A stretch of DNA of 64,000 nt from Gammaproteobacteria bacterium. GTDB lineage: Bacteria > Pseudomonadota > Gammaproteobacteria > Ga0077536. Location: positions 14,473-78,472 of the forward strand of contig JACPPA010000021.1 in NCBI GenBank assembly GCA_016191285.1, in the 5' to 3' direction. Positions 1-64,000 of the stretch are shown piece by piece (positions within the stretch are counted from its first letter, which is position 1; the number at the start of each line of letters is the position of its first letter). The translations under genes and the position numbers were made by a program. A model generated the notes under the pieces. The model saw only the letters and a list, made by a program, of their open reading frames with translations. It did not search any database and was not told the DNA's origin.

Positions 1-12
1 GGCTCCGGCGGC

Positions 13-1071
13 ATGTTCGTCAGCAGCGAGAAATTCATCGAGGCCCACAGCGGCAAGATCGGCGACATCTCCATCTACGGCCAGGAGTCCAACTACACCA
101 CCTGGCGCCTGGCCAAAATGAACCTCGCGATTCGCGGCATCGACGCCCAAATTGCCCACGGCGACACCTTCTACAACCACGGCCACCCGGATCTCAAGGC
201 CGACTACGTACTCGCCAACCCGCCCTTCAACGACAGCGATTGGCGCGACGAACTGTTGAAGGACGACAAACGCTGGGTCTACGGCGTGCCGCCCGCGGGC
301 AACGCCAACTACGCATGGGTGCAGCATTTCATTTGTCACCTCGCGCCCACCGGACTCGCCGGCTTCGTGCTCGCCAATGGATCGATGTCGTCAAATCAAT
401 CCGGCGAAGGCGAGATCCGCAAGGCCATCATCGAAGCCGACTTGGTGGATTGCATGGTCGCGCTGCCCGGTCAGCTCTTTTACTCAACGCAAATCCCGGT
501 CTGTCTGTGGTTTCTCACACGCAATAAAGCGGCTCGACATTTCACCGCTCCCTCCCGTCATTCCGGCGCGCTTTCCGATCTTTCCACCGCCCTTTCTCAT
601 CATTCCGGCGCCCCTTCTCGTCATTCCGGCGAAAGCCGGAATCCATCTTTCCGCGACCGTCGCGGCGAAACGCTTTTCATCGACGCCCGCAAAATGGGCT
701 CACTGGTGGACCGCACCCATCGCGAACTGACCGACGACGATCTCGCCAAAATCGCCGGCACCTCTCACCGATGGCGCGGTGACCCGATTACCCCCTCTCC
801 CCTCGCGGGAGAGGGCCGGGGTGAGGGGGAGACGCGTTATCAAGACATCCCCGGCTTCTCCAAATCCGCAACCCTCGAAGATATCCGCAAGCATGGCCAC
901 GTACTCACACCGGGCCGTTACGTCGGAGCAGCGGATGTCGAAGACGACGGCGAGCCGTTCGAGGAGAAGATGAAGCGGCTTGCCAAGACGCTGCGTGAGC
1001 AGCAGGTTGAAGCGGCGAAGCTCGACGCCGCCATTGCCGCCAACCTGACGGGGCTTGGGTATGGCGGGTGA
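13..1071 (+). CDS. hsdM: Type I restriction-modification DNA methyltransferase subunit HsdM (5' end cut by window edge)
   Basis: N6-adenine MTase motif IV LANPPFN; HsdM C-terminal blocks (LFIDARKMG ... [16 protein letters not shown] ... LTPGRYVG); stop overlaps the hsdS start. Confidence 0.9.
535..660. repeat. About 120 nt in-frame insertion of a VIPAKAGI-type palindromic repeat (three degenerate units of cgtcattccggcg...gccggaatcc) inside hsdM
   Basis: Same core as the intergenic repeats at 45100-45250 and 56280-56310. It adds about 40 aa ([33 protein letters not shown]) between the conserved HsdM blocks LWFLTRNK and [11 protein letters not shown], with no stop codon. Confidence 0.7.
789..832. 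repeat. Short GC-rich palindromic element (ccctctcccctcgcgggagagggccggggtgaggggg) inserted in-frame in the hsdM 3' region
   Basis: Encodes [13 protein letters not shown] between the conserved RWRGD and YQDIPGF blocks. A near-identical element type occurs in hsdR at 6104-6152. Confidence 0.6.
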
Positions 1072-2435
1072 GTGGCGTGTTTGCACCGTCGATCAGATTA
1101 AATCGGAAGACGAACGCGCCATTGCCATTGGTCCTTTTGGCTCGCGCATGAAAGCGGACAAGTTATGTCGCGAACGGTGTACCTGTTATCCGGGGAAACA
1201 ACATTTCGGACACTCGCGCACTCATCGGCGATCTCGTTCACGTTTCTGAAGAGACGGCAGACGAACTGCGTTCCTGTAACGTTTTCCCGCGCGACTTGGT
1301 TTTTCCACACCGAGGCGCCATCGGACAGGTTGGAATCGTTCCTGACGACCATAATGGTCGATACGTTCTGTCGACCAGTCTAATGAAGCTGACCTGCAAT
1401 AAAGCGTTGGTAGACCCGCTCTTCATTTTCTACTTTTTCCGATCTGATCTTGGACGTCACGCGCTGCTTCAGAACGCATCAACCGTCGGTACACCCGGCA
1501 TTGGACAGCCGCTAGCTTCGCTTCGCTCGATTTCTGTGCCCGTCCCACCCCTCCCCGAACAATGCGCCATCGCCCACATCCTCGGCACACTAGACGACAA
1601 GATCGAACTAAACCGACGAATGAACGAGACGCTAGAAGCAATGGCGCGAGCACTGTTCAAATCGTGGTTCGTGGATTTCGACCCCGTCCGCACCAAGGCC
1701 GAAGGCCGCGACCCCGGCCTGCCCAAGCCCCTCGCCGACCTGTTCCCGGATTCCTTCGAGGACTCGGAGCTGGGAGAGATTCCGAAGGGGTGGCACGTAC
1801 GGGCCCTTAATGACGTGCTGTCGGAGCTAGAAACGGGCGGCAGACCCAAGGGCGGCGTAGCCGGCTACGCGACAGGTACTCCGAGTGTCGGAGCGGAGAG
1901 CATCGTCGGTCTAGGTGTTTTCGATTATTCCAAGACTAAGTACATTCCTGACGAATTCTTCAAGAAAATGACCAAGGGCCGGACTAAGAGTCGAGACGTC
2001 TTGCTCTACAAGGACGGCGGCCGCCCCGGCGAATTCGAGCCACATGTAACGCTGTTCGGAGACGGATTCCCATTCGAGACATGTGCGATTAACGAGCACG
2101 TTTACCGCATGCGCTTGAATCCGGAAATCGGACAGAACTATCTATTATTCTGGCTTTCATCCGACGTGGTTATGGAAGAAATGCGAATCAAAGGAACTGG
2201 TGTCGCGATCCCGGGTTTAAACTCTACTCAGGTGAAGTCGCTCACCATGCAAGTGCCGCCGACTCAGGTGGCGAAGGCCTTCGATGCACTAACCGATCCG
2301 AGCATCACGAGAATTCTCAGTGCCTGCAAAGAATCACGCACGCTTTGTATCCTGCGCGACTCACTGTTGCCGAAACTGATTTCGGGCGAGGTGCGGGTGA
2401 AAGATGCGGAGACACAAATCGGGAGGGCAGTTTGA
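1061..2435 (+). pseudogene. hsdS: Type I R-M specificity subunit HsdS, disrupted by a frameshift near nt 1160-1166 (or a sequencing error)
   Basis: The N-terminus MAGEWRV...IAIGPFGSRMKADK reads in frame 2. The continuation YVANGVPVIRGNNISDTRALIGDL...LPEQCAIAHILGTLDDKIELNRRMNETLEAMARALFKSWFVDFDP... reads in frame 0, and that frame has a TGA at 1149-1151. Combined length of about 457 aa is typical for HsdS. Confidence 0.75.
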
Positions 2436-2884
2436 TGGCAGACCTAAATCTTACCCAAGCTGAAGCGGACGTCCTTATCGCAATGGTTAAGCATCGGCTG
2501 GACACAACCGAGTGGGACTATCCCGACTTTGGTGGTGTGATCTCAGTTCCGCTGGTATCCATTGATCGACGAGAGCAGTTTCTACTCGACGTTCGCCGAG
2601 GACGAATCGACCTGGCAAAGGGCACATATCAGAATCGCGGTCGCCAGGTCGTAGTACTTGTGCGACTCGACTTCGGTGGGGCGCCGCAACGGAACCCTGA
2701 CGGCGAGGAGATCGGCTCGCCTCATCTTCACGTTTATCGCGAAGGATTCGGCGACAAGTGGGCTCTGACCGTACCTCGCAACCGGTTTACTAATCTGGGG
2801 AACCTTTGGCAAACGCTCGAAGAATTCATGCGGTTTTGCAACATCGTTGACACACAGATCATTAGGAGAGGGCTGTTCACATGA
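2435..2884 (+). CDS. Hypothetical protein (149 aa) embedded in the Type I R-M operon
   Basis: ATG at 2435 overlaps the hsdS stop (TGATG) and is preceded by a GGGAGG RBS. Its stop overlaps the next gene's start (ATGA). No family recognised with confidence. Notable motif [25 protein letters not shown]. Confidence 0.6.
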
Positions 2885-3645
2885 TTGGCGAGATACAGGC
2901 TCTCCTTGATCAATATTGGGCATGGCTTCGTGACAAAACGACCCTCCGTCAGATCGACGACTGGATCGAGATTACGACGCCATACCTTGACCGCCACAAT
3001 GATCAACTCCAGATTTACGCAAGACGCCGTGATAGCGGATTTGTGCTGACTGATGACGGTTATATCCTCCAGGACCTGGCGCAGTCAGGTTGTGGCCTTG
3101 ATAGCGCAAAGCGACAGGCATTGCTCAAGATGACGCTCAACGGATTTGGAGTGCGGGTCAATAACCAGAACCTCGAAGTCCACGCTTCGCCCGATAATTT
3201 TGCGCTCCGTAAGCACAACCTTGTGCAGGCCATGCTGGCCGTAAACGATCTCTTTTATCTAGCGTCGCCCATGGTCGCGAGTTTGTTCTACGAAGACGTC
3301 GTTTCCTGGCTTGACCTGTCCGACATTCGGTATACGCCCAAGGTCAGTTTCCGCGGCAAGAGCGGATACGACCATCTCTTCGATTTCGTGATCCCAAAGT
3401 CCAAGGCCCAGCCCGAACGCATCCTACGGGCGATCAGTCGGCCTAACCGCGACACTGCTCAGTCGGTAGCGTTCTCATGGATCGACACGAAGGAGGTACG
3501 TGCACCGCAGTCTCGCGCCTACGCGATCCTAAACGACGATGGGCATCCTATCGCAGAGACCGTTTTGGATGCTATGCGGAATTACGACGTGCGGCCGGTG
3601 CTCTGGTCTGGGCGAGACGCAGTCAGACAGGAACTCGCGGCCTGA
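2881..3645 (+). CDS. Hypothetical protein (254 aa), translationally coupled to the upstream 149-aa ORF
   Basis: 4-nt ATGA overlap with the upstream ORF. Sits between hsdS and hsdR. No family recognised with confidence. Confidence 0.6.
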
Positions 3646-3675
3646 CCGTGCGCAGATAAAGAAACGTCGCGCAGA

Positions 3676-3850
3676 AACAAGGGACACCCATGTATTCGAT
3701 ACCGATAAGTTTTGATGGGGCCTCACCGCGCCTGAGCGCATTGTCGGATGTCCGCCGAAATACGGGACACCCGTGAATTCGATACCGATAATTATTGATC
3801 GGGCATTGCTCGGTCCGAGCACTATGCTGGGTGTCCCGGAATTCGTCGTC
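3676..3850. promoter_or_regulatory. Three copies of a GGGACACCC / GGGTGTCCC palindromic motif, two inside about 33-nt direct repeats (gggacaccc[a/g]tg[t/a]attcgataccgataa), upstream of rhuM-hsdR
   Basis: Direct repeats at 3676-3711 and 3758-3795, plus an inverted partial copy at 3826-3848. All lie in the 230-nt gap immediately upstream of the RhuM start. Confidence 0.45.
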
Positions 3851-3876
3851 ATGGCAACTATCGAGGATTTGTCGGC

Positions 3877-4875
3877 GTGATCAATCCGATCGATGCGCGC
3901 GGTGGCGAGATCCTGCTCTATGAAGCCCCTGACGGAGAAGTCCGTGTAGACGTACGACTCAATCACGAGACTGTCTGGTTGACGCAGGACCAAATGAGTC
4001 GGCTGTTTGGGCGGGAGCGATCGGTTATTACCAAGCACATCCGCAACCTTTTTCGGGAGGGAGAGCTTGAGCCAGAGGCAACCTGTTCAAAATTTGCACT
4101 GGTTCAAACCGAGGGCGAAAGAACCGTTACACGCGAAACCGATCACTACAACCTCGACGTGATCATCTCCGTCGGCTACCGAGTCAAATCCAGCCAGGGC
4201 ACGCGCTTTCGTCAATGGGCCACCCGTGTATTGCGCGAACATCTGGTGCAGGGCTACACGTTTAACCAGACCCGGCTGGCGGAGCGCAGTCTGCTGGAGG
4301 CGCGACAGACGCTAGACCTTCTTGCGCGCACGCTGCAAAACCAGGCATTAGTGGACGACACCGGTCGCGCGGTCTTGGACCTCATCGTCGGCTACGCCGA
4401 GACTTGGCGCCTACTGCTGGAGTACGACGAAGATCGACTGGCATTACCGTCCGGTGCCAAGCCCTCCTCTGGTGTGCTGGATATTGCGCGAGCCAACGCC
4501 GCGATTGGCAACTTCAAGCGCGAATTGATGGCGCGTAACGAGGCCACGCCACTGTTCGGTAATCCGCGCGGCGAGGCGTTGGAAGGCATTCTCGGCAGCA
4601 TCGAACAGACCATGTTCGGCGAAAGTTTGTACCGATCGCGCGAAGAGAAAGCCGCCAACTTGCTCTATCTGGTCATCAAGGATCACCCCTTCTCGGATGG
4701 CAACAAGCGCATCGGCTCCTTCCTCTTCATGCTCTACTTGCAACAGGAAAGCATGGCGCATCAACTCAATCCACAGGCACTGACAGCCCTTGCGTTGCTC
4801 ATCGCCGAAAGCGCCGCCGCCAACAAGGACTTGATGGTCCGGCTGATCATCAATCTGTTGACGGAACGCCGATGA
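3877..4875 (+). CDS. rhuM: RhuM-family virulence protein with a C-terminal Fic/DOC motif
   Basis: N-terminal RhuM blocks ([33 protein letters not shown] ... [26 protein letters not shown]). C-terminal Fic/Doc motif [11 protein letters not shown]. Typical occupant of the hsdS-hsdR gap. Its stop overlaps the hsdR start. Confidence 0.85.
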
Positions 4876-7800
4876 CGGCCTTCACCGAAACCATCGTCGA
4901 AGACGCCGCCCTCGCCTGGCTCGAAGCGCTCGGCTACTCCGTGCTGCACGGTCCGGACATCGCGCTCGGCGAGCCCGGCGCAGAACGCGTCGATCCGAAC
5001 TATCGCGACGTGCTGCTGGACGATCGCCTGGGTCAAGCGCTCATCCGGCTGAATCCAGACTTGCCACGTGAAGCGCTCGAAGACGCCCACCGCAAACTGT
5101 TGCGCAACGAGGCGCCGTCGCTGCTGGAGCGTAATCGAACCTTGCGCCGGCTGTTGGTGGATGGGATCACCGTCGAATACCGTCGCCCGGATGGCTCAAT
5201 TGCCGGCGGTCAGGCGTGGGTCATCGACTTCGATACCCCGGACAACAATGACTGGTTGGCGGTCAATCAATTCACAGTCGCTGAAGGCCAGCACACGCGC
5301 CGGCCGGATGTGGTGGTGTTCGTCAACGGCTTGCCGTTGGCGGTTATCGAATTGAAAAATCCCGCCGATGAGAACGCGACCGTTTGGAGTGCCCATCGCC
5401 AGTTGGAGACTTATCAGGCGCAGATCCCCGCGCTCTTCATCACTAACGCCGTGCTCGTGGCATCGGATGGCGTGCAGGCGCGTATCGGTGCGCTTGGCGC
5501 GGGCAAGGAATGGTTCAAGCCCTGGCGCACGATCAGCGGACGTGAGATCGCGCCGGCCAAGTTGACCGAATTACAGGTGGTGCTGGAGGGCGTGTTCGAT
5601 AAAAAACGCTTCCTCGATCTGCTGCGCTACTTCATGGTGTTTGAAGACGCCGCTATTTCTGGGGGCGGCGGCAAGCTTACGAAGAAGATGGCGGGCTACC
5701 ACCAGTTTCACGCGGTGAATGTGGCGGTTGAGGAAACGCTCCGCTCGGCGCGATTTGATCAAAGCGAATCACAAGGTCGCTATTCGGCGGGATTACACGC
5801 CGGGGGCGATCCCGGCGATCGGCGCGTCGGCGTGGTCTGGCACACGCAAGGCTCGGGCAAGAGTCTGACGATGGCCTTCTACGTCGGGCGGGTGATCTTG
5901 CATCCGGAAATGCAAAATCCAACCGTGGTCGTGATCACCGACCGCAACGATCTGGACGAGCAACTCTTTAGCACCTTCGCCCTGTGTCGAGATTTACTGC
6001 GACAGCCACCGGTGCAAGCGGCCGATCGCGCCGATCTGCGCGCGAAACTCACGGTCGCTGCGGGTGGCGCGGTGTTCTCCACCATTCAGAAGTTCTTCCC
6101 TGAAACCCCCTCACCCCAACCCTCTCCCGCTGAGGGGCGAGGGGGAAGAATGGAGATGCTCTCGGGTCGACGCAACATTGTGGTGATCGCGGACGAAGCG
6201 CACCGCAGCCAGTACGATTTTATCGACGGTTTTGCGCGCCACCTGCGCGATGCGCTGCCGAATGCGTCGTTCGTCGGTTTCACTGGCACGCCAATCGAAA
6301 CGACGGACGCAAACACGCGCGCCGTCTTCGGCGATTACATCAGTATTTATGACATCCAGCGCGCCGTTGTCGATGGCGCCACGGTGCCCATCTACTACGA
6401 GAGCCGCTTGGCTAAGCTTAATCTCAAAGATTCCGAGCGCCCGAAGATCGATCCCGAGTTCGACGAGGTGACGGAAGGCGAGGAAGTCGAGCGCAAGGAG
6501 AAACTCAAGAGCAAATGGGCGCAGCTCGAAGCGGTGGTCGGCGCCGAGAGTCGACTCAAACTCATTGCGCGTGATCTAGTGGAACATTTTGAGAATCGAC
6601 TGACGACGATGGACGGCAAGGCGATGGTGGTGGTGATGAGTCGCCGCATCGCGGTGGAACTCTACCGCGAGCTGGTGGCGCTCTGCCCGATCTGGCATGG
6701 CGAAGACGATGAACATGGCGCGCTCAAAGTCATCATGACGGGCTCCGCTTCGGATCCGCTCGATTGGCAGCCGCATATCCGCAACAAGCCGCGTCGCGAA
6801 ACATTGGCCGCGCGCTACCGGAACCCGAAGGATCCGTTTCGCATCGTCATCGTGCGCGATATGTGGCTCACCGGTTTCGACGCGCCGAGCATGCACACGA
6901 TGTATGTGGATAAGCCCATGCGTGGGCACGGGCTGATGCAGGCCATCGCGCGCGTGAACCGCGTATTCAAGGACAAACCCGGTGGCTTGGTCGTCGATTA
7001 TTTGGGGTTGGCCGACGAACTGAAACAGGCGATGGCCACATACACCGAAGCCGGTGGCACCGGCAAGACGGCCATCGATCAAGCCGAGGCTGCGGCGTTG
7101 ATGTTGGAAAAGCATGAGATCTGCTGCGCGCTGTTTCACGGCCTCGATTGGTCGCCGTGGACCTCGGGTACGGCGCAAGCTCGGCTCTCGCTGCTGCCGG
7201 CCGCGCAGGAGCACATCCTGGCCCAGGATGACGGTAAGAATCGGCTATTGCGCGCTGTCTCCGAGCTCTCTCAAGCGTTTGCGCTGGCCGTGCCGCACGC
7301 AGAGTCGATGCGGATCCGCGATGACGTGGGTTTCTTCCAGGCGGTGCGCGCCGTGCTCGCCAAGCGCCTAGCCGGCGATCGTAAAGCGGACGACGATCTC
7401 GACCATGCCATTCGGCAGATCATCTCGAAGGCGATGGTCTCGGACGAAGTCGTCGATATCTTCGCCGCCGCAGGCCTGAAGAAGCCCGATATCTCGATCC
7501 TCTCCGACGAGTTTCTCGCCGAGGTGCGCAATTTACCGCAACGTAACCTTGCAGTGGAACTGCTGCAAAAACTGCTGAAGGGCGAAATCAAAACGCGGGC
7601 CAGGCGCAATGTGGTGCAGGCGAAGTCGTTTGCGGAAATGCTGGAACAATCGCTGCGGCGCTACCAGAACCGGGCGATCGAAACGGCCAAGGTCATCGAG
7701 GAATTGATCCAGCTTGCAAAGGACATGCGGGCCGCGAGTCAACGCGGCGAACAACTCGGTCTCAACGATCACGAGGTCGCGTTCTACGACGCATTGGAGA

Positions 7801-8048
7801 CCAACGACAGCGCCGTGAAAGTGTTGGGCGACGAGGCGCTACGCACGATCGCGCGCGAACTGGTCAAGACGGTGCGCGCCAACGTCACCATCGATTGGAC
7901 GATACGCGACAATGTCCGCGCCCAGCTTCGTGTGCTGGTCAAGCGCATCTTGCGCAAATACGGCTATCCCCCGGACAAGCAAGAGAAGGCCACGCAAACG
8001 GTATTGGAGCAGGCCGAGGTGTTATCCGCGGAGTGGGCGGGGGTGTAG
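4872..8048 (+). CDS. hsdR: Type I restriction enzyme R subunit HsdR (1058 aa)
   Basis: Helicase motifs ([10 protein letters not shown] Walker A; [15 protein letters not shown] box), size and operon context. Carries an in-frame palindromic element at 6104-6152 that encodes [15 protein letters not shown]. Confidence 0.9.
6104..6152. repeat. GC-rich palindromic element inserted in-frame in hsdR
   Basis: cccctcaccccaaccctctcccgctgaggggcgaggggg lies between the conserved TIQKFF and [12 protein letters not shown] blocks. Same element type as hsdM 789-832. Confidence 0.55.
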
Positions 8049-8262
8049 AAGATGATGTCGACCCGGACGCCGGCTGAACCACACTGCCGATGAGGCCGGT
8101 CTCGAATTCGGCGATACCGCGGAAAGTTCTCGATACGGGGGTATCGCCAATGATCGTCCAGGCCACATCGGCGTGCAGTAGCTCGCGGACCCTCGGCATA
8201 TTTCCGCTGGACAAGGCGGCAAAGAAATCGCGAATAATTTGTTTGTCGGTATCGTTCGGCAT
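8049..8262 (-). pseudogene. SnoaL/NTF2-like protein, N-terminal fragment. The C-terminus is apparently replaced where the ORF runs antisense into the hsdR 3' end
   Basis: MPNDTDKQIIRDFFAALSSGNMPRVRELLHADVAWTIIGDTPVSRTFRGIAEFETGLIGSV, then low-complexity read-through antisense to hsdR. Confidence 0.4.
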
Positions 8263-8289
8263 AGTTCGATTCCTCTTCAAACGCGAGTG

Positions 8290-8480
8290 AAAGCGCATAA
8301 AGGGATTCTACCGCCGTCGTCCCGGCGCAGGCCGGGACCCAGTCCACGAAGATTCTTTGACTGGATCCCGGAGTTTCGCTGCGCGAATTCCGGGATGACG
8401 GCGTGAGAGTAGCGCCGCGCTCGGTACACCCAACACAACCTCGACAACTCCATCGAGTTTTCACACAGCCTGTTACGCCG
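8290..8480. repeat. MITE-like composite repeat element (family shared with 45290-45440)
   Basis: tcccggcgcaggccgggacc hairpin plus a conserved about 110-nt module (...ccgggatgacggcgtgaga..gcgccgcgctcg...gcctgttacgccggaatgacgat). Near-identical copy at 45300-45435. Confidence 0.7.
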
Positions 8481-8613
8481 GAATGACGATGCTCCAGACC
8501 ACAGCGCCTCGCGAGGTGGTCGATATTTCCGCTTCGCTAATTAGATTCTATAACCTAAGGATCGACGAAAGCGATCCTCGTACGGCAATACCGCTCCCTT
8601 TTGAGACCGTCGA

Positions 8614-9801
8614 CTACCGAACCTTGATCATCACCATGAAGCCATCGGCGAATTTCTGCGCGCCGATATGAAAATCACCATTGATGTCGGAGATCAGCAG
8701 CGAATCGCCGGCGAACGCCACGCCGACGGGGTTCGCCAATCCCGAGGCAACTAGCACGAGCTCGCCCTGTGGCGTCACGCGATAGACGCGGCCATCGCTG
8801 GGAACTCGTTCCGTCGCTTCGACCTCGTTGTTCCAATCGCCGGCATCGCTGATGAAGAGCTCGCCGGCGAACCTGCCGAAGCGCTGGGGTGCAAAGGCCA
8901 TCGCGCCTGGCTCGTGCAGCCCGTTGACGAACGGTTGCGGCGTGATGGTCCCAGCGGCGGATACCCGCAAAATCCTGCCGCCCCCTGGTATCGTCTTGGC
9001 GCGATTGCCCGGTGTCGGCGCGGCACTGCCGAGCAACATCGTTTCCCCATCGGGCGTGAAGCCAATGCCCCGCGGAGAGCCCCACTTGGCCAAATCCACG
9101 GTCAGGAATGGCGTACAAGCGCCGTCGGGTGTGACTTGATAAAGGGTGTGATTGCTCGCCGCCGTGACCCACAGCTTGCCGGCAAACGGGCCGTGTTCGG
9201 GACCGAATCGCGCAAAGAAGCCGCCGGCGCCCGGTTCGTGCGCGTCGTTTTCCGGGAGGAAGCAGACGACGGTGTCACGGCCCGTCGCCGGATCGATACG
9301 CGTAATAGCATCGGGCAATTCCCACCCGCCGGCCTTCTCCGGCTTCGCGAACGCGACGGTATAGATCTGTCCCGCAAACTTGCCGAAGCTCGGCGGCGCC
9401 ACGTCCAGCGAAATCGGCGCGTGCTGCTTGATGTCGGCAAGCACTGCAACGTGGCCGTCCGTCGTGACCTCGAAGATCGCGCCGCTCTTGGCATCGTCCG
9501 CGACCCACACCGTCGTGTCATCGACCACGTGGATATCGAACGGATCGTAAAGTTGCGTTCGCGGCGGGACCAGCACGGTAAACGTGAATTCGTCTGCCGT
9601 CTTGATCGGCGGAACGGCGAACACGCGCGCGAGTGTTGCCTTGGACACACTCAACGGTAGCTGCACCCAATCGGGCGCGTCCTTTTCCATCTCCGTGGGG
9701 GAAGACGCGCGCGCCGACGCTTCCGCTGCGATGGTCATTGGCGCACTCGCCAGACAGGTCCACAGGCAAATGACGGTTAGCAACAGTGGGCTGTGCCGCA
9801 T
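8614..9801 (-). CDS. Secreted beta-propeller protein (SMP-30/gluconolactonase/LRE-like or NHL-like repeats)
   Basis: Internal ATG at 9801 with an AGGAAG RBS. Signal peptide MRHSPLLLTVICLWTCLASAPMTIAAEA. Repeated ...TxDG... blade motifs (VWVADDAKSGAIFEVTTDG, LWVTAASNHTLYQVTPDG, RVYRVTPQGELVLV). Confidence 0.6.
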   Translation of the reverse strand: MRHSPLLLTVICLWTCLASAPMTIAAEASARASSPTEMEKDAPDWVQLPLSVSKATLARVFAVPPIKTADEFTFTVLVPPRTQLYDPFDIHVVDDTTVWVADDAKSGAIFEVTTDGHVAVLADIKQHAPISLDVAPPSFGKFAGQIYTVAFAKPEKAGGWELPDAITRIDPATGRDTVVCFLPENDAHEPGAGGFFARFGPEHGPFAGKLWVTAASNHTLYQVTPDGACTPFLTVDLAKWGSPRGIGFTPDGETMLLGSAAPTPGNRAKTIPGGGRILRVSAAGTITPQPFVNGLHEPGAMAFAPQRFGRFAGELFISDAGDWNNEVEATERVPSDGRVYRVTPQGELVLVASGLANPVGVAFAGDSLLISDINGDFHIGAQKFADGFMVMIKVR

Positions 9802-10230
9802 ATTCACTTCCTCATCAGTGCGTTTGTTCCGCGCGAAAAACGACGTTCGCGCCAATGCTACGATTGATAGGGACGACTTTGACAAGCCGTGGATCCCCGC
9901 CTCATCCGGGAGCCCACGCAGCGCGCCGGCGAGGTCATACGTCCAGCCATGAAAGCCGCAGGTGAAGGCGGCACACTTGCCGGACTCACGCGTTTCCACG
10001 ACGTGGCCGCGGTGGCGGCTCAGATAATCCATCGCCGGACGGGCCACTGCCAACATCGCATCGTAGAACGCTCGAATCTCGGCCATGGTCGACGCTTGTC
10101 GCTTGGCGGCTCGGGCATTCGAATCCGGCAGCACCCAGGCACTGACGAAGCCTTGCACGGCATCGAAGCCGGCGGGAAGTTGCGGATGCGCCGAATGGCT
10201 GGCAGTCGGATCGTCGGGCTGTGCGGTCAT
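9802..10230 (-). pseudogene. Degenerate Rieske [2Fe-2S] domain fragment (ring-hydroxylating dioxygenase alpha-subunit-like), fused in-frame with no stop to the downstream secreted-protein gene
   Basis: LSRHRGHVVETRESGKCAAFTCGFHGWTYDLAGALRGLP matches the Rieske CxH-x16-CxxH box, but the first Cys is Ser. Only about 140 aa, against about 430 aa for an intact alpha subunit. No stop before the signal-peptide Met at 9801. Confidence 0.35.
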
Positions 10231-10382
10231 TAGAAGGAATGATGATGCCTACCCCAATTCCGGCGCAACCCGTTGTGCAGTAGCCTTGTCGCCATCGACG
10301 AGCAATTGCTGTTGCGGCGCGATTCGTGGCATTGAATCAACTGACAAAATGCGCTGGCCATAACCGACGGAGGTTCGCTTTC

Positions 10383-11195
10383 ATGACATCGAGCAGTACG
10401 CTGCAATGGACCCGACGCGAAGTGAAAGCCGGCGATGTGCTGCTCGAAGTGCTGACCGCCGGCGAAGGACCGCCGCTACTGGTGCTGCACGAGGAACTCG
10501 GATCGCCCGGCCCGTTGCAGTGGCAGATAAACATGGCACGGCAGCGTACGCTCCTCATCCCGCAACATCCCGGCTTCTCGCGGACGCCGCGGCAGGAATG
10601 GATCGCCAGCCTGCGTGATCTCGCGTGCTTATACGGCATCTATCTGCGCGGCCAGCGCCTGCACCCCATCGATGTCATCGGATTTTCGTTCGGTGGCTGG
10701 CTTGCCGCCGAGATGATCGCGAACGATCCATCATTGTTTTCATCGATGACCTTGGTCGGGCCGGTCGGCATTAAGCCGCCGAGCGGCGAGATCCTCGACC
10801 TCTTCATGCTGACCACCGATGCGTACCTGCGCGCAAGCGTGCGCGATGTGGGCGCGACGGTGGAGTTCAATACGCTGTACGGCGCCGAGCAAACGCCCGA
10901 GCTTTTCGAAGCATTCGAGGACGCACGGGCGGAAACGGCGCGGCTCGCGTGGCGGCCTTATATGTACAACCCGAGCCTACCGCATCTGCTACAAGCGGCT
11001 GCGAAGGTCCCGACTTTGTTGCTGTGGGGCGCCGACGATGCGGTGGTGCCAGTCAGCGCAGCGACAGCCTACCAAGCAGCATTGCCGCACGCGACCTTGA
11101 AGATCTTTGCGAATTGCGGACATCGGCCTGAGATCGAACAACGCGCGGCGTTCGAGACCGCGCTCAATACGTTTCTGAAACGAGGAGAAGCGTGA
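10383..11195 (+). CDS. Alpha/beta hydrolase fold protein
   Basis: GxSxG nucleophile elbow GFSFGGW, HG box (LLVLHEELGS), GGAGG RBS. Stop overlaps the next gene's start. Confidence 0.8.
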   Translation: MTSSSTLQWTRREVKAGDVLLEVLTAGEGPPLLVLHEELGSPGPLQWQINMARQRTLLIPQHPGFSRTPRQEWIASLRDLACLYGIYLRGQRLHPIDVIGFSFGGWLAAEMIANDPSLFSSMTLVGPVGIKPPSGEILDLFMLTTDAYLRASVRDVGATVEFNTLYGAEQTPELFEAFEDARAETARLAWRPYMYNPSLPHLLQAAAKVPTLLLWGADDAVVPVSAATAYQAALPHATLKIFANCGHRPEIEQRAAFETALNTFLKRGEA

Positions 11196-12520
11196 TGCAA
11201 ATATTATGGTTCACCGAACGTGCCTACCACACCGAAGATCAACGCCTGAACGATCGGCTCGAAGATCTGGTGATCGCGAACCAGAGCTTCTTCGGTACGC
11301 CGAATACAATGTTCGATCGCAAGATCGGCGCCGATTTACTCAATATGTATCTCGACGAGAAAATCTATGCGGATGAACTCGGCGGCTTTGATGGCGTGAT
11401 GTTGAACGAACATCATGCGAACCCATGGTGTCTCGGCGCGGTGATGGATGTCGAGGCCGCGATTCTCGCCAAGGTCACGAAGAAGGGTCGCATCGTTCTG
11501 CTCGGTAATCCAATCCCGACCACCGCCAATCCACTGCGCCTTGCCGAAGAGTTGGCGATGATCGATCTCATCTCCGGCGGGCGACTGGTGTCGGGCTGGG
11601 TGCGCGGCGCGGGCTGCGAATCGCTCGCCACCGGTGCGAATCCGGCGTTCAACCGCGAGCTCTACGAGGAAGGTCACGATCTCATTCTCAAAGCGTGGAC
11701 CGACCCGGGTCCGTTCCGCTGGGAGGGGAAGCACTACCACTACCGATATGTGAACCCGTGGGTGAAACCGCTGCAGACGCCGCATCCGCCGATCTGGATT
11801 CCGGGGCTCGTGAGTCCGGACACCGTGCGCTGGGCTGCGCGCAAGCGTTATCCATACATCGCACTCGCGACGTACCTCGAACCGACTGCTGAACTTTGGA
11901 ATATCTACACGGAAACGGCGGCGGAAGAGGGCTATCAGGCGGGTCCGGAGAATTTCGGTTATTTGCAGCCGGTGTTCGTTGGTGACAGCCAGCAACGCGC
12001 CGAGGAACTTGGCAAGCGATTTTTATTCGGCGGCAATTTCGCGCATTTTGCGCGGCCCGAATGGATGTTTCCGTCAGGCTACAACACCAAGGAAGCGACG
12101 CGCCGTCTCGCGCGCCAGTTCACGAGCCCGAACACACCCGGCCGTACGATGGCCTCCGAGTGGACGGATACGCAGGACGTGCAGGAAATCAAGCGCCGTA
12201 TCTATGGACGATACGACAAGGCGCGCGAAGACTTGCAGATGATCGCAGGCACACCGGAGCATGTGATCCCACGCCTCAAGCACGTCATGAACGTGTTGCG
12301 ACCCGGCGTGCTGTCATTCTGGATTGACGGTCCGGTACCGCGCGAGGAGCGCTTGAAATGTCTGCGTCTGCTTGCGCACGAAGTTGTCCCGGCGCTGCGC
12401 GAGCACGCGAAGACGCTCGGTATTGTCGATCCGTTCGAACGCAAGCCGGGCTCGGTACCGTTGAATGCATCAGGCAAGCCCGAGTCGGTGTCGCGGCTGA
12501 ATGCGGTGGCGGCATATTGA
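11195..12520 (+). CDS. LLM-class (luciferase-like) flavin-dependent monooxygenase, 441 aa
   Basis: LNEHH motif and overall luciferase-like blocks. Paralog of 33520-34869 (shared GVMLNEHHAN / GVGVNEHHAN, LRLAEELAMIDLISGGR / LRVAEEIAMLDVISGGR, TPHPPIWIPG / TPHPPVWIPG). Confidence 0.8.
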   Translation: MQILWFTERAYHTEDQRLNDRLEDLVIANQSFFGTPNTMFDRKIGADLLNMYLDEKIYADELGGFDGVMLNEHHANPWCLGAVMDVEAAILAKVTKKGRIVLLGNPIPTTANPLRLAEELAMIDLISGGRLVSGWVRGAGCESLATGANPAFNRELYEEGHDLILKAWTDPGPFRWEGKHYHYRYVNPWVKPLQTPHPPIWIPGLVSPDTVRWAARKRYPYIALATYLEPTAELWNIYTETAAEEGYQAGPENFGYLQPVFVGDSQQRAEELGKRFLFGGNFAHFARPEWMFPSGYNTKEATRRLARQFTSPNTPGRTMASEWTDTQDVQEIKRRIYGRYDKAREDLQMIAGTPEHVIPRLKHVMNVLRPGVLSFWIDGPVPREERLKCLRLLAHEVVPALREHAKTLGIVDPFERKPGSVPLNASGKPESVSRLNAVAAY

Positions 12521-12757
12521 GGCGACGTTTAATTAGAGCGTGCCGGGTGTCAGACCAGCCTCGCGTCCGTGCGTAAGTCAGCGGTGGGTGGATCGGTCAT
12601 GGGGGTAGCGGTGCGCGTAACCCTACGCCGACGATACAAGCACTATCCTGGCGGACTGCCGAGCGGTTGGCGCGAAATTGGAAGTCCATCGCAAGCTAGG
12701 TTGCTTCCAATCCCTTCTCATCCGACAAGCCCGATTCATCATCCAAGCGAGGCAAAC

Positions 12758-13543
12758 ATGAAGCCAGAAACGTTTGTACACGCCGCCGCAGGCATCAATT
12801 GGTACTGCGAGCGCCGCGGCAAAGGTCCACACATTGTGCTCGTTCCCTCGGGCGAGGGCGATTGCGCGAGCTTCGAAGCCGTCGCCGCAGCACTGGCCGA
12901 CACGTTCACGGTGCTGACTTTCGACGCGCCCGGCTTTTCACGTTCCAGCGCGCCGGCCGATCCAGCCCAAATTTCCGTCGGAACCCTCGGCGATCAGGTT
13001 GCCGCGCTTATGCGCTCACTCGGCATCGGGCGCGCCGCATTCTACGGTTGCAGTTCGGGTGGAAGCGCGGTGCTTGATTTGGCCGTGCGGCACGCAGATT
13101 TAGTACGTAAAGCCATCGTGCATGAGGTGGCCACTGGCGTAAGAGGCGGTCCGCTGGGCGACTTAGTCGCGCTCGACGACGCACGCGTGGTGCAGGCCTG
13201 TCAGCACATCTTCGGGAACGTGATGAACGAGGATCCGGTCGCCTGGAATAACGTAGGCGCGGAGTATCACCAGCGCCTGGAGCGCAACTACGTCACCTGG
13301 GTGCGCCGGTACGTAGCCACAATCGATTCGGGTCTACAGATCGACGCCGCGGCGCTTGTGGGGCGTCCAATCGCATGGACGATTGGCGGGCTGAATCCAG
13401 TCGCTGCGTTCTTCACCAACATCAATATCGCCTTCGAGGCGCGCATTCCACTTGGGCTACTGATGTGCCGGCATTTTCCGCAGGTCAGTATTCCGACTGA
13501 GTTGGCAAATCACATTCGAGCTCAGTCTATTGAGAAATCCTAA
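12758..13543 (+). CDS. Alpha/beta hydrolase fold protein
   Basis: Nucleophile elbow GCSSGG, HG box (IVLVPSGEG), GAGG RBS upstream of ATG 12758. Confidence 0.75.
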   Translation: MKPETFVHAAAGINWYCERRGKGPHIVLVPSGEGDCASFEAVAAALADTFTVLTFDAPGFSRSSAPADPAQISVGTLGDQVAALMRSLGIGRAAFYGCSSGGSAVLDLAVRHADLVRKAIVHEVATGVRGGPLGDLVALDDARVVQACQHIFGNVMNEDPVAWNNVGAEYHQRLERNYVTWVRRYVATIDSGLQIDAAALVGRPIAWTIGGLNPVAAFFTNINIAFEARIPLGLLMCRHFPQVSIPTELANHIRAQSIEKS

Positions 13544-13644
13544 CGAGACTAGTGCGCCGCTTCGGAATAATCCTGCGGGATGCGAGCTTCTTGCGCGCTC
13601 ACCGAGCCGACCGCGCTTCAACCAAAAAGGGTACCGCGTGGATA

Positions 13645-13830
13645 TTTAATAACCACGCCGGCACTTTTTCGTCATCACTGCTGGATCTTCGATGCTCGCG
13701 CTCACTTTCACCGCGCCGCCGCAGTGCTCACAGGTCTCGATATCGATCTTGAACACCCGCTTCAACCGTGGCGCCCATAGTCTGCCCCGGACTTGATCCG
13801 GGGTTGACGCGTGGCGTCGGCACCAATGCG
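13645..13830 (-). mobile_element. Possible transposase C-terminal remnant (IS91-family-like zinc-ribbon tail)
   Basis: Minus-strand translation ...RLKRVFKIDIETCEHCGGAVKVSASIEDPAVMTKK... resembles the conserved Cys-x2-Cys tail of IS91-type transposases. No intact ORF. Sits in a 460-nt coding desert. Confidence 0.3.
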
Positions 13831-14005
13831 GCCAGGTCGACCAGGCTGACGGCCTGGTGGTGTTCGCACGGACCGGCGACGTCGATCACCTCGCCCGGCG
13901 TCGCGAGAACCCGGACGAATGCATTGCGGTGGGCACTATATCGCGAACTAATGTCGTCCGTATCCGCTCCACCAATGGCTAGTACTCCACAGCAGAGGTT
14001 CGCTT

Positions 14006-15166
14006 CTACGGCGCGGACAACACAGAAGCCAATTTAAGTAGAAGAACTTCCTTAACCAGCGGCTTCACGACAAAATCCACCGCGCCTGCCTTCAAGCTGT
14101 CGATCACAACCGTTTTCTCGCTAAGGCCAGTCATCATGATCACTGGAATGGAAGCGAATTGAATTGCCGTTTTCAAACGCCGCGTGACCTCAAGGCCATC
14201 GAGATCCGGCATCCACACATCCATCAGGATCACATCAGGCCGGCGTTTCTGCACACTCGCCAGCGCTTCGACGCCACCCGCGGCAAAAATCAATTCGTAG
14301 TTGCTTTTGCCCAGAGCGTTAGCGATCAACTTTCGCTGGAATTCGTCATCGTCGACGATCAGGACCACCGAGCGGACGACCTCCGCCATGTTCTGCAGAA
14401 TACGTGCCGCCTCTAGTTGGGGTGCGGCGGCTTGCTTCAATGCTGACGGCCAATCTCGTATCGGTTGGACCGCTTCTTCAACAGCGCGGAAATGTTGTTG
14501 AACGTGTTCAACTTGAAGGTGGCGAATTTCCTTCTGCAGCGTTGCTGTATTTTTGGGTCCGAGCGCGTCTGCCAGTTCGCCGCCTTTTAGCTTGCGTGAG
14601 AATCCGTCGATGGCCGCGCCGATCCCAATCTCTGCGTTGCGCACGACTCCACTGAGTACTTCCGTCTGTTCACTGCCATGCGCGAGGTTTCGGTCCAGCA
14701 GCCCCTTCAGCTCAGAGACACGGCGTGTTTGCATGGCGATTTCTGCAAATGGCTGGCGAAGATAGCCCTCTTTTAAGGCTCGCAAGGCCTGGTGCACAGC
14801 CATCGGCAGACGCTGAGCATCGTTGGTCATTGGCCAAAATAGCACGTAGTCGTCGAAGCACTCTTTCTTGCACAGCTGGTACGCTTGCTTTAGGTCGTCC
14901 TTGCCGCACAAAAGCAGCGTGCGGTGGGGACGGGCATGTATCGATGGACCATGCCGATACAGACCTAAATAATAACGTTCGGCCTTTTCAATGCTATTGA
15001 AGGCCAAGACCAGGACGTCGGGCATGTATTTTTCAAAATCGGTACAGAATAGGCCGGGATCTGTCGACACGGCGATGTCCGCAAATTCTTCGCGCAAGAG
15101 ATTATTAATGAGCACCGTATCGGGAACCGCCTCGCTGACGATCAGGATCCGAGCGCTTTTGCTCAT
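14006..15166 (-). CDS. Response regulator with a C-terminal REC domain and an N-terminal degenerate receiver-like domain
   Basis: C-terminal receiver VVLIVDDDEFQRKL...DVILMDVWMPDLDGLEV...PVIMMTGLSEK...AGAVDFVVKP. ATG overlaps the upstream gene's stop (ATGA). Confidence 0.75.
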   Translation of the reverse strand: MSKSARILIVSEAVPDTVLINNLLREEFADIAVSTDPGLFCTDFEKYMPDVLVLAFNSIEKAERYYLGLYRHGPSIHARPHRTLLLCGKDDLKQAYQLCKKECFDDYVLFWPMTNDAQRLPMAVHQALRALKEGYLRQPFAEIAMQTRRVSELKGLLDRNLAHGSEQTEVLSGVVRNAEIGIGAAIDGFSRKLKGGELADALGPKNTATLQKEIRHLQVEHVQQHFRAVEEAVQPIRDWPSALKQAAAPQLEAARILQNMAEVVRSVVLIVDDDEFQRKLIANALGKSNYELIFAAGGVEALASVQKRRPDVILMDVWMPDLDGLEVTRRLKTAIQFASIPVIMMTGLSEKTVVIDSLKAGAVDFVVKPLVKEVLLLKLASVLSAP

Positions 15167-16473
15167 ACGAGTTCCAGTTCCTCGCGGCGTGCCTCCCAAC
15201 TCGTGAGCCAGTCGGGAATTTGTTCGGATGGCATGGGCTTCGCGATGAAATACCCTTGCGCCACATCGCACCCGTGCCCACGTAAATATTCCCAGTCCGC
15301 CCGGTCTTCCACGCCTTCAGCGACCGTGACCATTCCCAATTGCTTTGCAATGCTTAGATTCGCAAGAACAAAGGCATCCAGAGTGGGGCTGTTGCAGGCC
15401 CCATGCACGAAAGTGCGATCGATTTTGAGTATATTGAACGGCATATCTCGTAGCTTAGCCAATGACGATTGGCCGGTGCCGAAGTCGTCAATGGCTAGAC
15501 TGATGTGTTTGATCCGCAGCCTGGTAAGGGTATCCAATGGGGCGAGGATGTTTTTCATCAGGCGCGACTCCGTAACCTCTATGATGAGGTCCTCGGTCGG
15601 CACAGCATGATGAGCGAGTAGCTTAAGGACGAAATCTGCGAATTCCAGCTGCACCAGATCGTCCATCGAGACGTTGACCGCGACGCGGAGTGGGATCCCG
15701 GTGTCGCGCCAGCGCTTGGCCTGAGCGATCGATTCGGAGAGGACGACCCGGGTCAATTCCTCGACAAAACCGTGCTCCTCGGCCACACCGACGAATTGGC
15801 CGGGTAACACCAGCCCGTCTTCCGGGTGATGCCAGCGCACCAGAGTTTCCACGCCCATCAACGCGCCATCGTCGAGGTTGACCTTCGGCTGATAATAATT
15901 TGCCAGCTCGTTGCACGCGATAGCGTTACGGATTTCGCCGGCCGCATAAATTTTTCTCGCTTGGGCCCCCGCACTGGGCGCGATTGGCTGCCAGCGGTTT
16001 AATAAATCGAAGAGTGCTTGAGGTTGTACGGGCTTGGCCAGATGGCCAAGAACACTGAGTCGATAACCGCGTGCGAGATTGCTCGAGGCCTCACGGACAC
16101 GATTATCCTCACCGCTCACGAACACCAAACTGCCTGAGTACCCGATTCCAACCAACTGACGTACGAACTCGATACCATCCAATTGCGGCATGTTGAGGTC
16201 GAGAAACACGAGCTCAATCGACGCTCCATGGTCCTGAAGTGCGGACAACGCCGCAATGCCTGATTCATAGGTCTCGATGCGGTCCAATCCGAGACTCGCC
16301 AGTGAACGCGCGAGCAGTTTGAGTTCGAATGGCTCGTCGTCAAGCAGTAAGATCCTGGACGCACTGCCTTGAAATGCTCGCCCGAGCGCTGTTCCAAGCT
16401 GACAATTTTGCAACTCCTCGGCACCGGCCATGCCGCGTGACGGGTATCGCGTCGCATACGCCGGTCCAAACAT
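15163..16473 (-). CDS. Response regulator with REC plus EAL (c-di-GMP phosphodiesterase) domains
   Basis: REC block: RILLLDDEPFELKLLARSL...LVFLDLNMPQLDGIEF. EAL block: YYQPKVNL..GVETLVRWHHPEDG...LAIDDFGTGQSSLAKL...LKIDRTFV. Confidence 0.8.
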   Translation of the reverse strand: MFGPAYATRYPSRGMAGAEELQNCQLGTALGRAFQGSASRILLLDDEPFELKLLARSLASLGLDRIETYESGIAALSALQDHGASIELVFLDLNMPQLDGIEFVRQLVGIGYSGSLVFVSGEDNRVREASSNLARGYRLSVLGHLAKPVQPQALFDLLNRWQPIAPSAGAQARKIYAAGEIRNAIACNELANYYQPKVNLDDGALMGVETLVRWHHPEDGLVLPGQFVGVAEEHGFVEELTRVVLSESIAQAKRWRDTGIPLRVAVNVSMDDLVQLEFADFVLKLLAHHAVPTEDLIIEVTESRLMKNILAPLDTLTRLRIKHISLAIDDFGTGQSSLAKLRDMPFNILKIDRTFVHGACNSPTLDAFVLANLSIAKQLGMVTVAEGVEDRADWEYLRGHGCDVAQGYFIAKPMPSEQIPDWLTSWEARREELELV

Positions 16474-16476
16474 GTG

Positions 16477-19400
16477 TTACCCCGATACCATCATGGATAT
16501 ATTCGGCACGCTTTCGACATCTATAGACAATTGCTTTAGTGAAGGATCGAGATGAATCGCCGAAATAGCGGCGGCCAAGGCTTTCTCGAATTCGTGGACA
16601 CGCGAAAGCATGCTCTTGTCATCCCCTTGTTTACCGGCCTGTTCGAGGCCGGCGCAAACTTCACCCAAGACGAGCGCCCCTACTGCACGTGAAGATGATT
16701 TTAGGCGATGCGCTACTGCGCTCGTCGTTTCCCAGTCCGCGATTGACACCGCGGCGCGAATTTCGGTGGCGGCTTTCTGCGCCGAATCCCGGTAATCGAT
16801 GAGAAACTCAGCAATGAGCGCCGGATCGGCGCCGATGAGTCCGATTAAAACAGTCGTGTCCAAAACTGCCGGGACAGCCTCCTCGTCAGCAGCGGCTTGC
16901 GTGGGTGGCGAAGGCGCGGGCTTCGTGGATGAAACCGCAGGCATCCATTTCTCCAGTACCGATCTGAGCGCTTCAATTGGCACCGGTTTGGAAACATAGT
17001 CGTCCATGCCAGCCTGTCGGCACCGCGTGGCTTCGCCTTTGAGGGCGTTGGCGGTGAAGGCAATGATCGGTAAATGTTGAGTCGCGCTTTCTTCTTGCCG
17101 GATAGCCGCGCAAAGTTCGTAGCCATCCATCTCCGGCATGTGCAGGTCGGTGAGCAGTAGGGCGTAACACCCTTCACGCCAGCGGGACAACGCGTCGCGG
17201 CCGTTTTCCGCGACATCGGCCGCGATCCCCAGCAAAGCCAATTGGCGCAAGAGCACCTTTTGATTGATCTCGTTATCTTCGGCCACCAAGATTAAGCGCT
17301 TATCAGCGATGGCTTCGTCCCTTGAAACCCGCGCCGGCCGCGCATTGATGACCGCGATCCCGTTATCGAGCTCGGTTTCCGTTTCGATGCGTCCCGCGGC
17401 TAGCGCGACGGCGTCCAGCAGGGCGCTACGGTGCACGGTATCGCCATCCACAATAACCGTGCGATCGTTTTGTCTACGGGGTTGCCGGCGGCGGCCTTTG
17501 CCGATGATTACGCATCCGAGCGAAGACGTTATGGATAGGTTTTCGAAAAGTTCCGCGAAGCCTGCACGGCCTTCGAGAATCAGGACCGTCGGCCCCGCCG
17601 GCAGGTGCTCCAATAAACGTTGCGCAGTATCGGGGTCGTCGCTGCATGCTTGGACGTGAGCGCCGACATATTCCAGATAAGAACGCCAATCTTGTACGCG
17701 GCCGGGTTCCCGCGCGAAGATCAGGCAGTTCAGCCCTCCAAGGTCCGGACCGATTGGCGACACCGACAAGCTTGCGTCCACTTCCACGGGCAACGTGACC
17801 GTAAATGTCGAACCTAGTCCCGGGGTGCTATCCACCGCAATACTGCCCGCGAACAATTCGACTAGTCGTTGGCAGATCGATAACCCCAAACCGGTGCCAC
17901 CGAAACGGCGCGTGGTCGAGACTTCCGCCTGAGTGAAGGGGTTGAAGAGTTTCGCTACTGACGCGGGTGTCATCCCAATGCCGTTGTCCGACACCGTGAT
18001 GCGCACGCTCGTTTCACCGGCAGGTTCTGCGCGCACCTGTACTTGGCCGGTACGGGTTTGGCCGGTCGAGAACTTGATCGCATTTCCGAGTAGATTGTTA
18101 ACGACCTGTCGCAGACGCACACGATCACTTAAAATCCAGGCCGGCAATCGCGGGTCGGCATAGAGGGACACCTCCACCCCGTTACGTGCCGCCAGCGGTT
18201 GCAGCACATCGCCTACGCTTTCGATGACCTGGACCAACGACACCGACTCCCGTTCCAAGTCCATTCGGCCCGCCTCGATTTTCGAGAAATCGAGTACGTC
18301 GTCCAGCACCCTTAGTAGACTAAATGCCGAGTCCCGGATGGTCTCGACCAACTCTGCCTGATAAGTGGACATGCTGGATTGTCGCAGCACGTCAACCGAA
18401 CCAATGACTCCGTTCATCGGCGTACGGATCTCGTGGCTCATGTTGGCTAGAAATTCTGATTTGGTCGCATTCGCATGTTCGGCGACTTCACGCGCGTGGC
18501 GATCCGCGTCCTGTCGTTGGCGTTCCGTGAGGTCTCTCACGATCGATATGAAATGCGGACGTTCACCGGGAATGGCCACGTACTGTATGTTCAACTCCGC
18601 GGGGAATTCGGTACCGTCTTTGCGCCGTTGGCTCGATTGGATTTGTAAATTCTGCGATTGACTATTCGTTAGCGCTGTCAACGTGGCGCGCACATCCTGT
18701 TCCCGTCGATTCTTTTGTATATCTACCGTCGTCATAGCCGCTAGTTCCTCTTTCGAGTAACCGAGCTGGCGAATAGCAGCTTGATTCGCATAGGTGAAGT
18801 GAAGCGTCTCCGCATCGACGACAAACGCGGCGTCCGCCATGGCATCGAGTGTGGTGAGCGCCTGCCGCATCTGCCGCTCGGCATGCACACGCTCCCTGAT
18901 GTCCCGAATCGCTGCAACCACCATCCGACCATCGTCGGTATCCATCGGATTCAGACTAATTTCCACGGGTACCTTCGTGCCATCCCTATGACAAGCAACA
19001 ATATCGGAAAAATGTGAAACGGTTCGACAGGGGATCGCTGCGTCCAGGAACGCGTTGTGTAGCGCTATCTGCCGTTCCACCGTCCTGCGCGGGATGAGCA
19101 CCTCAATACGCTGGCCTAGCAGATCCTCCCGAGACCAACCGAACAATTGTTCGGTCTGCTCGTTCGCCATTGTGATGTTGCCCTTTTGATCGGTCATCAA
19201 CATCGCTTTCGGCGCGAACTCAAAAAGATCACGGAACCGGTGCTGCGATCGCGCGGCCGCCGCCATGGCCGAATGCATGGCGGAGACGTTTTCGCATACC
19301 ACAACGATTCGCACGGGGCCGCTGCCGGGAAAACGGATCACGCGACAGTAATACCATTGCGGTTCGGACGACAAGCGCAAGTCATATTCAAACTGTTGAC

Positions 19401-21300
19401 GCACCTGCTCGCCAACAACGACCGTGCGGATTGCGTCGGCAACCCGTGTCGCATTAGCGTCGCCCTTGTCGACGGCGCGGTCGCATACGGCAAGAAGGTT
19501 CATGCCCTCGCGTGCCATTTTCCAGGCATCGTTGGTTTCGGTGAACGTCCGCCAACCTCGATTGGTGCTCAGGATGTTCCCATCCCCATCAAGCACGGCA
19601 ATGTGGGCGTCGAGCGCGTCAAGCGTAGAGCGGATAAATCGTTCGCTTTCTGCGAGATTCAGCAGCATCTTTTCTCGCGCGCTGATTGTCTCACGGTGTT
19701 CAAGCTCGACTGAAATTCGCTTACTTATGATCTGCATCAACTGCTGATCTTCCTGCGAGAAATCGCGCGGGCTATCGTGCAAAAGGCACGCAACGGCGAT
19801 GACCTCGCCGTCACTGCCGCGCACGGGAAACCCACAATACGCGTTGAAGGTATCCCGTGCCCGGAGAAAAGGCGCGTCCGGGAAACGCTCCTGGACCCGA
19901 TCGAAAATATGAAGTTGATTGTCTATATACACAGTCCCACAGGGCGTGAGATCGATTGCGCAGCTGCCCTGATCAAGCAATATCTCGCCGTTCCAGCAGA
20001 CGAACTTAAAGAGCAAGGCTTCGCCTTCGATCTCAGAGAGACAGACGGTTCGCACCCCGAACAATTCGCCTGTCATACGAATCAACTGCGCGAGCGCCGC
20101 CTGCGGATCACCCGAGAGCAGCAGGCTCATTTCGCTCAGTTGTGCCATTTGCCTAGCATGCGCGGCATGCCGAATTTCCAGCGCCTTGCGTTCGGTGATA
20201 TCGAAAATATTCCCCACCAAGTTGCGAGACATCTCGCCGCAATCAGTCAAGCTGCGCCCGATCTCAAGTACCCAGCGCACCTGGCCTGCTTTGTCGAGGA
20301 TTCTATATTCGATGCTATAGGGGACGCGCGTGGCCACTGCTTGGCGCACGGCTGCCTTGGCCTTCGGCAAATCCTCTTTTAAAATGATATCGCTCCATTT
20401 GATCAAACCGGAGAGAAAGTCTTCGGCCAGGTAGCCAGATACATCTTTGACCGCGTTGCTCAACATGACCACTCGCCACGGCGACTGGGGCGACTTAAGT
20501 TCGCACATATATACCGCGCCAGGTACGTTCTCGATGAAGATGCGGAACTGTCGCTCTCGCTCGACGAATTCCGCGGCACTTTGCGCCACTTGCCGTTGTA
20601 GGGCGACCCTTTCGGTAATGTCGAAAATGAGGCCGTTGAATAGGAGGATGCCATCCGCGCGCCCCGGCTCCGGCGCCGATTTGGCGCCCAGCCACTTGAA
20701 GTCGCCTGCTTCGGTGCGTACACGGAACTCGTGTGACCAGGGAGCCCGCTGTGCCACGGCCGCCGCAATACTGCGATCGAGATCTGGTAAATCCTCGGGC
20801 ACGATGAACGTAAGAAACTTGTCGAAGCTGGTCGGCGCGAGTTCCCGGCTGGTTTCAACTAGCGCCGCTACGCCCCGGCTCATATAGGTGAAAGTAGCCG
20901 CGCCATCGGCGGCGCTCGCGAACTGGAAGACGGCGCCCGGAATCGCGTCGGTGATCGACTGCAGGCTGGCTACGCGCCGGCGCAGCTCGGTCGCGGTGCG
21001 CGCGTGGTCCAGGAGGCACCAGGTGGCCAGAGCGATAGTCGCGCAGGTCGTCATGACGCCCAGTGTTGAGATCGATTCCGGCACGAGAATCATCGCGATC
21101 GCACTCAATAGTGCCACGCTTGCACTCACGAGAAGTGTCGGACGCGTACTGCTCGCGAGTGCGGCAAGACAAATCGGTATCAAATAAAGGGGGGTTACGA
21201 CGGCGGGCTGGCGGGTTGCCAGAACGAGCGCAAATACGGCGACGCCAGCGGGCATCGCCCATCGTGCCGCATTGGCATAACTCGAAGCGACTACCTTCAT
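16477..21300 (-). CDS. Multi-PAS/GAF hybrid sensor histidine kinase (HisKA, HATPase, two REC domains, C-terminal Hpt), 1607 aa, membrane-anchored
   Basis: N-terminal TM segments. H-box [13 protein letters not shown]-boxes [12 protein letters not shown]. Receiver blocks ([15 protein letters not shown]...[12 protein letters not shown]). Hpt-like C-terminus ([13 protein letters not shown]). Confidence 0.85.
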
Positions 21301-21498
21301 ATATAACCGGCCCTGATACGGTGGTAAATCGAGGGGCCTTATAAGCGCCCCCCCTCACCGTAACTGGACAGCGGCAGGATCCCGGCAAGCTTGAGCAGGT
21401 GGATCGCGCACAAGCATCCGCAACGCAAGGGAATTCAATGCGCGCCTGGGTTACATTATCCGTTAACTAATACAGCGCCCCAGGCGGGAAGGAAGATA

Positions 21499-22578
21499 AT
21501 GGAAATTGGCCTGCAATTTATTTTTCAGAACACCCACGCCGGCCTGTCGGATGGCGACATGCTGCGCAAAGAGACCGAAATCGCGCTCTTTGCCGAGGAA
21601 GTGGGGATGGACTTCCTGTTGCTGCCCGAGCATCACTTCGATCCGAACTACTCGATCATGCCGGACAACCTGCAGTGGCTGGCGTATCTCGCGGGGAAAA
21701 CCAGCCGCATCAAGATTGGGACTGGCGCGATTATTTTGCCGTGGCATGAAAATCCAACACGGGTCGCGGAAAAAATCGCGCTGTTGCAGGTCATGCTCGG
21801 CGATCGTTTCCTCCTCGGCTTCGGCCGTGGCCTCGCCCGCGAGGAGTACCGCGCCTTCGGGGTCGACATGAACACCTCGCGCGAGCGCTTCGACCAAGCG
21901 GCAGAGATCGTCCTCGACATTCTCGATACCGGCATCGCCGAATACGACACCAAGTATTTCAAACAATCCCGCACCACCATCACGCCCAAGCCCGAGCATG
22001 GTTACCGCGACCGCGGGTTTTTCTCGGTGGCGATGACGCCGGATTCCGGGATCGCCGCCGCGAATCTGGGCGGCACGATGATGTCGTTCGTACAGCTCCC
22101 GTGGGAACAGCACAGCGCGGCGGTCGATGCCTGGCGTGCGCGTTTCAAGGAAGTTCACCCCACCAAGGCCCCGGGCGCCCCGGTCTTCTCCGACTTCACT
22201 TTTTGCCACGAGGACGCCGCGGTCGCCGAGCAGGTCGCGCGCGAGTATCTCTCCAAGTATTACCTGAGTGTCATCCGGCACTATGACTTCGATGGCTCGC
22301 ACTGGGGCGAAACGCAGGGCTACCAGGCGTATCAGGCTGGCGCCAGCGCGCTAAAAGCAATCGGTCTCGACGCCGCTTGCGAGGGCTTTGTGCAGAGTCA
22401 GGCCTGGGGCACCCCACAGCAGATAATCGAGAAGTGGACCCGGCGCGTCGCGATGACCGGCGCGTTACGGCCCGCGATGGCGGTGTCTTATGCGGGTATG
22501 CCGTTCGACCTGGTGCGGAGCAGCTTGAAGCTCATTGGCGAAAAAGTCGCGCCGCGCTTGCGAAAACTTAGCGCTTAG
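21499..22578 (+). CDS. LLM-class (luciferase-like) flavin-dependent oxidoreductase, 359 aa
   Basis: LLPEHHF motif. GGAAGGAAG RBS upstream of ATG 21499. Bacterial luciferase-family blocks. Confidence 0.75.
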   Translation: MEIGLQFIFQNTHAGLSDGDMLRKETEIALFAEEVGMDFLLLPEHHFDPNYSIMPDNLQWLAYLAGKTSRIKIGTGAIILPWHENPTRVAEKIALLQVMLGDRFLLGFGRGLAREEYRAFGVDMNTSRERFDQAAEIVLDILDTGIAEYDTKYFKQSRTTITPKPEHGYRDRGFFSVAMTPDSGIAAANLGGTMMSFVQLPWEQHSAAVDAWRARFKEVHPTKAPGAPVFSDFTFCHEDAAVAEQVAREYLSKYYLSVIRHYDFDGSHWGETQGYQAYQAGASALKAIGLDAACEGFVQSQAWGTPQQIIEKWTRRVAMTGALRPAMAVSYAGMPFDLVRSSLKLIGEKVAPRLRKLSA

Positions 22579-22652
22579 CGATGATCGCCACACCATTGTG
22601 ACGTAATTTCGCCGCGCGTCTCGCGGGGAGCGCCTGCGTTTTATAATCGGCA

Positions 22653-23975
22653 ATGAAGCCCTTCGAATCTGAGCGATCGGCGCGCCCTACGCCAATGAAT
22701 CGCCCTTCCAAGCCCTGGTATCGCGAACTCTATGTCCAAGTATTAATCGCCGTGTTAATCGGCATCGGGGTCGGGTATCTATTTCCGGACTCCGGCCGTG
22801 CGATGAAGCCACTCGGCGATGGCTTTATCAAACTGGTGAAGATGATGATCGCGCCGGTTATTTTCTGCACGGTGGTCCAAGGCATTGCCACGTTAGGCGA
22901 TAACAGGCAGCTCGGCCGTGTCGGCACCAAAGCGCTGATCTACTTTGAACTGGTGTCGACCGTGGCGCTCGCGATCGGATTGCTGGTTGTGAATGTACTT
23001 AAACCCGGCGCCGGTTTCACTCCAGCGGGCGAGACCTTCAACGCCGCCCACGTGGCATTAGCCACGACCCAGGGTTACATCGAACAAGCGCATGCACTGA
23101 AGCCCGTCGATCAGATCTTGAATCTCATTCCGACGACGTTTTTCAGCGCCTTCGTGAGCGGCGATCTCTTGCAAGTCTTATTGGTCGCGATCCTCGCCGG
23201 ATTTGCTATTCGCTTGCTGGGTGAGCGCCGCACCCCGGTGCTCGTTGCGGTTAACGCGGCCTCCGAAGTGTTCTTTAAAGCGATGCAGCTTGTCGTGCAA
23301 GCGGCGCCGGTCGGCGCGTTCGGTGCGATGGCCTTCACGGTTGGCAATTTCGGCCTCGGCGCGCTCAATAAACTGGCGCTGCTGATGGGCGGGTTCTATC
23401 TCACCGCCGCGCTCTTCGTGGTGGTCGTTCTCGGCGGCATCGCACGCGTGGCCGGATTTTCGATCTTTCGTTATCTGCGCTACATCAGGGATGAACTGCT
23501 GTTGGTGCTCGGCACCAGTTCGTCGGAAACGGCACTGCCTGGCATGCTCGACAAGTTACAACGTCTCGGCTGTAAAAAGTCGACTGTCGGTCTCGTGCTG
23601 CCCTTGGGTTATAGCTTTAATCTGGACGGCACGAATATCTACATGACGATGGCGGCGGTGTTTCTCGCGCAGGCGACGAACACGCCGCTCGATTTGAGCC
23701 AACAACTGAGCTTGTTGCTGGTAGCCATGCTGACATCGAAAGGCGCGAGCGGGGTTACCGGTGCGGGCTTCGTTACCTTGGCCGCCACGTTGCAGGCTGT
23801 GCCTGGGATCCCGCTCGAAGCACTCGCGCTGTTGATCGGCATCGATCGCTTTATGAGTGAATGCCGGGCGCTGACTAATTTAATTGGCAACGGTGTCGCC
23901 ACGCTGGTGCTCAGCCGTTGGGAGCGTGAGGTGAGTGCGGAAGAATTAAACGCCAACCTGCGCGTTTTTTTATAG
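22653..23975 (+). CDS. dctA: C4-dicarboxylate transporter DctA (dicarboxylate/amino-acid:cation symporter family)
   Basis: Long colinear match to enterobacterial DctA ([25 protein letters not shown] ... [22 protein letters not shown] ... [28 protein letters not shown] ... [23 protein letters not shown]). Alternative start at 22695. Confidence 0.9.
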
Positions 23976-23990
23976 CTGAATTGTATGGCT

Positions 23991-24060
23991 ATTGTGGGAG
24001 CGGCTTTAGCCGCGAATCTTTACTGAGGTCAATTCGCCGCTAAAGCGGCTCCCACAGGTG
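23991..24060. repeat. REP-like hairpin (gtgggagcggctttagccgcgaa ... ttcgccgctaaagcggctcccac) between convergent dctA and the glucan synthase; possible bidirectional terminator
   Basis: Perfect inverted repeat of about 23 nt with a 22-nt loop. Same family at 35500-35625, 37322-37392, 50042-50128 and 59441-59470. Confidence 0.7.
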
Positions 24061-24073
24061 CGGTGATGATCAG

Positions 24074-27000
24074 CTAAATCGCGATTTGCAGATGATGCGT
24101 ACCGCCGTCGAGCTTCACGCGAACGACACCGGTACACTGTATGGGTATTCCATCGAGCACGGCGTCCGATACACCGCGACCGCGCTGCGATGGGTTTGAC
24201 ACGGCGATCTCGTAACGCGTCGCCTTGACATTGACCGTGGCTGAAAATCCCGGCCACGCGGCAGGAAGGCAGGGCTCGACGATGAGCCACGCGCCCTCGC
24301 GGCGAATCCCGAGAATGCCTTCAACACCGGCACGATACATCCATCCCGCCGCGCCCGTGTACCACGTCCAGCCGCCGCGGCCGACATGCGGCGCCACCGA
24401 ATAAACATCCGCCGCGACGACGTAGGGCTCGACCTTGTAGCGCTCAACTTCGTCGAGCGTCCGCGCATGATTGATGGGGTTCAACAGGGCAAAAAGCGCG
24501 GCGGCTCGGTCGCCCGCGCCCAACTTCGTATACGCCAGGATGGCCCACATCGCGGCGTGGCTGTATTGTCCCCCATTTTCGCGCAGGCCCGGCGGATAGC
24601 CCTTGATATAGCCGGGATCGCACGCGGTGTTATCGAAGGGCGGCGTGAACAACAGCGCCAGACCGTCGTTGCGGCGGATCAAATGCTTGTCCACCGACGC
24701 CATCGCGGTCACGGCGCGTGCGGGATCGGCGGCGCCGGACAACACGGCCCACGACTGCGCAATGGAATCGATCTGGCATTCCTCGCTGTCTTTCGATCCC
24801 AGCCAACTGCCGTCATCGAAGGTCGCGCGGCGATACCATTCCCCGTCCCATGCCTCGTGCTCGAGCGCAGCGCAGACGGCAACCGCATGGGCGCGCCAGC
24901 GTTGGGCGCGCGTCGGGTCGCGATCGGCCGCGAGCGGTACAAACAGCCGCAGCGTTCGCACGAGTAACCACGCGAGCCACACGGACTCGCCGTGTCCGCC
25001 GGCGCCGACGCGGTTCATCCCATCGTTCCAGTCACCAGTCCCGATGAGCGGCAAACCATGTTCGCCGGTGAGCGCCAGGCATTGATCTAAGGCGCGGGCG
25101 CAGTGTTCAAAGAGCGTGGCCGACTGATCCGCGACCAGCGGTTGAAAGAACGCGTCGGGTTCGCCCGGACGCAGTAGAGGACCGTCGAGAAACGGAATTA
25201 TCTCGTCGAGAATCGCCACGTCATCCGCCGCCGCGATGTAGGTCGCGGTCGCGAAGGCGAGCCACACCCGATCGTCCGCGATGCGCGTGCGTACACCCTG
25301 CCCGGAATGCGCCAGCCACCAATGCTGCACATCGCCTTCAACGAATTGCCGGGCGGCGGCCCGCAGCAGGTGATCGCGCGTGGCTTCCGGTTGTGAAAAA
25401 GTTAACGCCATGCCGTCTTGCAACTGATCGCGAAAGCCGTAGGCGCCGCTCGCCTGATAAAAAGCCGCGCGCGCCCACAGCCGGCAGGCGAGGGTTTGAT
25501 ACAGCAGCCACCCGTTCAACAGAATGTCCAGCGCACGATCGGGCGTTTTGACTTGAACCGTGCCTAGCACAGCGGCCCAATGATCAGTCACGCCCTTCAG
25601 CACGGCATCGAGATCGAATTCGCGATAACGCCCGACGAGCGCTGCCACATCGGCCGCAGAGCCGCATTGCCCGAGAAAGAACACCACCTCGACGGATTCG
25701 CCGGCGTCGAGTTCGATCACGCGGGTTAAAGCAGCGCACGGATCAAGCCCGGCGCCAGTAGTCTTGGACAGTAACGCCTTACTGGCGAGCGCCGCAGGGC
25801 TTGCCGGTCCACCATGGCGGCCCAGAAATTCGGTGCGGTCCGCTGTCCACGCAGTATGCCGCCCGGCGAGATCGGCAAAGGCAACCCGGCCGGCGAACGC
25901 CGGATTCCAGGGGTTACGCGCGATCAGCGCACCGCAGGCATCGACCTCGGTAATAATGAACGGGCCGGTCGCGCCGTGCGCGGTGCCGAGCACCCATTCC
26001 ACATACGCCGTGACGGAGAGCCGCCGCGGCACTCCCGACAAATTGCTGAGGGTCAGGCGTGAGATCTTGATGGGATCCGCAAGCGGTACGTATTGCAACA
26101 GGTCGAGCGCGATGCCGTGCGCCCGATGTTCGAAGCGACAATAGCCGTGACCGTGGCGTGCGATGTACCTTCCACCGTCGCGGATCGGTTGCGCCGTTGC
26201 GCTCCATAAATCCAAAGTGTCTTCGTCGCGAACGTAAATCGCCTCCCCTGCCGGATCGCCAATCGGATCGTTCGACCACGGCGTCAGCTGGTTCTCGCGA
26301 CTGCTCTCCGCCCACGTATACCCACTGCCGTCGGCCGAGGCTTGAAATCCGAAATGCGGATTGGCCACCACATTGATCCAGGGCGCTGGCGTCGTCTGCG
26401 CGCCGTCGAGGACGGTGACATATTCGCGGCCGTCGCGGTCGAAGCCCCCCAGGCCGTTAAAGAATTCGAGATCCGGTGGCGTCGGCAGGGATTGCGGCGC
26501 CGGCTTTGGGCGACGCACGCTCGCCGGCCGGATCGCCGGCGGCCGCCGCGCGAGTTCGTCGGCTAACTGCTCGGCAAGTGACCCACGGCGCGCGACCAGC
26601 GCGACGCGGGCAACCGCTTGCAGCAGCGCCCGGGTGTCGAGATGCATCAAGTCGGCGCGCAACGTAAAGACCGCGCCGTGCGCGAGCTCGGCGCCGAAGC
26701 GGGGTCGCGCCTGGCTGCTGCGCACGGCGGTATCGATGGCGTTCTGTAAATCCTGCAAGTACGACGACGCGTGTTCGTTGACGATCACGAGATCCACGCT
26801 CAGGCGTTTCATGCGCCAGTATTCGTGCGCGCGCAGGAGTTGGCGCACTTGGTCGATGTCTTCGCTATCGTCGATGCGCAACAGTACGATCGGAAGATCG
26901 CCGGAAATCGCGTGCGGCCACAGCCCGGACTGCGGCCCAGCACCGCGCATGATCGTCGCCGACGGCGCCCTGAAACGAGGGTCGGCGTAGACGATCGGGG

Positions 27001-30000
27001 CGGCGAGCCGTTGGAAATCCGCGGCCTCATCGGCGTCGATATCGAGATGGCGAAGCTGCACTTGCGCCTGGGTCCACGCGAGAGTCTTCGCGCGATCGTA
27101 CGCGCTGCGATCATGGTGCTTGTCGATGAGATCGAGCAGCGCCTCGCGCGACGAACTGACCACGGTCCAGAACGCAACGCGCGCGACTTTACCCGACGGG
27201 ACTCGCACCCGAACCCTGAGTGAAAAGATCGGATCGAGCACCGTGCCAACGCTGTTCGACAGCGGGTGATCGTCAAGCATCGCCGCCGCGGTGCCGATGG
27301 TGCGATTCCGACCGATGAACCGCGCGCGATCGGATTCGTATTGGGGATCTGCCGTGATCTCGCCCTCAACCACCGCGAAATGCGCGGCCCAGATTGGCGG
27401 CTCGTCCGGCGCGCGCGGACGGCGAGTCGCAATCAAGGCGCCGTATTCAGCCAGATATTCGGTTTGTACAAAGAGTTTGGCGAACGCGGGGTGCGCCTGA
27501 TCGGCGGTCGGCGTGGCCAACACCACTTCAGCGTAGGTGGTCAGTTCGATCTCACGCCATCGGCGCCCACTGTTGACGAGCGACACGCGCCGCACCTCGC
27601 CATCGGCCTCACCGGAGACCAGCACGTCCAACGTGGTCGTCAACGCGCCGTCGCGGCGGATGAATTCAGCGCGATCCTCGGCGAAGATCACTTCGGTATC
27701 GAGAGCGCCACCGATCGGTAGCGTGCTTGCCGACCACACCGCCCCCTGGTGGACGTCCCGACAGAAGATGAACGAGCCCCAGTCGTCACGCGTACTGTCC
27801 TCGCGCCAGCGAGTCACCGCCACCTCACGCCACCGGCTGTAACCCGAACCGGCCGCGGTCAACATCACGGCGTAGCGGCCGTTCGACAATAAATGCGTGA
27901 GCGGCGCATCGCCGGCCGCGACGCGGCGCACGGTGGGCGTCACGGTGCGCGCCTCGCCGGCGGACGCTTTGACTTCTTCGGCGCGCGGGTGGGTCACTGC
28001 CACGTCGCGTGGCAAGCGCTCCTGCAGCAACAACTCACAGGCTTGAATGATCGGTTCACGATGAAACCGAGTACGCATCTGACCGTCATGCAAGGCGTTC
28101 GCGATGGCAACGATCGTCATGCCTTGATGATGGGCCATGAAGTTACGCACGATCGCGACTTCCGAGTCGGCGGGCAGGCGCGTACGCGTGAAATCGAGCG
28201 CCTCATAGAAGCCGTAGCGGCCGCGCGCGCCCATCGCGGCCAGTCGCGTGTAGTTCAAACGTGCGCCGTGCGGATCGATCATTGTCGCCAAACCCGTCGC
28301 GTAGGGCGCGATGACTAAATCCTCCGCGAGGCCGCGCTTCAAGCCCAGACCGGGCACGCCGAAATTGGAATACTGATAGGTGAATTCGAGATCGCGCGCG
28401 TTGAACGCCGACTCAGAGATACCCCACGGAAGATCCAACGCGCTGGCATAAGCCTGTTGGCGTTCCACCACCAGACGATTGGTTTGCTCCAAGAGACTGC
28501 CAAGCGGCGCACGCATGACCAGTGACGGCATCAGATATTCGAACATCGATCCCGACCACGAGATCAGCGCCGAGCCCTGGCCAACGGGTGTCGCGGCGCG
28601 GCCGAGACGAAACCAGTGACGAGTCTCGACATCGCCTTTGGCGATCGCAAAAAGACTGGCCAGGCGCGCCTCGGAGGCGAGCAGATCGTAGCAATTGGGA
28701 TCGAGGCTGTTATCCATCAGCGAATAACCGATCGACAACAATTTGCGTTTAGGATCGAGCAGAAACGCGAAATCCATGGCGAGTGAAAAGGTGCGCGCGG
28801 TATCCGCCAGCGCTTGCAAGCGGTGCTTCAGAGAAGCTAGCGTCGCTGTCGGCTGCAGTCGATCGCGCGCGTGCTCGGCCACCGTTTTTTTCAGCGCGGT
28901 GAGCCAGAACACGAGATCCGATGCGCTGTCGTCGACGGGTATTAGTGTGTCGGTTGCCTTGATGGCCTTATCGGCCAGGCGCGTCAAGCTCGGCGCCAAC
29001 GTCGCGATCGCCTGTGCACCCGCCAACTGGGCTTCGATCTCGTCAAGGATGGACGCGAGTTGCTGCCCGCGTGCGGCGTTCGCGGCAGGCAGCGCGGTGA
29101 GTGTCGCGCGCGCCAACGCGAGTGTGTCGCTGAGCGCTTGGCGCGGGTCCAGTGCCAGCGTGGTCTCCCGCCACATTTCGCAGGCCGCGGCGATCGCGAG
29201 CAGATGGCCGGCGAGATTGCCGCTGTCGACCGACGAAACATAGGCCGGCGGAAGCGCCTGCAGATCTTTGGTCCCATACCAATTGAAGAAATGGCCCTTG
29301 AATCGCTGGAGTTTATGCATTGCATCGAACGTCGCTTCCAAGCGTTCGATGGTGTCGATGGCGCCAGTCCAGCCGAAATCGCGGGCGGCAACGACGGATA
29401 GCAAATAGATCCCGATGTTGGTCGGCGATGTGCGATGGGCAATGACGGGCTGGGGATCTTCTTGGAAATTGTCCGGCGGTAAGCAGTTGTCCGCAGCGGT
29501 CACGAAGGTCTCGAAAAACCGCCATGTGCGGCGCGCGATAAGGCGGAGTTCGCGCCGGTCAAGTTCGGACATTGCGCGCTCGGGTGTGACGGCTGGCGCG
29601 CGACTAATCCATAGGGCCAATGTTGGCGCGGCGAGCCATAGCGCGGCCAAGGGCAGGACCAGCGGCCACGCGGCCGGCGCCAGCGCGAGCCCGCCCGCGG
29701 TCATGAGCAACGCCAGTGAAGTGCCGCCCACCATCTGCTGATAAAACCCGTGCCTATTGAGCCGCGGACTCCCAGAAGCCTGAGCAGCGGTGGTCCATTC
29801 GAGCAAATGACGGCGCGTTGCGAAGCAGCGCCTTAGTGTGCGCAGAATCGCGTCCCCCATCCGCCACGTTTGATCGGTGAGGAAGACCACTGCGAGCAGG
29901 GTCCGGGTGGCAGCAAGCTTAAGGTCGGCTGCCAGCGCCCGCAGATGATTACCCAGACGAATGCCGGAGCGACGCGGCAGCACGGCGAACAGTGGCGGTA

Positions 30001-32566
30001 GAAAGGCCGGGATCGCGAGCGTGGCGAGCACCAACAGTGTGCCGGCCAGCGCCGACGGCAGCGGCAGCAACCAGCTCGCGCCGAGCGCGAGCAACGTGCA
30101 CGGCATGAGCAGCGAGCGGCGCAAATTGTCGAGCATCTTCCAGCGGCCAAGGTTTGGCACGGCCTGGTTGCCGATACGCCGCGCGCACACCCACGGCAGC
30201 AGCTGCCAATCGCCGCGCGTCCAGCGATGCTGGCGTTTAGCCGCGACGTCGTAACGCGCCGGAAATTCCTCGACCACTTCGATATCCGACGCCAACCCGG
30301 CGCGCGCAAACACCCCTTCGAAGAGATCGTGGCTCAGCAACGCATTGTCGGGAACCCGGCCCGCAAGGGCGGCTTCGAAGGCGTCGACGTCATAAATGCC
30401 TTTGCCGGTATACGAGCCTTCGCCGAACAGATCTTGGTAAACGTCGGACGCCGCCGCCGCATAGGGATCCATGCCACCAGGCCCCGAGAAGACGCGCTGA
30501 TAAAGCGATCCCTCGCGACCGATCGGTAATGACGGAGTGACGCGCGGTTGTAGAATCGCATAGCCGCCGACCACGCGCTGAAGCGCGGCGCTGAATTGCG
30601 GTCGATTCAGCGGGTGCGCCATTTTGCCGATGAGCCGCTGCGCGGCGTCGCGCGGTAAGCGCGTATCCGCATCCAGCGTGATCACGTAACGCACGTCGGC
30701 CGGCGCCTGCGGTGCGTAACCGTCGAGCGCGATAAACGTGGTGTCGGTCGCGCCGCGCAGCAGTCGGTTCAGTTCGTGGAGCTTGCCCCGTTTGCGTTCC
30801 CAACCCATCCATTTTTGTTCGCTCGCATTGAATAGGCGACGTCGATGGAGCAACAGAAAACGCGCGCCGCTAGGGGCGGGACCGTGACGTTGGTTAAGCG
30901 CCGCGATCGCCGCCACGCCGATCGTGAGCAATGCCGCATCGCCGGCCAGTGTTTCGGTGTCGGCATCCTGTCCATCCGACAGCAGCACGTACGCGAGATC
31001 GCCGCCGCTGCCGGCCAGATGGTGAACTTCCAAGCGTTCGATTTGCTCGAGGAGTTCAGCTTCGTTGGTCAGTAAGGTCGGCACGGCGATCAGCGTTCGC
31101 AGGCGTTCAGGAACGCCGGTTTTAAGTTCGAGGCCAGGCAGCGTGAGTGCGCCAAAACTCCAGGTCACCGCGCGATTGACAAGCGCCGTCGCAACCTCGA
31201 ACGCAGGCATGAAACCGAGCAGTGCGACGAACGCGAGCGTCATACGCGCGGTGCCGGGGATCCCAATAATCGACTGTGCGATGCCCAGCAAAACGGCGGC
31301 CACCACGACGAGCGCGCCGAGATAACCACCAAGGCCAAGCCGCAGATTGAAGCGACTGATCCGCAAGCGCGGTGGCGCTCGAAACTCGATCGCTCGCTCC
31401 AGCGCACAGCGGCCTTCGGCGATCAGGTGATAGCCCGGATCGCCCACCCGCTCAGCGTCCGCGGGAGTGCGCGCCGAACTGGCTCCGCGCTGTGCCGCCG
31501 CGAGCGCGTGATCGGCAATCTCAAGTTCGGAGTGGGCGGAGCCGCGCGCCAGTTGTTCAATGGCGCTGCGGTATAGATTACGCGTCGCAAAATCCATGGC
31601 CGCGAAAGCGCTCGCCGCGCGCAGCCGTGCATCGACCAAACTCACACTCTCGAACCACTCGGCCCAATCGATATCGGAGATGAGCCGCATGCTGGTGATG
31701 ACGATGCGCACGGTGACATTCGAGGCGCCTTGGCGTTGTTGGGCGTGCTGCACCACTTCATCGATGGAAACGCCCTGCAGCAGCAATTGTTCCTCTAACC
31801 AACCAAGCGCGGGCGTGGTCCTTGGATCTTGATCGCGCAGACGTTTCGCGAGCTGCGCGGCAAAACGTTCGGATAACGGTCCGGGGACGCGGGTGGCGAT
31901 GTCGAGATCGAGCGCGGAGCGCTCGCAGCCGGTAACGAGCAGGCGATTGGCCAGTGCATCGGCACCGGCGCGCGCTGCGCGGCCGAGGGTGATTTGATCG
32001 GCCAGTCGGCGCAGATTTTCGACCAACACAATGCGTAGCGTAATCGCCACCGCCCACAACTCGCCGATGGTGAGCGGTTGCACGCGCTGGTAAGCCGCAA
32101 TGAAGCGCCGCAGAGTGTCGGGATCGAAATAGCTGTCGGTGTGCGCTACGAACTCCCACGCCAGGCCGAATACCCGAGGATATCCAGCGAAGGGTCCCAC
32201 CGCCAGTTTCGGGAGCTGGCGATAATAGCCGGGCGGCAGATCATCGCGGATCTCGCGGATCTGCTCTTCGACCAGATGATAATTGTCGAGCAGCCATTCG
32301 GCGGCGGGCTCCACGCTACGACCGCTCTCGAGCTCGGCGGCACTCGCGCGATAAGCGGAGAGCAGCACGGTGGCATTATCATTGAGTCGCGTTTGCAGCG
32401 AGAGTACGGCGGGTGGTTTGCGGGTTACCGGCTGAGCGGTAGCGAGGCTTTTCGCGTGCTGCTCTAGGCGCTCGACGCCAAACAGTTCGTCGCGCACCGG
32501 CGCCGAATCATTCCACGGTGGCGAGCGCGAGCGTGGTCGTAGGGCGTGGCTTAAGATCGAGTGCAT
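24074..32566 (-). CDS. ndvB: Cyclic beta-1,2-glucan synthase (NdvB/ChvB/Cgs family; GT84 glycosyltransferase plus GH94 phosphorylase domains), 2830 aa
   Basis: Size matches ChvB/Cgs (about 2830-2870 aa). Central GT domain with VITLDADTRLP DxD-type motif. Multiple TM segments. C-terminal GH94 (cellobiose-phosphorylase-like) region. Confidence 0.85.
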   Translation of the reverse strand: MHSILSHALRPRSRSPPWNDSAPVRDELFGVERLEQHAKSLATAQPVTRKPPAVLSLQTRLNDNATVLLSAYRASAAELESGRSVEPAAEWLLDNYHLVEEQIREIRDDLPPGYYRQLPKLAVGPFAGYPRVFGLAWEFVAHTDSYFDPDTLRRFIAAYQRVQPLTIGELWAVAITLRIVLVENLRRLADQITLGRAARAGADALANRLLVTGCERSALDLDIATRVPGPLSERFAAQLAKRLRDQDPRTTPALGWLEEQLLLQGVSIDEVVQHAQQRQGASNVTVRIVITSMRLISDIDWAEWFESVSLVDARLRAASAFAAMDFATRNLYRSAIEQLARGSAHSELEIADHALAAAQRGASSARTPADAERVGDPGYHLIAEGRCALERAIEFRAPPRLRISRFNLRLGLGGYLGALVVVAAVLLGIAQSIIGIPGTARMTLAFVALLGFMPAFEVATALVNRAVTWSFGALTLPGLELKTGVPERLRTLIAVPTLLTNEAELLEQIERLEVHHLAGSGGDLAYVLLSDGQDADTETLAGDAALLTIGVAAIAALNQRHGPAPSGARFLLLHRRRLFNASEQKWMGWERKRGKLHELNRLLRGATDTTFIALDGYAPQAPADVRYVITLDADTRLPRDAAQRLIGKMAHPLNRPQFSAALQRVVGGYAILQPRVTPSLPIGREGSLYQRVFSGPGGMDPYAAAASDVYQDLFGEGSYTGKGIYDVDAFEAALAGRVPDNALLSHDLFEGVFARAGLASDIEVVEEFPARYDVAAKRQHRWTRGDWQLLPWVCARRIGNQAVPNLGRWKMLDNLRRSLLMPCTLLALGASWLLPLPSALAGTLLVLATLAIPAFLPPLFAVLPRRSGIRLGNHLRALAADLKLAATRTLLAVVFLTDQTWRMGDAILRTLRRCFATRRHLLEWTTAAQASGSPRLNRHGFYQQMVGGTSLALLMTAGGLALAPAAWPLVLPLAALWLAAPTLALWISRAPAVTPERAMSELDRRELRLIARRTWRFFETFVTAADNCLPPDNFQEDPQPVIAHRTSPTNIGIYLLSVVAARDFGWTGAIDTIERLEATFDAMHKLQRFKGHFFNWYGTKDLQALPPAYVSSVDSGNLAGHLLAIAAACEMWRETTLALDPRQALSDTLALARATLTALPAANAARGQQLASILDEIEAQLAGAQAIATLAPSLTRLADKAIKATDTLIPVDDSASDLVFWLTALKKTVAEHARDRLQPTATLASLKHRLQALADTARTFSLAMDFAFLLDPKRKLLSIGYSLMDNSLDPNCYDLLASEARLASLFAIAKGDVETRHWFRLGRAATPVGQGSALISWSGSMFEYLMPSLVMRAPLGSLLEQTNRLVVERQQAYASALDLPWGISESAFNARDLEFTYQYSNFGVPGLGLKRGLAEDLVIAPYATGLATMIDPHGARLNYTRLAAMGARGRYGFYEALDFTRTRLPADSEVAIVRNFMAHHQGMTIVAIANALHDGQMRTRFHREPIIQACELLLQERLPRDVAVTHPRAEEVKASAGEARTVTPTVRRVAAGDAPLTHLLSNGRYAVMLTAAGSGYSRWREVAVTRWREDSTRDDWGSFIFCRDVHQGAVWSASTLPIGGALDTEVIFAEDRAEFIRRDGALTTTLDVLVSGEADGEVRRVSLVNSGRRWREIELTTYAEVVLATPTADQAHPAFAKLFVQTEYLAEYGALIATRRPRAPDEPPIWAAHFAVVEGEITADPQYESDRARFIGRNRTIGTAAAMLDDHPLSNSVGTVLDPIFSLRVRVRVPSGKVARVAFWTVVSSSREALLDLIDKHHDRSAYDRAKTLAWTQAQVQLRHLDIDADEAADFQRLAAPIVYADPRFRAPSATIMRGAGPQSGLWPHAISGDLPIVLLRIDDSEDIDQVRQLLRAHEYWRMKRLSVDLVIVNEHASSYLQDLQNAIDTAVRSSQARPRFGAELAHGAVFTLRADLMHLDTRALLQAVARVALVARRGSLAEQLADELARRPPAIRPASVRRPKPAPQSLPTPPDLEFFNGLGGFDRDGREYVTVLDGAQTTPAPWINVVANPHFGFQASADGSGYTWAESSRENQLTPWSNDPIGDPAGEAIYVRDEDTLDLWSATAQPIRDGGRYIARHGHGYCRFEHRAHGIALDLLQYVPLADPIKISRLTLSNLSGVPRRLSVTAYVEWVLGTAHGATGPFIITEVDACGALIARNPWNPAFAGRVAFADLAGRHTAWTADRTEFLGRHGGPASPAALASKALLSKTTGAGLDPCAALTRVIELDAGESVEVVFFLGQCGSAADVAALVGRYREFDLDAVLKGVTDHWAAVLGTVQVKTPDRALDILLNGWLLYQTLACRLWARAAFYQASGAYGFRDQLQDGMALTFSQPEATRDHLLRAAARQFVEGDVQHWWLAHSGQGVRTRIADDRVWLAFATATYIAAADDVAILDEIIPFLDGPLLRPGEPDAFFQPLVADQSATLFEHCARALDQCLALTGEHGLPLIGTGDWNDGMNRVGAGGHGESVWLAWLLVRTLRLFVPLAADRDPTRAQRWRAHAVAVCAALEHEAWDGEWYRRATFDDGSWLGSKDSEECQIDSIAQSWAVLSGAADPARAVTAMASVDKHLIRRNDGLALLFTPPFDNTACDPGYIKGYPPGLRENGGQYSHAAMWAILAYTKLGAGDRAAALFALLNPINHARTLDEVERYKVEPYVVAADVYSVAPHVGRGGWTWYTGAAGWMYRAGVEGILGIRREGAWLIVEPCLPAAWPGFSATVNVKATRYEIAVSNPSQRGRGVSDAVLDGIPIQCTGVVRVKLDGGTHHLQIAI

Positions 32567-32692
32567 GAACGCCTTTCCGGCTAGTGGTGGCGCGCTTGCG
32601 CAGTCCGATTATGCCGCATCAGAGCCAGGATTTACCGGGTTAATCAGTTTATTCTTCGTCCCCTCGATCAAAACGCCAGGAGGCAGCCGCTC

Positions 32693-33523
32693 ATGAGCTA
32701 TGTCGACGCCATCGATAAAGTCGCCGTGCCTAAACCCGCCCGGTTCTACACGTCGCCGCAATTCGCGCACGTATTCGGTGTACCCATGGCCTATCGGCGT
32801 CAGGGCAACGGCGAAGCCGTGGTGCTATTCCACGGCGCCGGCTTCACGCGGAGGTGGATCCCGTTGTATGAAATGCTTGCGAAAAGCGTCGATTTCATCG
32901 CCCCCGAAGCCCCCGGTTTCGGCGAAACGCCGCTGCCGAAATGGTTTAAGAATTTCGACGATCTAACCATTCTCTACGATCAATTTTTTGAAACGCTCGG
33001 CGTCGATAAAATCCACTTAATTGGCTTTTCGATGGGTGGCTGGGCGGCGTCCGAGTTCGCCGCTTTCTATCCCCGACGCTTAAAGAGTTTGAGTTTGATA
33101 ACACCGGTGGGATTGCGGCTGGAGGACAACCCGGGGGTTGATATCTTCCAGCTCTCACCCGTTGAACTGTTGGACCGGTTGTTCAAGGACAAGCGCGTGA
33201 TGCAGGAATTCCTGATCGATCCCGAAGACTTCGAAGAGGGGATCCATCTTTATTCGGAATTCAGCGCGGCCGCGCGTTTGATGTGGGCCCCGCGCTATAA
33301 CCTGGCGCTCGAACGCCGCTTGCAACGTCTGACTTGTCCGACCTTGGTGGTAGGTGCTGAAGACGACCAATTGGTTCCGAATGCGATGTCGGATCGCTTC
33401 GCTGCGGTGCTTCCGAATAGCCGCCTGGTCAGGATCCCGGGGACTGGGCACGAACCGTGTTTGGAACGGCCACGAGCACTCGCGGACGTGTTATTGAGCT
33501 TTATCGCGGAGGCCGCCCGATGA
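32693..33523 (+). CDS. Alpha/beta hydrolase fold protein
   Basis: GFSMGGW nucleophile elbow, HG box (VVLFHGAGF). Stop overlaps the start of the downstream LLM gene (ATGA). Confidence 0.8.
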   Translation: MSYVDAIDKVAVPKPARFYTSPQFAHVFGVPMAYRRQGNGEAVVLFHGAGFTRRWIPLYEMLAKSVDFIAPEAPGFGETPLPKWFKNFDDLTILYDQFFETLGVDKIHLIGFSMGGWAASEFAAFYPRRLKSLSLITPVGLRLEDNPGVDIFQLSPVELLDRLFKDKRVMQEFLIDPEDFEEGIHLYSEFSAAARLMWAPRYNLALERRLQRLTCPTLVVGAEDDQLVPNAMSDRFAAVLPNSRLVRIPGTGHEPCLERPRALADVLLSFIAEAAR

Positions 33524-34869
33524 ACCAACTTCGATTTTATTTTTTCCACCTTATGCCGTATCCGTATATTCCGCCGACGGCGGAATTTGCCTCGACGTGG
33601 GTTTCGCTGTCGAACAAATACTACGAACCGCAGCGCGGCCGGATTCTCTACAACGAATATATCGAGCAACTGGTCGCGGCCGAGAAATATGGCTTCGACG
33701 GCGTCGGCGTCAATGAGCATCACGCCAATTTCTACGGCACGATGCCGTCACCCAACATCATCGCGGCGATGCTGGTGCAACGGACCACGCATATTCCGAT
33801 TGGCGTCATCGGCAATGCGATTCCACTCCACGGCAACCCGCTGCGCGTGGCCGAGGAAATCGCGATGTTGGACGTGATCTCGGGCGGCCGGATGATCTCG
33901 GGTTTTGTCCGGGGGATCGGCTGCGAATACTTCAATAACGGTGTGGCCCCAGGCGATTCGGTGGAGCGTTTTGATGAAGCGCACGATCTGATCATCAAGG
34001 CGTGGACCGTTGATGGTCCGTTCACCTGGCAGGGTGAACATTTCTACATTCCGAATGTGAATCCCATCCCCCGTCCGATTCAAACGCCGCATCCACCGGT
34101 TTGGATCCCGGGGCAGGGATCATTGGAGACCCTGCAATTCATCGCCAAACACCACTACACCTACATGATGGTGTTCGCACCGCAGTGGTTCACGAAGATG
34201 GCCTTTGACGGCTTGCGCGAAGAGTGCCTGCGGCTCGGTTACGAAGCGCCCAAAACCATGTTCAACGCGGTCGTCCCAACTTATGTCGCCGAGACCGATG
34301 CCCAGGCGCATCGCGAGGCGAAGGCGCACTTAAGCTGGGTTTTCAACACCGGGCTCAAGATCCCCGATCAACTTTTTTTCCCACCGGGCTACATGAGCAC
34401 GAAGTCGTTCCGGAATTTTATCGGTGCGCTGAAGAAGGGACGGGTCAAGGCGCAGGCGCAACTCACCTACGATGAAATGCTGAAAGATCGCTACCTCATT
34501 GTCGGCTCACCGGAGACCGTGAAAAATCAGTTGGGCGAATACTGTGAAGATGTCGGGGCGGGCGGAATACTTGCAGCTGGCGCCTCCTACGGGCCGATGC
34601 CGCATTGGATGGTGACCAAAAACATGCAGATCTTCTCGGAAGAAATCATGCCGGCCTTCCGCGATGCCGACGGCAAGCCTGACCATTTGCGCCACGAACC
34701 CCTGGCGCCGCGGACGCGCGCCGAGTTCGCCGCCCAACACGGCCGCCCGCCGGAGCCGGCGCGTTCATTGGTGACGGGATCGACGCAGCTGATCGATCAT
34801 CGCGTGGCGCATGTACCGGAGATCATCGATGCGAGTCTGCGCGGACATCCAGGGATCAAACTCGGATAA
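33520..34869 (+). CDS. LLM-class (luciferase-like) flavin-dependent monooxygenase, 449 aa
   Basis: VNEHH motif. Paralog of 11195-12520. Translationally coupled to the upstream hydrolase. Confidence 0.8.
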   Translation: MNQLRFYFFHLMPYPYIPPTAEFASTWVSLSNKYYEPQRGRILYNEYIEQLVAAEKYGFDGVGVNEHHANFYGTMPSPNIIAAMLVQRTTHIPIGVIGNAIPLHGNPLRVAEEIAMLDVISGGRMISGFVRGIGCEYFNNGVAPGDSVERFDEAHDLIIKAWTVDGPFTWQGEHFYIPNVNPIPRPIQTPHPPVWIPGQGSLETLQFIAKHHYTYMMVFAPQWFTKMAFDGLREECLRLGYEAPKTMFNAVVPTYVAETDAQAHREAKAHLSWVFNTGLKIPDQLFFPPGYMSTKSFRNFIGALKKGRVKAQAQLTYDEMLKDRYLIVGSPETVKNQLGEYCEDVGAGGILAAGASYGPMPHWMVTKNMQIFSEEIMPAFRDADGKPDHLRHEPLAPRTRAEFAAQHGRPPEPARSLVTGSTQLIDHRVAHVPEIIDASLRGHPGIKLG

Positions 34870-34888
34870 AAATTACGAGGGAAACTCG

Positions 34889-35440
34889 ATGAAACAGAGA
34901 ACCTCCCACGCGCCTAAGGCCGCAGCCGAAACTCCCGTGGTCGATCACCTACGGTTTCATCGTCGTCATGCGCATCTTGGCAGCGCCTTTGGCACCGATC
35001 GATTCGCGCTCAAGGCCGAAGCGTTCGCGCGCTTTTTCGGGACACCCATTTTTCTGGGCGCGCAAACCGTCATCGTCGCCATTTGGATCGGAGTGAACGT
35101 CCTTGGGATCACCAAATTCGATGTCTACCCGTTTATTCTTCTTAATCTGGCGTTCAGTCTGCAGGCGGCTTATGCCGCGCCGCTCATCTTGCTCGCGCAA
35201 ACCCGGCAGGCCGCGCGGGACAAGGCGCACGCTGAAGCCGATGCGGAACATCGCGAGGCGTTGGCAGTTGCGAACGAACAACGCCTGGTAACTGCCGCGC
35301 AAAACACTGCGCAATTGCTCGAGTTATTGCAGCAAAACACCCAGTTGACCGAGCTAACCAAACAGCTAACGGAGCGCATCGAGACGTTGACCGTTGAGAT
35401 GCATCGACGCTTTGTGCGCGGCGAAGCCAAGGCTTCATAG
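34889..35440 (+). CDS. DUF1003-family membrane protein
   Basis: FGTPIFLGAQTVIVAIWIGVNVL...YPFILLNLAFSLQAAYAAPLILLAQTRQAARD, then a coiled-coil tail. GAGGG RBS. Confidence 0.6.
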   Translation: MKQRTSHAPKAAAETPVVDHLRFHRRHAHLGSAFGTDRFALKAEAFARFFGTPIFLGAQTVIVAIWIGVNVLGITKFDVYPFILLNLAFSLQAAYAAPLILLAQTRQAARDKAHAEADAEHREALAVANEQRLVTAAQNTAQLLELLQQNTQLTELTKQLTERIETLTVEMHRRFVRGEAKAS

Positions 35441-35499
35441 GTTATGAGTGCTGTCCCCGTTGAACTTGCACAGGACACGCGCTGCTGGCGGCGCTTGGT

Positions 35500-35625
35500 G
35501 GAAGCCGCCTTGTGGGAGCTGCCTTGTGGGAGCTGCCTTGTGGGAGCCGCTTTAGCGGCGAATCTTTTTTGACGACTGATGTGATCCGCCATTTCGCCGC
35601 TAAAGCGGCTCCCACCATAGCAATG
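35500..35625. repeat. REP-like cluster: three tandem half-sites (gtgggagctgccttgtgggagctgccttgtgggagccgctttagcggcgaa) plus the inverted partner
   Basis: Direct reading of the sequence. Same family as 23991-24060. Confidence 0.7.
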
Positions 35626-35685
35626 CGCCGCTATATGAAAGTTCATGGCGGCAGAGCACACCAGAAGCATTTTGCGATGACTCCT

Positions 35686-36816
35686 TTAGTCGAGTAACTC
35701 CGCCAAGACCGCGAGCCCTTTGTCGGCTTCCGCCGCAGTCGCATGACTGAAATTTAGGCGGACGGTGCCGAGTCCGTCTTCGGGTCGTACAAAGAAGGCT
35801 TCGCCGGGCATGAAGGCGACCCCACGCGCGATCGCTTGCGGTAACCGGGTGCGCGTATCGAGTGCAGCGTTAAGGGTTAGCCAAAAGAAGAGCCCGCCGG
35901 GCGGCGTCGACCAGCGTGCCACACCATCGAAATGACGCGCTAAACTTTGCGCGAACGCATCGCGCTTGGCGCGATAGGTCGCGGCCAATCGCGCCAGCCG
36001 TTGGTGCCGTGCCGGCTCCTCGAGGAATTGCAGACAGAGCCACTGACTCACGCGATTGCTATGCAGATCGGCAGCTTGTTTGAGGCGCGTTAGCAGCGGC
36101 ACCAGTGCAGGCGATGCCGCGAGATAGCCAAGGCGGAGTCCCGGCGCGAAGCTTTTCGAAAAGGAGCCTTGATAAATCCAGGGTGCGCGTTCGAGTTGGC
36201 TGCAGATCGGTTGACGGTCGCAGGCTTCGTAAACCAGGTCGCGATAGGGATCGTCTTCGAACAACGGCACTTCGAGCGTATCGCACTGGGCGGCGAGCGC
36301 ACCGCGCGCCGCGGCCGAATAGCAGTGGCCGGTTGGATTTTGAAAGGTTGGGATGGCATACGCCAGGGCTGGGCGCTGGTCCTGATCGAGCCAGTGATGC
36401 GCGTCCATGCCGACCAACCGCGCGCCGAAATATCGAAACACTTGGAGTGCCGCGAGATAAGTTGGCGACTCCACGGCGACGCGCGTGCCTTCATCGATAA
36501 ATAACTTAGCGACTAGATCGATCCCTTGCTGCGACCCCGACAAGATCAACACCTGTTCCGCCGTGCAGCGCAATCCGAGCGCGGTTAGATCGGTTGCGAC
36601 CCGGTCGCGCAATGCCGGTTCGCCTTCCGTCGGCCCGTACTGCAAGAGTCCGCTAGGGACATTACCGGAGCTAAGTGGCGGAAAGGCTTCCGCGGCCGGC
36701 AAGCCACCGGCAAACGAAATCATGCCCGGCCGATCGATCACCGCCAGGATCTCGCGAATGGGGGAAGCGTGAAGATCGCGGGTTCGTCGCGACAGTTGTA
36801 GAGCGGTCATAGCCAC
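35686..36816 (-). CDS. PLP-dependent aminotransferase (class I/II fold)
   Basis: Aminotransferase blocks (LAVIDRPGMISFAGGLP, YGPTEGEPALR, QNPTGHCYS). About 376 aa. Confidence 0.7.
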   Translation of the reverse strand: MAMTALQLSRRTRDLHASPIREILAVIDRPGMISFAGGLPAAEAFPPLSSGNVPSGLLQYGPTEGEPALRDRVATDLTALGLRCTAEQVLILSGSQQGIDLVAKLFIDEGTRVAVESPTYLAALQVFRYFGARLVGMDAHHWLDQDQRPALAYAIPTFQNPTGHCYSAAARGALAAQCDTLEVPLFEDDPYRDLVYEACDRQPICSQLERAPWIYQGSFSKSFAPGLRLGYLAASPALVPLLTRLKQAADLHSNRVSQWLCLQFLEEPARHQRLARLAATYRAKRDAFAQSLARHFDGVARWSTPPGGLFFWLTLNAALDTRTRLPQAIARGVAFMPGEAFFVRPEDGLGTVRLNFSHATAAEADKGLAVLAELLD

Positions 36817-36878
36817 CTGCCAAAAGGCAATATACTTGTCCTATAGGCAAGATAATGGGTTCCTTTTAATACGTCAAT

Positions 36879-37313
36879 ATGCCTGACCTTAATCGACAAG
36901 CCGAATTGCGCACGGCGATTGAACTGCTGTATTTCGGGTATCGCGCCTTTACCACCCACCCGGATCGCATTCTGGAGCAGCGCGGCTTAAGCCGCGTCCA
37001 CCACCGCATTCTTTATTTTGTGGCGCGTAACCCGGAAATTGCGATCAACGCGTTGCTAAAAATCTTAGGCGTGACCAAGCAATCGCTGAACGCTCCGCTG
37101 CGCCAGTTGCAGCAAATGAAATTGGTGACGGTGCGTGCGCCCGAGCACGATGGACGGATCAAGCAGCTCGGTCTGACTGCGGATGGTGAGAAGCTGGAAC
37201 AGCAGTTAACCGGCACCCAAGTGAAACAACTTGACGCGATATTGCGCGCGGCGGGGCCGCGGGCCGAGGCGGGATGGCGGACCGTGATGGACGCGCTGGC
37301 CGGTCGTGAGTGA
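36879..37313 (+). CDS. MarR-family transcriptional regulator
   Basis: Winged-helix block HHRILYFVARNPEIAINALLKILGVTKQSLNAPLRQL. Divergent from the aminotransferase. Confidence 0.75.
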   Translation: MPDLNRQAELRTAIELLYFGYRAFTTHPDRILEQRGLSRVHHRILYFVARNPEIAINALLKILGVTKQSLNAPLRQLQQMKLVTVRAPEHDGRIKQLGLTADGEKLEQQLTGTQVKQLDAILRAAGPRAEAGWRTVMDALAGRE

Positions 37314-37321
37314 GACTCTTG

Positions 37322-37392
37322 GCATTTTGTGGGAGCCGCTTTAGCGGCGAATGGGGCATTTCCAGAGAATTCGCCGCTAAAGCGGCTCCCAC
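37322..37392. repeat. REP-like hairpin
   Basis: gtgggagccgctttagcggcgaa ... ttcgccgctaaagcggctcccac. Confidence 0.7.
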
Positions 37393-37404
37393 ACCAAGCG
37401 ATCC

Positions 37405-37851
37405 CTACTCGGCGAGAGCAGCCCACTCCGTCATTCGCGTTTGCGACCGCTGCACGGCTTCGGCCGAAAACACGTCGGGATGGCGCAAGATCACTGCCTC
37501 AAGCGCAAATTCCTGAAGCCCGATGGCGAGCAGCGCCGGATATTCAACCTCGGTGGCGCTGTTCATGGCGCGCTCCGCCGCCGGCACGATCCCTAAGCGT
37601 CGAATGGCCTGCCAGCTTCGCGAGCGTTTTCTCTTTAGGCGGTTATTGAGTGTTAGCACCTCTTCTTGGGCAAATACCGCTTGAATGCATTCCTTTTCGG
37701 CTTGTGACGTACTGCCATACGCTTCCGCCCGCAACTCAACGGCGCGGATCCGCGCTTTGAGCGCGAGGTCCAGACGATTGAGGCGAACTGCGTTCTTGAC
37801 GAATCTCTCGCAACCTTCCGGCGTTGCTAATCGGGCAATACGTTCATCCAT
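37405..37851 (-). CDS. Hypothetical protein (148 aa)
   Basis: Clean ORF between the REP hairpin and the Crp-family regulator. No recognisable family. Confidence 0.4.
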   Translation of the reverse strand: MDERIARLATPEGCERFVKNAVRLNRLDLALKARIRAVELRAEAYGSTSQAEKECIQAVFAQEEVLTLNNRLKRKRSRSWQAIRRLGIVPAAERAMNSATEVEYPALLAIGLQEFALEAVILRHPDVFSAEAVQRSQTRMTEWAALAE

Positions 37852-38079
37852 GGCGTTCCTGACAATTCTTAGGGTTAGTTAGCAGAAGGAAGGCTGTCCA
37901 AGCGCATGCGCGAGACATTGCGCGTAGCATAAGCGCCATCTTTAGACGTGTCTGTGCGCTAGCGTACGCAAGAGGTCACTCAGCCGCGATGGGGTGTTGG
38001 ACCCAGCACCGGCCCCGCAATCTTCGCGCTAAGGTCCCGAGAGATCGAGCGCTTTGCAAAAATTATTTAGGAGATAGGC

Positions 38080-38802
38080 ATGGCCTTAGGTAACTCGCGA
38101 CAAAATCGCTTGCTTGCGGCGTTGCCCGACGCCGATTGGGCGCGCTGGCGCCCTGAGTTCGAACTGGTCGAGATGCCGCTCGGCGCGGTGCTCTACGAAT
38201 CCGGCAGCAAGTTGACCCACGTATATTTTCCGACGACCTCCATCGTCTCCTTATTGTACGTGCTGGAAAACGGCGCTTCGGCCGAGATCGCGGTCGTCGG
38301 CTGTGAAGGCATCGTCGGGGTGTCCTTATTCATGGGCGGCGAATCGACGCCGAGCCGTGCGATCGTCCAAAGTGCGGGTATGGGTTATCGCTTGAATGCG
38401 AGGCTACTGCTCCTGGAATTCAACCGCGCCGGTCCGGTGCTGCACCTCTTGCTACGGTATACCCAAGCGCTGATCACGCAGATGGCGCAGACCGCGGTCT
38501 GTAATCGGCATCATTCGCTCGATCAACAACTCTGCCGTTGGCTGTTGCTAAGCCTCGATCGGCTAAATTCCAATAAACTCGTCGTGACGCAAGAACTCAT
38601 CGCGACTCAGCTCGGCGTACGTCGCGGCGGGGTCACCGAAGCCGCCGGCCGCTTGCAAGCGGCCGGATTGATCCGCTACCGCCGTGGCCACATCACGGTG
38701 CTCGACCGGCCCCAACTCGAAACGCGCACGTGTGAGTGTTATGCGGTGGTTAAGAAGGAATACGACCGCCTACTTCCAGCACCCAGCAGTGACGCCGTAT
38801 AG
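38080..38802 (+). CDS. Crp/Fnr-family transcriptional regulator (cNMP-binding domain plus HTH)
   Basis: Beta-roll cNMP domain and C-terminal HTH (VVTQELIATQLGVRRGGVTEAAGRLQAAGLIRY). Confidence 0.8.
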   Translation: MALGNSRQNRLLAALPDADWARWRPEFELVEMPLGAVLYESGSKLTHVYFPTTSIVSLLYVLENGASAEIAVVGCEGIVGVSLFMGGESTPSRAIVQSAGMGYRLNARLLLLEFNRAGPVLHLLLRYTQALITQMAQTAVCNRHHSLDQQLCRWLLLSLDRLNSNKLVVTQELIATQLGVRRGGVTEAAGRLQAAGLIRYRRGHITVLDRPQLETRTCECYAVVKKEYDRLLPAPSSDAV

Positions 38803-38843
38803 TCCAACCTCGGAATATCCCACGAACCATAGAAAGGAATGCC

Positions 38844-39752
38844 ATGGCCAGTCCACAAGCCGCCGCCATTGATCGCTTATTCGATAGTTTTGTCGCCGCA
38901 CTTGCGGCCAATCCCCAGATGGCGATCGAGGAATTGCGCGATCTGCTCGAGCAATGCGGGGATCTCGCGCGCGATCCGGGCGGGGTCGATTACCTCGAAA
39001 CCGACGCCAACGGCACGCCGTGTCTGTGGGCGGTGCCCAAAGGCTGTCGCGAAGATCGCGTACTACTCGCCCTGCACGGCGGCGGTTGCGTCACGGGTTC
39101 GCGCTTCTCGCATCGAAAAGTATTCGCGCATATCGCCAAGGCCGTCGGTTGCCGCACGCTGATTGTCGACTACGATCGCGCACCCGAGAAACAGCATCCG
39201 TCGCAGGTCAACGAAGGTGTCAAGGTGTATGAATGGTTACTGGGCCAGGGCATCAAGCCCGCGCACATCGCGACCGTCGGCGATTCGGCGGGCGGCAATT
39301 TGTGTACGACGGTGGTACTCGGCATCCGCGATAAAAATTTGCCACTGCCTGCCGCCGTGATGCCGCTCTCGCCGTGGTACGACATGGAAGCCACGGCCGG
39401 TACCTTCGTGACGAATGCCAAAGTCGATCGACTGATTTCACGCGAGATGTCGCTCAACATGTCGCAGCTATTTTTGGGCGCCGCCTCGCCCCAGGATCCG
39501 CTGGCGAATCCGCTCTACGCCGATCTCAAAGGGTATCCACCGACCTATATTCAAGTTGGCGGCTTCGAAGCCATTCTCGACGATTCGTTGCGGTTCGCGG
39601 AGCGCGCCAAAGCTGCGGGAGTCGACTGCCGCTGCGAGGTGTTCCCGGAAATGCAGCACGTATTTCAATTCATGGCCGGTAGAGCGCCGGAAGCGGATGA
39701 CGCCATTCAAAAACTAGCGGCGTGGGTGAAACCGAAACTCGGGATTGCGTGA
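38844..39752 (+). CDS. Alpha/beta hydrolase-3 esterase/lipase (hormone-sensitive lipase family)
   Basis: HGGG oxyanion motif (ALHGGGCV) and GDSAGGNL catalytic serine pentapeptide. Confidence 0.85.
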   Translation: MASPQAAAIDRLFDSFVAALAANPQMAIEELRDLLEQCGDLARDPGGVDYLETDANGTPCLWAVPKGCREDRVLLALHGGGCVTGSRFSHRKVFAHIAKAVGCRTLIVDYDRAPEKQHPSQVNEGVKVYEWLLGQGIKPAHIATVGDSAGGNLCTTVVLGIRDKNLPLPAAVMPLSPWYDMEATAGTFVTNAKVDRLISREMSLNMSQLFLGAASPQDPLANPLYADLKGYPPTYIQVGGFEAILDDSLRFAERAKAAGVDCRCEVFPEMQHVFQFMAGRAPEADDAIQKLAAWVKPKLGIA

Positions 39753-39758
39753 TACTTT

Positions 39759-41444
39759 TTAAACCCGCTCCTTCAAGCCACTGGTTAAGCGGGCCAGCGC
39801 GGGGCTGATGTCCGCTTGATCGAGGTGGACATTGAGGATGCTGAAGGAATCCGTATTGGCGAGCGCCGCGGTCAGGGCATTTTCAAGGTCGCCTTCGGTC
39901 ACGACATCGAAGCCCAAGCCGGTCCCAAGCAATGCCGGTAAGCGATGATAATGCCATTCATGAATATCGTTGAAGGCGCCTTCCAACAGGAAGCGCTCGG
40001 TGGTGTAGCCGCGGTTGTTAAGGACGATGACAATCGGATTAAACCCCAACTTGGCCGCGGTGCTGAGTTCCTGCCCCGTCATTTGAAACGCCCCGTCGCC
40101 GACCAGCACTATCGGTCGCAACTCGCGCTTCGCGACTTGCACCGCCACCGCGGCCGGCACGGCAAACCCCATCGAAGTGTAATAGGCCGGCCCCAGGAAT
40201 TGAGTCTCGTGGTAGGTCACGAGATCCGACGCGCCGAACAACGCGTCGCCGACGTCGCACACCACGACCATGTTCGGATCGAGCAGTTCGTTTATCCGCT
40301 GGAACAGACGCCGGCTGGTCATGCGGGCGCCTGGGTCAGGCTGATAACGTTGCGGGCTCGGCGCGGACATCGGTGGAATGGTGCGCGTGGTGGTGTCGAA
40401 CGTGGCTGCCGCCAGACCCGCCATGAAGTCCGCGAACAGCACGTCATGAAAGTGATGATGATGGATGCGGAGCGCATCCAGGCTCGCGAAAATCCAGCGT
40501 TCCGGATTGAGCTTCGCGGTATAGATGCCAAGCTCCATGTCGGTCATGAAGGCGCCGAGCAAAATCAGGCAGTCGCTATTCTCGACATACTCACGCACGT
40601 TATCGCGGCCCATCGCCCCTTCGTAGACGCCGAGATAGAGCGGATGCTTTTCGCTGATCACCGATTTACTCAGGATGGTCGAGCAGATCGGGATCTGGTG
40701 CTTTTCGGCGAACGCCGTCATCACATCGCGCATGCCGCAGCGATGCACTTCGAGCCCGGCGAGGATGACGGGCTGGCGTGCCGTGGCGACCAACTTGATC
40801 GCTTCCTGCAAGGCTTCATCGAGCGCGCGCGGATCGCTCACCGGATGATGGACGCTGCGAATATGCGGATGGGTCCCTCGCGCGTCGAGCCGGTCGCGGG
40901 GAATTTCGATATACACCGGACGCTTGTGGGTGATCGCTAAATCAAGGCAGCGATCGATCTCGCGAAACGCCGTCAGGGGATCGTCGAGGACCACGGCAGC
41001 CACGGTGACTTTCTCGAACACATCGCGTTGCGTGGAGAACGCGCCCACGCGATGGTGGAGCAGAGGATTGCCAAGACGCTCCGCCATGCCGGGCGCCCCG
41101 CTGATGACAATGAGCGGACTCTTCTCGGCATACGCTCCGGCGACCGCGTTGACCAGACTCAAGCCACCGACGTTATACGTGACGCACACCGCACCCACGC
41201 CGTTCATTCGCGCATAGGCGTCCGCCGCATAGCCGGCATTGAGCTCGTTGCAGGTGCCGATGATACGAATGCGACTGGCTTCCAGGAGTCCATAAAAGCC
41301 GAGGATGAAATCGCCCGGAATGCCGAAGATATCGTTCACGCCGAGTGCGAGAAGCCGCTCAATAAGATAGGCGCCAATGCTATGGCGAGGGCTCCCCTGG
41401 GTGCCTACCGTGCTGTTAGCGGGTTGGTGCTTCGATGCCGTCAT
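39759..41444 (-). CDS. Thiamine-pyrophosphate-dependent alpha-keto acid decarboxylase (indolepyruvate/pyruvate decarboxylase family)
   Basis: N-terminal pyrimidine-binding domain ([15 protein letters not shown]...[17 protein letters not shown]) and a C-terminal TPP-binding region. About 561 aa. Confidence 0.75.
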
Positions 41445-41445
41445 T

Positions 41446-41874
41446 TTATTCAGCCTCAAGACGCCGGCGCAGTACCTTGGCGATCGCCTCGGCCGAGAAG
41501 CCGAGTTGCAGCAGCGCCGTACCCACATCGAAGACCTCCCGATACCGCGCGATTTTTCCGCCTTCGAGTTCGAAAAAGCTCATGCCACGGAAGCTCACAT
41601 GGCGTCCCGCGCTGCGCGGCACGGCGTCGGTCACCGTATAGCCGAAGGTCCATTCGGCCGCCGCGCGCTCGGGTGTTGCCACCACGGCGTCCATAACCCA
41701 CGTGTAGTCGCGCCCTTCGTGGAACATGCGTTCGAACATTGGGCGGAGTTGGGGGTGACCGATATGCTCGCCGAAAAAAGTGTCGGTATAGCTCGCGTCC
41801 GCGGTGAAGAGCGTCACGAGTCCGGGCACATCGCAGTGATTGAAGGCGGCTGCAAAGCGTTCAATGATGGTCAT
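41446..41874 (-). CDS. NTF2-like / SnoaL-like small protein
   Basis: [33 protein letters not shown]... Stop abuts the start of the TPP decarboxylase gene (operon). Confidence 0.6.
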
Positions 41875-42116
41875 ATCGAAACCTCAAGGAGAACACTAGG
41901 TTCAGGTGTGGAGTCGGCCCTTATCTAGCACATTAGTTAGGGCTTCGTACAGCTAGGTCAATTGTTCGCCCTTGCCTCGAATTTGGGTTGAAGTCTGTCG
42001 CGATTTGTCCGTACATTGCACTGTCCCGATCGTAAGGACACGAATCGCGATGCGCGCTTTGTGGTTGGCGCCGAGCAGCAACAATTAATGCCCTGTACTG
42101 ACGGAGTGATAAAGCA

Positions 42117-44453
42117 ATGATGACTGCGGAGCCCGCGCGCGACACCGAAGCCCAGGCCTTTCTCGACATGTTGCGCGAGAGTGCGACCGACTATTGTGCC
42201 CGGGCATTGCCCGTTAGCCGCTTGCGGCCGTTACGCGCCGCCGGCCTTGGCTACGACCGCGCGCGATGGCGCGAAATGGCCGACCTCGGCTGGTCATCGA
42301 TCCTCGCACCGGCCGGCGCGGGTGGCTTGGGGTTGGGCGCGGCGGCAATCGGGGCGTTGTGCGAAAACCTGGGTAGCGTAGTCGCACCGGAACCCATTCT
42401 GGAATGCGCGGGAGCTGCAGTATCGATTCTAGCCAGTCTCGACGTCGCGCCGGAGCTCTTGACCGCCATAGCGGCGGGGGAATCGATCGTCATTGTGCCG
42501 GTTAGATCGTGTTCCGAGCAGTCATTTAGTCGTATCACGGCGACGCGGGATGCGCGCGGATTTGCGCTGCAGGGCCGCGTCGCGCACGTTCCCTTGGCGC
42601 AGGAGTCGGATATTGTTCTAGTGCCCGCGCTGCTCGACGGCGAACCCGCCTTGTTCCGGGTGACGACTGCCGCCGTCGGGATGACGTGCGATCTACAAAC
42701 GCTTGCCGACGGCAGTTGCCACGGCAGGTTGAGTTTCGATCGATGCCGCGTCGAAGTATCTGCCCTGCTGGGAGTTGGCCGCGTCGTCGAAGCGGCAATG
42801 ACGCGCGCTACGGAATTGAGTCGGCTCGCAGCGGCCGCGTATCTCAACGGATTGGCCGACGCCTTACTCAAGATCACCATCGCTTACGTCAGCACGCGTC
42901 AGCAGTTCGGGCAAACCATCGCGAGCTTTCAAGTGGTGCAGCATCGGCTGGTTGATCTTTATCTTAAGACACGACTAACGACTGCCGCGGTGCGCGACTG
43001 CCTAGATGCTTTCGACGCGACCAGTGACAGCGAACAAGCACGGTGCGCCAGTCGAGCCTGTTATCGTGCGTGCGAGACGGCGCTCGCGGTGGTGCGCGAA
43101 GCCGTGCAACTTCACGGCGGTATCGGCTACACCGAGCAATGCGATGTGGTGTTGTATCTCAATCGTGCGTTGGTGCTTAGCGCGCGTTATGGCAATGCCG
43201 CACAGCATGCGGCGCGCATCGCCGGACTCGATCGAAATTCCGCGGTGAGCACGCCGCTCGCGGCAAGGCGAACGCCCATCGATCCCAATCTGATTCCCGC
43301 AGAGGGCGATTGGAATGGTCTCGCCAACGAGGATTTTCGCGCCGTAATTCGTGCGTGGTTCGAAGCGAATTACCCCGCCGCTCTGCGCCATCCGTCGCGG
43401 CGTTTGCATTGGAGCGAAGTCAAACCTTGGCATCGGCAACTGTGCGTGCGAGGGTGGGCCGCACCGGCGTGGCCGCGCGAACACGGCGGCATGGGGTTGT
43501 CGCCCGAGAAATTGCTGATTTACATCGAAGAGCGTGAGCGCTGGGGCGTGGCCCGGACCCCGGATCAAGGGATTTTGATGGTCGGCCCATTGCTGATGGA
43601 ACACGGCACCGCGGCACAACGGGCGATGTATTTATCGAAGGCGCTGAGCGGAGAGCACATCTGGTGCCAAGGCTATTCGGAGCCGAACGCCGGATCGGAT
43701 CTCGCGAGCCTGCGGACGACCGCCGATCGCGACGGTGATCATTTTGTCGTCAATGGACAAAAAACCTGGACCACCTTGGCGCAGGACGCGACCCATATGT
43801 ACTGCCTGGTACGCACTGATCGCAGCGCCAAGCCGCAAGCAGGGATCAGTTTTTTATTGATCGATCTCACGGCGCCCGGGATTACGATTCGTCCGATTCG
43901 CAATCTTGCCGGGCATGAAGAATTCTGCGAGGTGTTTTTCGATAATGTGCGCGTGCCGGCGCAAAATCTCGTCGGTATCTTGAATCAGGGTTGGACCATC
44001 GCGAAGGCTTTGCTGGGCTTCGAGCGAATTTTCATCGGCAGCCCCAAAACTTGCCAATACGCGCTGCATCGCTTGGAAGAACTCGGCGCCGCGTTGGATC
44101 TCGCCGCGGATCCGGTGTTCGTGGATAAATTCACCCGGCTCAAGCTCGATGTCCAGGATTTGGAATCCCTCTACAAAGAATTCGCCGACGTCGTGCGCCG
44201 CGGTGAACGGCTCGGCGCCGACGTATCGCTGTTAAAAATCTGGGCCAGCGAGACCTATCAACGGCTCAGCGAATGCTTGCTCGAAACCGCGGGCGAAGCG
44301 GGCGCGACCTTAGGCACGCTCGACTTCAACGGCACACGGATGGAGGTCTTAAGTCATTACTACGGCGCGCGTCCCACCACGATTTACGGCGGCGCGAACG
44401 AAGTTCAACGCAACATCCTCGCCAAGCAAATCTTGAATCTGCCGGCGCGCTAG
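42117..44453 (+). CDS. Fused double acyl-CoA dehydrogenase (two ACAD modules, 778 aa)
   Basis: Two consecutive ACAD-like halves. The second carries the canonical GYSEPNAGSDLASLRT motif and a C-terminal YGGANEVQRNILAKQIL tail. Confidence 0.75.
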   Translation: MMTAEPARDTEAQAFLDMLRESATDYCARALPVSRLRPLRAAGLGYDRARWREMADLGWSSILAPAGAGGLGLGAAAIGALCENLGSVVAPEPILECAGAAVSILASLDVAPELLTAIAAGESIVIVPVRSCSEQSFSRITATRDARGFALQGRVAHVPLAQESDIVLVPALLDGEPALFRVTTAAVGMTCDLQTLADGSCHGRLSFDRCRVEVSALLGVGRVVEAAMTRATELSRLAAAAYLNGLADALLKITIAYVSTRQQFGQTIASFQVVQHRLVDLYLKTRLTTAAVRDCLDAFDATSDSEQARCASRACYRACETALAVVREAVQLHGGIGYTEQCDVVLYLNRALVLSARYGNAAQHAARIAGLDRNSAVSTPLAARRTPIDPNLIPAEGDWNGLANEDFRAVIRAWFEANYPAALRHPSRRLHWSEVKPWHRQLCVRGWAAPAWPREHGGMGLSPEKLLIYIEERERWGVARTPDQGILMVGPLLMEHGTAAQRAMYLSKALSGEHIWCQGYSEPNAGSDLASLRTTADRDGDHFVVNGQKTWTTLAQDATHMYCLVRTDRSAKPQAGISFLLIDLTAPGITIRPIRNLAGHEEFCEVFFDNVRVPAQNLVGILNQGWTIAKALLGFERIFIGSPKTCQYALHRLEELGAALDLAADPVFVDKFTRLKLDVQDLESLYKEFADVVRRGERLGADVSLLKIWASETYQRLSECLLETAGEAGATLGTLDFNGTRMEVLSHYYGARPTTIYGGANEVQRNILAKQILNLPAR

Positions 44454-44529
44454 AACGCACAACCGCGAGCCCGTGAACAATTTGTAACGCAGAGGCTAGG
44501 CGCAGGCCAGCCGCTCTGCGATTCCAAAT

Positions 44530-44919
44530 TCAGCTTGTCATCGATGCTCGCGGATCGAAGTTATGCGGAACACGCATGAAAAGGAGTTTGGCGGGCCCAT
44601 CAAGCACACGGGTGCGATGGCCTTGGCCGCCAGTATCGTCCGCCATGAACATTTCACCGGGTCCCCATTGTCGAATCTCGCCGTCGTTCATCTCAACTTC
44701 GAGGCGACCGGTGAGTACTACGACGAATTGCCGATTCGGCGCCACATGCCAATCTTGATTCAGCCCAACCGGTAGCTCAGCGAGTATCGCGCCGGCCTCG
44801 AACGGGCGCGACAAATGATAGGTGTAACCTGCATCGGTCTTCGACTCCGGGAACGGAATATCGATCTCTTCGAAGCGCGAGACGTGATTGTCCGTTTCGT
44901 AAAATCGAATGATCTTCAT
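44530..44919 (-). CDS. Cupin-domain protein (129 aa)
   Basis: MKIIRFYETDNHVSRFEEIDIPF...WHVAPNRQFVVVLTGRLEVEMNDGEIRQWGPGEMFMADD. GAGGA RBS. Confidence 0.6.
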   Translation of the reverse strand: MKIIRFYETDNHVSRFEEIDIPFPESKTDAGYTYHLSRPFEAGAILAELPVGLNQDWHVAPNRQFVVVLTGRLEVEMNDGEIRQWGPGEMFMADDTGGQGHRTRVLDGPAKLLFMRVPHNFDPRASMTS

Positions 44920-45089
44920 AGCGGTTTTCCTCTTTGAACGAATAGCAGCGATTGCTTTGTAATCTAAATGGACGAGCATCGATACCGGCCAGGTTAATAT
45001 GATGCGATAGGCGATGTAGATTGCGCTATCGCCGTCCCGGCGAAATAAAGACCACTTCATGGATTCCGGCTTACGAGGCCGTATAAAAA

Positions 45090-45450
45090 CTCGATAGGCG
45101 TTGTCGTCGTGGCGTCCGACCCTGCACCCGTCATGCCGGCGCACGCCGGAATCCAAAGAGCCTCAGAGCACCTACCACCGTCATGCCGGCGAACGCCGGA
45201 ATCCAAAGGGCCTCAGAGCACTCCCACCGTCATTCCGGCGAATGCCGGAATCCAGTGAAGAAATACTGTCCGCGCAATGCGCGGACACCTAATCCGACTG
45301 GATCCCGGATAACCGCTCCGCGAATGCCGGGATGACGGCGTGAGAACCGCGCCGCGCTCGCTACCCCCAACACCAGCGCGACAACGCCATCGAGTGTTTA
45401 CCCGGCCTGTTACGCCGGAATGACGATAAGTAAACTCTGGCGCACTTCGG
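45090..45450. repeat. MITE-like composite repeat cluster: three tandem 48-nt VIPAKAGI-type units plus a 110-nt module shared with 8290-8480
   Basis: ccaccgtcat[g/t]ccggcgaa[c/t]gccggaatccaaag.gcctcagagcac repeated three times (45117-45250), then an about 140-nt segment near-identical to 8340-8470. Confidence 0.75.
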
Positions 45451-45494
45451 GCGGTCGGTATTTCCAGTTCGTTATCTAGTCAACATCCTGATAA

Positions 45495-46114
45495 CTATGC
45501 ATAGCCTGTAGGCGGGTCAAGATACCTTTCAATTCCATCCCAGGCCTTATCTTTGATCATCACAAAACGGCAGCGTCCATTGGATACTCCAGCCCACAGC
45601 CCGCCTATCAGGCGATCGTCTTCAGCATCGGTCCAGTGCTGCGCGCCCTTGTTTTCGACCGCAAGGATGCTGCCGCCCGGCAACTGGCAAAGGAAGTCGG
45701 GATAGAAACGTCCATCCGCTTCGGGAATGCCATGCCCGCCCTGCCGGACGCGCTGCGCCACGCGGGCAAGGCTTCTTCAGGGCTGGCGAGTTGGAGAAAG
45801 ATCAGTTTGACCCAGTATCCCGCGGCCTGCCATTGCTCGATCAAGCGCGAATAGTCGCGACCAGACAAGGTGCTTTCAAACGCGAAACTGACGCGCGCCG
45901 CGAAGTGCCGCGCCATTTCTTCCAACATGATTCGCCCGGCTTGCCTGGCAACGGTTTCTGGCGCAAACGGCGCCAGACCCGCGGCGATCAAGTCGGTATT
46001 GACGAACACTGGGCAATTGGCGTCGGTGGGTAGGAACTCGCGGGCAAAGGTCGTTTTGCCCGCGCCGTTGGGACCGGCAATGAGGATAACGCGCGGTGTG
46101 GCCGCCATTGTCAC
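45495..46114 (-). pseudogene. Zeta-toxin-like P-loop ATPase/kinase, frameshifted near nt 45768-45775
   Basis: Walker A GPNGAGKTT, then ...FAFESTLSG...LASPEEAL in one frame. The conserved continuation ARVAQRVRQGGHGIPEAD is in the -1 frame. The called frame ends in a low-complexity tail. Confidence 0.65.
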
Positions 46115-47462
46115 AGCTCCAGCGCGTAAGGGGTTTGCTTGAACACGATACCTTCACGCGAGAGGCGCACGCCCATGCGGCAGGCCGCCGCATAGATCAC
46201 CTTCGGACCGGCGAATTTCGGTAGCACGTCATACACCAGTCCGGTCAGCACGTTGCCGCCCGCCACCGATTTATCCTTGAGGATACCGTTATAGAGCAGA
46301 TAGATCGTCCGACCTTCGTGGGTGCCTAGCAGCGGCGAATCGCTTGTGCCGGTGTAGCCGCTGCCGGTTTCCGCGAACCACACAAATTCGGCGAGCTGGG
46401 CGAAGGTGACATTGGCGCGGATCTGGCCTTCGGCGGTGAAGAGTGGCTCAGCCGAGAGGCGGCAGAACTGGAAGCCGCCGCCGAGGCCGGCTACGACTTG
46501 TTCTTTCGTGTTGATGTAGCCCATGGTGACGCGCTTCACGCGTTCGGTAGTCACGTTGCGAGCAATATAGAACCACATTGTTTGCGGAACGATGCCGTCC
46601 TTCACGTCGGAGAGATAGCGCTTCAATCTCGGCATGTTATTGCCGTCCTCACCCCACCAGATGCGTCCATCCTTGTCGAGCTCTTAAAACTTCGCTTTTG
46701 ATACTCGCCAATACATGCCTTTCCCTGGGCCTGAGATCACTCGGCCCGAAGGACACGAAACCGAATACATTCCTTCCGAGTAGTAATTGCGAGCTTGTAG
46801 GTCCCCGGATGCTCAAGGCCCGCGTGGATCGCCACTTACATTCTTGTAGCGTGCGGTGGCTTCGTCCCCGCGAGGTAAAAGGCTGGGTTTCCATGTCTGG
46901 GCGTCGGTAGCATAAATCACGATGTAATCGTGATCTTCTGACAGATGCCGAGCTGAGTTTTTTGGCGAAAAAATCTTTTGCCACAATACCGTGGCTATAA
47001 ATTTCTCGTGCCAAAAATTTCATCCATTAACAGCCGCAGAGTCGCCACCTCGTTATCGTCAATCGAAATAAAAATCGTCCCGTCGTCGCGCAAGAACTGC
47101 TTTAGCAATAGGAGGCGTGGATACATCATGCACAGCCAGCGATCATGCCGGTCCAACGTCTCGCCTTCCTTGCCCACCACCTCGCCCAGCCATTTGCGAA
47201 TCTCCGGGCTGTTGACGTTATCGTTGTAAGCCCAACCTTCGTTGCCGGTGTTATAGGGCGGGTCGATGTAGATGCACTTCACCTGCCCGGCATAGCGCGG
47301 CAGGAGGGCTTTGAGGGCGTGCAGGTTGTCACCTTGTACGATCAGATTGCCGCTATCGGCATCGCCGCAGGACAATTCAGGCACCGGCTCCAGCAAGCGG
47401 AACGGGACCTCCTTGTGATGTTTGACGACGGCTTCTCTTCCGATCCAATTGAGTGTGGGCAT
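46111..47462 (-). pseudogene. N6/N4 DNA methyltransferase (Type III Mod-like, PF01555-type), disrupted by multiple frameshifts/stops
   Basis: N-terminal fragment with IYIDPPYNTGN (motif IV) and FISIDDNE. Middle segment readable only across frames (HDYIVIYATDAQTWKP ... YKNVSGDPRGPWASGDL ... DKDGRIWWGEDG). C-terminal fragment (PRLKRYL...TIYLLYNGIL...GNVLTG...IVFKQTPY). Confidence 0.7.
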
Positions 47463-47799
47463 GAGCTATAACAAGTTTGTTCAGAAATTCCGCTGCTGAT
47501 GAGTAGATGGCGTCGCGGGCGATAAATGCCGCGACCCAGACCGATGCATCAATAACCATCAGCCACGCCGTTGTTCACGCACGGCATTGACCGCATCCAG
47601 CTTGGTTTTCCAGCTTTTACTGACTTCTCCAGGGCGGCAACCGCCTTGACCTTGCGGAACAGATCGTCCGGCATTTCGATGGTGGTTTTCACGCGCACTC
47701 CCATAAATATGGAAACCCATGAACCCTACCAGTCGTCGCGTGGTCAGTTCAAGGTCTGGTCCGATGCCCGGTGCTTGCGATCGAAATTCAAGGCTAACG

Positions 47800-47960
47800 C
47801 GGTTCAACTAAATAACGGAGCGTAAATACCGTCCACCCTACGCAGGTTGGGCTTTAACCGCGTCATGCCGGCGTGATCCCGGCTTTCGCCGGAAGGAATC
47901 CAGGACAATTAGCTATTCGACTGGGTCCCGGCATTCGCCGGGACGACAGTAGTGCATTCC
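47800..47960. repeat. MITE-like repeat element (family shared with 56100-56230)
   Basis: ataccgtccaccctacgcaggttgggctttaaccgcgtcatgccggcgtgatcccggc...aggaatccaggaca...ttcgactgggtcccggc. Near-identical to 56105-56225. Confidence 0.7.
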
Positions 47961-48011
47961 GATGATCCGACGCACACCGTCGCGACCTGGTCGCTATTTA
48001 TGCTCTTCTAT

Positions 48012-49715
48012 TTAGGGCTCGTAAGCCGCCGTGCGTAACACCCGCCCCGGCAACTTGCCCGTGCATTGATCGTATTCAAAGGTCGGTACGCCGTTGACGA
48101 TGATCGCGCGATAGCCCTTGGCTTTTTGGATTAACCGTTTGCCGCCCGCGATGATGTCTTCGTACACCGGCTCCTTGGGCGTGACTTCGAGTTTCTCCAA
48201 ATCGTAGACCACGATATCCGCCGGCATGCCGACTTGCAGCGTGCCGATCCCGTCGAGCCCGATGGCCGCCGCCGACATATAGGACAGGCGCCAATGCGCT
48301 TCTTCGAGCGTGAGCACCCCTTCGTCGCGTACCCACTTGGTGAGCATCACGGTCGGATATTTACCAAGACACAGGAATTGCGTGTGGGCGCCGCCATCCG
48401 ACAAGCCGGGGATGACGAAGGGATGGCTCATGATCTCGCCCACCGCGGCGTCTTCCGAGTTATTCAGGTCTTCAATCAGGAACAGCGTTCGCAGTTCCTC
48501 GCCGAGTGCGATCTCGCAGAACGCATCGAGCGGCGGAATGCCTATCGCGCGCGCGATTTCACCCACGTACCGACCTTTAAACTTCGCTTGCTCGGAATCG
48601 AACACCTTCATCCGCTCCCAATTACCGGCCCACAAACGGTTCTTGTAATGGTCTAAATCATGTTGCAAGCGAGCCCGTACTTCGGCGTTGCGAAGATTCG
48701 CGAGCCGCTCTTCCATCGGGCAGGCCAGCGCCTTGTTCCACTGCGGCATGTCATCGAACAGGTTGTATTCCACCAAATTGAATAGCGATTCGATTTGATG
48801 CGCGTTGCCGAGCGCAAAAATTCGATGCCGCGTGTTCATGTCTTCCAGACGGCCCAACGCTTCTTTCCATTGGCCGGGTAAGTGATGGACCTGCAGGATG
48901 GCGTTGTAATACACGGGCCGGCCACTCAGTTCCGCCCAGCGTTCCAGCATGGTCGCTTCTTCCGGCCCGAGGTGCAGAGATTGTGGCGTGACTTCGATGG
49001 AGCCGACATTGAACTCGCGGGCGACGCCGATGAGCGCTTCGGTCTCTTCGATATTCGCGATCAAGCTGGGCAGCAGCGAGCCGTCATAATCGCGATCGAT
49101 CAGATTGAAATCCGTGGACAGCCCCAAGGCGCCGGCACGATACCCCTCGCGCACGAGTTCTTTCATCTGCTCCAATTCGTCTAAGGTAATTTTCTCGCGC
49201 CGCGAATCGTCTTCGCCGAGCACCCACGCGCGGATCGGCGATTGCGGGATATAGGTCGCGACGTTGACGCCAATGCCAGCGCGTTCGAGCGACGCCAGAT
49301 AATCGCGCTGACTCACCCAATCCCAGCGCATGCCTTCTTTCATCGACGCGTACGGAATGGCCTCGACGCGGGTCATGCGGCGCATCGCGCGTTCCCGGTC
49401 TTCTGGCCGGCAGGGCGCGAACCCGAAGCCGCAGGCGCTGACCACGATACTGGTGATGCCATGCCAGCACGACTGCGAGGCGTACGGATCCCAGTTCAAT
49501 TGCGCATCGTAATGCGTGTGCACATCGATAAAACCAGGCGCCACCACCAGGCCGCGGGCATCGATCTCCTGACGTCCCTTGCCGCGCACAGTGCCGATTT
49601 CGGCGATGCGTCCGTCCTTGACGGCGACATCGCCGTTAAACGCTGGCATCCGCGTGCCATCGACCACCCGGCCACCTCGGATGACTAGATCGTATTCCAC
49701 AGTTGAATTGGGCAT
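48012..49715 (-). CDS. N-acyl-D-amino-acid deacylase (D-aminoacylase) family amidohydrolase
   Basis: N-terminal block DLVIRGGRVVDGTRMPAFNGDVAVKDGRIAEIG...GLVVAPGFIDVHTHYD. About 567 aa. Confidence 0.75.
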   Translation of the reverse strand: MPNSTVEYDLVIRGGRVVDGTRMPAFNGDVAVKDGRIAEIGTVRGKGRQEIDARGLVVAPGFIDVHTHYDAQLNWDPYASQSCWHGITSIVVSACGFGFAPCRPEDRERAMRRMTRVEAIPYASMKEGMRWDWVSQRDYLASLERAGIGVNVATYIPQSPIRAWVLGEDDSRREKITLDELEQMKELVREGYRAGALGLSTDFNLIDRDYDGSLLPSLIANIEETEALIGVAREFNVGSIEVTPQSLHLGPEEATMLERWAELSGRPVYYNAILQVHHLPGQWKEALGRLEDMNTRHRIFALGNAHQIESLFNLVEYNLFDDMPQWNKALACPMEERLANLRNAEVRARLQHDLDHYKNRLWAGNWERMKVFDSEQAKFKGRYVGEIARAIGIPPLDAFCEIALGEELRTLFLIEDLNNSEDAAVGEIMSHPFVIPGLSDGGAHTQFLCLGKYPTVMLTKWVRDEGVLTLEEAHWRLSYMSAAAIGLDGIGTLQVGMPADIVVYDLEKLEVTPKEPVYEDIIAGGKRLIQKAKGYRAIIVNGVPTFEYDQCTGKLPGRVLRTAAYEP

Positions 49716-50041
49716 CGTTGGTTCTCCATTGACGTGCTGGGCGGCGTTAGGCGCCGAATCGCGGTACCGCTTAAGGCCGGCGCCCGACGCATTTTCTTAG
49801 CCTCTAAATCTGCGTGAAGACCACGATTCGGTCAAGGAATCGAAACGGCTGCACTAACCGTAGAGGTCAATGGGCTTGCTGTCGGGACCGTGGGCGTTAT
49901 CTACCCTGTCGGAAATCCGGTAGTCATTGACGATCTCGGGCGGACGTCGCGATACCGCTTGGCCCCGGCTGCGCGGGCAGTGCCCGATTACCATCGCGTG
50001 ATCGCCGTTAATGTGCTGTCCCACGATCAACTTTCATCAAT

Positions 50042-50128
50042 TGATGCGTTGTTATTGTGGGAGCGGCTTTAGCCGCGAATTTGTCTCGATAAAGATTGGC
50101 CGCTGAGGCGGCTCCCGCAAGACCGCCC
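50042..50128. repeat. REP-like hairpin
   Basis: tgtgggagcggctttagccgcgaa ... cgctgaggcggctcccgca. Confidence 0.65.
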
Positions 50129-50208
50129 GTCTCAGGCGCGGTGTAATGTTGCCGGGAGAAGACGAATTTGAAGATCCAATTGAGAAAAATACGGTAGAAG
50201 CTCATGAA

Positions 50209-51081
50209 TTATAAAAACGATTCGTCGTCGCTTGCATTCAGCCGCGCAAACACCCGCTCAAAAGCATGCACACGCGCGAGATATGCCCGTGGATCGTGAT
50301 CGCCGCAGCGCTGATCGGGGCGGAATTGAAATCCGCGCCCCGCATAGGAAGCGCCTGCGCCTGCGCCGCAGAGATGGATTACGATCGCCAAGTCCTGCTT
50401 TTGCTGCACGGTTGCCGTGCCGATGTCGCGTCGCGTTAATAGTTTCGTAACCTGGCGGTCGAGATTGGCTGCCGTCATCTCGACCGCGTGCGACGGCACG
50501 ACCCGCATATAAAGGTCGTTGAACCAGCATGTGCGCAGCTCATACCAGCGCCCCATTTCCGCCACCCTATGATCATGAATGCAATAACGCCGCGCTTCGG
50601 CGAAGGTGCCATCGGTAATCTGGTACATCCCGACCGCACTGGACGCTGGCCGATAAACCTTGAAGGGTTCCAAACTAAACGACCATCGCCAATAGGTGCG
50701 CGCGACCGGATTACCGGATGCTTCCACCTGCGCCAAGGCGGCGAGGAGCTCTGGCGTCATCACCGCCGTGGCATGCGCGCGAAAAATCGGGGCGTATTCG
50801 CGCCACGTCTCAGGCGGCGTCTTGAACAGCACACCGCTCACTGGGAAGAACAGTTCCGATGGTTTACGTACCACTTGGTAAAGCCAATTTGTAGCGATTG
50901 CCAGTGTCACGACGATAACCAAACCAAGTACTACTTGAATGGCGCCAGGCGCACTGCGCAAGCGCGTATATCCGTTTTTGACGAAGTGCGCGCTGCGTTG
51001 AAATCGTGAGATTCGTGCGCGGCGCTTACGCGGCTTGCGGGGTTTAGCGTTGGGTGGCGTGACAGGGTGGCGGCGAGCCAT
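50209..51081 (-). CDS. Membrane-anchored lytic transglycosylase (SLT domain) protein
   Basis: N-terminal basic tail plus a TM segment. SLT motifs ALAQVEASGNPVA and SAVGMYQITDGTF. Confidence 0.7.
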   Translation of the reverse strand: MARRHPVTPPNAKPRKPRKRRARISRFQRSAHFVKNGYTRLRSAPGAIQVVLGLVIVVTLAIATNWLYQVVRKPSELFFPVSGVLFKTPPETWREYAPIFRAHATAVMTPELLAALAQVEASGNPVARTYWRWSFSLEPFKVYRPASSAVGMYQITDGTFAEARRYCIHDHRVAEMGRWYELRTCWFNDLYMRVVPSHAVEMTAANLDRQVTKLLTRRDIGTATVQQKQDLAIVIHLCGAGAGASYAGRGFQFRPDQRCGDHDPRAYLARVHAFERVFARLNASDDESFL

Positions 51082-51161
51082 AGATGATCTTTGCGATAGA
51101 CAAACCGCTAACTTTGGAAAGTCACGGGATTGACCGGTCGCAGCGCCTAAACCCGCGCTCC

Positions 51162-51632
51162 TTAGACCAGCGTGCCGTTGGGAAAGCCGAGCGGCGGAAA
51201 CTTCTCGATGGCTTTAGTTGGCGTGGTCATGTACTCCACTTCGATCTGGCGCATCGCGAATAGCCAGCGATCATCTACCTGGCGAAATTCGTCGTGATAG
51301 GTTCCGGTGGCGAAGAAACCATCGCCGGTGGCGATAGTGACCGCGCTTGCGATGAGATACGTTACGCCACTTGCTCGTGATCCCGTCACTTCGATCAGCG
51401 GCGACATGACCATATGTTTTAAATGCCGCACACCAGATTTAAAATGCTTCTCGTAATATGCGTACCAACCTTCGATTCCACTGCGTCCGCGAACCTCGTA
51501 GCGACCGTCGTAAAACGGACGTAACACCGCATCGGCGGCGAACAGTGTTGCAACCTCCGCCGGTGTCCCTCGGTCAACACGATGACAGTAAGCGGCTAAT
51601 AGTTGTTTTATCGCGGTGATGTCGTTGGCCAT
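51162..51632 (-). CDS. NTF2-like / SnoaL-like protein
   Basis: MANDITAIKQLLAAYCHRVDRGTPAEVATLFAADAVL... Confidence 0.6.
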   Translation of the reverse strand: MANDITAIKQLLAAYCHRVDRGTPAEVATLFAADAVLRPFYDGRYEVRGRSGIEGWYAYYEKHFKSGVRHLKHMVMSPLIEVTGSRASGVTYLIASAVTIATGDGFFATGTYHDEFRQVDDRWLFAMRQIEVEYMTTPTKAIEKFPPLGFPNGTLV

Positions 51633-51849
51633 GGGACGGTCCTCCATTGCAGGCGGTTATGACACGGAAGATTATGAGTCAGGGCATTAAGTATAGGCCG
51701 CAATTTGCACGCGCCCGATACCATTGGCGTCCGCGCTGATTTTTCCCGCAGCGTATGCTGCCGCAACAACGCGCTTTCCATCCCCTTGTTTACTAACTCA
51801 ACGGCAGCGCGCGATACTGCCGACGCATGCACTGAAGTAGGAGTTCCCC

Positions 51850-52347
51850 ATGGCGAACAAGAAATCACCGAAGATCGTAAAAATCGATATTGGGCTGACC
51901 GAAACCGACCGCGCGAAGATCGCGGACGGATTGTCCAATCTGTTGGCGGATAGCTATACGCTGTACTTGATGACCCATAATTTCCACTGGAACGTTACGG
52001 GCCCGATGTTCAATACGCTGCATCTGATGTTCATGGGGCAATACACCGAGCAGTGGACTGCGCTTGATCTGATTGCCGAGCGGATCCGCGCGTTGGGGTA
52101 TCCGGCCCCGGGCACTTACCAGGAATTCGTCAAACGTGCCTCGATCCAAGAAATCGCGGGCGCGCCGAAGGCGATGGAAATGGTGCGGCAGTTGGTGATC
52201 GCGCAAGAAGCGACGGCCCGAACGGCGCGGCGTCTGTTTCCAGTGGTGAACGCGGCCGACGATCAACCGACGGCCGATCTGCTGACGCAACGCCTTGAGG
52301 TGCACGAGAAAACCGCTTGGATGCTGCGCAGCTTGCTCGAGGAATAA
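51850..52347 (+). CDS. dps: Dps-family DNA-binding ferritin-like protein
   Basis: LLADSYTLYLMTHNFHWNVTGPMFNTLHLMFMGQYTEQW... ferroxidase-centre residues. About 165 aa. Confidence 0.85.
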   Translation: MANKKSPKIVKIDIGLTETDRAKIADGLSNLLADSYTLYLMTHNFHWNVTGPMFNTLHLMFMGQYTEQWTALDLIAERIRALGYPAPGTYQEFVKRASIQEIAGAPKAMEMVRQLVIAQEATARTARRLFPVVNAADDQPTADLLTQRLEVHEKTAWMLRSLLEE

Positions 52348-52404
52348 ATCTAAACGCGCTTCAACCCCGCACGCAAAGCGACAAGATCTCGCGAAGGAGG
52401 CCGT

Positions 52405-53496
52405 ATGCAAGGTCAAATCGCCGTGATGATGGCGCCTGGTCAGCTCGCGTTCCAGGACTATCCGGTCCCTGATCCAGCACCTGGCGCGCTGGTCGTGCGC
52501 GTGCTGCGCAGCAATGTGTGCGGCAGCGAAATTCACATCTGGTGCGGACACCATCCCACCAAACGCTCTGGCGGTCTTGGTCATGAAGCCGTTGGGATTA
52601 TTGAAAAGCTCGGCGCAGGGGTGACGACTGACCACGCGGGTACGCCGGTTCACGAAGGCGATCGCGTCGTCGCGACGTATTTCATCCATTGCCGACGATG
52701 TCCGCCGTGTCAGCGCGGGCAGGTTCACCTCTGCGACAACGCCTACACCTATTGGGGCCGACAACCCGCGGACGATCCGCATTTCCACGCGACCTTCGCC
52801 ACCCATTGGTACATCCATTCCGCGCAGATGTTCTATAAAGTCCCGGATGCCGTGTCGGATCGCGCGGCGGCGAGCGCGAACTGCGCGCAGAGTCAGGTTT
52901 ATTTCGGTCTCGAACTCGGGCAGGCGCGGCTGGGCGATCGAATCGTGATCCAAGGCGCGGGCGGGCTCGGGCTGAACGCCGCGGCGATCGCCCGCGAAAT
53001 GGGCGCGGAAGTGATCGTGATCGACGCAGTGGCCGCGCGTCTGGCGGAAGCGAAGTGCTTTGGCGCGCACCACGTGATCGATATGAACGCCTATCCAACC
53101 GTTGAGGATCGGGTGGCGGTCGTCGCGCAACTCACCGGCGGCGGGGCCGACCTCTGCCTAGAAGTCGCGGGCGTGGTTGATGCGTATCCCGAGGCGATTA
53201 GGTTATTGCGACCTGGCGGCATGCTGGTCGCGATGGGGATCGTGAATCCGGGTAAAACCGTGCCATTCGATCCGGGCTATGCGGTACGGCGGGGGATCAG
53301 CACGATCGCGACCGTCCGCTACCCTGGCGCGTACCTTAAGAAGTCGCTCGATTTTTTGGTGCGGTACGCGGCGCGCTATCCGTTCGATTCGCTACTCGAT
53401 CGCGATTACCCTCTGGACCAGATCCTACAAGCACTCGATGATTCCGCCGCGCGCCGGGTCACGCGTGCTTCAATCGTGATGCCAGGCGCCCGATGA
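52405..53496 (+). CDS. Zn-dependent alcohol dehydrogenase (MDR family)
   Basis: VCGSEIHIW...GHEAVGIIEKLG zinc/catalytic motifs. Rossmann GAGGLGL. Confidence 0.8.
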   Translation: MQGQIAVMMAPGQLAFQDYPVPDPAPGALVVRVLRSNVCGSEIHIWCGHHPTKRSGGLGHEAVGIIEKLGAGVTTDHAGTPVHEGDRVVATYFIHCRRCPPCQRGQVHLCDNAYTYWGRQPADDPHFHATFATHWYIHSAQMFYKVPDAVSDRAAASANCAQSQVYFGLELGQARLGDRIVIQGAGGLGLNAAAIAREMGAEVIVIDAVAARLAEAKCFGAHHVIDMNAYPTVEDRVAVVAQLTGGGADLCLEVAGVVDAYPEAIRLLRPGGMLVAMGIVNPGKTVPFDPGYAVRRGISTIATVRYPGAYLKKSLDFLVRYAARYPFDSLLDRDYPLDQILQALDDSAARRVTRASIVMPGAR

Positions 53497-55133
53497 TGAC
53501 CGAGATCCCCATCCTGATTGCCGGCGGCGGTCCCGTCGGTACGACGCTTGCCCTCGATCTCGCGCAGCGCGGCGTCGCTTCCATCGTCCTCGAAGAACGA
53601 TTGGCGATGCCGCCTAACCCGAAATGCAACACGACCAACGCCCGCTCGATGGAACATTTCCGGCGTCTCGGCTGTGCGGATGCCATCCGGCGGGTCGGGC
53701 TGCCGTTGGATCGCGCGACCGATGTGGTGTACGCCACCCGCTGGGTCGGTCAGGAACTGACGCGGTATCGCCTGCGGTCCTCACGCGCGGTGCTTGAGCG
53801 GCGCGGTGATTACGGCGCCATCGACGATTACTGGCCCACCCCAGAGCCGCAACATCGCGTCTCGCAGCTCGCGATGGAGCCGGTGCTCCGCGCCCACGTC
53901 CAAAAGTTTTCACAGTGTCAGTATCGCGAAGGTTGGCGCTTTCTGTCGTACACCCAGTCGAGCGAGTTCGTCGATTGCGTCGTACAAGAGATTGCGAGCG
54001 GCGCGGAGCAGCATATCCGCTGCCGTTATCTGGTTTCCTGCGAAGGCGCGCAGAGTCGCATTCGGCGGACGATGCAAGCGACGCTCGAAGGTCGCGAATG
54101 CATTTCCAAGTTCTGCACCACCTACCTCCGCGCGCCCGCGCTCGATACACGCTGGCCGCATGCGCCGGCGTGGATGCATCGCATTTATAACGCGGATGGC
54201 GAGAGTCACATCATCGCCATCGATGGCCGGGAGTTGTGGCTTCATCATTCAATCCTGGGGCCAGACGGCGATCTGGACGCGCACGATCACCGGCCGGCGA
54301 TCGCGCATGCGCTGGGCGCCAATGTCGAGTACGACGTGCTCGGTCAGGAACGGTGGATCGCGCGTGCGATGGTCGCCGACCGCTATCGCAGCGGCCGGGT
54401 GTTTCTATGCGGCGACTCCGCGCATATTTGGATCCCCATGGGCGGTTTCGGCATGAATGCAGGGATCGAAGACGCGGTTAATTTGGCGTGGAAGCTGTGG
54501 GCGACGTTGGCCGGCTGGGCGCCATCGGCTTTACTTGATAGCTACGAGGCTGAGCGGCGATCGATCGGTCAACTCGTCGCGGGTTCGGCGGCGAAAATCT
54601 TCGAAGATCTCTACCGGATCCCAGTGCAGGACCCGCTGTTCGAGGCCATTGGGCCCGCGGGCGACGCCCGTCGCGCCGAGATCGGGCACCTGATCACACA
54701 GCGCAACCTGGCCGAGTTCGACAGTATTGGTATGCAGCTCGGCGTGGCTTATACGGAATCGCCGGTTATCTGTCATGACGGCGCGACGCTACCCGCGTTT
54801 GCCATTAATCGCTACACGGAGTCGTCATGTCCGGGTGTACGCGCGCCGCATTTCTGGCGTGATTCAGGCCGCGCCCTGTTCGATGATCTGGGGCCTGGCT
54901 TTAGCTTGCTCTGCATCGGTCCGCAGGCGCCGGCCGCGGCGAAGCTCATCAGCGCCTTCGAAGCGCGCGGCGTGCCGCTTACCGTGGTGCCGATTGCCGA
55001 ACCCATCGCGGCTGAAAAATATCAGGGCTATCCCTTGATCTTGATTCGGCCTGACCAACACATCGCGTGGCGTTCGATGCAGGAACCGGCCAATCCGCTT
55101 GCCGTGGTCGACACGGTCACCGCACAAATCTGA
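53493..55133 (+). CDS. FAD-dependent aromatic-ring monooxygenase (class A flavoprotein hydroxylase, PheA/TfdB-like)
   Basis: FAD fingerprint IAGGGPVGTTLALDL. GD/DG motifs RVFLCGDSAHIWIPMGGFGMNAGIEDAVNLAWKL. Start overlaps the ADH stop (ATGA). Confidence 0.8.
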   Translation: MMTEIPILIAGGGPVGTTLALDLAQRGVASIVLEERLAMPPNPKCNTTNARSMEHFRRLGCADAIRRVGLPLDRATDVVYATRWVGQELTRYRLRSSRAVLERRGDYGAIDDYWPTPEPQHRVSQLAMEPVLRAHVQKFSQCQYREGWRFLSYTQSSEFVDCVVQEIASGAEQHIRCRYLVSCEGAQSRIRRTMQATLEGRECISKFCTTYLRAPALDTRWPHAPAWMHRIYNADGESHIIAIDGRELWLHHSILGPDGDLDAHDHRPAIAHALGANVEYDVLGQERWIARAMVADRYRSGRVFLCGDSAHIWIPMGGFGMNAGIEDAVNLAWKLWATLAGWAPSALLDSYEAERRSIGQLVAGSAAKIFEDLYRIPVQDPLFEAIGPAGDARRAEIGHLITQRNLAEFDSIGMQLGVAYTESPVICHDGATLPAFAINRYTESSCPGVRAPHFWRDSGRALFDDLGPGFSLLCIGPQAPAAAKLISAFEARGVPLTVVPIAEPIAAEKYQGYPLILIRPDQHIAWRSMQEPANPLAVVDTVTAQI

Positions 55134-55147
55134 AGGAAGGACCGATC

Positions 55148-56023
55148 ATGCAAGAAATCATCGCGCGCAAACTCGCGACCGGCTTATTGTTTGGCGAAGG
55201 GATCCGCTGGAGCGGACACGCCATCGTGTTGTCGGACATGCTAGGCCGCCGCGTCGTCCAGGTAGATCCGATCGTGGGGACCGTGACAACGCTGGTTGAA
55301 ATCGAGAATCAACCGAACGGCCTGATTGCGCTTCCAAATGGCGATCTGATTATTAATTCAATGTTTGATCGCAAATTGCTGCTGCTATCGGAGGGGAAGA
55401 TTAGCGAATACTGCGATCTATCGACGCTCGCGACCGGTTATCTCGGCGATATCGTCGACGACGGACACGGCGGTTATTACGTGGATGACGTGGGCGCGCG
55501 CGTCCTGCATGGCGAGAAGCCCGCGCCGGGCCGCCTCATCTACGTCAGCGCGGACCGCCGCGCCAAAGTCGTTAAAGATCAGCTCGCCTTCGCCAACGGC
55601 GTCGTGATTTCACCGGACGGACGTCGCTTGTACCTTGCAGAAACGATGATCTCGGCCATCAAGGTTTATGCCATTGGATCTCAAGGCGCCCTTGGTGAGG
55701 GCAAAATATTCGCGGATTTCACCGGCACGAGCCGGATCGATGGGTTGACCATGGATGGTGACGAAGGCGTTTGGGCGTGCCTGCTCGACTCCGATCGCGT
55801 GGTGCGCGTGGCGCAGGACGGCAGGCGCACGCACGCGGTGGTGATCCCCGGCGGCGAGCCCGTGACGTGCACCATCGGCGGCGCGGACGGGCGGCAACTG
55901 TTCGTTGCCGCGATCGAAGCGCTCGCCGGCAAAAACATTTTCGAAGAGATGATGGCGAAGCGCGTACGCGCGAATGTGTGGACCGCCGAAATCCCTTTTG
56001 CCAAAGGAAACGCACGTCCGTAA
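55148..56023 (+). CDS. SMP-30/gluconolactonase/LRE-family beta-propeller protein
   Basis: GEGIRWSGHAIVLSDMLGRRVVQVDP..., GVVISPDGRRLYLAETMISAIKVY, DGLTMDGDEGVWAC blade motifs. GAAGGAAGG RBS. Confidence 0.75.
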   Translation: MQEIIARKLATGLLFGEGIRWSGHAIVLSDMLGRRVVQVDPIVGTVTTLVEIENQPNGLIALPNGDLIINSMFDRKLLLLSEGKISEYCDLSTLATGYLGDIVDDGHGGYYVDDVGARVLHGEKPAPGRLIYVSADRRAKVVKDQLAFANGVVISPDGRRLYLAETMISAIKVYAIGSQGALGEGKIFADFTGTSRIDGLTMDGDEGVWACLLDSDRVVRVAQDGRRTHAVVIPGGEPVTCTIGGADGRQLFVAAIEALAGKNIFEEMMAKRVRANVWTAEIPFAKGNARP

Positions 56024-56094
56024 GGTTGCGGCGACGAATTACGCCAACGACAAAGCGCCGCATGGCAAGCCGCGACAAGATCGCCACTGAATCC

Positions 56095-56470
56095 CGTGCG
56101 AACTAAATAGCGAAGCGGAAATACCGTCCACCCTGCGGAGGTTGGGCTTTAACTGCGTCATTCCGGCGTGGTCCCGGCCTGCGCCGGGAGGAATCCAGGA
56201 CATTGAGTTATTCGACTGGGTCCCGGCGTTCCAGGCCGTGTAAAAACTCCAAGTGAATTGGAGCAGCAGGGAACAAGAACCCAGTACACGTCATTCCGGC
56301 GAACGCCGGAATCCAGAAAAAAAGCAGATCCGCGCGCTGCGCAGAGGCCTACTCTGACTGGAAAGCCGGAGTTTCGCTTTGCGAATTCCGGGGTGACGGA
56401 CGGCGGTTCGAGTTTTTACACGCCCTCGTTCGCCGGCACGGACACCGCGCGTAAACCACGACGAAGGTCT
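56095..56470. repeat. MITE-like composite repeat cluster
   Basis: Copy of the 47800-47960 module (56105-56225), plus a VIPAKAGI-type unit (cgtcattccggcgaacgccggaatccag, 56290-56318) and a degenerate third module. Confidence 0.7.
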
Positions 56471-56493
56471 CGAGGTGATCGCCCTTTAAAACT

Positions 56494-56703
56494 TCAATCC
56501 TGGAGGCGGAATCCCAGTTTGATCGTGACTTGCCAGAAGGCGACTTTGCCACTTTTGATCTCCCCGCGGCTCTCGACTACTTCGAACCAGTCCATGTTCT
56601 TGATCGTCGTCGAGGCTTTAGCAATGGCGTTACGCACCGCTTGATCCGAGCTTTCAGTCGAACTACCGGTGATTTCAATTTTTTTGTAGACGTGGTCGCT
56701 CAT
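56494..56703 (-). CDS. Dodecin-family flavin-binding protein (69 aa)
   Basis: MSDHVYKKIEITGSSTESSDQAVRNAIAKASTTIKNMDWFEVVESRGEIKSGKVAFWQVTIKLGFRLQD matches the dodecin consensus (...VIEIVG.S...DWFEV...GHI..G.V.H.QVT.K.GFR). Confidence 0.85.
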   Translation of the reverse strand: MSDHVYKKIEITGSSTESSDQAVRNAIAKASTTIKNMDWFEVVESRGEIKSGKVAFWQVTIKLGFRLQD

Positions 56704-56822
56704 GGAATACCCCCCATTTGTAGGTGTGATTGACGAGTTAAGTATAGGCACGGACCGACCAAGTTGCTCTGAATTCGAGAACAGAGATAATACCTGTCAC
56801 ATCGCCCGGGGAGGCGTATCGG

Positions 56823-59402
56823 ATGCTAGAGGGCGATCTGCTCGAACGCGCCAAGGCGGGCCGTCAGACGCTAATGGTCGGGGCCCAAAGTCGGCTGGAG
56901 GCGCATCACGGCGGGCGCGACATCGTCAAGTTTGTCAGCCGCGAAGTCGACGAGATGCTGATCGATCTATGGCGCACCATTGCCGGCGCCGAGGCATCCA
57001 CGGTCGATCTCGTGGCGGTCGGTGGTTATGGTCGCGCCGAATTATGCCCGTGCTCCGATTGGGACTTGCTGTTTCTGATTCCAGATTTACGCGGCAGGCG
57101 CGTCACCGCCGCGGTTCAAACCTTCGTGAAATTTGTGTGGGACAGCGGCGCCCACCTCGGTCATGCCATTCGCACGCCGGCGGAAACCCGGAAATTCGCG
57201 CGTGCCAATCATCATGCCCGCACCGCTTTACTGGAATCACGTCTGGTCTGCGGCGGCGGCGCGTTATACGCACAGGTACTGCAAAGCTGCGGACAACAGC
57301 ACTGGAGTAAACGCGAGCGCGTTGAGTTCTGCGTGCAGAAAATCGACGAATGCACGGCGCGGCGCAAGGCGCAAGGCGACACTGCATTCGTGATGGAACC
57401 GGAGGTCAAAAATGGCAAAGGCGCGCTGCGCGATGTGAGTACGATTTTTTGGTTGTCGATGGCGTGGTATGGCGTGCCGAGTGCACGCCAGCTGATCGGT
57501 CAGGGCCTGGTCGACGAGGCTGAATTTAACGACTTTGTGCGCGGCCGCGATTTTCTGTGGCGGGTGCGCGCCCAGCTTCACCTCCTCACCGCGCGCGAAA
57601 CCGATCGCCTGCGTTTCGACTTTCAACCCGAGCTCGCGGCCCGTTTCAATTATCGGGACAGCGAAAAATCGAGCGCGGTTGAACGTTTTCTCAAGAATTA
57701 TTTCCTGCACGTGCGAACGATTGCCGATCTCGCCGATATTTTTCTACTGCATTTCAGCGAGCAGATCCGCAAGCCGATGCGGCTGCGGCGACGGCGCAAT
57801 CTGGGTGGCGGCATGGAAGCCCACGGCGATGAAGTCAGCGTGCGCGAGCCACGCGCGTTCGCCGCGGATCCGATTAATCTGCTGCGCATTTTCGTCGAAG
57901 CGCAGAAAGCGCATCGCTTTCTCGACAGTCGCGCGCTACGCATTGTGCGCAAGCATGCGCGCCTGATCGATGCGGGGGTGCGCGTTTCGCCAACGGCGAA
58001 CGAACTCGTACTTACCCTGTTGCGCTCGCCGCGCAATGTCGCCACCGCGCTCAAACAGATGCACGAGACCGGCGTGCTCGGCCGCTTGATCCCCGATTTT
58101 GGCCGCATCACGGGCCATGGCCAATTCGACCGCTATCACCAATACACCGTCGACGCACACACCATCCGCGCCATCGACATCCTGCGCGACTTCCGTCTGG
58201 GCGAAGGCCAGTTCATCACCATGCCGCTGGCGTCGAAGCTGATGCCGACCTTGCAACGCCCGGAGCTGCTCTATATCGCCTTGCTCTATCACGACATCGC
58301 CAAGGGCCGCGGTGGCGATCATTCCGAGATTGGTGAAAGTCTCGCGCGGCGTTTCTGCCATCGGCTGGGGTTATCGGATGACGACAGCGAGCTCGTCGCG
58401 TGGCTGGTCTTGCATCATCTGCGGCTGTCGAAGACCGCGCAGCATTACGATCTCTTCGATGCAGGCGTGATCGCCGACTTCAGTCGTTTCGTCGGTGACT
58501 ACGAGCGCCTGGTCTATTTATTCTTGCTCACCGTGGCCGATGTCACCGCGGTGGGGCCGGGCACCTGGACGGATTGGAAAGGCGCGTTGTTCGCGCAGCT
58601 GTTCCACGCCGCCGAGGCCTATCTGCAGACCGGCCAGATTCACCCGAGCGAGCACGCGGAGCGTCTGGAGTCGCGGCGCAATAGTGTGCTCGCGTTATGC
58701 GCGCCAGCCGAGCGCGCGAGCGTCGGCGCGACCTTGGCAACGGTGTCGAATTCCCTGGCACTGCATTTCCCGCCAGCGCCGTTACTCGAGTTGTGTCGAT
58801 TATTGGAACGTCCGTCGGGAGTACATCTGGCGGTGAATGTGGCACAGGGATTTACGCAGGTGTTGGTATGGGGCAGCGATCGGCGCAAGCTCTTTGCGGA
58901 CCTCACCGCAACGCTAGCGGGCGCTAACACCAAAGTATTGGCGGCACACGCGTATGCGTTGCGCGATGACCGGATTGTGGATGAATTTCATATAACCGAC
59001 GCGAACGACAATCCGGTCAGCGACGCGGACCAAACGATGCGCTTACGAAAACGGCTGGAGCGCGTGCTCGCCGGCGAGGAGCCACCGCCAAACGAGCTGC
59101 CGGTCAAGCCCGATATCTTGATGCGCGCGCAGGCGGTCGAAGTGCGACGGCTGGCCGCGGCAACCAATAGTGTCACCGCGATTGAAGTCGTCGCCGCCGA
59201 TCGCAAAGGCTTGCTGGCTAGTCTCGCCGCCGCCATCGCCGACGCCGGTGTCGATCTCCGCGGCGCCAACATCAGCACCTTCGGCGAGAAGGCCGTCGAC
59301 GTATTCTTTGTCACGGATGACCTTGGTCACGAACTCGACCCAGTACGCATCAACGGTTTGATCGAGCGCCTGCGCGGCGCCGCGGAACTCTCGGGAATCT
59401 AG
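56823..59402 (+). CDS. glnD: Bifunctional [protein-PII] uridylyltransferase / uridylyl-removing enzyme GlnD
   Basis: NTase motif GGYGRAELCPCSDWDLLFL, HD domain (FDRYHQYTVDAHT...LLYHDIAKG), two C-terminal ACT domains, 859 aa, GGGAGG RBS. Confidence 0.85.
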   Translation: MLEGDLLERAKAGRQTLMVGAQSRLEAHHGGRDIVKFVSREVDEMLIDLWRTIAGAEASTVDLVAVGGYGRAELCPCSDWDLLFLIPDLRGRRVTAAVQTFVKFVWDSGAHLGHAIRTPAETRKFARANHHARTALLESRLVCGGGALYAQVLQSCGQQHWSKRERVEFCVQKIDECTARRKAQGDTAFVMEPEVKNGKGALRDVSTIFWLSMAWYGVPSARQLIGQGLVDEAEFNDFVRGRDFLWRVRAQLHLLTARETDRLRFDFQPELAARFNYRDSEKSSAVERFLKNYFLHVRTIADLADIFLLHFSEQIRKPMRLRRRRNLGGGMEAHGDEVSVREPRAFAADPINLLRIFVEAQKAHRFLDSRALRIVRKHARLIDAGVRVSPTANELVLTLLRSPRNVATALKQMHETGVLGRLIPDFGRITGHGQFDRYHQYTVDAHTIRAIDILRDFRLGEGQFITMPLASKLMPTLQRPELLYIALLYHDIAKGRGGDHSEIGESLARRFCHRLGLSDDDSELVAWLVLHHLRLSKTAQHYDLFDAGVIADFSRFVGDYERLVYLFLLTVADVTAVGPGTWTDWKGALFAQLFHAAEAYLQTGQIHPSEHAERLESRRNSVLALCAPAERASVGATLATVSNSLALHFPPAPLLELCRLLERPSGVHLAVNVAQGFTQVLVWGSDRRKLFADLTATLAGANTKVLAAHAYALRDDRIVDEFHITDANDNPVSDADQTMRLRKRLERVLAGEEPPPNELPVKPDILMRAQAVEVRRLAAATNSVTAIEVVAADRKGLLASLAAAIADAGVDLRGANISTFGEKAVDVFFVTDDLGHELDPVRINGLIERLRGAAELSGI

Positions 59403-59440
59403 TGTGGAGTCCCGTAATGAACCCTCATCTATCGACGCGT

Positions 59441-59470
59441 TGCTGGTGTGGGAGCGGCTTTAGCCGCGAA
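59441..59470. repeat. REP-like half-site
   Basis: gtgtgggagcggctttagccgcgaa. Confidence 0.5.
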
Positions 59471-59475
59471 GGCAT

Positions 59476-60414
59476 CTACGTAAACACCACGCGTGGAAAA
59501 TAGAACGACACAATCCAGTTCGGCCTATCGACGATCTCGCTGATGCGAAGATCGCCGCACACCGAGCACAACAGATACGCGTCGACCGCGCGCAGGTGAT
59601 AACGCTTGGCAAGCAGATCGATCATGCCGGCGACAGCGGCTCTGGCGGCTGCCATCAGATCGGGATCGATGCCAGTCGTCACTTCATAACCCGCGATGTC
59701 GAGATGACGACTTACCGGTCCCGGTGTCGTAAAGCGTGGAAAGTCGAGATTCGCGCCTTTCACCAGTTCGAACTTCGCCGCCACCGCACAGGGACTTTCG
59801 ATCGCGGTACCGCAGACTTCGCCATCGCCTTGCGCGGCATGCGTGTCACCCACACTGAATAACCCGCCGTTTACTTCCACTGGCAGATAGAGCTCGGTGC
59901 CCGCCGCGAGATCGCGGATATCCATGTTGCCGCCGACGCGCCGTGGCGGCACCACGGAATGCAGCCCGGCCGCCGCCGGGGCGAGGCCGATGGTGCCGCA
60001 GAAGGGTTTCAGCGGGACGCGGCCGCCGGGACCGTAAAGCGCCGGCGTCATCGACGCGGCGTCATATTTCCAGAGATGCAGATGCGGCTCGGTGAACTGA
60101 TCCGCGAGCAGGCCAAACCCCGGGATATTCGCCGTCCAGCCCCAACCGGATGGGGTGAATCCGAGCAAGGTCACCTTGAGCGCGTCGCCCGGTTTCGCTC
60201 CGTCGATATACACCGGGCCGACCACCGGATTCACTTTCGCGAAATCGAGCCGGGCGATATCAGCGACGGTGGACGCTGGCGTGATCAGCCCGTTCGAGGC
60301 ATCCAGCGGATGGCACTCGACGGTCTCCCCAGGCGCGATGTGCAGCACCGGTGGATTGGCATTATCCCAGCCGTAATGGCCTTGCGCGTGATGGATGGTG
60401 TGTTGACATTTCAT
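59476..60414 (-). CDS. Acetamidase/formamidase (FmdA/AmdA family)
   Basis: Family blocks throughout (GPVYIDGAKPGDALKV, RVGGNMDIRDLAAGTELYLPV, GDTHAAQGDGEV). 312 aa. Confidence 0.85.
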   Translation of the reverse strand: MKCQHTIHHAQGHYGWDNANPPVLHIAPGETVECHPLDASNGLITPASTVADIARLDFAKVNPVVGPVYIDGAKPGDALKVTLLGFTPSGWGWTANIPGFGLLADQFTEPHLHLWKYDAASMTPALYGPGGRVPLKPFCGTIGLAPAAAGLHSVVPPRRVGGNMDIRDLAAGTELYLPVEVNGGLFSVGDTHAAQGDGEVCGTAIESPCAVAAKFELVKGANLDFPRFTTPGPVSRHLDIAGYEVTTGIDPDLMAAARAAVAGMIDLLAKRYHLRAVDAYLLCSVCGDLRISEIVDRPNWIVSFYFPRVVFT

Positions 60415-60570
60415 GCCGCGAACATGAACCGGCGAAGTAGATCTGTCAATTCATTGGATTTCCGTTATCGCTCGGTCATGGCGAAGCAGCGGCACGTACT
60501 CACGCCGTGGACGCCAGCTTCGTTCGAACGTACAGGGAACCGAAGTTCAAGCGGCGCATGCATGCAGGGG

Positions 60571-60765
60571 TCATCGTTGGTCATGCGCATGGTCCGGAAT
60601 CATCCCGTCACGTAAGATTCGCGCCAGCGCCGCGGGCGGACGCTCTTTAACTGGGGCGCTTTTACGGCCAAATTCTGCCGAAGCTACGTGATGAGTCCGT
60701 TCTGGATTAAGTACCCGGTAGTGAACGTCACGCCCTCGCTCTAACGTTATGCAGTCCTTTTTCAT
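60571..60765 (-). CDS. Small hypothetical protein (64 aa), paralog of 61420-61632
   Basis: MKKDCITLERGRD...ASAEFGRKSAPV... The first about 30 nt are identical to the paralog at DNA level (ATGAAAAAG.A..CATAACGTTAGAGCG). Confidence 0.45.
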   Translation of the reverse strand: MKKDCITLERGRDVHYRVLNPERTHHVASAEFGRKSAPVKERPPAALARILRDGMIPDHAHDQR

Positions 60766-61419
60766 CCGGCGCCCAGCATCGCGATGCGCAAGGGTTGCTC
60801 GCGGATCTGATCGTTCAAAGGAGGCGATGCGGTGACCGCTTCTATACAACCGACGCGCAGCAAAGTTCCGGCGGTTACGCTTAGGGAACCTCTGAATAAG
60901 TCCATCCTGGACTTATTCAGAGTACGGGAAGCAAAAAGTATGATTTTTGCTTCCCTTCATTTTCAATGGTTTGCAACCATCGAAAATGGCGGCACCTCCC
61001 TGTGCCGCGGGAAGCTCTGCCATGAATTCAGGGTATCTCGTTGGCACCGGAATTTTTGCGGCAATCTTCGTCGTTATGGTCATCGCGCAGATCTCCGCGA
61101 AGCATTTTCAACCGGTGCTTTACTGGATAACGATTATCGCAACGACGACAGTGGGTACCACATTAGCCGATTTCGCCGACCGCTCTCTCGGGATCGGTTA
61201 TGCCGGCGGCACATCGCTGCTGCTGGCGTTGCTATTGGGGTCTCTCTTTATTTGGCGTCATTTGGCATCGCTCCCTCGGTTCAATAGCGATTGACACCGT
61301 TAACTCACCCGATTGCGTCCGTCATATTGTTCGGCGATGGCGGTGTCGTGAACGCCGAGACCGCAGAACGGCACTCGAAGTTTCGTCGACGCTCCCAAGC
61401 GCCGAGCTATTTTCGTTCG

Positions 61420-61632
61420 CTATTTGTCTCGATTCTTTTTTTGGTGACGCCGATAGTCCGCCACCATCTCGTCAAGCAAAGATTGCGCGAGCCCCTCCGG
61501 GGAACGCCCGGCTACCTGGACGCTTTTGCGGCCGAATTCTTTCGAGGTGACGGTTATTAGCCCGTCGACGACCAGGTACACGGCAGCGTAGGTCGTGCCG
61601 TCGCGCTCTAACGTTATGTTTTGCTTTTTCAT
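61420..61632 (-). CDS. Small hypothetical protein (70 aa), paralog of 60571-60765
   Basis: MKKQNITLERDGTTYAAVYLVVDGLITVTSKEFGRKSVQVAGRSPEGLAQSLLDEMVADY. GGGGG RBS. Confidence 0.5.
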   Translation of the reverse strand: MKKQNITLERDGTTYAAVYLVVDGLITVTSKEFGRKSVQVAGRSPEGLAQSLLDEMVADYRRHQKKNRDK

Positions 61633-61921
61633 ATCGCCCCCTTGCCTTGAGTGTAGACCAAGGATTCGACTTTGGAGAGAGTCATACCCCATTGGACAAG
61701 GCTCAGAGTTGACGGTCCCTTGGCGTGGGGCGCAGTGTTTGCCGTACATCCGTTGGAAGGGGCGAGGAGCGCGAGCACTGGGTACGGGAATGACGCGAGA
61801 TATGGACGTGGACTCGGAATCTTGCCGGTCGCTCAAGGCGCCATCCGCATTGCGCACGATGCCGTAAGTTGGCAAGATTCTCTCGCCTCGCTGTCGAGCC
61901 TGTATCCACTGGAGTTTTCCC

Positions 61922-62422
61922 ATGAAGCAAACATTCAAAGGGCGTCTGTTGGCCATTGCGTTTTTGATCGGCATGACAGGCGGGCAAGTCCGTGCCGCCG
62001 ATGATCCCGCTACCCTCGTCGTTAAAGACTTTATCGCGTCTTGGCAAACTTTCGACATCGACAAAATCATGTCTTACATTGCCGATGACTGTTACTACGC
62101 GAACGAGCCGTCGTTGACCGGCGCAAATCCGGTACTGATAGGCCGGGTAAAAATGCGCGAATTCTTGGCGCCATTTTTCGTACGCGACCCCCTCATCGTG
62201 CCGTTTAAATTCCATACTGAAGTTAAAGACACGATCGCCGGCGGTGGTGGCGTCGTCATTCAGCGCGTGGACAATTTTCAAATCGCCAATGGAAAATTCG
62301 CCGTCAAGGTAGCAGGGCTTTTCAAAGTAAAGGCTGGAAAGATCGTTTACTGGATGGATTACTTTGACGGTGGGGCATTCGGGCCGATATCGACCTTGAT
62401 GTCCAATCTTGCAAAGAAATAG
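61922..62422 (+). CDS. Secreted NTF2-like protein (SnoaL / limonene-epoxide-hydrolase-like fold)
   Basis: Signal peptide MKQTFKGRLLAIAFLIGMTGGQVRA, then ATLVVKDFIASWQTFDIDKIMSYIADDCYYANEP... Confidence 0.55.
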   Translation: MKQTFKGRLLAIAFLIGMTGGQVRAADDPATLVVKDFIASWQTFDIDKIMSYIADDCYYANEPSLTGANPVLIGRVKMREFLAPFFVRDPLIVPFKFHTEVKDTIAGGGGVVIQRVDNFQIANGKFAVKVAGLFKVKAGKIVYWMDYFDGGAFGPISTLMSNLAKK

Positions 62423-62544
62423 CGGAACGCCCGACGCCAAGATTTAGGGTAAACGCAACTATCGAATAGGAAAAAGAAAGGCTAAGGAAACGCCGGCTTC
62501 GCCGCGAAGTTCCGGCATCTACTGGCGGCCGTCCTAAATCTCGC

Positions 62545-62973
62545 TCAGATCTTTTCCCAGTCACGCACCGCGCCGGGAACGATCAGAAATAAGGGATGCG
62601 CTTCCGGCAGCGCGAGATCACGAAATTGCCGGCTCATCTGCGGCGCTCTCACGTCCAGTTTGGCTTTAAGGTGGCGCCACTCGTAAAGCAATTGGCCCGA
62701 CGTCTCCGGAATGTGGTCGACAAGTTCCGGTCGCGAAATTTTAGTCGCATCGAAGCGATAGCCGCGGCGCTGCGCTTCTTCGGCGAGACCGACTAAAAAC
62801 GACCCAATGGTCGCAAGCGGATCGGACTGGGCCTGAAAGCGCAGGAGCTGCGGATGATGGCGGTAGCCTTGGGTGGCGCCCGCCAAGACTTTCTGGGCGA
62901 GGAGCGCCTCGCGCCACGCGGCAACCAAGCCCTTTTGATCGAGGTAGCGCGGATGCACGGTCCACAGTCGCAT
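62545..62973 (-). CDS. Pyrimidine-dimer DNA glycosylase (T4 endonuclease V / DenV-like, Pyr_excise family)
   Basis: MRLWTVHPRYLDQKGLVAAWREALLAQKVLAGATQGYRHHPQLLRF matches the conserved family N-terminus. 142 aa. Confidence 0.75.
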   Translation of the reverse strand: MRLWTVHPRYLDQKGLVAAWREALLAQKVLAGATQGYRHHPQLLRFQAQSDPLATIGSFLVGLAEEAQRRGYRFDATKISRPELVDHIPETSGQLLYEWRHLKAKLDVRAPQMSRQFRDLALPEAHPLFLIVPGAVRDWEKI

Positions 62974-63120
62974 TGTGTGTAGCCTAAGAATTTATACTCT
63001 CGGATTCTATAACGATGCTTTTTTGACACTCGGTTTACGCATCCGCGAACGGAGCGTATTGGGGTTGATGTTCATCAAAATAAAAACAGGCATTTTTATT
63101 TTAAAAATGAGGTTGCGAAA

Positions 63121-64000
63121 TTGACGGACGCGTTTTTCGAAAAGCCAATTCTTAATTCCCCTTACGAGTACCCGTCTCGTCATTGGGAACTGGATGAAGC
63201 GGGTCAGCCGACGCACAGCATTATCGAACGCCGGCGCGGTGCCGAATTCATCACCCCGATCCCCAAGCCTAAAAAACGCAAGGGTGTGGCCGAGCAGGCA
63301 TCGTTAGTCTTCGATGAAGGCAGGGGCCTCTCGACTGGCGAGCAGCAGTATGACCACACCGCGATTATTAATTCCGTTCGGCAGCAGGTCGACCAGTGGC
63401 GGCGGCTACCCAGTCCTAATGATTGGCGAGTTACGCCGGAAACGACCCGTCTGCTTCAGCACTGGCGGCATCACAAGTTCAATAGTGTCCGCCCGTTTTT
63501 CTGTCAGATCGAAGCGATCGAGACCGCCATCTGGCTGACTGAAGTCGCGCCCCAGATCGGCAAGGTGGGCGAAGGTTTTCTCCAGCACCTGATCAACGTC
63601 AACCACGACGCGAACCCGGAACTGATGCGTCTCGCGCTCAAGCTCGCCACCGGCGCCGGCAAGACCACGGTGATGGCGATGATCATCGCCTGGCAGACGA
63701 TTAACGCGGTACGCCACCCGCAGAGCAAGCGCTTCACGCGCGGCTTTCTCGTGGTCGCGCCGGGCCTCACGATTAAAGATCGACTGCGCGTTCTGCAGCC
63801 GAACGATCCGGACAGCTACTACCAGGACCGTGAACTCGTCCCAGGTGATCTGCTGAGTGAAGTGAACCGCGCCAAGATTGTCATTACCAACTACCACGCC
63901 TTCAAGCTCCGCGAACGGATTGAACTTTCCAAAGGAGGCCGCGCGCTATTGCAGGGCCGCGGCGAAGCATTGAACACCCTCGAAACCGAAGGCCAGATGC
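63121..64000 (+). CDS. ResIII-type (Type III restriction Res-like / DEAD-DEAH) helicase, N-terminal part; probable TTG start; gene continues past the window end
   Basis: Open frame from 63121 to the window edge. (M/L)TDAFFEKPILNSPYEYPSRHWELDEAGQPT... N-terminus. Walker A LATGAGKTTVMAMIIAW. Preceded by an unusually AT-rich 120 nt. Confidence 0.6.
   Translation, partial: MTDAFFEKPILNSPYEYPSRHWELDEAGQPTHSIIERRRGAEFITPIPKPKKRKGVAEQASLVFDEGRGLSTGEQQYDHTAIINSVRQQVDQWRRLPSPNDWRVTPETTRLLQHWRHHKFNSVRPFFCQIEAIETAIWLTEVAPQIGKVGEGFLQHLINVNHDANPELMRLALKLATGAGKTTVMAMIIAWQTINAVRHPQSKRFTRGFLVVAPGLTIKDRLRVLQPNDPDSYYQDRELVPGDLLSEVNRAKIVITNYHAFKLRERIELSKGGRALLQGRGEALNTLETEGQM

Follow-up and report, generated by a model that had tools for sequence, protein, structure and literature searches.

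Introduction

In Type I restriction-modification (R-M) systems, HsdS is the DNA-binding scaffold that holds two HsdM subunits and, via them, two HsdR subunits. Both the M2S1 methyltransferase and the R2M2S1 endonuclease depend on HsdS to assemble on a target, and hsdS mutants of Escherichia coli, e.g. hsdS20 of HB101, are r- m-. Frameshifted hsdS genes have been described for the XfaI and XfaII systems of Xylella fastidiosa strains (bioRxiv 10.1101/2022.09.01.506293). For engineered half-HsdS proteins, one whole TRD together with a conserved helix can suffice (PMC6158711; EcoDXXI and EcoR124I truncations cited there). A natural split is found in the NgoAV system of Neisseria gonorrhoeae, where a one-base frameshift divides the specificity gene of an hsdM-hsdS-hsdR locus into hsdS1 and hsdS2 (PMC9577141; Adamczyk-Poplawska et al. 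2011).

Here, we analyze a Type I locus which likewise carries a one-base shift in hsdS. It lies at the beginning of a 64-kb stretch of DNA, referred to as the window in the following, and all positions are given in window coordinates. The host is an uncultured gammaproteobacterium that is known only as a MAG. We conclude, with a probability of roughly 0.77, that a genuine and evolutionarily recent single-nucleotide insertion inactivated hsdS in an otherwise intact Type I operon.

Results

hsdS is split after codon 34 by a single extra base

The native frame of hsdS starts with ATG 1061 and encodes 34 conserved residues (MAGEWRV...GPFGSRMKADK; codons 1-34, 1061-1162, plus strand). These are followed by 28 unrelated residues (LCRERCTCYPGKQHFGH...) and then by a premature TGA on the plus strand (1247-1249), which ends a frameshift product of 62 aa. 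The remainder of HsdS (YVANGVPVIRGNNIS...) is located in the +1 frame. This frame contains a TGA at 1149-1151, continues with KRTS-YVANGVPVIRGNNISDTRALIG... (...YVANGVPVIRGNNISDTRALIGDLVHVSEETADELRS...) and stays open through to 2435; TTG 1296 is its first canonical start codon. According to the Pfam Methylase_S match, the alignment and tblastn, this 3' part (codons 35-457, 1164-2435, plus strand) comprises the rest of TRD1, the central conserved helix, TRD2 and the C-terminal conserved helix. With the +1 shift after codon 34 and the stop at 1247-1249, no uninterrupted single reading frame thus encodes the whole HsdS.

To obtain a repaired HsdS, one T of the TT dinucleotide at 1163-1164 was removed, which resulted in a protein of 457 aa. 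When this protein was aligned back to the window by tblastn, residues 1-34 matched 1061-1162 in frame 2 with 100% identity and residues 31-457 matched 1152-2432 in frame 3. A sequence search returned 8,000 homologues of the repaired protein, and both halves of the gene match HsdS proteins at a level well above chance. The best full-length match, P0001, also has 457 aa and is 80% identical over 98% of the length without any gaps (E=1.9e-250). The multiple alignment runs across the junction without a gap, and no residue is missing or extra (RMKADK|YVANGVPVIRGNN versus RMKADRYVAEGVPVIRGNN; with flank, GPFGS-RMKADK|YVANGVPVIRGNNISDTR versus GPFGS-RMKADRYVAEGVPVIRGNNISDTR).

The preliminary description had proposed a comparison with an intact hsdS homologue. 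We used three intact homologue genes for a DNA alignment (L002, L006 and L007), which all share TRD1 and are about 79-88% identical to the window in this region. Each of the three alignments contained exactly one gap column, so that the window is one base longer than each homologue (window GACAAGTTATGTC versus GA(C/T)AGG-TACGTC; in alignment notation, window GACAAGTTATGTCGCG versus GA(C/T)AGG-TACGTCGC). The extra base is one T of the dinucleotide at 1163-1164 on the plus strand and shifts the frame by +1. Exactly one extra base relative to three intact homologues also excludes a 2-nt deletion. Judged by these sequence comparisons, the lesion is a single-nucleotide insertion after codon 34 without a larger rearrangement. 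The split about 100 nt into the gene, which had been noticed previously, was therefore borne out, and the coordinates given at that time (the frame of ATG 1061, TGA 1149-1151, TTG 1296) all hold. The same is true for the frame switch, which had been placed at about 1160-1166 outside of any homopolymer: the extra T is located at 1163/1164, and its context (AAGTTATG) offers merely a TT dinucleotide and no homopolymer.

The repaired protein has the features of a Type I specificity subunit. It matches Pfam PF01420 Methylase_S (E=1.7e-18, residues 33-192), the PADLOC Specificity_I models and the HsdS chains 1yf2 and 2y7c of the PDB. Its architecture, TRD1-central helix-TRD2-C-terminal helix, follows from the collinearity with the 457-aa homologues and from a homologue model (see below), and its operon context, with an overlapping hsdM upstream and hsdR at 4872-8048, is that of a Type I hsdS. 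By sequence, architecture and context the gene belongs to the HsdS family, yet in its present form it is best read as a pseudogene or null allele.

The remaining Type I operon is intact

The broken gene resides in an operon with the order hsdM, hsdS, three candidate-defence cargo genes and hsdR, all on the plus strand. hsdM (1-1071) encodes the Type I N6-adenine methyltransferase subunit (Pfam N6_Mtase, E=1e-72). The window begins within hsdM and thus lacks its 5' end; the frame is intact, and the product is 77% identical to HsdM of L002. Two in-frame REP-like insertions in hsdM (about 535-645 and 788-829) are absent from the homologues. The ATG of hsdS at 1061 overlaps hsdM by 11 nt (hsdM TGA 1069-1071), and the same 11-nt overlap occurs in the intact L002.

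The first cargo gene (2435-2884) encodes a DUF6978 protein and is the PADLOC candidate PDC-M24A. Its ATG overlaps the hsdS stop codon by a shared A (TGATG, 2433-2437), and it is preceded by a strong Shine-Dalgarno (SD) sequence of its own (-10.8 kcal/mol). It is followed by a DUF1828/DUF1829 gene (2881-3645; PDC-M24B) and a RhuM/Fic-domain gene (3877-4875; PDC-S23), all three being assigned by Pfam and PADLOC. In homologous operons, this position between hsdS and hsdR is occupied by other cargo. hsdR (4872-8048) is an intact ORF of 1058 aa that encodes the Type I restriction/translocase subunit, with Pfam matches to HSDR_N, SWI2_SNF2, T1R_D3-like and T1RH-like_C. HsdR is 75-80% identical to its homologues, which lack a REP-like insert; in the window, an in-frame REP-like insertion of about 10 aa (6106-6147) is located directly upstream of the DEAH motif. 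hsdM and hsdR thus both occur as intact ORFs with conserved motifs. A tblastn search with the repaired HsdS found no second hsdS in the 64-kb window; another genomic copy outside of this stretch could rescue HsdM and HsdR.

The extra base occurs in two assemblies

Another explanation for the shift, also raised in the preliminary description, is an error: the organism would possess an intact hsdS, and the T would have arisen when the consensus was built or from a local misassembly of the metagenome. MAG consensus sequences can carry local errors, and the window apparently stems from a MAG. The 423 codons downstream of the shift are perfectly preserved, which would be expected in this case as well.

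However, the Logan assembly of SRR12113392 contains a 7.4-kb contig that is 100% identical to window positions 948-7435 (6,488 nt), the extra T included. A 350-aa protein from the Logan assembly, P0002, is 100% identical to the 3' part of hsdS. The same 90% cluster includes the NCBI entry MBI2800689.1 ('MAG: restriction endonuclease subunit S [Gammaproteobacteria bacterium]'), a protein of 415 aa encoded on a 194-kb contig. It is identical to the translation of the window that begins at ATC 1188, with Met in place of the first residue, i.e. from a non-canonical start downstream of the break. The break is therefore also present in the deposited MAG. This MAG is probably the source of the window. 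An assembler artefact is unlikely because the extra T is present in the Logan assembly and is also implied by MBI2800689.1: two different assembly pipelines agree on this base. In addition, no homopolymer is present at the affected site, a TT dinucleotide. Long ORFs elsewhere in the window (2,830, 1,607 and 1,058 aa) are uninterrupted, and many enzymes have full-length Pfam matches; the assembly is therefore not indel-prone, and no similar break was seen in the other intact homologous genes, among them ORFs of 8.5 kb and 4.8 kb. Apart from hsdS, we observed broken genes only in the remnant of a Type III system described below, and their large deletions are impossible as sequencing errors.

The Logan and the deposited assembly probably share one read set, which leaves room for a systematic sequencing error or a minority/majority polymorphism. 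We also searched for an intact allele from the same species. None was found in a scan of genome contigs with the repaired HsdS, where the best match had 63% identity and the species of the window was absent, and none was found in metagenome contigs with a DNA pattern across the junction that allowed a gap of 0-2 nt. An exact look-up of the neighboring DUF6978 protein yielded only the same Logan contig, which places the locus in one sample only, an exact look-up of the NCBI protein P0121 returned no record, and a literature search for run SRR12113392 gave no matches. Taken together, the identical base from a second assembler, the NCBI start downstream of the shift and the intact long ORFs make an error the less likely explanation, and we regard an artefact as unlikely.

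The insertion is probably recent

Assuming a genuine insertion, the state of the downstream sequence bears on its age. The 423 codons 3' of the shift contain neither a stop codon nor a further indel. We defined columns as conserved when they were conserved in at least 10 of 12 homologues; the repaired HsdS agreed in 200 of 205 such columns and falls within the range of intact homologues, which showed between 1 and 99 disagreements in the same test. hsdS therefore exhibits no drift downstream of the shift, which suggests that the insertion is recent. The preserved downstream ORF fits a recent mutation and an artefact equally well.

The window also contains a decayed Type III R-M locus

With the full-length Mod and Res proteins of a Sphingopyxis plasmid as queries, tblastn identified the frameshifted remnant of a Type III mod/res locus on the minus strand (45519-47462). 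What survives of Mod is residues 1-154 and 423-574, along with residues 150-185 in another frame; residues 186-422 are missing. Of the 888 aa of Res, just residues 822-885 are left. The small fragments gave no Pfam matches. This locus indicates that decay of R-M systems genuinely occurs in this lineage, and the hsdS lesion fits as the first step of the decay process that is seen at the Type III locus.

No sign of recoding or phase variation at the break

In some pathogens, hsdS is phase-variable via frameshifts. Correspondingly, the break might be bypassed by a programmed +1 ribosomal frameshift that yields a low level of full-length HsdS, or be switched on and off at high frequency. Known cases of such switching need simple-sequence repeats (polyG or polyC), but the site here is TT. 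TRF detected no tandem repeats in hsdS, and the sole array between positions 400 and 1400 (558-631) is located in hsdM. The absence of a repeat or homopolymer at the break led us to reject an SSR-based phase-variable hsdS.

With respect to recoding, the codons around the site are GAC AAG TTA TGT. The +1 codon after AAG is AGT and that after TTA is TAT, so that no re-pairing occurs and no slippery codon is available. We identified no adjacent stop or rare-codon pause at the shift site; the in-frame stop follows 84 nt downstream instead of at the site. The local RNA fold was no better than that of shuffled sequence (z=+1.18), giving no stimulatory structure, and the shift is not conserved, as none of the three close homologues has it at this position. 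Programmed frameshifting was therefore rejected for want of a slippery site, an RNA structure and conservation. The probability that either mechanism accounts for the split gene is close to nil.

Internal starts would yield an HsdS with an incomplete TRD1

A truncated HsdS could in principle be produced by reinitiation downstream of the break, and the preliminary description had suggested TTG 1296 as the start. A half-HsdS made from TTG 1296, ATG 1383 or ATC 1188 might then dimerize to give the enzyme a new, palindromic specificity. Half-HsdS proteins can indeed dimerize into active enzymes (PMC6158711; NgoAV, PMC9577141), TRD2 and both conserved helices are intact in the window, and TTG 1296 is situated just 47 nt past the premature stop, at a distance that makes reinitiation conceivable.

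The predicted translation signals do not favor such restarts. The SD duplex energies were -3.0 kcal/mol for ATC 1188 and +0.9 kcal/mol for TTG 1296, compared to -5.0 kcal/mol for the native start, -8.5 to -11.7 kcal/mol for good starts nearby and a background of -2.3 +/- 2.4 kcal/mol in hsdS. For ATG 1383, the start of the Logan gene call, no SD is evident by eye in the upstream sequence acgttctgtcgaccagtcta; the score of about +0.4 was taken at 1384, one base off. SD pairing is hence absent at ATC 1188 and TTG 1296 and not evident at ATG 1383, and a scan near the break revealed no promoter-like site or terminator in hsdS.

We next consider what the products would contain. For this, we used an AlphaFold2 model of the collinear homologue with 80% identity (mean pLDDT 90, pTM 0.84). 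In the homologue model, TRD1 spans about residues 1-163, and its nine predicted strands include those at 6-9, 21-23, 40-43, 59-61, 79-82, 101-103, 107-110 and 158-161. The central conserved helix (164-204) is followed by TRD2 (about 230-400) and the C-terminal helix (401-441), and the long helices separate the two globular domains. Mapped onto this model, the 62-aa frameshift product would retain native residues 1-34 only and comprise no more of TRD1 than its first two strands plus one short helix. Restarts at ATC 1188, TTG 1296 and ATG 1383 correspond to residues 43, 79 and 108, which are all located inside TRD1. The model predicts that the resulting products lack 3-7 TRD1 strands and keep a TRD1 stump of 55-120 residues, which likely misfolds. 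Of the nine predicted TRD1 strands, the product from TTG 1296 would lose four, together with the first two helices.

Known active half-HsdS proteins, in contrast, keep a complete TRD and a conserved region (PMC6158711, PMC9577141). In the window, the N-terminal product comprises no complete TRD and the C-terminal product has no evidently competent start, so that the features of a natural half-HsdS of the NgoAV type are lacking. A split/restart arrangement of hsdS is also absent from all homologues in the alignment. Translation from TTG 1296, which has no SD pairing (+0.9 kcal/mol) and would omit a large part of TRD1, is accordingly disfavored, and a still functional split hsdS appears very improbable. 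Even less is to be expected of a re-tooled system, in which a truncated HsdS consisting of central helix, TRD2 and C-terminal helix homodimerizes and HsdM and HsdR gain a symmetric bipartite specificity. If this were true, it would represent a natural C-terminal-half counterpart of NgoAV that has arisen without a repeat tract.

Discussion

Our findings suggest that hsdS of this operon was inactivated by one inserted base. Of the three alternatives put forward earlier, namely lost specificity, an assembly error and translation from an internal start, loss of the specificity subunit is the best supported; it would leave the intact hsdM and hsdR without a partner and, as we infer, without function. 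Due to the extra T, translation from the hsdM-coupled ATG 1061 would give only the 62-aa peptide that ends at TGA 1247. Restriction and modification would then be lost together, and the predicted phenotype of the Type I operon is probably r- m-. Since both activities vanish at the same time, loss of HsdS is a safe, non-lethal route of inactivation.

The lesion may also influence the genes downstream. Translational coupling of the DUF6978 gene to hsdS would be lost, although this gene has its own strong SD. The approximately 1.2 kb of untranslated hsdS mRNA might in addition cause transcriptional polarity on the downstream genes, including hsdR.

For annotation, our results mean that this hsdS should be flagged as a frameshifted pseudogene rather than as a 'restriction endonuclease subunit S' of 415 aa (MBI2800689.1) or 350 aa (Logan). 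Censuses of defence systems should list the Type I system of this MAG as probably inactive. The window also provides a small snapshot of R-M turnover: the same 64 kb contain a Type I system that appears to have broken only recently and a Type III system that is long dead.

How does this locus relate to split hsdS genes that are known to function? In NgoAV, the frameshift falls within a polyG tract where the first half of the gene ends, and the product of that half contains a complete TRD1 plus a conserved region (208 aa) and is active and phase-variable (PMC9577141). In the window, the shift is positioned at codon 34 in non-repetitive sequence, and the N-terminal product is a 34-residue stump of TRD1. 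We tested the window hsdS for the defining features of an NgoAV-type half-HsdS, found them absent and rejected this identity. The engineered half-HsdS proteins were cut cleanly at domain borders and properly expressed (PMC6158711), whereas the restart products of the window would begin inside TRD1 and without evident ribosome-binding sites.

A close parallel is found in the frameshifted XfaI and XfaII hsdS genes of Xylella. The two cases differ in their evidence, as fewer methylated bipartite motifs were detected for SSR-associated XfaII hsdS frameshifts, whereas we deduce the loss of function for the locus described here. They agree in that the specificity subunit is cut short by a point indel in its gene, with hsdM and hsdR left intact, and loss of both methylation and restriction is expected. 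The insertion described here is hence an ordinary gene-inactivating mutation and not a new mechanism; frameshifted hsdS genes are commonplace, and this one is already known in kind.

Database records of the broken hsdS

The disrupted hsdS (1188-2435) is listed in public databases as a seemingly normal protein, and neither of the two records is marked as a pseudogene. NCBI entry MBI2800689.1 comprises 415 aa and was annotated from a non-canonical ATC start at 1188, while the gene call in Logan, a separate assembly of SRR12113392 that carries the identical broken hsdS, comprises 350 aa and begins at the ATG at 1383.

Variable cargo between hsdS and hsdR

Comparison of the stretch between hsdS and hsdR in the window (2435-4875) with that of two homologous loci with intact hsdS, L002 (2361-7261) and L006 (4350-7353), shows this gap to be a slot whose cargo varies. 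The window's cargo comprises DUF6978 together with DUF1828/1829 (PADLOC PDC-M24A/B) and a RhuM/Fic gene (PDC-S23). L002 harbors genes with CTD7, MC3 and LmuB_C domains at this position, and L006 an AAA_15/21 ATPase with DUF4276 as well as a DarT-Macro pair. The spacer separating the DUF1829 gene from the RhuM/Fic gene contains an 83-nt unit occurring twice in tandem (3670-3835; 73% identical). The only promoter-like match within 900-5000 (3764-3792) falls in the second copy of this unit.

A decayed Type III locus and a probable Rieske gene remnant elsewhere in the window

The region 45519-47462 on the minus strand is a decayed Type III R-M locus, as compared to a full-length Mod/Res pair from a Sphingopyxis plasmid. 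Mod residues 1-154 (47462-47001) are followed in a different frame by residues 150-185 (47016-46903); residues 186-422 are deleted, and residues 423-574 are retained at 46539-46120. The sole surviving part of the 888-aa Res is residues 822-885 (45710-45519, minus strand), and a zeta-toxin/AAA-like ORF (45608-46114) is located between the Mod and Res remnants.

Residues 68-111 of a 538-aa ORF on the minus strand (8614-10230) match the Rieske profile, but only partially (profile positions 40-82 of 88). Downstream of this match, an internal Met precedes a signal-peptide-like stretch (MRHSPLLLTVICLW...). The real gene probably begins internally, and the 5' part would be left over from a Rieske oxygenase gene and in frame by chance.

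REP-like elements within and between genes

Coding sequence carries REP-like palindromic elements as in-frame insertions at three places, two in hsdM (535-645 and 788-829) and one in hsdR (6106-6147). The larger hsdM insert (about 36 aa) contains an array with a 21-nt period (558-631) that terminates in the hairpin GTCATTCCGGCGAAAGCCGGAATCCA. The smaller one (about 13 aa) is present as an inverted copy in hsdR, directly ahead of the DEAH motif.

The family of the 21-nt-period array also occurs intergenically, at 45121-45269 (three copies) and 56281-56330. A second intergenic palindromic family, TGTGGGAGCCGCTTTAGCGGCGAAT and its complement, is arranged as inverted pairs at gene ends (23990-24056, 35538-35616, 37327-37393, 50053-50119 and 59444-59471; repeat families D4, D7 and I9-I13). 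These repeats look like REP or terminator-like elements.

Homologues of 77-82% identity are devoid of the hsdM and hsdR inserts. In L007, another homologous locus with intact hsdS, hsdM bears a different REP-like insert in the same loop as in the window. Such in-frame inserts bring to mind the Rickettsia palindromic elements, which are found within ORFs.

Follow-up and report, generated by a model that had tools for sequence, protein, structure and literature searches.

In-frame palindromic repeat inserts in hsdM and hsdR of a gammaproteobacterial type I restriction–modification locus

The locus and its in-frame inserts

The window, a 64-kb stretch of DNA from an uncultured gammaproteobacterium, opens within a type I restriction–modification (R-M) locus, the genes and inserts of which are as follows.

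1–1071, + strand: hsdM, type I R-M methylase subunit (frame 1; N-terminal part missing at the window start)
529–648, + strand: hsdM site-1 insert, 40 amino acids (aa) in place of the baseline KNGR (4 aa), net +36 aa
784–837, + strand: hsdM site-2 insert, 18 aa in place of a baseline of approximately KDAGD (5 aa), net +13 aa
1068–2435, + strand: hsdS, interrupted by a +1 frameshift near 1156–1160 (GACAAGTTATGTC)
2435–4875, + strand: cargo genes between hsdS and hsdR (Pfam; same genes called on contig L081)
2435–2884, + strand: DUF6978 cargo gene (Pfam)
2881–3645, + strand: DUF1828/DUF1829 cargo gene (Pfam)
3877–4875, + strand: RhuM–Fic cargo gene (Pfam)
4872–8048, + strand: hsdR, type I restriction subunit, an intact open reading frame (ORF) of 1058 aa, identical to P0121
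6105–6155, + strand: hsdR insert, 17 aa in place of the baseline E[K/R]GDRHP (7 aa), net +10 aa

A sequence-only reading of this DNA had placed palindromic repeats in frame at two points in hsdM and one in hsdR, and both the positions and the frame are confirmed. HsdM matches PF02384 (N6_Mtase; E = 1e-75) and a solved HsdM, PDB 3khk (E = 4e-82), and is 72–82% identical to 120 homologues. The baseline was defined by insert-free orthologues (for hsdM, NKKNGRFRDRR and WRGDKDAGDYEDIPGF). HsdM residues 181–216 are unmatched in 3khk and are flanked by 3khk residues 451 and 453; a further 13–15 or so extra residues lie around positions 264–278. Relative to insert-free orthologues and solved structures, these are frame-keeping insertions of repeat elements. 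The hsdR insert is located between TIQKF and the DEAH box.

Among the 120 homologues of each protein, all internal HsdM insertions of at least 4 aa fall at one of three sites and the main HsdR insertions cluster at one, as expected if the inserts mark insertion-tolerant loops, although both homologue lists are skewed towards insert-bearing matches because the queries themselves contained the repeats. The three HsdM sites and the HsdR site are hotspots occupied by differing hairpin families across phyla. The HsdM loops host unrelated families (CGTC-1, VRPEHVEGR-type, PPLKKGGEGG-type and others), and therefore loop tolerance alone can yield recurrence at the same site. The loops are presumably structurally permissive; the two AlphaFold models (pLDDT 49 and 52.5) were too poor to show the insert sites as exposed loops.

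At the hsdS frameshift, frame 3 reads GPFGSRMKADK and frame 1 continues SYVANGVPVIRG. The same frameshift is present in the independent Logan contig L081, which has 0 mismatches over 7,396 nt, hsdR insert included. The R-M system of the window may therefore be inactive, and the earlier statement that the elements colonize coding sequence without inactivating it cannot be made here.

Repeat families of the inserts

The site-1 insert is one of the host genome's own REPs, of the CGTC-1 type, to which Neisseria dRS3 and Rickettsia RPE-6 also belong. The copies are listed below.

619–645, + strand: complete CGTC-1 REP unit in hsdM, read from the sequence as CGTC + ATTCCGGC + GAAA + GCCGGAAT + CCA
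556–610, + strand: two partial REP left arms without a right arm (CGTCATTCCGGCG at 556–568 and CATCATTCCGGCG at 598–610; 21/42-nt register)
45129–45254, + strand: intergenic host CGTC-1 REP array of three units (45129–45155, 45179–45205 and 45228–45254; period 49–50 nt)
56289–56315, + strand: further intergenic host CGTC-1 REP unit
47872–47899, 25889–25909, 8294–8344 and 8368–8401: CGTC-1 REP variants

The partial arms precede the full unit within a tandem repeat (558–631) of 3.5 copies with a 21-nt period. The CGTC hairpin folds as DNA with −9 kcal/mol (z = −3.0 against shuffles) and is the only hairpin to exceed its shuffles. In the window, ATTCCGGCGNNNGCCGGAAT with up to 3 mismatches has 12 matches against 0.47 expected, and there are at least 6 further intergenic CGTC-1 copies. 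The same architecture, HSREAHx three times followed by HSRESGNP, is found in P0113, and the N-6 DNA methylase of O. terrae contains a REP dimer at residues 444–496 with the peptide CHSRESGNP (Di Nocera et al. 2013, table; PMC3733652). The site-1 insert is specific to this lineage. The VIPAKAGI-type peptide first read from it belongs to another frame than that of hsdM. The intergenic array (45128–45254) has a period of 50 nt (spacings of 50 and 49) instead of the 48 first given, so the remark that the unit is a multiple of 3 fails. To call such insertions unusual was an overstatement: in-frame REPs are already known within genes (Rickettsia RPEs; Di Nocera et al. 2013, PMC3733652).

The GC palindromes at site 2 and in hsdR are BoxC/PIT/TM intrastrand triplex-motif (TM) modules.

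793–827, − strand: BoxC/TM module in hsdM (module regex), reverse complement CCCTCACCCC-GG-CCCTCTCCC-GCGA-GGGGAGAGGG
6108–6143, + strand: BoxC/TM module in hsdR (module regex), 'L' orientation, CCCTCACCCC-AA-CCCTCTCCC-GCTGA-GGGGCGAGGG

On the + strand, the hsdM module runs from hairpin to G-tail ('R' orientation). It is nearly identical to E. coli TM_ECO type B sequences (PMC4666352, Table 1) and is the module that forms the right end of DUF559 elements found at site 2 in related loci. The hsdR module contains a 21-mer, CCCTCACCCCAACCCTCTCCC, identical to the left end of the L099 DUF559 element. The two palindromes are mutually reverse complementary (76% over 42 nt). The pattern CCCTCTCCCN5GGGAGAGGG has 1 match against 0.03 expected, and GGGGTGAGGGGG with at most 1 mismatch has 4 against 0.19, all 4 within the two palindromes, the folding energy of which is no better than that of shuffles of their own composition. 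They are the only two TM modules of the window, both within R-M genes; none occurs across the other ~58 kb, where host REP families are frequent. The sequence-only reading had missed both this family and its match to the terminal modules of an in-frame DUF559 element at the same sites.

Both TM inserts are inherited, since orthologues elsewhere carry the same residues (the test that the earlier reading had set for itself), and yet are insertions relative to the family baseline. Many orthologues from other phyla also have the TM inserts. The site-2 peptide recurs in P0002–P0005, P0016, P0056 and others; the hsdR peptide PSPQPSPxxGRGG with RME is found in other taxa, in 27 of 120 homologues, always linked to an RHP>RME change and, in the three sequenced DNAs, to a synonymous GAG>GAA change at the DEAH codon. 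The suggestion of lineage-specific insertion thus holds for site 1 but not for site 2 or hsdR. A census of 1.5 Mb of fetched loci gave 89 modules, including 37 in hsdM, 28 in hsdR, 9 in DUF559/hsdM fragments and 2 in hsdS; in a GTDB subset selected independently of the repeat, 15 of 20 modules lie inside hsdM, hsdS or hsdR.

The full element in related loci is composed of an inverted module pair, tails outward, around an ORF of ~118 aa for a DUF559 (Vsr-like PD-(D/E)xK) endonuclease, which lacks its own start codon and is translated by in-frame read-through from the host gene. Close DUF559 relatives lie in frame within hsdM or hsdR at 18 of 21 metagenome loci (twelve times at site 2, twice at site 1 and four times at hsdR sites), in ORFs of 219–1,253 aa stop to stop, with the L module upstream and the R module downstream. 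In the hsdR genes of L003 and L050, which belong to the HsdR family of the window, L-DUF559-R occupies the codon position at which, in the window, the L module stands alone. Their sequence runs from TIQKFMPxx through PSPQPSPxGRGS...GRGxGGEG to xALSx; the corresponding sequence of the window begins with TIQKFFPET. Intermediate forms, L–R pairs without the ORF, occur in P0039, P0044, P0069, L003 (8343/8406), L020 and L038. The window itself contains no DUF559 gene, and no full element or partner module remains in it.

DUF559 is under purifying selection (dN/dS 0.07–0.30), with an invariant KFRRQH..E.DG..D..RD, and its sequences group by insertion site; saturation at synonymous sites prevents a comparison of its history with that of the host gene. 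The nearest solved structure is an uncharacterized N. gonorrhoeae protein, 3hrl (E = 2.5e-15). Distant DUF559 genes are also adjoined by TM-type modules (13 of 16), and 9 of the 16 are flanked by inverted repeats with 15 or more matched nt; of the 96 control placements, not one attained 18 matched nt (Mann–Whitney p = 3e-13). On plasmids of Synechocystis, pglX and a gene for a DUF1156 methylase are interrupted out of frame by the element, and in-frame placement is therefore not intrinsic to it. No target-site duplication was present at any junction inspected. The element is apparently selfish and encodes a putative endonuclease; its in-frame occurrence in defence genes appears to be undescribed in the searchable literature.

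Origin of the inserts

The inserts are probably selfish repeat DNA kept in permissive surface loops of HsdM and HsdR, and are of two unrelated kinds, a host REP at site 1 and solo ends of the DUF559 element elsewhere. At site 1, this lineage would have acquired a host CGTC-1 REP as one full hairpin unit accompanied by slippage-type 21-nt partial copies. The modules in hsdM (right end) and hsdR (left end) may be remnants of elements that lost both the ORF and the opposite end, or non-autonomous derivatives, and would have arrived with a horizontally mobile R-M module and not from the repeat pool of the genome. The series of forms in other genomes suggests that full elements gave rise to solo modules, and DUF559 may be the mobilizing nuclease. 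Preservation of the frame would reflect the purging of out-of-frame copies, which destroy the gene; the C-block/G-block sequence, which encodes stop-poor Pro/Ser/Gly/Arg/Glu linkers, may aid its retention. The inserts are likely to be neutral for R-M function.

A less likely but serious alternative is that solo TM modules are inserted singly, in the manner of MITEs, mobilized in trans by DUF559 or another enzyme, and are not leftovers of full elements. Solos are much more numerous than full elements: among the 120 HsdM homologues there are ~40 GEG-type inserts per site compared with 2 DUF559 inserts, and in E. coli a single DUF559 gene is accompanied by 23 TM copies. Tandem second modules adjoin the hsdR solo in P0182, P0185, P0186 and L086, which suggests continued addition. 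However, the hsdR solos all share one orientation, one junction and the linked RME and DEAH-codon GAA, a uniformity more in keeping with one origin and later recombination than with repeated insertion, and the orientation of solos is that of the corresponding end of a co-oriented full element at the same site.

It is improbable that abundant host hairpins simply land at random and survive in frame in tolerant loops, with DUF559 irrelevant. Such colonization is the conclusion of Di Nocera et al. (2013; PMC3733652) for intragenic REPs, the site-1 insert of the window is clearly a host REP, and across taxa the same HsdM loops harbour at least five hairpin families unrelated to one another; against it, the TM module is missing from the ~58 kb in which host REPs are frequent, TM inserts are shared with orthologues of other phyla, modules are concentrated in R-M genes and not in intergenic DNA, and the full element occupies the identical codon position.

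Even less probable are adaptive inserts, whether as linkers that tune HsdM–HsdS–HsdR assembly or as hairpin or triplex DNA that regulates expression, recombination or phase variation. TM motifs do adopt triplex structures in vitro, and in E. coli they are markers of variable loci (Holder et al. 2015, PMC4666352), and inserts persist across many taxa in host genes otherwise under strong purifying selection. However, the inserts at any one site vary freely in sequence, length and family, many close alleles have no insert, and hsdS is frameshifted at this locus. No T-run follows the hairpins, which are therefore not intrinsic terminators, and Maher's work, as cited by Holder et al. (PMC4666352), found no promoter or terminator activity.

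Finally, the idea that these are variable linkers native to the proteins, or artefacts of assembly or frameshifting, for which only the general error rate of metagenome assembly speaks, is refuted by insert-free baselines and a crystal-structure homologue (3khk) that close the gaps exactly and by the Logan assembly, identical over 7.4 kb including the hsdR insert, and the inserted DNA consists of palindromic repeats of defined families found at the same sites in dozens of independent assemblies.

Comparison with known systems

The site-1 unit fits the definition of CGTC-1 REPs (Di Nocera et al. 2013, PMC3733652), with which it shares the CGTC tag, an 8-bp stem starting with AT, a 4-nt loop and a CCA tail, as well as a mainly intergenic distribution with occasional in-frame intragenic copies and the peptide type HS(R/G)ES(G/R)NP. 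It differs in its stem (CCGGCG versus CCCGCG), in the 21-nt tandem partial left arms of the intragenic copy and in its gammaproteobacterial host, as most reports of CGTC repeats come from Alphaproteobacteria.

Rickettsia palindromic elements (Ogata et al. 2000, 2002; PMC10969869) are likewise in-frame palindromes in conserved protein genes that add a fold-compatible peptide. RPE-1, however, is ~100–150 bp long and confined to one genus, whereas the window elements are modules of 27–36 bp; modules of the window type are found repeatedly, in many phyla, at the same loops of a single gene family, and one repeat kind has an ORF-bearing form.

With BoxC/PIT/TM_ECO repeats (Bachellier, 1990s; Hoyne & Maher 2000; Holder et al. 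2015, PMC4666352), the modules share the three-block order CCCTCTCCC, loop, GGGAGAGGG, 2–3 nt, GGGGTGAGGG, and inverted pairs are found in E. coli too. The hsdM copy differs from TM_ECO type B essentially in the loop only; in the hsdR copy, the inner G-block, GGGGCGAGGG, is degenerate. E. coli copies are reported as always intergenic and without a mobility gene (PMC4666352), whereas those of the window are translated in frame in hsdM and hsdR and, in related loci, such modules bracket a DUF559 ORF.

A small enzyme gene between inverted hairpin repeats, which also occur as many solo or paired copies, is reminiscent of REPtrons (REP/REPIN plus RAYT, an IS200/IS605-like Y1 transposase). Here, however, the enzyme is a predicted DUF559/Vsr-like PD-(D/E)xK nuclease, the repeat lacks a GTAG tag, in-frame read-through of the host gene accounts for the expression of many copies, and mobility is putative.

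Homing endonuclease genes and inteins differ in that the DUF559 element has palindromic repeats as its ends and no intron or intein splicing motifs, so that the insert would remain in the protein; homing by it is putative. The likenesses are a small nuclease ORF at fixed positions in conserved, horizontally mobile genes, a patchy distribution on the host-gene tree, linked flanking changes as in co-conversion, site-specific lineages and preservation of the host frame. I-Bth0305I, a homing enzyme with a Vsr-type EDxHD fold, has been grouped with VSR/DUF559 (PMC3424549).

In-frame inserts of the restriction–modification locus

Comparison with solved structures and insert-free orthologues bears out the claim of the sequence-only reading that hsdM (twice) and hsdR (once) contain additional in-frame stretches. 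P numbers below denote homologous proteins and L numbers DNA loci from other genomes or metagenomes.

Genes and in-frame inserts of the type I locus
Window start (inside gene) to 1071: hsdM, frame 1
529–648: hsdM site-1 insert, KNGR replaced by 40 aa (net +36 aa), against the solved structure and insert-free orthologues
784–837: hsdM site-2 insert, about KDAGD replaced by 18 aa (net +13 aa), on the same basis
About 1068–2435: hsdS, after hsdM
2435–4875: three cargo genes between hsdS and hsdR (DUF6978, DUF1828/1829, RhuM-Fic)
4872–8048: hsdR, product identical to P0121 from a gammaproteobacterial MAG
6105–6155: hsdR insert, E(K/R)GDRHP replaced by 17 aa (net +10 aa), in the TIQKF-to-DEAH-box interval

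The gap at hsdM site 1 is bounded by residues 451 and 453 of the solved HsdM 3khk. The insert motifs occur far more often in the window than expected from shuffled sequence, and a target-site duplication is seen neither at the three window junctions nor at orthologous occupied and empty sites. Rfam gave no match to window nucleotides 1–9000 at E up to 1. A role of the hairpins as intrinsic terminators was rejected, as no T-run follows them. Inversion of hsdS driven by the inverted palindromes, 5.3 kb apart, was rejected as well: their similarity is limited to 42 nt (76% identity), each copy also occurs in other genomes, and nothing indicates that an inversion took place.

A +1 frameshift at about 1156–1160 splits hsdS (GACAAGTTATGTC; expected GAC AAG TAT GTC), and the identical sequence is found in L081, a 7.4-kb contig from an independent Logan assembly that begins at window nucleotide 948. 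The restriction–modification genes of the window may be pseudogenes in decay, or one error may be common to both assemblies; because hsdS carries the frameshift, activity of the system is doubtful. The slot between hsdS and hsdR is variable, holding KwaA/KwaB (Kiwa), a reverse transcriptase (RVT_1), YaaC, DUF1016/YhcG, NTase_sub_bind/Polbeta or DUF3644 in related loci (L082, L084 and L085), and with such cargo the type I operon behaves like a small defence island. The intergenic sequence 5′ of the RhuM-Fic gene contains a tandem repeat of 83 nt (3670–3836; 2.0 copies, 75% identity).

The inserts fall at a few hotspots. Across 120 HsdM homologues, all internal insertions of at least 4 aa are located at P0116 positions 153–156, 390–392 or 438–440, and the main HsdR site is at P0122 positions 415–416; these homologue lists are biased by the repeats present in the queries. 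In a one-genome-per-species sample fetched with an insert-free alignment (n = 55 alleles), site 1 is occupied in 6–10 alleles and site 2 in about 9. At least five hairpin families are represented among the inserted DNAs, with peptides of the GEG/TM, CGTC-1, VRPEHVEGR-type, PPLKKGG-type and PELRQAG-type classes; in L048, the hsdR site is occupied by a different element. AlphaFold2 models of HsdM were unusable (mean pLDDT 49 for the window fragment and 52.5 for full-length P0002) because the alignments were too shallow at 85–90% identity. Alignment gaps and low-confidence secondary structure, which places site 1 between two strands and site 2 after a helix, suggest that the insert sites are exposed. 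A further in-frame TM site is found in the central conserved region of HsdS (SWF.DFDPVR…[insert]…LFP..F.DSELG.IPKGW; L050 at ~13009 and L063 at ~4116), a region with no insert in the window HsdS. Together, the three loops of HsdM, the main one of HsdR and the central region of HsdS chart where this highly conserved, horizontally mobile type I family naturally tolerates insertions, which is of use in engineering tags or domain insertions and in annotation, as gene callers now split or misname the chimeric genes.

A CGTC-1 repeat at hsdM site 1

The site-1 insert is a host REP of the CGTC-1 type. This class is defined by a CGTC (or TGTC/CCTC) tag, an 8-bp stem opening with complementary A–T pairs, a 4-nt loop and a short CCA tail, and takes in Neisseria dRS3 and Rickettsia RPE-6 (PMC3733652). 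The unit at 619–645 reads CGTC / ATTCCGGC / GAAA / GCCGGAAT / CCA, with the unpaired CGTC at 619–622 immediately 5′ of the stem, and stem, loop and tail at 623–645. Two partnerless left arms lie 5′ of the full unit in a 21/42-nt register, a tandem pattern also present in P0113. The repeat is multi-copy and mainly intergenic (12 strand-hits against 0.47 expected, counted in the 64-kb window), and intergenic copies also bear the CGTC tag.

CGTC-1 copies elsewhere in the window
45129–45254: three REP units, between ORFs
56289–56315: one REP unit, between ORFs
47872–47899: variant, between ORFs
25889 and 8294–8401: variants

The intergenic repeat unit, put at 48 nt in the sequence-only reading, has a measured period of 49–50 nt. 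The interpretation given in that reading is partly supported overall. Of the insertions, which it took to be lineage-specific, the site-1 insert is specific to the lineage, because no orthologue has the same composite insert, whereas the two GC palindromes are common to other orthologues. In-frame intragenic REPs have already been listed, for example one with the peptide CHSRESGNP, and an N-6 DNA methylase of O. terrae carries a REP dimer at aa 444–496; no RAYT has been reported for CGTC repeats (PMC3733652). Site 1 is therefore a further case of a known phenomenon, and the window taken alone is an ordinary example of REP-like repeats tolerated in frame inside genes.

Other repeats accompany these copies. 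Two pairs of ~130-nt composite intergenic repeats of 86–89% identity (8359–8490 with 45296–45427; 47806–47936 with 56101–56231) include CGTC-like hairpin variants such as GTCGTCCCGGCGCAGGCCGGGACCCAG. A second host family, TGTGGGAGCGGCTTTAGCCGCGAAT, is found at 23990–24056, 35538–35616, 37327–37393, 50053–50119 and 59444–59470, mostly as close inverted, REPIN-like pairs; it resembles GTAG-type Pseudomonas REPs but has GTGG, and a 14-nt tandem repeat (35498–35547) adjoins one copy.

BoxC/TM modules and DUF559 elements in related loci

To our knowledge, the origin and mode of spread of BoxC/PIT/TM repeats have been an open question since the 1990s. Judged by sequence, the two GC palindromes of the window belong to this intrastrand triplex motif family (BoxC/PIT/TM_ECO): both fit CCCTCACCCC-n2-CCCTCTCCC-loop-GGGAGAGGG, one per strand, with a C-block and two G-blocks of 9–10 nt, a loop of 3–6 nt and a spacer of 2–3 nt. 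The hsdM copy, CCCTCTCCCC-TCGC-GGGAGAGGG-CC-GGGGTGAGGGGG, differs little from the type B entries of E. coli TM_ECO (PMC4666352), and the hsdR copy, in reverse orientation, reads CCCTCACCCC-AA-CCCTCTCCC-GCTGA-GGGGCGAGGG, with two mismatches in the inner G-block. In duplex folding, their hairpin energies are no better than those of shuffles (z = −0.6 and −0.8). These are the only two TM modules of the 64-kb window, and both lie within ORFs, whereas TM_ECO copies are reported to be always intergenic, with no mobility function found and their spread left unexplained (PMC4666352); modules in related loci flank a DUF559 gene. Both traits describe the E. coli copies and are not sequence criteria.

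The two palindromes are inherited. The site-2 peptide also occurs in P0002–5, P0016, P0056 and others, and the hsdR peptide in 27 of 120 homologues, within a family 85–91% identical across phyla. On a neighbour-joining tree with the insert masked, the hsdR insert is patchy (12 Fitch changes). It is always linked to RHP>RME and, where DNA is available (three cases), also to a synonymous GAG>GAA change at the DEAH codon, a distribution that fits one origin with recombination among alleles. When HsdR residues are tested column by column for association with the insert, only a weak peak stands out locally from the clade structure, at positions 458 and 462; this is consistent with, if not decisive for, one main clade plus recombinants.

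At hsdM site 2, P0072 and P0075 have a whole DUF559 domain (PF04480, Vsr-like); in their DNA, an L module lies upstream and its reverse complement (R) downstream, tails outward. A metagenome scan with the domain gave 21 loci.

DUF559 loci (n = 21)
hsdM site 2: 12
hsdM site 1: 2
hsdR: 5
Free-standing: 2

The five hsdR loci occupy four sites, the loop before the DEAH box among them. Embedded copies are without a start codon, within continuous ORFs of 219–1253 aa, and the free-standing copy in L106 has its own ATG and GGAGG. DUF559 dN/dS is 0.07–0.30 with invariant catalytic-type residues, and the sequences cluster by insertion site. The nearest solved relative is 3hrl, and the VSR/DUF559 group also holds the homing endonuclease I-Bth0305I (PMC3424549). 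The only Pfam matches on the fusion proteins are N6_Mtase, DUF559 and MTES_1575, with no intein family among them. A homologue search with the domain returned only proteins no longer than 201 aa, all of them gene-call fragments, and a dS comparison of DUF559 with flanking hsdM, aimed at separating homing from co-inheritance, found both saturated (pS 0.5–0.9), with a frame problem upstream in L087. No large hsdM insert is present in L029 or L071, two loci with long tblastn extents. Additional in-frame DUF559–TM sites are found in HsdM just after motif I and in HsdR after QNHQ.LGVN, before motif I and in the N-terminal domain (P0255, P0267, P0292, P0298 and L103–L105).

Full elements share the junctions of the window modules. 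In hsdR of the same family from L003 (Victivallales) and L050 (Lentisphaerae), a complete L–DUF559–R is located at exactly the window's position, reading TIQKFMPxx, PSPQPSPxGRGS...DUF559...GRGxGGEG, xALSx; the window reads TIQKFFPET and then the insert, so that PSPQPSPxGRG directly follows TIQKF(F/M)Pxx in all three, in the same orientation. At hsdM site 2, full elements begin right after WRGD and end GGTGAGGG before Y.DIPGF, and the window module has the same bounds and the same GGTGAGGG end. Intermediate forms, L–R pairs without an ORF, occur in P0039, P0044, P0069, L003 (8343/8406), L020 and L038. The window has no DUF559 similarity (tblastn best E = 0.16) and no PF04480 ORF between inverted modules. 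Its single modules are therefore derivatives and not the DUF559–TM element itself, and are read as solo ends because the gene is missing; each may be what is left of a full copy or a unit that was mobilised on its own.

DUF559–TM association in other genomes and the proposed element

A census of 1.5 Mb of fetched loci gave 89 TM modules, including 37 in hsdM, 28 in hsdR, 9 in DUF559/hsdM fragments, 2 in the hsdS central conserved region (L050 and L063) and few intergenic ones; in the GTDB subset, 15 of 20 lie inside hsdM, hsdS or hsdR. We also examined 16 distant DUF559 genes (38–52% identity; E. coli ycjD, Azospirillum, Sinorhizobium, five Deinococcus plasmids, cyanobacterial plasmids and others). 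TM-type hairpin-plus-tail modules adjoin 13 of them, and 9 are bracketed by inverted repeats with 15 or more matched nt; all 96 control placements stayed below 18 matched nt (Mann–Whitney p = 3e-13). We found no report linking BoxC/TM with DUF559 or ycjD in the searchable, non-subscription literature. In a survey from 2023, 'DUF559 domain-containing protein' was 14-fold enriched among the predicted targets of inversion, an enrichment that fits the flanking inverted repeats.

In plasmids of Synechocystis sp. B12 (CP101712 and CP101716), a DUF559 element with TM-type ends interrupts BREX pglX and a DUF1156 methylase out of frame. Because these copies break the host frame, frame preservation elsewhere is a survivorship effect. 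The split pieces (L108 3300–4700 and L109 3100–4750) are annotated as separate 'hypothetical' CDSs.

On Deinococcus and Sphingomonas plasmids (L115, L118, L120, L122 and L124), free-standing DUF559 genes with flanking 23–45-nt inverted repeats lie within conserved catabolic or energy operons (hpaB–hpaE, paaD–paaZ and pntA–pntB), at different positions of the hpa operon in three Deinococcus species. Among the E. coli loci (L110, L111 and L117), ycjD is 168 nt from TM_ECO no. 9 in K-12 (L110, 1349800–1352800), and in KE47 a module begins 13 nt past the ycjD stop codon. Across 5426 complete E. coli genomes, alignments of the fabI–ycjD–sapF region break next to this TM in about 38%; loss of ycjD was ruled out as the cause in strain 536, where an efflux island is inserted.

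We propose, tentatively and as somewhat short of probable, that BoxC/PIT/TM repeats derive from a widespread, undescribed class of selfish elements, as their terminal repeats and decay products. The autonomous form would code for a DUF559 (Vsr-like) endonuclease and lie in frame in defence genes (type I hsdM, hsdS and hsdR, BREX pglX and DUF1156 methylases); the host gene would have the nuclease translated, with the repeat ends acting as Pro/Gly-rich linkers. Nuclease-driven homing to a few specific loops would spread it between alleles of horizontally mobile genes, and the two GC palindromes of the window would be fossils of two such invasions. The direction of decay, the nuclease activity of DUF559 and homing are what we infer; two of the three window inserts belong to this apparently undescribed in-frame element.

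DUF559 is a candidate partner gene for BoxC/TM repeats, for which Holder et al. found no mobility function, and its candidacy makes their spread testable, E. coli YcjD and TM_ECO being one system for such a test. Compared with MITEs, the single modules are themselves hairpins and not pairs of terminal inverted repeats, and are without target-site duplication. Compared with REPtrons, the gene flanked by the modules is DUF559 and not a Y1 (IS200/IS605-like) transposase. A compact element expressed by staying in frame in host defence genes would follow a strategy between those of inteins or homing endonuclease genes and of REP/RAYT systems.

Follow-up and report, generated by a model that had tools for sequence, protein, structure and literature searches.

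The locus raises the question of what two small, overlapping genes do between the specificity and restriction genes of a Type I restriction-modification (R-M) system, and whether they form a defence or toxin module of their own. The window, meaning the whole 64,000-nt stretch of gammaproteobacterial DNA that was analyzed, opens inside hsdM and contains the following features.

13..1071, + strand: hsdM, Type I R-M methyltransferase, 5' end truncated by the window start (Pfam N6_Mtase, 1e-72)
1061..2435, + strand: hsdS, specificity subunit, frameshifted (Pfam Methylase_S, 1.9e-16)
2435..2884, + strand: gene A, 149 aa, DUF6978 / PDC-M24A (Pfam PF22398, 5e-42)
2881..3645, + strand: gene B, 254 aa, DUF1828 (residues 33-121) plus DUF1829 (residues 159-245) / PDC-M24B
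3646..3876: non-coding spacer between B and rhuM, 231 nt, with an 83-nt tandem duplication and inverted GGGACACCC/GGGTGTCCC arms
3764..3792, + strand: sigma-70-like promoter candidate, GGGACA-17 nt-GATAAT, within the second repeat copy
3877..4875, + strand: rhuM-Fic/Doc (PDC-S23), GTG start, 332 aa (Pfam Virulence_RhuM, 1.3e-25; Fic, 7.7e-10)
4872..8048, + strand: hsdR, Type I restriction subunit, 1058 aa

The ORF coordinates bore out the gene order given in the earlier note, hsdM-hsdS-A-B-rhuM-hsdR, all on the + strand. That note also described overlaps of 1-4 nt at every junction. Such overlaps were found at hsdS/A (TGATG, 1 nt, the gene A start lying on the hsdS stop), at A/B (ATGA, 4 nt, both genes on the + strand) and at rhuM/hsdR (ATGA, 4 nt), whereas hsdM and hsdS overlap by 11 nt and a gap of 231 nt separates B from rhuM. 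In place of the single co-translated operon proposed there, the sequence contains two coupled blocks, hsdM-hsdS-A-B and rhuM-hsdR, divided by a spacer with a promoter-like site.

The two copies of the spacer duplication (3670-3752 and 3753-3835) are 83 nt each and 73% identical. The repeat motif has no other copy within the window, is absent from 80 related loci and had no match in Rfam. It folds only modestly better than shuffled sequences (z -2.5). The GGGACA-17-GATAAT site agrees with the consensus at 9/12 positions, with a score not above shuffle expectation, and may serve as a predicted promoter for rhuM-hsdR.

REP-like palindromes are inserted in frame into hsdM at ~558-644 and ~793-830, and the tblastn alignment of hsdM with its relatives breaks at these insertions. 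An in-frame, GC-rich palindromic insertion lies in hsdR at 6107-6146; the domains listed for the identical gene in a second assembly, Logan L098, are HSDR_N/ResIII/SWI2_SNF2/T1R_D3-like/T1RH-like_C. Three-frame translation of hsdS from the ATG at 1061 placed the first ~32 codons in another frame, which reaches a stop at 1249, and the remainder (SYVANGVPVIRG...) in the +1 frame through to the TGA at 2433-2435. The frame changes at an extra base near 1155-1157, and the frameshift sequence is identical in L098.

The earlier note recognized neither A nor B and so implied that both were novel. This did not hold, as both have Pfam domains and the pair is already catalogued. Gene A matched the PADLOC model PDC-M24A (PDLC04538) with an E value of 3.3e-53 (residues 6-149 on profile positions 2-145 of 146) and Pfam DUF6978 with 143.7 bits against a gathering cut-off of 29.6 (profile positions 1-133 of 133). 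Gene B matched PDC-M24B (PDLC04539) with an E value of 2.2e-104 (residues 5-254 on profile positions 4-255 of 255) and, in N-to-C order, DUF1828 (96.6 bits, gathering cut-off 22) and DUF1829 (110.5 bits, gathering cut-off 22.2). Each protein also belongs to a PHROG family. PDC-M24 is defined by a PDC-M24A match and a PDC-M24B match adjacent on the same strand, which is the arrangement found here. By sequence, A-B is one instance of this catalogued candidate defence system, previously predicted to be anti-phage. The genes behind the PDC models lie within Type I R-M, BREX or DISARM loci and were nominated as "guilt-by-embedding" candidates. PDC-M24 is one of 145 untested candidates, and the candidate definition left out loci with pseudogenes (Payne, Hughes, Fineran and Jackson 2024, bioRxiv 10.1101/2024.01.29.577857). 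A literature search for PDC-M24, DUF6978 and HipAD retrieved no functional data on the A-B pair and no experimental test of PDC-M24. We infer its defence role from genomic context.

The downstream neighbour, RhuM-Doc, is a separate single-gene cargo distinct from A-B. It matched PADLOC PDC-S23 over residues 11-329 (E value 1.2e-121), with the RhuM and Fic domains both present. Its RhuM N-domain matched PDC-S05 (7e-78), and the protein matched the PHROG Doc-like toxin (7e-15) and carries a Doc-type motif.

The reading that we prefer, at a probability of roughly 0.6, is that A-B is an autonomous, horizontally mobile cassette of the toxin-antitoxin or abortive-infection type, lodged in the hsdS-hsdR cargo slot and borrowing the expression of the operon. 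Copies of the pair from more than a dozen phyla are 69-89% identical; this, together with a patchy distribution, indicates that the pair is probably mobile. Such identity is unusual for defence genes and could be a sign of interaction with a conserved host component. The pair is also abundant: clustering at 90% identity gives >7,700 B clusters and >2,400 A clusters, and close relatives of B occur in at least 562 species genomes. Immediately upstream of B, 69/80 related loci have A. Of 67 related loci, 60 overlap at the junction by ATGA and 6 by GTGA, and with 66/67 sharing one or the other the overlap is not due to chance. Apparent A-B fusion proteins may have arisen artefactually, through frameshifts at the ATGA overlap. 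The two genes, with their conserved 4-nt overlap, are passed on together, and the identity of B correlates with that of A (rho 0.35, p 0.003). The pair is far more conserved than the surrounding R-M genes and uncorrelated with them: against B identity, rho was -0.02 for HsdR and 0.05 for HsdM, whose identities range from 30 to 80%.

The neighbourhood comparison proposed in the earlier note, which asked whether homologues recur inside Type I R-M loci, showed a strong concentration of relatives in the hsdS-hsdR interval. Among 49 well-flanked related loci, 29 are fully embedded, flanked on the same strand by HsdM on the upstream side and HsdR on the downstream side; just one of the two is present in 5, and neither lies within 10 kb in 15. 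Because the 80 related loci were the nearest relatives of a query that is itself embedded, the embedded fraction may be inflated. Five independent Pfam-annotated contigs read Methylase_S - DUF6978 - DUF1828/1829 - (other cargo) - HSDR, and the other cargo in the hsdS-hsdR slot includes PIN/VapB, HigB, Zeta, GmrSD, Mrr and SLFN-AlbA_2. Some relatives sit amid metabolic genes, fatty-acid genes at locus L047 and a sulfatase at L008, and the ten copies retrieved for P0208 all come from a single population. The earlier note had named two sequence observations that would count against a defence module, housekeeping homology of both proteins and a lack of enrichment near defence genes. Searches of NCBIfam and housekeeping families returned no matches for A or B, and relatives are clearly enriched in defence loci. 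Its candidate two-gene defence or toxin module riding on the R-M system is therefore upheld by the PDC-M24 matches and by the concentration between hsdS and hsdR, but as an already catalogued system and not as a new kind.

The embedding might mean that the pair serves the R-M enzyme itself. It would be an accessory or guard, kept silent by the R-M complex and triggered by phage anti-restriction proteins that disable it, as PrrC is with EcoprrI, or it would modulate restriction or restriction alleviation. Several features fit this idea besides the 29 embedded loci: the gene A start overlaps the hsdS stop at the present locus, the distance from the B stop to the inferred HsdR start is at most ~10 nt in 13 loci and at most ~110 nt in ~20/49 HsdR-bearing loci, the very high conservation would make sense if the pair had a conserved partner, HsdM or HsdR for example, and B contains a protein-binding, chaperone-like fold (described below). 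We nevertheless consider it unlikely. The 15 loci with neither R-M gene argue against it, as do the plasmid and prophage pairs described next, the missing correlation of B with HsdR or HsdM, and the unrelated cargo that occupies the same slot. A and B showed no similarity to the PrrC models in PADLOC, and A and B are intact in the window although hsdS is frameshifted.

The pair also occurs outside R-M loci. It is carried by the IncP plasmid pRSB223, where the A protein matches Pfam DUF6978, and by the lysogeny modules of Lactobacillus prophage Lj965, Staphylococcus phage 37 and Streptococcus Javan642. The proteins of these Firmicute prophages match the PDC-M24A/B models, and their genes adjoin repressor and integrase. 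Neither the plasmid nor the prophage pairs have adjacent R-M genes. In Lj965 the pair is two genes away from an annotated superinfection-exclusion gene.

Residence on such elements would also suit a selfish addiction module, that is a toxin-antitoxin system that stabilizes the mobile DNA carrying it (R-M cargo slots, plasmids and prophages) and has no direct anti-phage role. A small two-gene cassette with a conserved overlap, spread broadly over phyla and joined in the same slot by classical toxin-antitoxin pairs, agrees with this, and like a type II toxin-antitoxin system A-B is a small bicistronic pair with coupled translation (ATGA here, ATGA or GTGA in relatives). The recognized toxin fold and DNA-binding antitoxin of such systems were not found: Pfam detected no HTH, RHH or AbrB domain in A or B, and profile and fold searches gave no recognizable catalytic fold in A. 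The interval between repressor and integrase is typical of exclusion and defence genes expressed in lysogens, as is illustrated by the superinfection-exclusion gene of Lj965. A purely selfish role is improbable on these grounds, although toxin-antitoxin and defence roles are not mutually exclusive.

The structures of both proteins were considered, as the earlier note had proposed. Gene A gave a confident AF2 model (pLDDT 85.7) of a small, mostly beta protein. No known fold was matched by this model, and Foldseek against viral models returned a single probable family member. Four profiles, built from alignments A1, A2, A3 and A4, found nothing meaningful among PDB sequences. The conspicuous block that the earlier note had pointed out in one of the proteins is present, and alignments identified it as the most conserved motif of the gene A family, HxNPDG...PHLHxY. 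Residues K19, L75, R77, N87, H97 and H99 are invariant among homologues that are 21-59% identical. The N-domain of B was modelled with a type-III-secretion-chaperone/YbjN-like fold (alpha-beta-beta-beta-alpha-beta-beta-alpha) similar to solved members, and its best fold matches include the biofilm-operon regulator DUF2170 (8q8o) and the YbjN-family protein AmyR. Proteins of this fold typically dimerize and hold a partner polypeptide. The C-terminal DUF1829 domain was modelled at pLDDT 32-43, too low for a structure search. Its GKSG...FDFVIP sequence prompted us to consider a PD-(D/E)xK nuclease, which found no support, as no (D/E)xK was conserved in the following strand among 12 diverse members; in these D168 alone is nearly invariant and position E179 varies between E, T and S.

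Under the preferred reading of a mobile cassette, A and B would be translated off the hsdM-hsdS message through coupling to hsdS, and rhuM-hsdR would be expressed from its own promoter inside the 231-nt spacer. B would act as regulator or sensor through its chaperone/YbjN-fold N-domain. A would be the effector. Its fold is unmatched, and its invariant Lys/Arg/Asn/His/His set could make up either a metal site or an active site for metal-independent RNase-like or phosphotransfer chemistry. On infection by a phage, A would be released or activated, and growth arrest of the infected cell would follow. The choice between A and B as the toxin is a guess.

A more specific proposal joins this mechanism to R-M guarding. 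DUF6978 would be an unrecognized effector enzyme with a new fold, the Lys19/Arg77/Asn87/His97/His99 surface would form the metal-independent RNase-like or phosphotransfer site, and the chaperone-like DUF1828/DUF1829 protein would silence it while monitoring the Type I R-M complex with which it is co-translated. We regard this as quite improbable. If it were true, the pair would fire once a phage neutralizes restriction, and would be a second, PrrC-independent way of guarding R-M. Least probable of all, a non-defence function, for example in stress response or regulation by a YbjN-like protein and its partner that merely hitch-hike in R-M loci, would agree with the DUF2170 and AmyR fold matches of B and with the metabolic surroundings at L047 and L008, but is hard to reconcile with the strong and repeated association with R-M genes, other defence cargo and prophage lysogeny modules, with the lack of NCBIfam or housekeeping matches, and with the mobility indicated by the patchy spread across phyla at ~70-80% identity.

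As a finding of a genome scan, the pair repeats a prediction already in a public database. The analysis adds a confident model of A with five invariant residues and a chaperone-like fold for the N-domain of B. It also adds evidence that A and B move as a pair irrespective of the surrounding R-M genes, and it places the same pair in lysogeny modules of Firmicute prophages. Should the pair be shown to defend, a common system with a new effector fold would join the known repertoire.

Compared with known systems, B resembles the type III secretion class I chaperones and YbjN-like proteins (SicP, InvB, SpcU, STM2138, AmyR and the DUF2170 protein PA14_16140) in the fold of its N-domain alone, at 5-16% identity. 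Unlike them it adds a C-terminal DUF1829 and has no secretion-system context, as secretion genes were absent from the neighbourhoods examined. PrrC, an anticodon nuclease, is carried as cargo inside the Type I R-M gene cluster of EcoprrI and serves as a model of a latent effector tied to an R-M enzyme; A-B is likewise embedded here. In contrast to PrrC, A-B consists of two proteins, has no ATPase domain in Pfam, matched only the PDC-M24 models in PADLOC and, as the prophage, plasmid and 15/49 unembedded copies illustrate, is not obligately embedded in Type I R-M. DS-6 / HipAD, a HipA-like kinase effector with a DUF3037-DUF1829 protein, was validated in the DefensePredictor study (PMC13092281). 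It too has two genes, the second with a DUF1829 proposed to bind and control the upstream effector; its effector is a kinase where A-B has DUF6978, and its N-domain is DUF3037 where B has DUF1828. The RhuM-Fic/Doc neighbour, of the PDC-S23/PDC-S05 type, occupies the slot just upstream of hsdR, is coupled to hsdR and lies a 231-nt spacer away from A-B. A PDC-S05 representative, a single gene with a RhuM domain, protected E. coli B from T7, T5 and T4 (PMC12881386), and the description of that protein mentions no Doc-type Fic domain, which the neighbour has. PDC-M24 itself was nominated with pseudogene loci excluded, whereas hsdS of the present copy is frameshifted. In structure it does not differ from A-B, which matches both component models over their full length with adjacent genes on the same strand inside a Type I R-M operon.

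Genes A and B lie inside a Type I restriction-modification (R-M) operon, with hsdM and hsdS on one side and a RhuM-Fic gene and hsdR on the other.

Genes of the Type I R-M operon (window positions)
13-1071, + strand: hsdM, 5' side cut by the window start; Pfam N6_Mtase
1061-2435, + strand: hsdS; Pfam Methylase_S
2435-2884, + strand: gene A, 149 aa; Pfam DUF6978
2881-3645, + strand: gene B, 254 aa; Pfam DUF1828 and DUF1829
3877-4875, + strand: RhuM-Fic gene, GTG start, 332 aa; Pfam Virulence_RhuM and Fic
4872-8048, + strand: hsdR; HsdR domains taken from the identical gene of an independent assembly

An earlier note held that every junction in this operon overlaps by 1-4 nt. This is true of hsdS/A (TGATG), A/B (ATGA) and rhuM/hsdR (ATGA), but the hsdM/hsdS overlap is 11 nt and B is separated from rhuM by 231 non-coding bases (3646-3876). 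Two translationally coupled blocks are present, hsdM-hsdS-A-B and rhuM-hsdR, and we infer a separate transcript for each. A two-promoter layout is classical for Type I R-M loci, and the proposed split agrees with it. The spacer contains an 83 nt tandem duplication (3670-3752 and 3753-3835, copies ∼73-75% identical) and a weak sigma-70-like site, GGGACA-17-GATAAT, at 3764-3792. The duplication may serve as promoter or operator for rhuM-hsdR. Both copies contain GGGACACCC(R)TG(W)ATTCGATACCGATAA, and an inverted GGGTGTCCC arm is found at 3829-3837. No other copy of the repeat was found in the window or in 80 related loci, and it had no Rfam match.

Gene A encodes a full-length DUF6978 protein (5e-42), while B contains DUF1828 (1e-27) followed by DUF1829 (6e-32). 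An NCBIfam search returned no model for either protein. In PADLOC-DB, A matched PDC-M24A (3e-53) and B matched PDC-M24B (2e-104), the two halves of a candidate phage-defence pair. The PDC models comprise 145 candidate systems, nominated on the ground that their genes sit within Type I R-M, BREX or DISARM loci; they were entered into PADLOC without individual testing (Payne et al. 2024, bioRxiv 10.1101/2024.01.29.577857). The proposal that A and B form an uncharacterised two-gene defence or toxin module was right in substance but not new, since the identical hypothesis was already in a public database by the same logic. The pair adds one more instance to this catalogued family of candidates. 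Our literature search found no mention of PDC-M24, and only passing mentions of DUF6978, in two omics studies of Staphylococcus.

The RhuM-Fic gene is a separate cargo, coupled to hsdR. Its product matched the single-gene candidate PDC-S23 (1e-121). The Fic motif, with Lys for the second Gly of the canonical motif, is the Doc-type variant, in agreement with a PHROG 'Doc-like toxin' match (7e-15) and a sub-threshold DOC_P1 match. These sequence features suggest a Doc-like kinase rather than an AMPylase. PDC-S05, which also has a RhuM domain, is a candidate that gave E. coli B protection from T7, T5 and T4 (PMC12881386).

The context of the pair was surveyed by tblastn of the window HsdM, HsdR, A and RhuM proteins against the best 80 B loci. 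A was directly upstream of B in 69/80 loci, with an ATGA junction in 60/67 and GTGA in 6/67. Flanks of at least 6 kb upstream and 4 kb downstream were available for 49 loci. HsdM lay upstream and HsdR downstream, on the same strand, in 29 of these, while 5 had one of the two and 15 had neither; since the query is itself embedded and the 80 loci are its nearest relatives, these counts may overstate the embedded fraction. A Methylase_S gene was still upstream in two of the "neither" loci, and some of the remainder adjoin fatty-acid genes, an AddB-like helicase-nuclease or a sulfatase. The order Methylase_S, DUF6978, DUF1828/1829, HSDR was found on Pfam-annotated contigs from five independent sources, and B is frequently within a few bases of hsdR. 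The slot often holds further cargo, including PIN/VapB, HigB-HTH, Zeta toxin, GmrSD, Mrr and SLFN/AlbA_2. In ten contigs from one sediment population, B is identical and the A and HsdR genes are of equal size, hsdS encodes 427, 429 or 440 aa, and the upstream Fic gene is variable, which suggests shuffling of the specificity subunit.

B identity was correlated with A identity (rho 0.35, p 0.003) and not with that of the flanking HsdR (rho -0.02, HsdR range 30-80%) or HsdM (rho 0.05). A and B thus travel as one unit among unrelated R-M operons. Two database proteins are DUF6978-DUF1828 fusions with exactly the spacing predicted by read-through of the ATGA overlap; they are weak evidence of partnership and possibly artefacts.

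The upstream partner varies. Four R-M-embedded loci (L010, L043, L070 and L072) have a ∼260-aa paralogue of B, B', in place of A. B' is 17-21% identical to B and corresponds to a second PDC-M24B model, PDLC04540, yielding a B'-B tandem without DUF6978. In locus L011 a PDC-M02B protein (8808-9962) is directly upstream of B, and loci L012 (9537-10004) and L022 (9570-10004) contain chimeric ORFs in which foreign sequence is joined to only the C-terminal ∼25 residues of A (…FCRVVEPPVIRRGLFT). These three loci suggest replacement of cargo by cargo within the slot. The annotations of a Streptococcus satellite and of a Staphylococcus delphini prophage-like plasmid record show no A-sized gene upstream of B. 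Given these variants, B appears to be the fixed part of the module, with an exchangeable partner upstream. Over 12 diverse B and B' sequences P34, D58, L66, Q116, D123, V140, G159 and D219 are invariant and D168 nearly so. E179 varies, which leaves a PD-(D/E)xK reading of DUF1829 unsupported.

The pair also occurs without R-M genes. It is on the IncP plasmid pRSB223 with a 4-nt overlap, and on IMG/VR viral contigs, and PHROG families exist for it. Temperate phages carry remoter B homologues (24-34% identity), matching PDC-M24B, downstream of small DUF6978/PDC-M24A proteins. The order in Lactobacillus prophage Lj965 is repressor, metalloprotease, 152-aa protein, B, hypothetical, annotated superinfection exclusion, integrase; in Staphylococcus phage 37 and Streptococcus Javan642 it is repressor, ∼150-aa protein, B, integrase. 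Co-oriented genes between repressor and integrase are typically lysogen-expressed exclusion or defence cargo. In four IMG/VR contigs (L116-L119) the match is limited to the DUF1828 part, residues ∼6-130 of B (55-58% identical), and these may be stand-alone chaperone-like domain proteins in phages. The phage and plasmid occurrences show that A-B can do without a neighbouring R-M system. That A-B is a guard or accessory of the R-M system, in the manner of PrrC, is accordingly unlikely, as it conflicts with this autonomy and with the lack of co-variation of B with HsdR or HsdM.

A and B are identical to annotated proteins of a Gammaproteobacteria MAG. Among 90%-identity clusters, A has 2,422 relatives and B more than 7,700; at the 50% level A still has 1,041 representatives. 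The best 120 relatives of each protein are 70-89% identical to those of the window, and, with one genome per species scanned, at least 562 genomes contained a close B relative. The best 80 B loci (69-83% identical) are from Gamma-, Beta-, Alpha- and Deltaproteobacteria, Chloroflexota, Planctomycetota, Nitrospirota, Acidobacteriota, Binatia, Bacillota, Chlorobi, Latescibacterota, Myxococcota and others. Such breadth across phyla at 69-89% identity argues for frequent horizontal transfer under strong constraint.

The cargo ORFs are intact, whereas hsdS is frameshifted near 1155-1157, with MKADK in one frame and YVANGVPVIRG... in the next. The first ∼32 codons (…GSRMKADK) are in a frame that stops at 1249, and the remainder (SYVANGVPVIRGNNISD...) is in the +1 frame. 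The site contains neither a homopolymer nor a simple repeat, and the sequence is identical in an independent Logan assembly (L098). A genuine frameshift could have inactivated restriction while the cargo persisted, in line with cargo autonomy. REP-like palindromic elements are inserted in frame in hsdM (558-644, 793-830) and hsdR (6107-6146), and tblastn alignments to relatives are interrupted at these points. One insertion is a 21-nt tandem array plus GTCATTCCGGCGAAAGCCGGAATCC that recurs at 45131-45253 (3 copies), 47874 and 56291; the others, in hsdM and hsdR alike, are GC-rich palindromes of the CCCTCTCCC...GGGAGAGGG type. Tandem repeats were also found at 45128-45254 (50-nt unit, 2.6 copies, centred on the same REP-like palindrome as hsdM) and 35498-35547 (14-nt unit, 3.6 copies).

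From its context we place the probability that A-B functions in defence at roughly 0.6-0.7. The pair would be an autonomous, mobile, toxin-antitoxin-like abortive-infection cassette, expressed in the window from the hsdMS message by coupling to hsdS. Tentatively, B would be a dimeric, chaperone-like regulator or sensor holding A, and A an effector set free upon infection. These roles are suggested by the chaperone fold, by the retention of B where A is exchanged, and by analogy with DS-6. A purely selfish addiction module is improbable, to about the same degree as an R-M guard, and a non-defence function is more improbable still. As a candidate defence pair, the PDC-M24 family is a worthwhile experimental target, being abundant and unusually conserved, with an effector candidate that has no known fold. 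DUF1829 was newly implicated in defence through DS-6/HipAD, in which a DUF3037-DUF1829 protein pairs with a HipA-like kinase (PMC13092281), whereas the DUF1829 protein of the window pairs with DUF6978.

Follow-up and report, generated by a model that had tools for sequence, protein, structure and literature searches.

In the window, a stretch of 64,000 nucleotides from a Gammaproteobacteria MAG, the minus strand (47462-45495) bears a dead 1.97-kb locus left over from a Type III R-M operon for phage defence, whose four genes stood in the order mod, zeta-like kinase, small gene and res. Along this strand, a remnant of mod is followed by a remnant of the zeta-like kinase and a stub of Res, compared with an operon length of ~5.05 kb in intact relatives. 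The sequence-only reading had recognized a two-gene locus consisting of a methyltransferase and a zeta-like ATPase; both broken genes are present, but the count of two was wrong, and the locus is a four-gene mod-zeta-small-res remnant that still includes the Res stub. The alignment to intact methyltransferase and ATPase homologues that it had asked for allowed the lesions in mod and the kinase gene to be counted, and a fusion deletion was added to them. No RNA family was detected at 44400-48200 in an Rfam scan (E<=1).

The Type III mod pseudogene, encoding a beta-class N6-adenine methyltransferase, was delimited at 46111-47462 (minus strand) by Pfam, homologues of the repaired protein, tblastn and a motif map. 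All of the methyltransferase motifs quoted beforehand were located on the minus strand: DPPY (47264-47253), FISIDDNE (47072-47049), HDYIVIYA (46932-46909), DPRGP with its stop (46830-46813), DGRIWW (46671-46654), GNVLTG (46257-46240) and FKQTPYALEL with its stop (46143-46111). The matches lie far beyond chance, with the Pfam N6_N4_Mtase profile (PF01555) hitting the raw 155-aa ORF in the window at E=7e-13 and the repaired window Mod showing 82-89% identity to homologues of 534-561 aa (E down to 1e-262). The closest intact homologue (L011), 84% identical to the repaired window protein, matched the curated PADLOC profile MTase_III (PDLC03644; E=7e-218, 1-533/542) and the solved Type III Mod structures 6k0w (E=1.8e-59) and 4zcf (EcoP15I Mod; E=1.6e-49).

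The reading frame of mod is interrupted by one frameshift and two in-frame stops. Codons 1-151 lie in one frame and the remainder in a second frame after the loss of 1 nt at 47009/47008, which leads to a TAG stop at 46997-46995; only two frames are thus used, not the three proposed from the sequence alone. Two nonsense codons, a TGA at Trp217 (46815-46813) and a TAA at 46686-46684, precede an in-frame deletion of 84 codons (252 bp, junction between 46567 and 46566), and the native stop codon lies at 46113-46111. The sequence-only reading had overlooked this 84-codon deletion. The deleted segment, which contained TPKP and the DSFAGSGTT motif I, is kept in all aligned homologues and in the related locus L006. 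While the catalytic motif IV (DPPY/F) of the beta class is still found at 47264-47253, the SAM-binding motif I (FxGxG) has been deleted, and its loss is the most disabling lesion in Mod.

The second pseudogene (45720-46108, minus strand) encodes a zeta-toxin-like P-loop kinase, as identified by the Pfam Zeta_toxin profile, homologues and tblastn against L011. Walker A (GPNGAGKTT) lies at 46075-46049. Codons 1-113 are in frame, a 1-nt deletion follows at ~45769, and codons 114-130 (ARVAQRVRQGGHGIPE) continue in the shifted frame, after which the gene is cut at codon 130 of ~173; GGHGIPE is reached after this frame change, which the sequence-only reading had placed at about 45770. The Zeta_toxin profile (PF06414) matched the window ORF at E=1.3e-8 (34.9 bits, with a cut-off of 22.3) and the intact L011 homologue at 43.6 bits. 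Homologues of 174 aa are up to 92% identical, and a copy of the kinase standing alone without any R-M system was also observed (L095). An AF2 model of one 174-aa homologue (P0153; pLDDT, 83.7) predicted a zeta/PezT-like fold: the top Foldseek matches in the PDB were PezT (2p5t) and zeta (3q8x/1gvn) with TMq of 0.72-0.81, AvrRxo1 was likewise close, and polynucleotide kinases scored nearly as well as PezT and zeta. A PDB sequence search with the kinase returned only marginal P-loop matches. The coding sequence in the window is incomplete owing to the 1-nt deletion and the truncation, and the gene directly upstream in intact loci is mod rather than an antitoxin of the epsilon/PezA type.

Downstream of the cut kinase lie the C-terminal ~74 codons of a Type III Res with their stop codon (45495-45719, minus strand; coding part, 45719-45498; stop, 45497-45495). 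This stub aligned with residues 813-900 of the L003 Res (901 aa) in blastp (E=1e-33) and with the L011 Res in tblastn (E=6e-31) at 63-64% identity, so the statement that no restriction partner is present was wrong, and an orphan methyltransferase was ruled out by the presence of the stub. Its sequence, ADGRFYPDF...VENKG..., is a PD-(D/E)xK-type nuclease motif, and the C-terminal endonuclease region including YPDF...VENKG is thus homologous to that of intact mod-res loci. The match covers only residues ~828-901, and the N-terminal SF2 helicase (ResIII/DEAD) is missing from the window. The L011 Res matched PADLOC REase_III at E=1e-123, whereas a PDB sequence search with Res gave no match. A deletion of ~2.8 kb, which took out zeta from codon 131 to 173 together with the small gene and codons 1-827 of Res, fused the stub in frame to the shifted kinase frame at codon 130. 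Methylation, restriction or toxin action is no longer possible from the window locus.

Upstream of mod (47463-47704, minus strand), further debris probably represents an antitoxin/PIN-toxin pair, as suggested by a weak ParD match and motif resemblance. The VapB/ParD-like ORF (47704-47549) has an internal deletion relative to L006, whose version showed a weak Pfam ParD match (E=4.7e-5) that lies under the curated cut-off. From 47559, a fragment of ~32 codons beginning MVIDASVW... resembles a PIN N-terminus and is cut off at the start of mod; its assignment to a PIN (VapC) toxin is putative and based on motif resemblance, and tblastn of the fragment against plasmids gave no match.

A sister lineage (L006, L008 and L090-92) carries remnants of the operon between the same flanking genes and at the same chromosomal site (amidohydrolase-cupin). 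Of Mod, this lineage retains codons ~293-401, with both TPKP and DSFAGAGT, and lacks codons 1-292. The rest of zeta, a gene of 75 aa and the beginning of res (~20 codons) are also preserved there, whereas the stretch of Res with ADGRFYPDF, still present in the window, is missing. The frameshifts and stops of the sister lineage differ from those of the window, with no lesion common to both in the shared segments. The sequence-only description of an eroding defence island was borne out by these data, given lesions in the window that include substitutions as well as deletions of 252 bp and ~2.8 kb and a sister lineage with lesions of its own at the same site. Because the deletions differ and do not overlap, the common ancestor would have possessed a largely complete and probably working operon, a state reconstructed solely from the two decayed copies. 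No lineage turned up in which the operon is still intact at this location. An amidohydrolase search of JGI metagenomes yielded outgroup relatives (83-89% aa identity) with no synteny and no island, which cannot polarise the events.

The pooled shared remnants of the window and sister lineage gave dS=0.148, dN=0.034 and omega=0.23, based on only 45 substitutions. This omega is below 1 (binomial p=9e-6), indicating purifying selection during much of the time since the split, and above that of the flanking amidohydrolase (0.07; Fisher p=0.01). We read this sequence comparison as a recent, parallel loss in two lineages. In the proposed sequence of events, the ancestral operon would have been lost independently in each lineage after the split. 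In the window lineage, mod was hit by one frameshift, two nonsense codons and the 252-bp in-frame deletion of motif I, and the ~2.8-kb deletion joined codon 130 of an already frameshifted kinase to the last ~74 Res codons. The loss, which may have been neutral or selected, is ordinary pseudogene decay by point mutations and two deletions. Altogether, the locus is very probably what is left, without function, of a Type III R-M operon that had been gained by horizontal transfer, was inactivated by small mutations together with illegitimate deletions and was lost separately in each lineage.

The strongest competing scenario, which appears unlikely, puts the death of the operon before the split of the two lineages, with a single old pseudogene then trimmed differently in each. 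In its favour, only remnants occur in both lineages, without an intact copy at the site, and omega is 3-4 times as high in the remnants as in the flanking gene. The initial lesion could also sit in a segment kept by one lineage, such as the window stops in Mod codons 152-299, a region deleted in L006, or it could have been a shared early missense or promoter change. Against this, the segments retained by both lineages hold no common lesion, and the pooled omega is significantly under the value of ~1 expected for neutral drift since the split.

Repeats flank the remnant on both sides, and the sequence-only reading had called them MITEs and attributed the decay to their insertion. Comparison with the syntenic locus L006 set their extents. 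On the right, directly after the amidohydrolase stop, lies a MITE-like insertion of ~200 bp (47811-48012) with a TA duplication at its flanks, an empty site in L006 (CCCTAG/TTGAACC), putative, imperfect terminal inverted repeats (only ~8/11 terminal bases matching) and a paralogous copy at 56114-56227 (89% identical). On the left, in the interval from the Res stub to the cupin gene, a composite block of ~505 bp (44966-45474), not found in L006, contains three tandem REP-like units of ~50 nt (45121-45269) with the palindromic core CCGGCG-N3-GCCGG; it has no clear terminal inverted repeat, its internal units resemble REP-type palindromes, and a partial copy lies at 8359-8490 (86% identical). TAGAT stands on both sides of this block and once in L006, so both blocks show a target-site duplication and a presence/absence difference relative to an empty site, although the difference at the 505-bp block could reflect either an insertion here or a deletion in L006 mediated by the flanking 5-bp repeat. 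The elements are short, non-coding, multi-copy and dispersed, with related copies at 619-645, 8316-8490, 25889-25909 and 56114-56316. Real dispersed repeats thus bracket the remnant, and the TA target-site duplication of one of them is typical of a transposed element, as would suit a scenario in which MITE insertions into or near the genes disrupted them and promoted deletions. We nevertheless consider such insertion-driven decay very improbable. Repeat-element sequence occurs in none of the lesion junctions, neither block reaches into the stretch from the Mod start to the Res stop, and the right element is set apart from Mod by the antitoxin/PIN remnants. Moreover, the sister lineage lacks both blocks, with clean junctions in L006, and has decayed to an equal or greater extent in its own way, and therefore the repeats did not drive the decay. 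The MITE/REP-like elements are bystanders, either later arrivals in the window or lost from the sister lineage.

The possibility that the genes are intact in the organism and that the lesions are sequencing or assembly errors, which the sequence-only reading had offered as a region with many sequencing errors, was not borne out and is hardly credible. It could draw on the origin of the window from a MAG and on the fact that two of the lesions are single-nucleotide indels, a class that sequencing errors can yield. However, a contig from a separately made Logan assembly (L004; SRR12113392) matched 2457 bp at 100% identity, free of mismatches and gaps. This match rules out assembly artefacts; because the Logan assembly may go back to the reads used for the MAG, it is no independent evidence against systematic read errors at the two 1-nt indels. 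These indels do not lie in homopolymers. Read errors are also contradicted by the nature of the other lesions, because they include two substitutions to stop codons and two deletions (252 bp and ~2.8 kb) with clean in-frame or fused junctions, and decay at this site is likewise seen in related genomes from other samples. Repeat tracts often make Type III mod genes phase-variable, and one lesion here is a frameshift, but that the split mod is a regulated gene of a phasevarion that could be switched back on is scarcely conceivable, given that no simple-sequence repeat or long homopolymer was found in the gene or at the frameshift sites and that neither the two in-frame stops nor the loss of motif I could be reverted by slippage. 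A programmed frameshift was ruled out by the absence of repeats, the in-frame stops and the missing motif I.

In the intact L011 operon (5049 bp), mod (534 aa), zeta (173 aa), a small gene (73 aa) and res (901 aa) follow one another with overlapping start and stop codons, and the same gene order was found in L001 and L002 (Nitrosomonas). The zeta and small genes lie between mod and res in 9 of ~66 genome loci with both mod and res; the scan of GTDB genomes did not retrieve the genome of the window itself. The small partner (73-75 aa, downstream of the kinase) matched no Pfam, NCBIfam or PADLOC family, and tblastn against plasmids gave no match. Genes for RhuM, ORF6N, PIN, ParE, MazF and DUF4160/DUF2442 also occur at the mod-res junction in relatives.

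The resemblance to the EcoP15I/EcoP1I type of system lies in the beta-class order of the Mod remnant, with DPPY before the target-recognition region, and in the intact relatives, which match MTase_III, REase_III and EcoP15I Mod, place mod upstream of res and encode a Res with an N-terminal ResIII helicase and a C-terminal PD-(D/E)xK-like motif. In contrast, the window locus is a pseudogene remnant that has lost motif I, the entire helicase portion of Res and most of the operon, the Mod of intact relatives is shorter (534 aa compared with 644 aa for EcoP15I), and in many of these relatives an additional two-gene cassette separates mod from res. This cassette shares with the zeta/PezT toxins (epsilon-zeta, PezAT) and AvrRxo1-ORF1/ORF2 a P-loop kinase with Walker A and a Pfam Zeta_toxin match, a predicted fold of the 174-aa homologue (TM, 0.72-0.81) and a small adjacent partner gene, and genuine type II toxin-antitoxin cassettes occupy this position in related operons. 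It differs from zeta/PezT in the length of the kinase (~174 aa compared with 250-290 aa; ~16% identity) and in the downstream position of a partner that matched no known antitoxin family, and in the window the kinase is frameshifted and truncated and the partner gene deleted.

Accessory toxin-like genes embedded in R-M operons have known precedents (PMC3710099, PMC12707154), and toxins in such operons are a principle already known. PrrC in EcoprrI and the HEPN, RhuM and Fic genes share with the present case an accessory toxin-like gene inside an R-M operon; the known cases are mostly Type I loci with HEPN/ABC-ATPase nucleases, whereas here the gene of a putative kinase lies in a Type III operon. 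A literature search for zeta toxins within Type III R-M loci found nothing relevant. By analogy with PrrC, the zeta-like kinase and its ~73-aa partner, a possible toxin-antitoxin-like pair, might form a guardian or addiction cassette coupled to Type III R-M, with the mod-res junction as a cargo slot for exchanging cassettes, a proposal that we regard as speculative and rather doubtful. If it were true, the window would document how a defence system died together with the toxin module inside it, and in the sister lineage the presumed antitoxin ORF would have outlived the toxin.

The locus itself matters little, since decayed R-M systems are common and no function remains. For annotation, its two apparent genes should be treated as pseudogene pieces of a single Type III operon that also includes an easily overlooked Res stub. 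Together with its sister locus, it offers a clean worked example of how a defence island decays by deletion, independently, in each of two sister lineages. Of more interest is the recurrence of interchangeable toxin-antitoxin-like cassettes at the mod-res junction in a widespread Mod/Res family.

All features of the locus lie on the minus strand, as traced by six-frame translation and motif mapping. The sequence-only description was largely right: every motif it quoted is present. The three reading frames it claimed for the methyltransferase reduced to two. From a start ATG at 47462, the first frame of Mod (the Type III methyltransferase) contains DPPY (47264-47253) and FISIDDNE (47072-47049), and the second contains HDYIVIYA, DPRGP followed directly by a stop, DGRIWW, GNVLTG and FKQTPYALEL, which runs into the native stop TGA (46113-46111). 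A P-loop ATPase follows, with its start ATG at 46108 and the Walker motif GPNGAGKTT at 46075-46049. The raw open reading frames matched Pfam N6_N4_Mtase (Mod; E=7e-13) and Zeta_toxin (ATPase; E=1.3e-8, exceeding the curated cut-off), indicating, together with the located motifs, that the observation is real and far beyond chance. A search with the frame-repaired 450-aa Mod returned thousands of homologues (534-561 aa, 82-89% identity) from Nitrosomonas, Nitrosospira, Tepidimonas and others. Counting lesions against intact homologues, by alignment and by tblastn against the intact reference operon L011, yielded four in Mod: a 1-nt loss at 47009/47008 leading to TAG at 46997-46995, a TGG-to-TGA change at Trp217 (46815-46813), a TAA at 46686-46684, and an 84-codon in-frame deletion with its junction at 46567/46566. 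The last, unnoticed in the sequence-only reading, took out the TPKP block together with motif I (DSFAGSGTT), which binds SAM; this deletion alone rules out Mod activity.

The frame shift proposed in the ATPase at ~45770 was recovered, by comparison with intact homologues, as a 1-nt deletion at ~45769, past which the protein reads ARVAQRVRQGGHGIPE; the gene is cut after codon 130 of ~173. Beyond GGHGIPE the frame runs on as ADGRFYPDFLCQLPGGSILAVENKG...DPPTGYA to a stop at 45497-45495, and this stretch aligned, at 63-64% identity, with the very C-terminal end of the Res (the restriction enzyme, 901 aa) encoded beside close homologues of Mod (E=1e-33 against L003, a further locus with intact homologues; 6e-31 against L011). 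The earlier statement that no restriction partner is present thus does not hold. The intact order, (HTH_17)-mod-zeta-like ATPase (173-174 aa)-small gene (73 aa)-res (901 aa), with start and stop codons overlapping between genes, was found in loci L001 and L002 (Nitrosomonas MAG) and in L011, whose Mod was assigned by PADLOC as MTase_III end to end (E=7e-218), whose Res was assigned as REase_III (E=1e-123), and whose Mod matched EcoP15I Mod (4zcf; E=1.6e-49). The Res stub, the intact order and these assignments identify the window locus as a Type III R-M operon that has collapsed to 1968 bp, ~40% of the 5049 bp in L011. Judged from the alignments, Res codons 1-827 were lost together with the small gene and zeta codons 131-173 in a single deletion of ~2.8 kb.

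Contigs of a sister lineage (L006, 98.9 kb; L008; L090-L092), all from samples other than that of the window, show a conserved gene order around the locus: amidohydrolase, island, cupin and acyl-CoA dehydrogenase. At the nucleotide level they match the window at 95% identity toward the amidohydrolase and at 91-96% within the remnants. The sister lineage retains Mod codons ~293-401, with the TPKP and DSFAGAGT motifs missing from the window, and lacks codons 1-292 and ~402-451; it also retains the rest of the kinase, bearing frameshifts of its own, and a 75-aa small ORF that is intact. Of Res it has the first ~20 codons, joined to a C-terminal part whose start (CQLPG...) lies further along than in the window (ADGRFYPDF...). 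In the segments that both lineages retain, they have none of their frameshifts, stops or deletion junctions in common. The remnants kept by both showed dS=0.148, dN=0.034 and omega=0.23 (Nei-Gojobori), significantly below 1 (binomial p=9e-6) and significantly above the amidohydrolase omega of 0.07 at dS=0.138 (Fisher p=0.01). The simplest reading of these comparisons is that the common ancestor would have had a substantially complete operon under selection, which would then have been lost separately and fairly recently in each lineage after the split. We consider an early lesion common to both, sited in a segment since gone from one of them, unlikely; separate losses remain our preferred reading. 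More distant relatives, found via the amidohydrolase, have neither the island nor the synteny, so they do not polarize the events. The earlier description of an eroding defence island was apt, the remnant being that of a dead Type III R-M operon. Within the segment found only in the sister lineage, L006 11947-12100 (Mod codons ~293-330) showed 46% identity overall to the family consensus, versus 75-85% elsewhere, which may reflect either allelic variation beside the target-recognition region or neutral drift.

The repeats proposed to flank both sides are genuine dispersed MITE/REP-like elements, present as two blocks that are extra in the window relative to L006. The right block (47811-48012, ~200 bp), with a duplicated TA and imperfect terminal inverted repeats, was inserted at the TA directly past the amidohydrolase stop codon, so that TAG in L006 became TAA in the window (48010-48015) and the stop was preserved; a copy with 89% identity lies at 56114-56227. 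TAGAT borders the left block (44966-45474, ~505 bp) on both sides; within the block are three ~50-nt units in tandem, each with the palindromic core GTCATKCCGGCG-N3-GCCGGAATCCA. This core is also found at 620, 25889 and 56290. A 132-bp piece of the block reappears at 8359-8490. Further copies or fragments of these families (619-645, 8316-8490, 25889-25909, 56114-56316) have in common this core and the end sequence TAAATA-CG-AGCG, a pattern with five matches in the window against none expected from shuffling. A 208-aa cupin ORF (44530-45156, minus strand) is an artefact of mechanical calling that extends upstream into the REP-like array of the left block; the true start is ATG 44919 (MKIIRFYETDNH, 129 aa), matching L006. 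Insertion-driven decay, as had been suggested, is unsupported, since the blocks lie outside the stretch from Mod start to Res stop, the deletion junctions contain no element sequence, and the lineage without the blocks is at least as decayed.

Sequencing error, the other explanation initially offered, was rejected: a Logan contig from a separate assembly (run SRR12113392), which may share reads with the MAG that the window comes from, matched 45397-47853 without mismatches or gaps, ending exactly at the flanking repeats, and the lesions comprise two substitutions, two large deletions and two 1-nt indels, neither in a homopolymer. Exact look-up also matched window proteins to NCBI MBI2800714, MBI2800716 and MBI2800717. 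Phase variation was excluded by the same placement of the indels and the absence of simple-sequence repeats in the locus.

Between the right repeat and Mod lies a 51-aa RHH/ParD-like ORF (47704-47549, minus strand), with an internal deletion relative to its longer L006 counterpart, which matched ParD weakly (E=4.7e-5, under the curated cut-off). It is followed by ~32 codons resembling, by motif only, a PIN-like N-terminus (MVIDASVW...; from 47559, minus strand, cut at the Mod start). The interval 47463-47704 is thus probably a truncated VapBC-type antitoxin/PIN-toxin pair, its PIN part putative. Divergence from L006 was very uneven around the island (42117-44919 versus 48015-49715): dS was 0.14 in the amidohydrolase and island remnants, 0.62 in the acyl-CoA dehydrogenase and 0.80 in the cupin gene. 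The jump is located within ~50 bp of the Res stop, a pattern suggestive of a recombination breakpoint at the edge of the island.

The ATPase belongs to a very large family whose members, typically 174 aa long, bear names such as 'zeta toxin family protein', 'AAA family ATPase' and 'predicted ABC-type ATPase'. AlphaFold modelling of an intact homologue gave a structure (pLDDT 83.7) nearest to PezT, zeta and AvrRxo1 (TMq 0.72-0.81), with polynucleotide kinases only slightly behind. The small downstream partner had no family match. Its 75-aa ORF was intact in four of four sister contigs (L006 13042-13269; L090 1040-1267; L091; L092), each with one or two frameshifts in the adjoining kinase, a pattern to be expected were the small gene an antitoxin outliving its toxin. 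The pair also occurs without R-M, as in L095 (5001-5701), where the kinase stands alone with a 59-aa ORF. From gene context, the kinase and its small partner most likely form a putative toxin-antitoxin-like cassette riding in the operon. Another decaying Type III locus, L094 3303-8464 (ENA ERZ25039524 contig_3845), has split calls for Mod (219+334 aa) and Res (332+587 aa), between which the kinase and small ORFs are intact.

That R-M operons can have toxin genes embedded in them, including PrrC, HEPN and RhuM, is already known (PMC3710099, PMC12707154); our literature search found no paper on zeta-like genes in Type III loci. Of ~66 genome loci encoding both this Mod and this Res (junctions taken from L010-L089, GTDB genomes), the zeta-like and small genes lie between mod and res in 9, and ~20 have other cargo there, namely PIN, ParE, PemK/MazF, DUF4160+DUF2442, Unstab_antitox, RhuM, ORF6N or Bro-N (example junctions: L028 9602-10365; L041 9602-10260; L067 9434-10337; L021 1995-2562; L034 2817-3881; L037 9614-10228). 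Collectively, the feature is real but ordinary, a Type III R-M operon that has died together with the zeta-like cassette embedded in it, and, as judged from gene content, the junction between mod and res acts as a slot for cargo in this Mod/Res family.
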